From a virus (lineage: Duplodnaviria > Heunggongvirae > Uroviricota > Caudoviricetes): DNA of 14,557 bases. Positions 1-14,557 of this stretch are shown here, one piece after another. Made by a program: the position numbers and the translations under genes. The notes under the pieces were generated by a model. The model did not search any database, was not told the origin of the DNA, and saw only the letters and a program-made list of their open reading frames with translations. Every line of letters begins with the position of its first letter. Position 1 is the first letter of the stretch. The stretch is taken from IMG/VR virus record IMGVR_UViG_3300012347_000256; one strand, written 5' to 3'.

Positions 1-1
1 T

Positions 2-58
2 GGGTCTTCTCGTAATTCTCAAATGAAAGATGATACCATCAGTCAATTAACTAAATAA
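2..58 (+). CDS. C-terminal fragment of a putative holin (5' end outside window)
   Basis: Frame 2 reads GSSRNSQMKDDTISQLTK* (TAA 56-58). It resembles the '(F)GSS..S..KD' tail I recall from small phage holin-like membrane proteins and sits directly upstream of the endolysin, whose RBS (TAAGG) overlaps this stop. Confidence 0.4.
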   Translation, partial: GSSRNSQMKDDTISQLTK

Positions 59-65
59 GGTTTGT

Positions 66-446
66 ATGTATAAATTTGGAACTAAGAGCACCGAAAGACT
101 TTCTACAGTACACTCTGACCTACAAAAGCTGTTTAAAGCCGCTATAAGCACCTCTCCTTATGATTTCAGTATCACTGAAGGGGTACGTACCATAGAGCGT
201 CAAAAAGAGCTTGTAGAGGCTGGTAAGAGTACCACAATGAACTCCAGACACCTTAAAGGAAATGCTGTAGATATTGCTGTATTCGTAGATGGTAAATTAA
301 CATGGGATTTTAAATACTATAAGCAAGTCTCTGAACATATTAAAGCTACTGCTAAACTACTAGACATTCCAATTATTTGGGGTGGTGATTGGAAATCGTT
401 TATCGATGGTCCTCACTATGAGTTAGACAGAAGATATTACCCATAA
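66..446 (+). CDS. Endolysin, peptidase M15 family (L-alanyl-D-glutamate peptidase, T5 lys-like)
   Basis: Motifs ITEGVRTIERQ, SRHL..GNAVDI (Zn ligands H and D), WGGDW and DGPHYEL (third ligand H). RBS TAAGG at 56-60. Confidence 0.93.
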   Translation: MYKFGTKSTERLSTVHSDLQKLFKAAISTSPYDFSITEGVRTIERQKELVEAGKSTTMNSRHLKGNAVDIAVFVDGKLTWDFKYYKQVSEHIKATAKLLDIPIIWGGDWKSFIDGPHYELDRRYYP

Positions 447-490
447 AAGAAACCCCGCAAGTTCCAACTAAGGAGCCTGCGGGGTTTTTC
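447..490. terminator. Bidirectional rho-independent terminator between convergent lysis and replication arms
   Basis: AAACCCCGCA (450-459) pairs with TGCGGGGTTT (478-487), with an inner GTTCC/GGAGC stem. T-tract on the right and A-tract on the left. Confidence 0.9.
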
Positions 491-502
491 TTCGTCTAGA
501 TT

Positions 503-745
503 TTACTCACAGAACTGTTTGAGTTGTTCTGCAGTCATATTACCAGTTTTACGTCTCACTACTTGCATGTCTTCCATAAGTAACAACGTAGGTACTGAGC
601 GAATATTATACTCAGTAGTAGCTGTTGGGTCAGCATCAATATCTACGGTAGTTACTGGAATACCAAGGTCAGTAGCTGCGATGGTTTTAGATAATAGTCC
701 ACAAGGTTTACACCAGTGCGCTTTAAAAATTACTAGATTTTTCAT
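503..745 (-). CDS. trx: Thioredoxin (RNR reductant)
   Basis: WCKPC active site, VDID, and IRSVPTL cis-Pro motif; lies immediately downstream of nrdA. Confidence 0.92.
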   Translation of the reverse strand: MKNLVIFKAHWCKPCGLLSKTIAATDLGIPVTTVDIDADPTATTEYNIRSVPTLLLMEDMQVVRRKTGNMTAEQLKQFCE

Positions 746-757
746 ACGTTCCTTTCG

Positions 758-2455
758 TTACTGACAAGCTTCACAATTGTCGCCCTTACTGGCTTGAACA
801 CCAGCTTGAGTATAGATGTAATACAAAGCTAAGATATTTGGATCACGGAAAGCTTCAGCGTGAACTTCAGCAATCCAAGCAGGGTCTTCATCAGAAGCAA
901 AGAATAAATTCAATGACTGCCATTGATCAATGTAGCGACTACGTGCAGATGCTAATCTTAACACAGCTTTCTGGTTGATCTCAAATGCCGTTTTGAATAT
1001 TTCTTTCTCATCTGCATTTAACCACTCTACATGCTGGACCGATCCTTGTTTGTCTGTAATCTCTTGAACATGTTTCTTGGTGTAAACACCTTTCTTTTTC
1101 ATCAACTCAAGTAGTACAGGATTTAAGCGATCAATCTCACCAGCAGAAGTAGTTTGATTATAGCTCATAGCTGGATCAGGATTAATACCTTCCGATACTC
1201 CACCCATTAGCAATGCAGTTGATTTGGTAGGTGCAATAGCAATCAAGTGCGTATTACGAATACCATAACCTTTACACCACTCAGGTTCACCTAAAAGATT
1301 TGCCATAGCTTTAGTAGCACCTTGTGCTTGTTCCCAAATAATAGATTGAATCTCTTGACTTAACCTGTGTGCATCAAAGCCTTCAAACGGTAGCATCTCT
1401 TGCATAAACAATGTATGAATACCGCACAGACCTAAACCAAGTGCTCTACTCTTTTCAGTAAACCGAACAGCTTTTTCTAGTCCATTAACGCCCTTAGCTT
1501 TTTCAATAAACTCCGAAGCTACACAATCTAAGAAAATAGTTGCCCAATAAGCTGCATCAGTATTTTTCCATTCTCTGTACTTAGCTGCATTCATTGAAGA
1601 TAATACACAAGTATATGTATGATCTAAATCATTGAATAGCATAATCTCAGAGCATAGTTGCGAGTTGTTAATCTTCAGTCCACGGTCCACATAAGTAACT
1701 GGACGTTTAGCGTTTGCTTTGTCAATAAAGAAGAAATAACCTTTACCAGTTACCATCTTTACTTTCATAGCCTTTTGAAAGCGTTCGATTGCTTCTTGAT
1801 CACTAGCCTCTAAACGATCAATAAAGGATTGTCGGATAGTCCATCCGGCGTTGCAATCATCTGGTTCTGCTAGGATATGATCAGATACTTCGTTGAAATC
1901 CCCATGCTCAATATCCAAATAGAAAGCCCATGCGCCTCGCCTCGCGGTCCCTTGTGCGATATTACGCATAGCATTAACGTGCTCTTTGATCACTGGTAAA
2001 ACACCAGAAGCTTTACCGCCTACGCTAATCTTAGAACCACGAGGACGCACTGCACTTAAATCCGTAGCTGTACCAAACCCGTACTTAGTCAGCATAGCCA
2101 CTTCATGTAAGTTACTATAGAAACCATCCACAGAGTCATCAGCAATAGTTCCTGAGCATGATACAGGCATTCCACGGGTTGTTCCCATGTTAGCAAGCAC
2201 AGGAGTACTAGGTGATAACCAGCCGTTCCAAAGCAGTTTAAAGAACTCTGCTTCAGCATTAGGAAGCGTTGGTACGTGTTTTGCTGCAGTAAAGGCTATC
2301 CGTTCAAATTGCCCACGGACGGACCGACCTTGTGTTTGATATTCATATTTATCTTTGAACATCTGAAAACCTGCAGTAGTGTACCATTGAGGAACCAAAC
2401 CTTGTTCCTGTAGTTGCTTACGCTCTTCACTTAACTCTTTATAAATATTACTCAT
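758..2455 (-). CDS. nrdA: Class I ribonucleotide reductase alpha subunit, no ATP-cone (565 aa)
   Basis: LSPSTPVLAN, PVSC, SQLCSEI (thiyl Cys and Glu), CVLSS, APT, LYY and C-terminal CEAC. True start is MSNIYK at 2455 (RBS AAGGA), overlapping the nrdB stop; the ORF-track start at 2548 lies inside nrdB. Confidence 0.96.
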   Translation of the reverse strand: MSNIYKELSEERKQLQEQGLVPQWYTTAGFQMFKDKYEYQTQGRSVRGQFERIAFTAAKHVPTLPNAEAEFFKLLWNGWLSPSTPVLANMGTTRGMPVSCSGTIADDSVDGFYSNLHEVAMLTKYGFGTATDLSAVRPRGSKISVGGKASGVLPVIKEHVNAMRNIAQGTARRGAWAFYLDIEHGDFNEVSDHILAEPDDCNAGWTIRQSFIDRLEASDQEAIERFQKAMKVKMVTGKGYFFFIDKANAKRPVTYVDRGLKINNSQLCSEIMLFNDLDHTYTCVLSSMNAAKYREWKNTDAAYWATIFLDCVASEFIEKAKGVNGLEKAVRFTEKSRALGLGLCGIHTLFMQEMLPFEGFDAHRLSQEIQSIIWEQAQGATKAMANLLGEPEWCKGYGIRNTHLIAIAPTKSTALLMGGVSEGINPDPAMSYNQTTSAGEIDRLNPVLLELMKKKGVYTKKHVQEITDKQGSVQHVEWLNADEKEIFKTAFEINQKAVLRLASARSRYIDQWQSLNLFFASDEDPAWIAEVHAEAFRDPNILALYYIYTQAGVQASKGDNCEACQ

Positions 2456-3440
2456 TAGTTTCCTTTTTCCAAATAAATCCTGCACTATCCCAATTACGAT
2501 GATATTGGTTTCCCAAACCGCTGAAAAAATCATTAAAGGTATAATCATTAATACCTTTATAAAACCACTCGCTTATGGGGTTGTACTTTACATCATACTC
2601 TTTAGCAAAACCTAATTGCTTTAAGCATTCGTTAACTCTTGACTGTACAAAGTTCTCCAGTTGATGTGCAGTGATACCTTTGATTTCACCTTGCTCAAAC
2701 AATTTAGCGATAATCTGACATTCATGCTCATAAAGCTTTCGTGCAACTAATCGAACTTGTTCTTCAATTGCCAACTTATGCAACTCAAAAGCTTCAGGTG
2801 ACAATTTACTCTTCAACTGCTCTAGTTTGTATTTAAAAGCCCAAGCTCCACCCATTGAGTGCATATTCTCGTCACGCACTGAGAAGTTAATCCCACGTAC
2901 TACGTTCATTAGCTTATTCTTACCTTGAGATTGATAGTGCTTTAAGAATCCAAACGATGAATAAAGAATAACACCTTCAACCATTGAGAAAGCAGCTAAT
3001 GAAATCAAGTCATCAGGATGATCAATAATCTCACCAATGTGTTCTACTCGTTGCTTTAAAACAGGATCGTTTAAATACGATGTATAAAACTCCGGTGTGT
3101 CAATATGCAACAGCTGATTGATCTTGTTATAAAAAGGTGCATGTACTGCAAGTTCAAACATAGAGAACACTGAAGCCATTCTATGAAATTCTGCACCATC
3201 AAACATATTCTTAAATCGTCCACCCCAGTATTCAGAACCAGCGTGAGTTTCATAGATACTAAACAGTTTCAACGTAGTAATTACTGCGTGCTTTTCTGCA
3301 GGTGTAAAGTTAACTAATACGTCTTGAATATCCTTGGACACGTTAATTTCATCTGGTAACCAAAATACTTTCAGTTGTTGATCTGCGAATTCAATCGGCT
3401 CTTGTCTTTCATTAATCGGTAACAGGTGCTTATCTAGCAT
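2448..3440 (-). CDS. nrdB: Class I ribonucleotide reductase beta subunit
   Basis: FW.P.EI...KD; metal ligands E64, E96/H100, VEG and DENMH; radical Tyr104; C-terminal DFF...Y tail. Confidence 0.95.
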   Translation of the reverse strand: MLDKHLLPINERQEPIEFADQQLKVFWLPDEINVSKDIQDVLVNFTPAEKHAVITTLKLFSIYETHAGSEYWGGRFKNMFDGAEFHRMASVFSMFELAVHAPFYNKINQLLHIDTPEFYTSYLNDPVLKQRVEHIGEIIDHPDDLISLAAFSMVEGVILYSSFGFLKHYQSQGKNKLMNVVRGINFSVRDENMHSMGGAWAFKYKLEQLKSKLSPEAFELHKLAIEEQVRLVARKLYEHECQIIAKLFEQGEIKGITAHQLENFVQSRVNECLKQLGFAKEYDVKYNPISEWFYKGINDYTFNDFFSGLGNQYHRNWDSAGFIWKKETNE

Positions 3441-3863
3441 TTATTCTTCCTCTGTGATTGTTGTGTATTTATCTCGTGCTTCTAATAGAATCTGAGCATC
3501 TTCCGTTTCATACCTAGCTCTGTAGATATCTTCTGTTAGCTTACTACCACTTGCTTTGTCAATAGCCGCTCTACTTGCATGACCACTTTGAACCCAATCA
3601 TTATCTAGTCGCTCTGAGCCAACCCAACGACTGCAGATTACGATTTCATTGAAACGATTGCGGTGCTGTAAACCATCTTGACGCAAGTAAGGTTTATAAA
3701 CATCCAGACCTAGCGAATAAAGAAACTCTTTAAACTCATATTCTCTACTTTCAAATTCACTTGAGTAATCAGGCAGTACTTTAATAATCTCGGATTCAGA
3801 TACAATGCATAAAGCTACGATTGCATTTGGGCGGGTCTTTTTGTTTGGTTTTGTATTATTCAT
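3441..3863 (-). CDS. Hypothetical protein (140 aa), first gene of the nrd operon
   Basis: Good RBS (GAAAGG); its stop directly abuts the nrdB ATG. Confidence 0.8.
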   Translation of the reverse strand: MNNTKPNKKTRPNAIVALCIVSESEIIKVLPDYSSEFESREYEFKEFLYSLGLDVYKPYLRQDGLQHRNRFNEIVICSRWVGSERLDNDWVQSGHASRAAIDKASGSKLTEDIYRARYETEDAQILLEARDKYTTITEEE

Positions 3864-3893
3864 TTTACTACCTTTCAGAATAAACGGAGTCTT

Positions 3894-3922
3894 ATTATAT
3901 CACTGCTTATTGGTTAAATCAA
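3894..3922 (-). promoter_or_regulatory. Sigma70-type promoter for the nrd operon
   Basis: Minus strand TTGATT-N17-TATAAT with extended -10 TGn. Confidence 0.8.
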
Positions 3923-4064
3923 GGTTATCTTTATTTTCATAACCCTCTTCTTCTATTTCTTTTTGTAACTCTTTATGTTCTTTTATTAATCTAATTGTAG
4001 AAATATACATCAAAGCAATCAAAACAAGTAGAACTAAAAAGCTAATCGTCTGTAGTAAAATCAT
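3900..4064 (-). CDS. Small membrane protein, 54 aa (not in ORF track)
   Basis: MILLQTISFLVLLVLIALMYISTIRLIKEHKELQKEIEEEGYENKDNLDLTNKQ*. RBS AAAGGAG, ATGA overlap with the upstream stop, N-terminal hydrophobic helix. Confidence 0.75.
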   Translation of the reverse strand: MILLQTISFLVLLVLIALMYISTIRLIKEHKELQKEIEEEGYENKDNLDLTNKQ

Positions 4065-4612
4065 TTGTTCTCCTTTAATTCAGGGTTGTACATAAACTCC
4101 AGCAAGAACATAGCGTTAACGGCTACAGCGGACATATGACTGATGGTTGGGTCACTGCTATCTACATCATAGATTTCACCCCTTCTAATGGCCTCAAAAT
4201 GCCGCATAAGAGCATCCATGTAACGCTGCTCTCCACCTTCTACCTTCTGCCAGTTATTACGCTCTTTGTACTTCTTTAAGCCTTCAGTCAGATTACGTGC
4301 AACTTCTTGTAATGCATACGGAGGTACTAATGTATATTGCAACTTACCTTGATCATATTTAGTGCCGGGCTTTTGTACGGTAACTTCATCGGCAGCTTTC
4401 CAGTCTTTGATTTCTTGTGTGATTGATTTCATATCTTCCTCTTCAACTTTTAACCAGATAATATCTTTTTCTGCACAATTTACGTAACGCTGAGATTCTA
4501 TACAAGCGTCTGAATAATTACTAAAAGCACATCCACGGCAAACACCTGTTTCATCGTATTTTTGTTCATAAATAACTCCATTGTCAAATTTGTACTTATT
4601 GGTCTTATTCAT
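4061..4612 (-). CDS. dATP/dGTP diphosphohydrolase-domain protein (DUF5664-like) with a Cys-rich N-terminal extension
   Basis: GTKYDQGK.QYTLVP, G.KKY..RNNW, RYMDALMRH and H..AVAVNAMFL. Probable start MNKTNK at 4612, overlapping the upstream stop. Confidence 0.82.
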   Translation of the reverse strand: MNKTNKYKFDNGVIYEQKYDETGVCRGCAFSNYSDACIESQRYVNCAEKDIIWLKVEEEDMKSITQEIKDWKAADEVTVQKPGTKYDQGKLQYTLVPPYALQEVARNLTEGLKKYKERNNWQKVEGGEQRYMDALMRHFEAIRRGEIYDVDSSDPTISHMSAVAVNAMFLLEFMYNPELKENK

Positions 4613-5147
4613 CTTTAAATCCACTTTCCAGAAGTTCTGCAGGAATGCAATTAGACAGATCATTGGATTCAAAACCAATTGGTTTCATGATCTTATCATT
4701 CCAGTTCTTGATTACAAATAGTTCGTATTCTGAGTTGTAATGCACATCCACAAGCACACCATCTTCTTCATACATTTGTGCAGTTTGAATCGCAGTGTAT
4801 TCTTTTGATGGAAACTTAGTGAGATTATTATAAGCTGTATCACGCATGGCTTTATTAACGTCCACACCAAGATGTTCTAGCTTTTGCATCAAACCCAATG
4901 CAGTAACCATTACATCAATAACACCGTCAAGTGTTTCTTTTACATCGTTCTTGTCGATACCTTTTTCTTTAATTTCTTTGGTTTCTTCTAAGATAAGTTT
5001 ATATTGAAAATCAATATCTTTTAAAGAAGTCTTGTTGTGCTTACCTGCAATCTCGTTGAAAGCGTAACAATCCATTTGAAAGTCACTGATGTTGTAGGTC
5101 ATATCGTTCATATCGTTCATATCATTCCAAGTGTTTGTGTCGTTCAT
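4605..5147 (-). CDS. MazG-like / PRA-PH-like all-alpha NTP pyrophosphohydrolase
   Basis: LILEETKE...ETLDGVIDV acidic metal motif, NNLTKF and KIMKP.GF. Start at 5147 after RBS AAAAGGA. Confidence 0.82.
   Translation of the reverse strand: MNDTNTWNDMNDMNDMTYNISDFQMDCYAFNEIAGKHNKTSLKDIDFQYKLILEETKEIKEKGIDKNDVKETLDGVIDVMVTALGLMQKLEHLGVDVNKAMRDTAYNNLTKFPSKEYTAIQTAQMYEEDGVLVDVHYNSEYELFVIKNWNDKIMKPIGFESNDLSNCIPAELLESGFKDE
5100..5126. repeat. 9-bp tandem repeat encoding ND-MND-MND-M
   Basis: CATATCGTT x2 followed by CATATCATT. Confidence 0.85.
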
Positions 5148-5148
5148 A

Positions 5149-5310
5149 TTAATCCTTTTTAAATTGCTTGATTTCTTTGAAAGTATAAAGTGCGTCATCT
5201 GCTGCGTCTTCAATATAAGCTAACAAAAACGCTGGTAGTGCTATAAGCCATACGATAAAGACAATGAATTTCATATTGTGGTTAACTAACCATTTTACCC
5301 AAGGTTGCAT
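5149..5310 (-). CDS. Small membrane protein, 53 aa (not in ORF track)
   Basis: MQPWVKWLVNHNMKFIVFIVWLIALPAFLLAYIEDAADDALYTFKEIKQFKKD*. RBS GAAAGGG; one hydrophobic segment. Confidence 0.7.
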   Translation of the reverse strand: MQPWVKWLVNHNMKFIVFIVWLIALPAFLLAYIEDAADDALYTFKEIKQFKKD

Positions 5311-5336
5311 GTTATACCCTTTCAAGATATGGATGT

Positions 5337-5363
5337 AAAAAATCCCCGGCAGTTAACCGGGGT
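5337..5363 (-). terminator. Rho-independent terminator
   Basis: Minus strand CCCCGG-TTAACTG-CCGGGG-ATTTTTT. Confidence 0.8.
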
Positions 5364-5386
5364 GTTGAGCCAGATGCTATAAGAGT

Positions 5387-5415
5387 ATTATAGCAAAATT
5401 ACGTCAAGCAATCAA
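5387..5415 (-). promoter_or_regulatory. Sigma70-type promoter
   Basis: Minus strand TTGATT-N17-TATAAT with TGn extension; overlaps the end of the exonuclease gene. Confidence 0.72.
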
Positions 5416-6357
5416 GCTTTTTCTTTTTTCTTTTGTAGTACTAGATGAGCGAGTACGATGGACACTTCCGCAAGCATTACAACGAACTTCTTCAAAAGTA
5501 CTTACTGCTGTTTTTACAGAACGACCTGTGAATTCTACGTCCGTACTTCCGCATGTTCTGCATCTTACAATGCTATCATCGTAATACAAAGCAGCGTTGA
5601 AATCAGTGTTGACATTCCCCAAGCCTTGCAGGAGTTCATAAACATTGATAAGAACGTTAACGTCATTCTCACAATATTTTACCATATCTTGCATTGCTTT
5701 AACATCACCTGATTGAACATCTACCCACAGTTTCATGCCTGTAGGTGTTTTCCTTGGTAGACCAAAATAAGCACATACGTTATCTAGACTATTACTTGGC
5801 AGTTTTAATTTCTTTTTAGCCTGCAAGTAAGGGTCGATCTTCTTAACAGTAGGAAGTTTACCTAAACCACAAGCAATTGCTCGGGTTTGCACTACCTTGT
5901 CATCAAAGCCTTGTAGATTGTAACCTACAACAGCATCTGCTTCTTCGTACAATCCAAAAAGAATGCACGCTAACCGACTGTCATCATTGTCTTCAATTTC
6001 TTGAGGTGACATCCAATGACTAAACACTTTATCACTACCTAACCATTTGTAACTAAAACAAAGAATCCTACCACCTTCTTTGTAAATAGCTTGATCATTG
6101 ATGAATTGCTTTCTGCGACCAAAGGCAAACACCAAAGGACAACTTGTTTCAGTATCGAAAACTAAAATCTTTGGTCCTTGCAGATTTAAAGCTACATCCT
6201 GTGGATTATAGAAAGGCTTAGGAGCGGCAATCCAACGATTCCAAATATCGTTAACAGTGCTTTTACCGATATTAAGTCTACTTGCGACTTCTCGACTAGC
6301 AAGACCAGCGCCAGTTAATCGAATCACTTGCTCGACGATCATTTCATTGTGTTTCAT
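5404..6357 (-). CDS. DEDDy 3'-5' exonuclease (RNase_H_2/YprB-like) with N-terminal HTH and C-terminal Zn ribbon
   Basis: N-terminal SREVASRLNIGKSTVNDI (HTH); ILVFDTETS, YN..GFD and YCENDV (ExoI-III); CRTCG...CNACG. Confidence 0.85.
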   Translation of the reverse strand: MKHNEMIVEQVIRLTGAGLASREVASRLNIGKSTVNDIWNRWIAAPKPFYNPQDVALNLQGPKILVFDTETSCPLVFAFGRRKQFINDQAIYKEGGRILCFSYKWLGSDKVFSHWMSPQEIEDNDDSRLACILFGLYEEADAVVGYNLQGFDDKVVQTRAIACGLGKLPTVKKIDPYLQAKKKLKLPSNSLDNVCAYFGLPRKTPTGMKLWVDVQSGDVKAMQDMVKYCENDVNVLINVYELLQGLGNVNTDFNAALYYDDSIVRCRTCGSTDVEFTGRSVKTAVSTFEEVRCNACGSVHRTRSSSTTKEKRKSLIA

Positions 6358-6536
6358 TCTACATTACCTTCCGTAATTGTTGCATCTTCTTTTTTAATCC
6401 AATTTAGAGCATTGAATTGTCCACCTTCTCGTGCCCAATATGCTTTGTCTTCAATGAATTCTACTTTGAATTCTTCTCCGATTCTTTTAGCATACCACAA
6501 TAAGTGATCATTGCATTTTAGTACTTTAATTTTCAT
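6354..6536 (-). CDS. Hypothetical protein (60 aa)
   Basis: 4-bp overlaps with both neighbours, indicating translational coupling. Confidence 0.75.
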   Translation of the reverse strand: MKIKVLKCNDHLLWYAKRIGEEFKVEFIEDKAYWAREGGQFNALNWIKKEDATITEGNVE

Positions 6537-6925
6537 AGTTTAGTTACGTAAGACAAGCTCACGCCCTCTGAATAATATCCGTTTGATGAACCATACCAAC
6601 GAATGTCAACCCATCCTTTTACTGTAGCTAACTTGTAGAATGTCCATGTACCTGAGTCACTTGCATTTTCATCAGAACTGCAAGATTCTTCTGCAAATAA
6701 AATAGTCTCTCCAATCAGATCGTTTAAATCACCAGTAATATCTTCAATTTCTACATGCTCACAGCATTCTTGATCATGATAGAAAGTAAAAGACTCTGTA
6801 TCGTTTTTAAGAATAAGTTCATCACCGTTGTTGATTACTTCTGTAAACACCCTACCAATTAAGTCAGTCATTTTAGGGTAGAAACCATTACCCCAATCAT
6901 TTTTCTGTACTTCAGTTACTCGCAT
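6533..6925 (-). CDS. Conserved phage hypothetical protein (DUF7448-like)
   Basis: FYHDQECCE.V.IEDI.GDL.DLIG and SGTWTFYKLAT.KG.V.IRWYG.SNGYYSE pattern recalled from phage proteins; RBS AAAAGGAG. Confidence 0.78.
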   Translation of the reverse strand: MRVTEVQKNDWGNGFYPKMTDLIGRVFTEVINNGDELILKNDTESFTFYHDQECCEHVEIEDITGDLNDLIGETILFAEESCSSDENASDSGTWTFYKLATVKGWVDIRWYGSSNGYYSEGVSLSYVTKL

Positions 6926-7429
6926 TTATAACTCCTTTTCATTGTTGATGATGTTGCGAATTGTATCATAACTATAGCTGCGTGTCAACAAAGCACGTTG
7001 AAATAATTTCTTACGTTCAACGGCATTCTTACCTGCACTTTGATTCATAGCTAACAGCACAGAATCTTTTTGAGCCTCTTTAAGCTTAGTAAACTCCGTG
7101 TTAATCTTCTTAATCCACATGTCGTGCCTGTACCTAGTGTCTGGTGGTCTGTCTAAATAGTCCGCACATTGTCTTAAAAACTGCGATAACGAACCATTGT
7201 ACCACCATTTAAGATACCGTAACCAAACCCTTTCGATTACACCTAAAGCGCTATTGGCTTGCCTGCTTGTCACTCCACGTACAAACATGTTTTCATCATG
7301 CTTATGCTCAAGGATATGCTGCCTTGCTTCAATAGGTAAACCTGTGATAGCACAAAGGTTGTTTTGCTCTTTAGTCAACAGTTCACGTATTCGCTTTTTA
7401 TCCTCTGCGTTATACAGGTCAATAGTCAT
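6926..7429 (-). CDS. Recombination endonuclease VII-like Holliday junction resolvase
   Basis: EQNNLCAITG..., ILEHKH, VRGV...AN..LG..E and a C-terminal EFTKL segment resembling the T4 gp49 dimerisation region. ATG at 7429 follows AGGTGG. Confidence 0.78.
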   Translation of the reverse strand: MTIDLYNAEDKKRIRELLTKEQNNLCAITGLPIEARQHILEHKHDENMFVRGVTSRQANSALGVIERVWLRYLKWWYNGSLSQFLRQCADYLDRPPDTRYRHDMWIKKINTEFTKLKEAQKDSVLLAMNQSAGKNAVERKKLFQRALLTRSYSYDTIRNIINNEKEL

Positions 7430-7652
7430 AACCACCTAATCTTCTTTGTAAGTCATCAATAAGATCGTCTAATTCAATAGCTAAGTTTTCAAGTCTATAA
7501 ATCTCATCAGCTGCCTCTTCAAGTAAATCAGAGATTCTATCAGCTTTACCTTCTTGTACGGACTTCCTAGAGTTAATACTTCTACGAATCTCTGCTCGTT
7601 TTCTTAACCTATAGATTAAAGAGTCTTCTAGTTCATTGTTCGTGTTTGACAT
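7419..7652 (-). CDS. Conserved phage hypothetical protein (77 aa)
   Basis: RLRKRAEIRR.I..RKSVQEGK.DRI.DLLEEAA pattern; overlaps both neighbours. Confidence 0.78.
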   Translation of the reverse strand: MSNTNNELEDSLIYRLRKRAEIRRSINSRKSVQEGKADRISDLLEEAADEIYRLENLAIELDDLIDDLQRRLGGYDY

Positions 7653-7908
7653 ATAGATACCTTTCTTGTGTTACTTTTTGTGTCATGAGTTCAGGTTGTG
7701 TTTTATCTTGACAGTAAGTATAAACAATAACCTCTACTATTCGCCACTTAATATTAGGATCGTCGTTTTCATGATTCTTGAAAGACTCTTTAGCTTGTTC
7801 AAATGTATCAAAGCGTCTTTCATTGTAGATTGTGAACCAGCTTTGTCCATCAGACCATCCGGTGTTTTGTAATTTATAGAACTTTATAATCTTAGAGGGT
7901 TCGTTCAT
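7633..7908 (-). CDS. Hypothetical protein (91 aa)
   Basis: ATGA overlap with the HNH stop; same orientation as neighbours. Confidence 0.7.
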   Translation of the reverse strand: MNEPSKIIKFYKLQNTGWSDGQSWFTIYNERRFDTFEQAKESFKNHENDDPNIKWRIVEVIVYTYCQDKTQPELMTQKVTQERYLYVKHEQ

Positions 7909-8447
7909 GTTCCGTGCCTTTCTGTATAATTATATCCCAGTTGATTTAATTTTAGAATACCATCTTCTCTAGCCTTTATTGCTAAACTCTTAGCTAAAGC
8001 GTCACCATATGTTTTTACAGAATAGTAAGCAGATTCTATTTTATCACCAACATGCCATTGTGCTCTCCAATAGCCTGTTTTAAGATAACTTACACCAGTG
8101 TGTCCTGAAGTATTCCTAGAATTCTTTTTACTATTTCGAGTATTCTGGGCTATAGTTTTTAAAGCAAGATTTTCAATTTTATTATTTAAAGAATTTCCAT
8201 CAATGTGATCAATTATGAAACCATCTGGTATTTTTCCGAAGAAAAGTTGCCATATGATTCTATGGACTTTTTCATATAATTTACCATATTTAACCTGAAA
8301 ATAACCTGAACCATTTGGTGATCCTGCGGCATCTCCTTTATTTGCTCTAAGGATATTATAGTTTTTTCCAGCGCGTACTTCTATATTCCATCTGATAAAA
8401 CTTGGAGAAGTTTCATCATAATAAAATACATCTTTTAAATTAAACAT
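7905..8447 (-). CDS. HNH homing endonuclease with C-terminal AP2-like DNA-binding domain
   Basis: VHRIIW..FFG.IP.GFIIDHIDGNSLNNKIENL (HNH_3) and NTSGHTGVSY...YWRAQW...AIKAR (AP2-like). Start MFNLK at 8447 after RBS GAGGTG. Confidence 0.9.
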   Translation of the reverse strand: MFNLKDVFYYDETSPSFIRWNIEVRAGKNYNILRANKGDAAGSPNGSGYFQVKYGKLYEKVHRIIWQLFFGKIPDGFIIDHIDGNSLNNKIENLALKTIAQNTRNSKKNSRNTSGHTGVSYLKTGYWRAQWHVGDKIESAYYSVKTYGDALAKSLAIKAREDGILKLNQLGYNYTERHGT

Positions 8448-9441
8448 ATACACCTCTTTCGGCAGCAAAATGAACAAAATTACTATTGTCATCTCTAGTT
8501 CTTTTCATATAAGAACAACTCCAATAAAGCTGAAGCATATCAAACCAGTCTACATCAGTGTGTGGTACACCGTGACAATCCGTGTACTCAAAAGGTTCTG
8601 GATATAAGCGTCTAAACTCATTGATTAATATCTGCAGTACCTCTTGTTCAGTCTTAGCATCTTCAAGAGCTTTAAATGCTTTAGCTGGACCGTACTTTGT
8701 TTTAGATAATTTATATCCAAAATAAGTATCAGCCTTATCGCCAGCTAGTGTCTGAAAGGCTAGAAACTTAAGTCCATCTCCTTTGATATCAGTGGCTGGT
8801 CCTTTACCAATAACAACCTTCCACAATGAACCAACATCCGGAATAACCTTACCTTTCCAAACCTCTTGTGTAAAATCCAACACTTCAATACCTTGAGATT
8901 GTTGTGCGTCTTTATCTGCAGACACAATGATGGGATAATTACCTTTTGCTAATTCTTCGTAAGCACGTATCGTAATCATATCATCAGTTTCAATACCTTT
9001 GACAAGTTGTGCTCCGTGCTTTACTTGCATGTACCGTCTAACGTCCGCAAGTTGCAAAGGCTTTAGTAAGTCCTCTCGATTGTCTTTATAAGGCGTAGGA
9101 AGGGCTAGATCGTGTCTAAACGTCTTTCCTGTACCAATGTATAGCTCAACTTCATCTGCCCACGTAGCCTCTGTTAAACGCTGTATAACTCCTTTTACAG
9201 ATCGTAAGGCAATCCGAATAGAAGCGGCTGTTTGCACATCTTGAATTTCATAATCTTCAGCTTTAAATTCAATGTTCTTCTCTTTTAGTAAAGCCTTAAG
9301 TTCTGTGCGAGTTTTAAATATTTTTTCTCTGTTGGATTTTAAGTGCTTGGCTATGATGGTGCGTTTTTCATTAGCAGCAGCATAACGATACGCTATCAAA
9401 TCCGCATCCACGATAAGTATTCTTTTTGCTGGTTTGGTCAT
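8440..9441 (-). CDS. Phage 5'-3' exonuclease / RNase H (T7 gp6 / T5 D15 flap-nuclease superfamily)
   Basis: LIVDADLIAY, FR...PYK.NR, IETDD, SADKD and GDKADTYFG motifs. Confidence 0.9.
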   Translation of the reverse strand: MTKPAKRILIVDADLIAYRYAAANEKRTIIAKHLKSNREKIFKTRTELKALLKEKNIEFKAEDYEIQDVQTAASIRIALRSVKGVIQRLTEATWADEVELYIGTGKTFRHDLALPTPYKDNREDLLKPLQLADVRRYMQVKHGAQLVKGIETDDMITIRAYEELAKGNYPIIVSADKDAQQSQGIEVLDFTQEVWKGKVIPDVGSLWKVVIGKGPATDIKGDGLKFLAFQTLAGDKADTYFGYKLSKTKYGPAKAFKALEDAKTEQEVLQILINEFRRLYPEPFEYTDCHGVPHTDVDWFDMLQLYWSCSYMKRTRDDNSNFVHFAAERGVYV

Positions 9442-9450
9442 ATTATCCTT

Positions 9451-9486
9451 AAAAGAAAAACCCGTAAGCTTTCACCTACGGGTTTT
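9451..9486 (-). terminator. Rho-independent terminator with GAAA tetraloop
   Basis: Minus strand AAAACCCGTAGGT-GAAA-GCTTACGGGTTTT followed by TCTTTT. Confidence 0.85.
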
Positions 9487-9512
9487 GTTACGGGTTTTAT
9501 TACGAGTTTTAT
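9477..9512. repeat. Three tandem 12-bp copies of the terminator 5' arm
   Basis: TACGGGTTTTGT / TACGGGTTTTAT / TACGAGTTTTAT. Confidence 0.85.
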
Positions 9513-9514
9513 TG

Positions 9515-9733
9515 TCAGCTACGAGCGGCTTGAATAGCTTCTAGCGTTAACTCTGATTTTTCTACTAACTTCTCTACACCATCTTTCACGATAGCTTTAG
9601 CTACAGCACTTAGAACTGAAGGATCAAGTCCTGCAGCTTTTGCTTCATCTTTAATCTCTTTGATTTCCTCACCAAGGGATTGCTCTTGTGTGTAGAGTTT
9701 TACCAGTTTTGCGATTGCGTCTTTTGAATTCAT
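9515..9733 (-). CDS. Small dsDNA-binding protein, GapR(DUF2312)/T4 DsbA-like
   Basis: E..L.EEIKEIKDEAKAAGLDP..L..VAK pattern. Confidence 0.65.
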   Translation of the reverse strand: MNSKDAIAKLVKLYTQEQSLGEEIKEIKDEAKAAGLDPSVLSAVAKAIVKDGVEKLVEKSELTLEAIQAARS

Positions 9734-9734
9734 A

Positions 9735-9941
9735 TTAATCCTTCTTTAAGTTTGGTTTGTACATCCATGTGAGATTCATTACAATAACAGCTAACCAGCT
9801 ATAGAATGTATATGGAATACTCAAGATTGGAAACAATGTATTCAATGACCAGATAGTCGCTAGTGGTACAAAGATGATAGCAAGAATTGCCAGCGTAAGA
9901 ATAGGTACAATCGTAAGAATATCTTTATTTTGTTTTGTCAT
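9735..9941 (-). CDS. Small membrane protein (68 aa)
   Basis: Two hydrophobic segments; RBS AAAGGA. Confidence 0.75.
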   Translation of the reverse strand: MTKQNKDILTIVPILTLAILAIIFVPLATIWSLNTLFPILSIPYTFYSWLAVIVMNLTWMYKPNLKKD

Positions 9942-9984
9942 ATAGTCCTTTCAGTGTTTTCAGTGTTTATTTGTTGGTTAATCA

Positions 9985-10000
9985 AAGGGCCGAAGCCCTT
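9985..10000 (-). terminator. C(UUCG)G hairpin after ssb (weak terminator or mRNA-stabilising stem)
   Basis: Minus strand AAGGGC-TTCG-GCCCTT, followed by only a short U-rich tail. Confidence 0.55.
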
Positions 10001-10013
10001 CGGTTAGAGTAGA

Positions 10014-10664
10014 TTAAAAAGGAATATCATCGTCAAAGTCTTCAGCTGCAGGTTTTGCTTTTGCCTTAGCTGCTGGTTTAGCTGCTGGTTTAGCGGCAGG
10101 CTTTGGAGCTTCTTTAACAGCTTTAGGAGCATCATCAAACTCATCACCGGGATTGTACTCTGAGCCTTCATCTGGCGTGTACTCTAGCATTTCAGTCACA
10201 AGGATGTTCTTCAGATAAAGAGAACTTGTGCCGTTGTTTCGAGTAAACACGTCAATGCTAATCGAGCCGATTGAACCATTACCGGGTAGCTTTGTGTTAG
10301 TCACATCAATCAATGTGTTACCGACTTTCTCAAAGACTTTTGGTTTGTACAGATCAGGCACTGGCTTACCAGTTTTACCTAACTCAGTGCTCTTACGTAG
10401 AGTAATAACCCATACGTTTTTGCCTGCGCCTTCAGGTGGTGCTGTTTTATAGATAGCTTCAAATTCAGCTGTTTTAACTTTCTTCAATGATACCTTAGCA
10501 TCAATACCTTTGGCATACTCTTCAAATGCGTCTACAGTATCTTCATCTGCGATTGCAACAGAAGCCTTCCACTCGTCAGCTTTTGTTGGCTCACCTGCTT
10601 TTACATAAGCTTTTACAGGCTTATTGATTGCAACATATAGTAGAGTTCCAGTTAATTTATTCAT
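10014..10664 (-). CDS. ssb: Single-stranded DNA-binding protein (phage gp2.5-like fold inferred)
   Basis: Acidic C-terminal tail EDFDDDIPF preceded by a low-complexity KPAA linker; sits in the replication module behind its own promoter. Confidence 0.8.
   Translation of the reverse strand: MNKLTGTLLYVAINKPVKAYVKAGEPTKADEWKASVAIADEDTVDAFEEYAKGIDAKVSLKKVKTAEFEAIYKTAPPEGAGKNVWVITLRKSTELGKTGKPVPDLYKPKVFEKVGNTLIDVTNTKLPGNGSIGSISIDVFTRNNGTSSLYLKNILVTEMLEYTPDEGSEYNPGDEFDDAPKAVKEAPKPAAKPAAKPAAKAKAKPAAEDFDDDIPF
10066..10101. repeat. 12-bp tandem repeat encoding (K)PAAK linker
   Basis: TTAGCTGCTGGT x2 followed by TTAGCGGCAGGC. Confidence 0.85.
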
Positions 10665-10727
10665 GATTTCCCTTTCAAGGACTTGGTTACGGACTAAAAT
10701 GTGCTTGTTAATGCACGACTAAACTAG

Positions 10728-10756
10728 ATTATAACAAAGCTTGTTAGTCAAGTCAA
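10728..10756 (-). promoter_or_regulatory. Strong sigma70-type promoter for ssb
   Basis: Minus strand TTGACT-N17-TATAAT with TGn extension. Confidence 0.88.
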
Positions 10757-10813
10757 GCTTTATTTGTGTTTCCGTCAAAAGCACAATATCTGTACAACTG
10801 CCGGAAATATCAT

Positions 10814-11125
10814 TCATTGATAAACGGTGATTGTCTTTTGCTGAGGTGTTACAAACTTCCAACCTTGGTAGTCAACACCGTAATGTGATGCATACCAACC
10901 GTAGAATTTAATAAAGCAATCTTGACCGTCTTTACTAAACTTCCATACACACCAGTAGTCAGAACCTTGGTCTTCGCCACCATAGCAATCTTCAACTTTA
11001 TAATCGATTTGCTGGTTGTCAAGTGCAATAGCAAGCTGATCATAACAATCACCATATATCATACCTTCTGGCTCTCCTGAACCTAACTCTTCAAATATGA
11101 TCTCTAAAGTGCTTTTAACGTCCAT
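10814..11125 (-). CDS. Hypothetical protein, GGEDQGSDYW paralog 2 (103 aa)
   Basis: Start MDVKST at 11125 after RBS AAGGAG; paralogous to the upstream gene. Confidence 0.82.
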   Translation of the reverse strand: MDVKSTLEIIFEELGSGEPEGMIYGDCYDQLAIALDNQQIDYKVEDCYGGEDQGSDYWCVWKFSKDGQDCFIKFYGWYASHYGVDYQGWKFVTPQQKTITVYQ

Positions 11126-11135
11126 ATATAACTCC

Positions 11136-11498
11136 TTATTTCTTTTCAAATACAGTGATAGTTTTTTCTACGGGTTTAACTTCGTAGAATTGTTCATAAG
11201 TGCTTCCCTCATAAGAGGCATACCAACCGTCAAACTTAATGAATGCGACTTGCATACCATCAGTAAAAGAATAAACACTCCAGTAGTCAGAACCTTGGTC
11301 TTCACCGCCGTAATTATCTACGTGTTCAAACTTGATTCCAGCGTTAGCAAGTTCTTGTTTGAATTCTACGATATTATCATCGTCGTAACGACAAGGTTCC
11401 TGACCAATCTCTGAGTTAAAGAACTCGCGTTTAATATCTCGATCCGCTGCTACAAGTAGCTGTTCTACCTTGTTATAAATATTTGACATATCTGACAT
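11136..11498 (-). CDS. Hypothetical protein, GGEDQGSDYW paralog 1 (120 aa)
   Basis: Shares YGGEDQGSDYW.V..F, FIKF.GWYAS..G and KTITV with the downstream gene. Confidence 0.82.
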   Translation of the reverse strand: MSDMSNIYNKVEQLLVAADRDIKREFFNSEIGQEPCRYDDDNIVEFKQELANAGIKFEHVDNYGGEDQGSDYWSVYSFTDGMQVAFIKFDGWYASYEGSTYEQFYEVKPVEKTITVFEKK

Positions 11499-11499
11499 A

Positions 11500-12312
11500 T
11501 CACTCCTTTAGTAAAATTTGTTTAACATTTTCAACTTTTGCAGCATTAAACATATCTAAGACTTCTAGATAATTATCAATTGCGTAAGAACGAAACCAAC
11601 CTGAACATAGTGTAGTACAAATCTTGTTGACTGACTTGTAAAACGCTAGTTTAGCTGGTGTACTCCAATCAGTAGGTACTAAAAACCTTTCAGTTGAAAT
11701 AACGTAAGCTTCTTCTGCAATGCATTTAAGCTTGTCTGCATGACTTAGATTGTACCACAGATTTTTATCACACCACGCTAACTTTGAATCTTTTTGTAGT
11801 TTTTTATACAAAGGCTCTTCGTGATAAGCAAACAACTCGTGCAAGTAATCATGATTGTACTTCTTAGTCACAGCGTCATCAAAGAAATTTTCTACCGTTT
11901 GCATCAAGTTTGGATTACCTTGTGGGTAAGCTTGCATTGTAAGCTTGATGCGCTTGTTTAACACTTCTTCATCCTTGTCAGTAAAGAACTGCCGATATGT
12001 CTTTAAATGCATATTATATTGCATCATGTGCTTTTCAAACTTACGATCACGCCATAGGTGACTGCGCTTTACGATAGCAAGACCAATTGGGTTAACCACA
12101 TGCACTCTTTGACCTGCGATTTCAATCCAATGATTACTTGCGTAGTTCAACAGATCATAGTTACCAATCTGATCGAATGTATGCCATTCAATACGCTTTG
12201 TATCTGCAGTAATCTTATGTTCACTGATAACGTCCCAATCTGCATCTGGCTTTGCTTTAAAGGTAGCACTCCAGTATTGCAACGCTTGTGAGCCGATCAA
12301 AAGATTTTTCAT
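11500..12312 (-). CDS. Putative nucleotidyltransferase-fold protein (270 aa)
   Basis: N-terminal LIGS...DWDV resembles the Pol-beta hG[GS]..DhD signature; also HDYLHE. Confidence 0.55.
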   Translation of the reverse strand: MKNLLIGSQALQYWSATFKAKPDADWDVISEHKITADTKRIEWHTFDQIGNYDLLNYASNHWIEIAGQRVHVVNPIGLAIVKRSHLWRDRKFEKHMMQYNMHLKTYRQFFTDKDEEVLNKRIKLTMQAYPQGNPNLMQTVENFFDDAVTKKYNHDYLHELFAYHEEPLYKKLQKDSKLAWCDKNLWYNLSHADKLKCIAEEAYVISTERFLVPTDWSTPAKLAFYKSVNKICTTLCSGWFRSYAIDNYLEVLDMFNAAKVENVKQILLKE

Positions 12313-12509
12313 TCTACCCTCGTGATGATATGAAAATCAGTAGATACAGACTGACCAATTTCCAAAGTTAATATACACTGTTTAAAGAACCAACGATTGT
12401 CTACAGTTGAATCTTTTAGTCCACCTTTACTTAACCAAGTCGGAGCATTGTCTTCAAAAAATAAGGTTATGTCTTCAAAAATCAAATGTATCATTTTAAA
12501 TGATTTCAT
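12309..12509 (-). CDS. Hypothetical protein (66 aa)
   Basis: Start MKSFK at 12509 after RBS AAAGGAG; the ORF-track start at 12557 is inside the tRNA. Confidence 0.75.
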   Translation of the reverse strand: MKSFKMIHLIFEDITLFFEDNAPTWLSKGGLKDSTVDNRWFFKQCILTLEIGQSVSTDFHIITRVE

Positions 12510-12523
12510 AGTTCTCCTTTGTT

Positions 12524-12599
12524 TGGTGCGACAGGATGGAATTGAACCACCGACCAAGGCTTTATGAGAACCCTGCTCTCACCACTGAGCTACTGTCGC
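12524..12599 (-). tRNA. tRNA with CAU anticodon (Ile2 slightly favoured over elongator Met)
   Basis: 76-nt cloverleaf GCGACAG-TA-GCTC-AGTGGTGA-GAGC-A-GGGTT-CTCATAA-AGCCT-TGGTC-GGTGG-TTCAATT-CCATC-CTGTCGC-A-CCA. G27.U43, the variable loop UGGUC and the D-arm resemble E. coli tRNA-Ile2. Confidence 0.93.
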
Positions 12600-12601
12600 A
12601 A

Positions 12602-12720
12602 GTTATAGTTCAGTATATTCCGTATCTTAGTTCCTCGTCATGCTTTAGTTCACATGCGTCATAAAACCCAAATAGTAAACCACGTTCGTTTACCCAACCT
12701 GAAATATACTGAACTATAAC
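12602..12720 (-). ncRNA. Candidate structured RNA closed by an 18-20 bp terminal stem
   Basis: Perfect 18-bp inverted repeat at 12602-12619 and 12703-12720, with internal hairpins; ends 2 nt from the tRNA 5' end. Confidence 0.5.
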
Positions 12721-12769
12721 CACTGGTCCCTAAACCAGTATTATAGTGTCTTTTGTATCTTGGACGACA

Positions 12770-12897
12770 ATCCTCATGCTGGAAATCCTGAAGTACAGCG
12801 CAACTTGTACTGCATTTTTAATGACGGGACTTACACCCGCCTCGCTGGAAGTTTGCCGCTAACTCTAGGGATTTGAGCAACAGGCATCAGCGGGACT
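12770..12897 (-). ncRNA. Candidate structured RNA of three hairpins, one with a T-loop-like motif
   Basis: Stems CCGCTGA/TTAGCGG, GGCGGG-TGTAAGT-CCCGTC and TGCAGTACA/TGTACTTCA; lies between two tRNA genes. Confidence 0.4.
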
Positions 12898-12904
12898 ATT
12901 TATA

Positions 12905-12983
12905 TGGTGCGAGTGATAGGATTCGAACCTACATTGACTCCATTACGGTACTACGCTTTAGAAGAGCGTTCCGGTACACTCGC
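12905..12983 (-). tRNA. Atypical D-armless tRNA-Arg(UCU)-like RNA with encoded CCA
   Basis: 79 nt: GCGAGTG-TACCGGA-ACGCT-CTTCTAA-AGCGT-AGTACCGTAATGGAGTCAAT-GTAGG-TTCGAAT-CCTAT-CACTCGC-A-CCA. Confidence 0.8.
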
Positions 12984-12992
12984 TTAACCTTA

Positions 12993-13022
12993 ATTATACA
13001 TCATTTTCTACATCTGTGTCAA
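12993..13022 (-). promoter_or_regulatory. Sigma70 promoter driving the RNA cluster
   Basis: Minus strand TTGACA-N18-TATAAT; the -10 ends 9 nt before the first tRNA base. Confidence 0.85.
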
Positions 13023-13167
13023 CAACTCGCAAAATATTTTCTTTGATGTTCAATCTAGCTAACTTGTTCAGATCAGACTGAGGCATCTGCATACAAGCTC
13101 TAAGCATACCATCTTTATACTGTTCTAAAGTATTGCGTTCTTTATTATACTTATAAATGTAGCTCAT
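12994..13167 (-). CDS. Hypothetical protein (57 aa)
   Basis: Start MSYIYK at 13167 after GGAGG; the longer ORF-track version overlaps the upstream gene. Confidence 0.65.
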   Translation of the reverse strand: MSYIYKYNKERNTLEQYKDGMLRACMQMPQSDLNKLARLNIKENILRVVDTDVENDV

Positions 13168-13345
13168 GATTCCAGCCTCCTTCATCGTGCGTTTTAAAAG
13201 TAGCTTTAGATATGCTGATAACATGCTCAGGTAACTGCTTGTGAGTACCAGCAAACCACTCACCTTCAAAGCAGCATTGCATCTTAGCAAGATCGTGTTC
13301 GTAAATTACTTCGTATACCCAAAATGGTAAACCACCGTAACTCAT
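13151..13345 (-). CDS. Hypothetical protein (64 aa)
   Basis: ATGA overlap with the upstream gene; RBS GGAG. Confidence 0.65.
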   Translation of the reverse strand: MSYGGLPFWVYEVIYEHDLAKMQCCFEGEWFAGTHKQLPEHVISISKATFKTHDEGGWNHELHL

Positions 13346-13629
13346 GATTTTACTCCGAAATGCCCTTTGATTGTACTAATCGCACCATCTAGTAGTTCAA
13401 CACCTTCTTCACCACCAATGTAACCCCAAGATGCATCCCTTCGCCACTCTTCATCAGGTTTAATCAATGTACAGATTTCTTGTATGATCAACTCAGCGAA
13501 TTTATTAATGTCTTTTAAATCACAGACACCAGCATGAGTACTAAAACCATCAGGATCATCTGGCTCTGAGTAATCATACAGGATACCTATTCCAGCTTTT
13601 TGAGCAATTTCTTTAATCTGTTCGTTCAT
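13342..13629 (-). CDS. Conserved phage hypothetical protein (95 aa)
   Basis: MNE.IKE.A..AG...KFAELI..E...IK.HFGV pattern typical of small phage proteins; RBS AAGGAG. Confidence 0.8.
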   Translation of the reverse strand: MNEQIKEIAQKAGIGILYDYSEPDDPDGFSTHAGVCDLKDINKFAELIIQEICTLIKPDEEWRRDASWGYIGGEEGVELLDGAISTIKGHFGVKS

Positions 13630-13747
13630 GTTTAATCTCCTTTTTGTGTGCTTGACGTTCTGCTTTCCAAAATACTTTCTTGAAGAATTTCAGATGCTTC
13701 CACCACTGCGGTGCTCTGGTGCGTGTACCTTGTTTTACATTAGCCAT
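13613..13747 (-). CDS. Small basic hypothetical protein, 44 aa (not in ORF track)
   Basis: MANVKQGTRTRAPQWWKHLKFFKKVFWKAERQAHKKEIKHERTD*. RBS GAAAGG; fills the gap between two genes. Confidence 0.7.
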   Translation of the reverse strand: MANVKQGTRTRAPQWWKHLKFFKKVFWKAERQAHKKEIKHERTD

Positions 13748-13757
13748 TACAAACCTT

Positions 13758-14144
13758 TCAATAATAAATTGAACCTAAACGATCATTGTGAGACTTACCT
13801 GATATTTTAGCATTGATGTAAAGCACTCGCTTGGACTTATGAGTTTTACGTTTGATATCTTCTTGATCAACAAACTGATTTATCTCCCATTTGTAATTGT
13901 CTTTATAATTTTTAAGTAAACCTTGCTTTTCTTCTTCAGTTAACTCATAGTTCCAATCGTTTTTATCTCTTTTACGCTCAAGAGAATAGTAATGCAGTAA
14001 ACCTTCAAAAGTCATTTTAGATAGTTCACCTTCAACCAATTTGTTGTCTATTTGCATGTAGTCGCCAACAATGCCATTCCAAAGAACAATCTCAGGATTA
14101 CCCTTGGTTTCTTGCAGCAGTTTAATAAGATCATTTTTACGCAT
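13758..14144 (-). CDS. Hypothetical protein (128 aa)
   Basis: RBS GAAAGG; packed between neighbours. Confidence 0.78.
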   Translation of the reverse strand: MRKNDLIKLLQETKGNPEIVLWNGIVGDYMQIDNKLVEGELSKMTFEGLLHYYSLERKRDKNDWNYELTEEEKQGLLKNYKDNYKWEINQFVDQEDIKRKTHKSKRVLYINAKISGKSHNDRLGSIYY

Positions 14145-14156
14145 GTTAACCTTTCA

Positions 14157-14555
14157 TCAATGACATTGACCCCAATTCATACCGGGGATGTATTCAAAGC
14201 CTAAGTCTACACGAAGTTTCAACTCTTCGCAAGCTTTTTTGATTCCTTCTTCAATACATTCTACAGGTACAGTTTTAAGTCCAACATAAGAACCTTTAGA
14301 ACCGTGACCAATAGCACTACAACCGGGATTAGCTTGAACGAATTCCTTTGCTTCATCTTCTGTTGCGAAGTTTTTAACTTTAAGTAAACTAGGATGGCAG
14401 GCCATTTGCTGTTCATCATGCATGTGAATCAACCACCAAACTTTGACATCCTTTTTAGTGTGCTTGAGTGGATCACCAAGAATACCACGTTCTTCCATAG
14501 CCTGAGCTAAACGAACAGCAGACCACTTAGCAGCAATAGCACCACCAGACTGGAA
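14157..14555 (-). CDS. Family A (T7-like) DNA polymerase, C-terminal part (5' end outside window)
   Basis: The frame stays open to the window edge: FQSGGAIAAKW...LIHMHDEQQ (motif C HDE)...EY..G.NW..CH. The ORF-track Met at 14498 is internal. Confidence 0.9.
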   Translation of the reverse strand, partial: FQSGGAIAAKWSAVRLAQAMEERGILGDPLKHTKKDVKVWWLIHMHDEQQMACHPSLLKVKNFATEDEAKEFVQANPGCSAIGHGSKGSYVGLKTVPVECIEEGIKKACEELKLRVDLGFEYIPGMNWGQCH

Positions 14556-14557
14556 TA

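What the first reader, a model, noticed from the sequence alone, without database searches (positions are those of the whole stretch)
12905..12983. D-armless tRNA-Arg(UCU) whose D-loop appears relocated 3' of the anticodon arm (rewired tRNA topology)
Seen: a perfect 7-bp acceptor stem, A73, encoded CCA, a canonical T-arm (GUAGG-UUCGAAU-CCUAU) and a perfect anticodon arm with loop CU-UCU-AA. Only 7 nt (UACCGGA) connect the acceptor and anticodon stems, so there is no D-arm. The 20-nt 'variable' region contains UA-CCG-U-AAU-GG-A, which maps onto canonical positions U8 A9, D-stem, A14 A15 U16, G18 G19 A20. Established: G18/G19 make the elbow contact with the T-loop, and A20 is a major ArgRS identity element. 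Inference: connector CGG could pair with the displaced CCG to rebuild a D-stem in permuted order, stacked on the anticodon stem, so the L-shape and A20 would be kept. Intact stems, CCA and first position behind a consensus-hexamer promoter argue for a maintained molecule rather than debris. It could be an alternative-topology decoder for AGA, or a decoy or nuclease-resistant substitute against host anticodon nucleases.
Basis: partly seen in the sequence, partly recalled or inferred. Interest (0 to 1): 0.88.

Follow-up and report, generated by a model that had tools for sequence, protein, structure and literature searches.

The report
Rewired arginine tRNA, non-cloverleaf core
This phage gene encodes an arginine tRNA whose inner parts come in a different order from the universal cloverleaf; the same design recurs in many phages and has replaced the normal gene in two bacterial species, so it almost certainly works in ordinary bacterial translation, where no such tRNA has been described.

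Summary
On the minus strand, 12983-12905 is a 79-nt tRNA-like gene with a 7-bp acceptor stem, A73, CCA, a canonical T-arm, a UCU anticodon arm, a 7-nt connector and no D hairpin. It is not decay. I collected 75 distinct homologs from phage, viral and metagenome contigs. In them a 3-bp helix between the connector and the bases just after the anticodon arm pairs in 225 of 225 cases, in six complementary versions. The D-loop-like motif that follows (UAR-N-GGA) is invariant, and a 15:48-type pair switches A:U to G:C twice. The layout equals a cloverleaf in which block 10-21 and block 22-45 have swapped places. All bacterial arginine identity elements are kept. New here: two Actinomycetota species carry this gene in the chromosomal slot where relatives have a normal tRNA-Arg(UCU), and neither has another UCU tRNA. 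That argues for a working AGA decoder, not a decoy, and shows the family is not phage-only. ARAGORN misses it, and I found no paper describing it. This scan has reported the same family before on other DNA (at least 90 genomes). Charging and the 3D fold remain untested.

The parts
13017..13022 (-). -35 hexamer TTGACA of a sigma-70-type promoter
   Evidence: 12 of 12 consensus match with an 18-nt spacer. Sequence confirmed. This is a motif match only; transcription start was not shown.
12993..12998 (-). -10 hexamer TATAAT; 9 nt (12992-12984) separate it from the tRNA's first base
   Evidence: A similar promoter-proximal position is seen in PAK_P2.
12977..12983 (-). Acceptor stem, 5' strand (GCGAGUG)
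   Evidence: Pairs with 12915-12909. Six of the 7 pairs show compensatory changes across 75 homologs.
12970..12976 (-). Connector UACCGGA. I read it as U8, A9, then the equivalents of positions 22-25 (C, CGG), then A26. The CGG at 12973-12971 is the 5' strand of the long-range helix.
   Evidence: U, A, C, C and the final A are invariant in 75 sequences, and the two middle bases covary with 12948-12947. The position mapping is inference.
12953..12969 (-). Anticodon arm: 5-bp stem and 7-nt loop CUUCUAA; anticodon UCU at 12962-12960
   Evidence: All five stem pairs covary. The loop is CUUCUAA in 56 and CUUCUAC in 19 of 75 sequences.
12949..12952 (-). Linker AGUA. The AG is invariant (like positions 44-45) and is followed by 1-2 variable bases.
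12946..12948 (-). CCG: 3' strand of the long-range helix (equivalent of D-stem positions 10-12)
   Evidence: 100% paired with the connector in 75 sequences; pair types CG | GC, AU, UA | CG, GC, UG, AU. The minimum-free-energy fold forms this helix.
12933..12945 (-). D-loop-like segment UAAUGGAGUCAAU. I read it as U13, A14, A15, U16, G18, G19, A20 and onward to U48.
   Evidence: UA, GGA and the penultimate A are invariant. There are 1-2 variable bases before GG, as in real D-loops. The A15/U48-type pair becomes G/C in 2 sequences with no violation. The mapping is inference.
12916..12932 (-). T-arm GUAGG-UUCGAAU-CCUAU
   Evidence: The canonical T-loop is conserved, and all five stem pairs covary.
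12905..12915 (-). Acceptor stem 3' strand (12915-12909), discriminator A (12908) and encoded CCA (12907-12905)
   Evidence: Across the family the discriminator is G in 38, A in 34 and U in 3, and CCA is encoded in 60 of 75.

Best explanation
This is a working arginine tRNA (anticodon UCU, reading AGA and probably AGG) with a non-cloverleaf secondary structure. Compared with a normal tRNA, block 10-21 (D-stem 5' strand plus D-loop) and block 22-45 (D-stem 3' strand, position 26, anticodon arm, start of the variable loop) have swapped places. As a result the D-stem forms as a 3-bp helix that encloses the anticodon arm and extends it. The D-loop then follows and runs straight into the T-arm.

Inferred working: the gene is transcribed from the consensus promoter 9 nt upstream and trimmed at both ends. 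The RNA folds into a normal L-shape because the parts that build the core are all kept. These are U8/A14, the R15:Y48 pair, G18-G19 against the T-loop, and the D-stem stacked on the anticodon stem. The host ArgRS charges it through A20, C35, U36 and A/G73. It then supplies an AGA decoder to an AT-rich phage (37.7% G+C) in which AGA makes up 25-33% of arginine codons.

Shown: the conserved family, the pairing by covariation, retention of the identity bases, its place in phage tRNA arrays, and the replacement of the normal gene in two bacterial chromosomes. Inferred: the L-shape, charging, decoding, and an origin by duplication and deletion (internal circular permutation).
For: Structure:
- 75 distinct homologs show 99.4% pairing over 21 pairs, against 66% in shuffles. 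The long-range helix is 100% paired with 3 and 4 pair types at its two variable positions. The 15:48-type pair is AU in 73 and GC in 2.
- Mutual information ranks only these helices on top.
- The minimum-free-energy fold of the window copy gives the same structure.

Arginine identity:
- GGA (A20), C35, U36 and an A/G discriminator are conserved. They match the bacterial Arg identity set A/G73, A20, C35, U/G36 (PMC9976931).
- An anticodon-free scan gave 24 of 24 UCU.
- The other copies with this layout that I parsed are also Arg: ACG in L209 and L007, CCU in Wildcat, and rewired-like UCG and GCG genes in G121.

Role:
- The gene sits inside phage tRNA arrays. A canonical UCU tRNA is co-resident in only 3 of 107 loci.
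- In the complete genome of the nearest cultured relative, Limnohabitans phage DC31, it is the only Arg tRNA.
- AGA is 25% (window) and 33% (DC31) of Arg codons.

Decisive comparative evidence:
- Two Actinomycetota genomes each have about 44 tRNA genes covering the code (ARAGORN called no Tyr tRNA in G003), with Arg anticodons ACG, CCG and CCU. Their only UCU gene is the rewired one.
- The 20 kb around it is collinear between the two species at 83-87% identity, with host G+C.
- Relatives hold a canonical tRNA-Arg(UCU) in the same slot (10 of 19 loci; in L298 exactly between the same flank blocks). It has an identical acceptor stem and the same C31.U39 anticodon-stem end.
- AGA codons occur in Pfam-confirmed genes there.

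Plausibility: the E. coli translation machinery accepts even a fully D-arm-less tRNA without adaptation (PMC11551756).
Against: No experiment is available: no mature CCA-ended RNA, no aminoacylation and no structure. The metatranscriptome contigs that cover the region cannot show ends, strand or level, and DNA carry-over is possible. The two bacterial genomes are MAGs of unknown completeness, so a canonical UCU gene on an unassembled piece cannot be fully excluded; the shared slot makes that unlikely. The three conventional stems were partly selected for by my regex filter, so their pairing percentages are inflated. The long-range helix and the 15:48 pair were not filtered. The free-energy z-score of the window copy is unremarkable (-1.5). 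Wildcat's copy has C33 instead of U33, so not every member need be a good decoder. The position-by-position mapping to 8-48 and the L-shape rest on known tRNA geometry, not on a model.
Confidence: 0.85

Rival explanations
1. It is a working decoder, and the rewired core is kept because it also escapes something that recognises or cuts normal tRNA-Arg through the D-arm. Candidates are a host anticodon nuclease or other tRNA-targeting defence, or a phage's own attack on host tRNAs. This refines the best explanation rather than excluding it.
For: The layout is found overwhelmingly in phages: 7 hits in 185,579 species genomes against about 100 viral and metagenome loci. It is tied to one amino acid across several anticodons. 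Phage tRNAs are known to counter tRNA-cleaving defences (PMC11555353, title and abstract). In one phage lineage the gene lies next to an RNA ligase, a tRNA-repair type enzyme (L129, L130, L132).
Against: No nuclease or defence gene is linked to it in this window; the neighbours are replication genes and a DUF7275 protein. Known anticodon nucleases act on the anticodon loop, which is unchanged here. Two free-living bacteria use the layout as their ordinary chromosomal gene, which needs no arms race. The RNA-ligase link may come from a single lineage.
Confidence: 0.25
2. It is a non-decoding tRNA mimic: a decoy that soaks up a nuclease or enzyme, a regulator, or a primer. It would keep tRNA-like ends but would not be used on the ribosome.
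For: Standard finders reject it. Earlier notes of this scan describe phage tRNA look-alikes without usable anticodon arms near such genes (unchecked).
Against: The anticodon loop, U33, A37, C35-U36, A20 and an A/G discriminator are all under strong conservation. It fills the otherwise empty UCU slot of near-complete phage tRNA sets. It is the sole UCU tRNA, in the orthologous slot, in two bacterial genomes that use AGA codons. A decoy could not replace an essential decoder.
Confidence: 0.06
3. It is a D-armless tRNA with a local variable-arm hairpin (CCG-UAA-UGG), meaning a simple deletion plus insertion without long-range pairing. Alternatively it is a decaying pseudogene or an assembly error.
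For: In the window sequence alone CCG can pair with UGG. A direct repeat GUACCG occurs in the connector and again after the anticodon arm.
Against: The local hairpin is paired in only 72% of cells with no double changes, and 43 of 75 sequences break its first pair. The GUACCG repeat is not conserved. The layout recurs in independent isolates and assemblies of many phage groups with compensatory changes in every stem, which rules out decay or artefact.
Confidence: 0.02

Closest known systems
Canonical bacterial and phage tRNA-Arg(UCU), for example the orthologous gene in relatives of the two Actinomycetota (L298 2767-2840) and the ordinary copy in L209 5411-5483
   Same: Same acceptor stem length, discriminator, CCA, T-arm, anticodon loop CUUCUAA, Arg-type D-loop motif (A-A-Y-G-G-A) and identity bases. 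In the bacterial case the chromosomal slot is the same, the acceptor stem is identical, and the anticodon-stem end with C31.U39 is identical.
   Different: There is no D hairpin. The D-stem strands lie on either side of the anticodon arm, the D-loop follows it, and the usual 5-nt variable loop is replaced. Rfam scores it 44 bits against 60-76 for normal tRNAs, and ARAGORN fails.
Metazoan mitochondrial D-armless tRNA-Ser(AGY/GCU) (PMC9427863; PMC4013460)
   Same: There is no D hairpin. A short connector pairs with bases 3' of the anticodon stem to give an extended anticodon stem (PMC9427863 discussion).
   Different: [quoted passage not shown] Here the D-loop motif, G18-G19, the R15:Y48 pair and a canonical T-loop are all kept. 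The setting is bacterial cytosolic translation, not mitochondria.
Circularly permuted tRNA genes of the red alga Cyanidioschyzon merolae (from my own knowledge: Soma et al. 2007; not read here)
   Same: Segments of a tRNA gene occur in a non-standard order that can be described as a circular permutation.
   Different: There the whole gene is permuted (3' half before 5' half), and processing through a circular intermediate restores a normal cloverleaf. Here the acceptor strands are in normal order. Only the internal segment 10-47 is permuted, and nothing suggests that processing restores the usual order, so the mature RNA itself would be non-cloverleaf.
Engineered D-arm-less 'mini HisT' used by evolved E. 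coli (PMC11551756)
   Same: A tRNA without a D hairpin functioning with bacterial synthetase, EF-Tu and ribosome.
   Different: Mini HisT is artificial, lacks the D-loop altogether, is predicted to be Y-shaped, and needed a pnp mutation to survive degradation. The family here is natural and widespread and keeps the D-loop and core contacts in a new order.

Membership tests
Class I cloverleaf tRNA (Rfam RF00005) | 7-bp acceptor stem, discriminator and 3' CCA | tested here: met
   six of the seven pairs covary.
Class I cloverleaf tRNA (Rfam RF00005) | D-arm hairpin (stem 10-13:22-25 with the D-loop between its strands) located between position 9 and position 26 | tested here: not met
   Only 7 nt lie between the acceptor and anticodon stems. 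The Rfam alignment deletes 11 D-arm positions. ARAGORN makes no call here and misses 106 of 107 family loci.
Class I cloverleaf tRNA (Rfam RF00005) | Anticodon arm (5 bp, 7-nt loop, U33, purine 37) and T-arm with a GUUCRANYC-type loop | tested here: met
Class I cloverleaf tRNA (Rfam RF00005) | Score above the family's gathering threshold | tested here: met
   44.4 bits against 29. The score comes from the acceptor, anticodon and T parts only.
Rewired tRNA-Arg family (defined here by model R1) | Connector U-A-C-C-N-N-A and a 3-bp helix from its C-N-N to N'-N'-G after the anticodon arm | tested here: met
   Window: CGG with CCG. The helix is 100% paired in 75 sequences with six complementary versions.
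Rewired tRNA-Arg family (defined here by model R1) | D-loop-like motif U-A-R-N(1-2)-G-G-A directly after the helix, ending in Y before the T-stem, with R and Y covarying | tested here: met
   Window: UAAUGGAGUCAAU. Invariant columns; AU in 73 and GC in 2.
Bacterial arginine-accepting tRNA (identity set A/G73, A20, C35, U/G36; PMC9976931) | Presence of the identity nucleotides | tested here: met
   A73, the A after GG, C35 and U36 are present in the window. Family-wide, the A after GG, C35 and U36 are invariant and the discriminator is A or G in 72 of 75. That the A after GG occupies the spatial place of A20 is inferred.
Bacterial arginine-accepting tRNA (identity set A/G73, A20, C35, U/G36; PMC9976931) | Aminoacylation by ArgRS and decoding of AGA | not testable with these tools
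   There is only indirect support: it is the sole UCU tRNA, in the orthologous slot, in two bacterial genomes that use AGA.
Mitochondrial-type D-armless tRNA | Loss of the D-loop/T-loop tertiary core and a degenerate T-loop | tested here: not met
   GG and the UUCGAAU T-loop are conserved; compare PMC9427863.
Permuted tRNA genes (C. merolae type) | 3' half encoded upstream of the 5' half, so that acceptor strands are adjacent in the gene | tested here: not met
   The acceptor 5' strand is at the gene's 5' end and the 3' strand plus CCA at its 3' end.

The most novel reading that the evidence does not exclude
A second natural tRNA architecture works in bacterial cytosolic translation. It is an internally circularly permuted core (order 9 | 22-45 | 10-21 | 48) that still builds the L-shape. 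It arose in or spread through phages as the standard form of several tRNA-Arg isoacceptors, and it has fully replaced the canonical tRNA-Arg(UCU) in at least one bacterial lineage. If so, the cloverleaf is not the only connectivity compatible with RNase P, ArgRS, EF-Tu and the ribosome, and current tRNA finders systematically under-count phage (and a few cellular) tRNA sets.
Probability: 0.8. Interest if true: 0.9.

Novelty: new variant of a known kind. Interest (0 to 1): 0.86.

Why it matters
Textbooks and recent primary literature state that all bacterial tRNAs are cloverleaves and that armless or otherwise non-canonical tRNAs occur naturally only in mitochondria (PMC11551756). A natural, widespread tRNA would change that if it keeps every core contact but threads the chain through them in a different order, and if it can serve as a cell's only decoder of a codon.

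- It gives a ready-made test of which features of tRNA connectivity the processing, charging and decoding machines really need.
- It offers a possible scaffold for orthogonal or nuclease-resistant tRNAs.
- It exposes a blind spot in annotation. ARAGORN missed 106 of 107 copies, and the gene is unannotated in DC31, PAK_P2, phiPsa397, Amme-3 and Wildcat. Phage tRNA repertoires and codon-usage arguments built on them are therefore biased for arginine.

Tried and rejected
- **Local variable-arm hairpin:** counted and rejected.
- **Decay or single-lineage accident:** rejected by homologs in several phage groups.
- **Pectobacterium phage Bobbio BLAST hit:** an ordinary type II tRNA-Ser, not a member.
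- **Other anticodons with the main motif:** the anticodon-free scan gave only UCU.
- **The window's own genome:** not held. The nearest held virus record is a 35%-complete fragment without the gene, so it is uninformative.
- **Expression:** four metatranscriptome runs were laid. Contigs cover the region, including relatives of the tRNA with 10 differences, but contigs show neither ends nor strand and DNA may be present. I take no conclusion on expression from this.
- **Rfam in E-value mode on 12560-13060:** nothing beyond the two tRNA hits; the other matches are chance-level.
- **Extra tertiary covariation:** a mutual-information search found none beyond the listed helices and the 15:48 pair. 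A 47/52 indel-substitution correlation may be phylogenetic.
- **Literature:** six full-text searches found no description of this layout. The library lacks most subscription journals, so absence is not proof.
- **Earlier check:** I could not find out which part of an earlier, similar claim 'fell' on checking. My own data contradict a 'phage-only' wording.
- **No RNA 3D prediction tool was available.**

Full report
**What is there.** Read on the minus strand, 12983-12905 is a 79-nt tRNA-like gene. Its parts, in order, are:
- a 7-bp acceptor stem;
- a 7-nt connector, UACCGGA;
- a 5-bp anticodon stem with loop CUUCUAA (anticodon UCU);
- a 4-nt linker, AGUA;
- CCG;
- the 13-nt stretch UAAUGGAGUCAAU;
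- a canonical T-arm;
- the acceptor 3' strand, A73 and CCA.

There is no room for a D hairpin. Rfam's tRNA model accepts the element (44.4 bits, cut-off 29) only by deleting the D-arm and inserting 17 nt. ARAGORN reports only the neighbouring tRNA-Met(CAU) at 12599-12524. A TTGACA-N18-TATAAT motif with 12 of 12 matches ends 9 nt upstream.

**It is a family, not debris.** BLAST against cultured phages found the same unannotated element in Limnohabitans phage DC31, the closest relative of the window (93.7% over the 79-mer). It also found it in Pseudomonas phages PAK_P2, JG003, phiPsa397 and the vB_PpuM group, and a more distant copy in mycobacteriophage Wildcat. Pattern scans of viral contigs, metagenomes and species genomes, followed by a structural filter, gave 108 instances and 76 distinct sequences. 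My filter required the acceptor, anticodon and T stems to pair. It did not require anything of the connector or the region after the anticodon arm.

**The rewired pairing is real.** I counted pairs on a MAFFT alignment of 75 distinct sequences (A1). The three connector bases C-N-N pair with the N'-N'-G that follows the anticodon arm in 225 of 225 cells. The first pair is invariant C-G, the second is GC 34 / AU 24 / UA 17, and the third is CG 40 / GC 30 / UG 3 / AU 2. The rival local hairpin (CCG-UAA-UGG) is paired in only 72% of cells and shows no double changes. Mutual information with APC correction ranks only the four stems and this helix on top. The minimum-free-energy fold of the window sequence forms the same helix.

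After the helix comes U-A-R-N(1-2)-G-G-A, with UA and GGA invariant. The last base before the T-stem is U when R is A (73 sequences) and C when R is G (2 sequences). This is the behaviour of the R15:Y48 Levitt pair.

**Reading the layout.** The connector reads as U8, A9, then C-C-N-N (positions 22-25), then A26. After the anticodon arm come A-G (44-45), one or two variable bases, N'-N'-G (10-12), U (13), A14, R15, Y16(17), G18, G19 and A20, continuing to Y48. In other words, blocks 10-21 and 22-45 of a cloverleaf have swapped places, which is an internal circular permutation of 10-47.

From established tRNA geometry (my knowledge, not tested here), the new joins link neighbours in space:
- 9 lies in the groove at 12-23;
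- 45 contacts 10-25;
- 21 stacks next to 48.

The L-shape could therefore be kept. A tandem duplication of the inner segment followed by loss of the outer copies would produce this order, but that origin is inference. The UA before the displaced CCG is part of a variable linker and is not a relocated U8-A9.

**It is an arginine tRNA by every sequence criterion.** Bacterial Arg identity is A/G73, A20, C35 and U/G36 (PMC9976931). In the family the A after GG, C35 and U36 are invariant. The discriminator is G in 38, A in 34 and U in 3. CCA is encoded in 60 of 75. An anticodon-free scan returned 24 loci, all with UCU. My covariance model R1 scores family members at 82-96 bits and ordinary tRNAs at 30 or less. 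Between these it finds only further arginine genes with this or a closely related layout: ACG in L209 (69.8 bits) and L007 (35.7 bits, with an extra hairpin), and CCU in Wildcat (58.8 bits). It also finds tandem rewired-like UCG and GCG genes in a bacterial genome, G121.

**Role in phages.** The gene lies inside tRNA arrays. In L175, for example, it sits between Phe and Arg(ACG) among 18 tRNAs. Across 107 loci (628 kb) ARAGORN calls it once, and finds a canonical UCU tRNA beside it in only three. In DC31's complete genome it is the only Arg tRNA. The window and DC31 have 37.7% and 37.6% G+C and use AGA for 25% and 33% of arginine codons.

**The new and strongest evidence: a cellular one-for-one replacement.** The species-genome scan gave only 7 hits in 185,579 genomes. 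Five are short, AT-rich contigs with phage-type genes such as RNA ligase, homing endonucleases and a phosphoesterase. Two lie on 1.28-Mb and 331-kb contigs of Actinomycetota MAGs (G002, G003), among an ABC transporter, a rhodanese, a DUF2017 protein, tRNA-His and a GDSL lipase.
- I fetched all 45 and 44 Rfam tRNA hits of these genomes.
- ARAGORN finds 43 tRNAs in each (all 20 amino acids in G002; no Tyr call in G003), with Arg anticodons ACG, CCG and CCU and no UCU. The rewired gene is the only UCU tRNA in each.
- The 20 kb around it is collinear between the two species at 83-87% identity on both sides, with 68-69% G+C. It is therefore chromosomal and inherited, with no adjacent insertion.
- In the same bacterial family the rewired gene is rare (2 of 151 sampled genomes), but the flanks are common (117 of 151).
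- Ten of 19 fetched syntenic loci carry a canonical tRNA-Arg(UCU) there. In L298 it lies exactly between the two blocks that bracket the rewired gene.
- The canonical orthologue and the rewired gene share an identical acceptor stem and the same anticodon-stem end with a C31.U39 mismatch. They differ in the core.
- AGA codons occur in Pfam-confirmed genes of the locus.

C34 tRNAs cannot read AGA, so these cells depend on the rewired gene for that codon. This argues strongly for a true decoder and against a decoy. It also shows the family is not strictly viral.

**What remains open.**
- Nothing here shows the mature RNA, its charging or its fold. The metatranscriptome contigs are uninformative on that.
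- Why the layout is tied to arginine and enriched in phages is unknown. Escape from a tRNA-directed nuclease is possible (PMC11555353 shows that phage tRNAs can serve this way). The only hint is an adjacent RNA ligase in one lineage. The bacterial replacement needs no such pressure.
- The direction of transfer between phages and the Actinomycetota is unresolved.

**Comparison with what is known.** The closest functional relative is ordinary tRNA-Arg(UCU). The closest structural precedent is the mitochondrial D-armless tRNA-Ser, whose D-replacement loop also joins an extended anticodon stem. That molecule, however, has lost the whole tertiary core (PMC9427863). Permuted tRNA genes of red algae are permuted at the gene level only. 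A 2024 study states that arm-size variation is the whole extent of structural diversity in cytosolic tRNAs and that natural armless tRNAs are exclusively mitochondrial. It also shows that E. coli's machinery tolerates a D-arm-less tRNA (PMC11551756). Six literature searches found no description of the present layout.

**Earlier notes of this scan.** The scan has reported the same family on other DNA (97 notes in at least 90 genomes). My independent tests agree with their main reading. The chromosomal replacement was not found among them, and it contradicts the 'phage-only' wording in one of them.

**Verdict.** The gene is a real, conserved, non-cloverleaf tRNA-Arg(UCU). I class it as a new variant of a known kind, of high interest.

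Noticed in passing
window 12896-12601 (minus strand): Between the rewired tRNA-Arg and tRNA-Met(CAU) lie two conserved, ORF-free structured RNA domains with no Rfam match. A consensus fold of five homologs gives 72 pairs, 13 of them with compensatory changes. The second domain (12721-12601) is closed by a 21-bp stem. A hairpin at 12738-12722 covaries in four versions, and its loop GGGAC could pair with GUCCC near 12895, possibly as a pseudoknot. Two metatranscriptome runs hold a separate 184-nt contig (12725-12908) at about twice the depth of the flanks, which is only a weak hint of a stable RNA.
   Followed up: partly
L129 3696-4808, L130 3507-5216, L132 578-2929, L134 1881-2696: In several phage-type contigs the rewired tRNA-Arg lies next to a phage RNA ligase (phrog_968 or phrog_24030, E down to 1e-95) or a metallophosphoesterase. 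These are enzymes of the kind used for tRNA repair. The three ligase cases may be one lineage.
   Followed up: no
L291 about 1410-1575 (genome G121, same bacterial family as G002): Two tandem rewired-like arginine tRNA genes have anticodons UCG and GCG. In the UCG gene a complete D-like hairpin (CAG-UUAACCGGA-CUG) sits after the anticodon arm instead of a helix enclosing it, which is a further variant of the layout.
   Followed up: partly
L010 394-466 (Mycobacterium phage Wildcat, record 61151-61223): Wildcat carries an unannotated rewired tRNA-Arg with anticodon CCU inside its tRNA array. Its anticodon loop reads CCCCUAC, so position 33 is C rather than the near-universal U, and CCA is not encoded.
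   Followed up: partly
window 11500-12312 (minus strand): The first protein gene after the RNA cluster is a DUF7275 protein (PF23940, 181 bits; phrog_2141) of unknown function. It is followed by a pair of paralogous small genes (phrog_8206).
   Followed up: no
L007 5137-5229 (minus strand): A 93-nt Arg(ACG) gene has the connector UAUCCCC and an extra hairpin of about 20 nt inserted between the D-loop-like motif and the T-arm. It scores 35.7 bits with model R1 and may be a long-variable-arm form of the rewired family.
   Followed up: no
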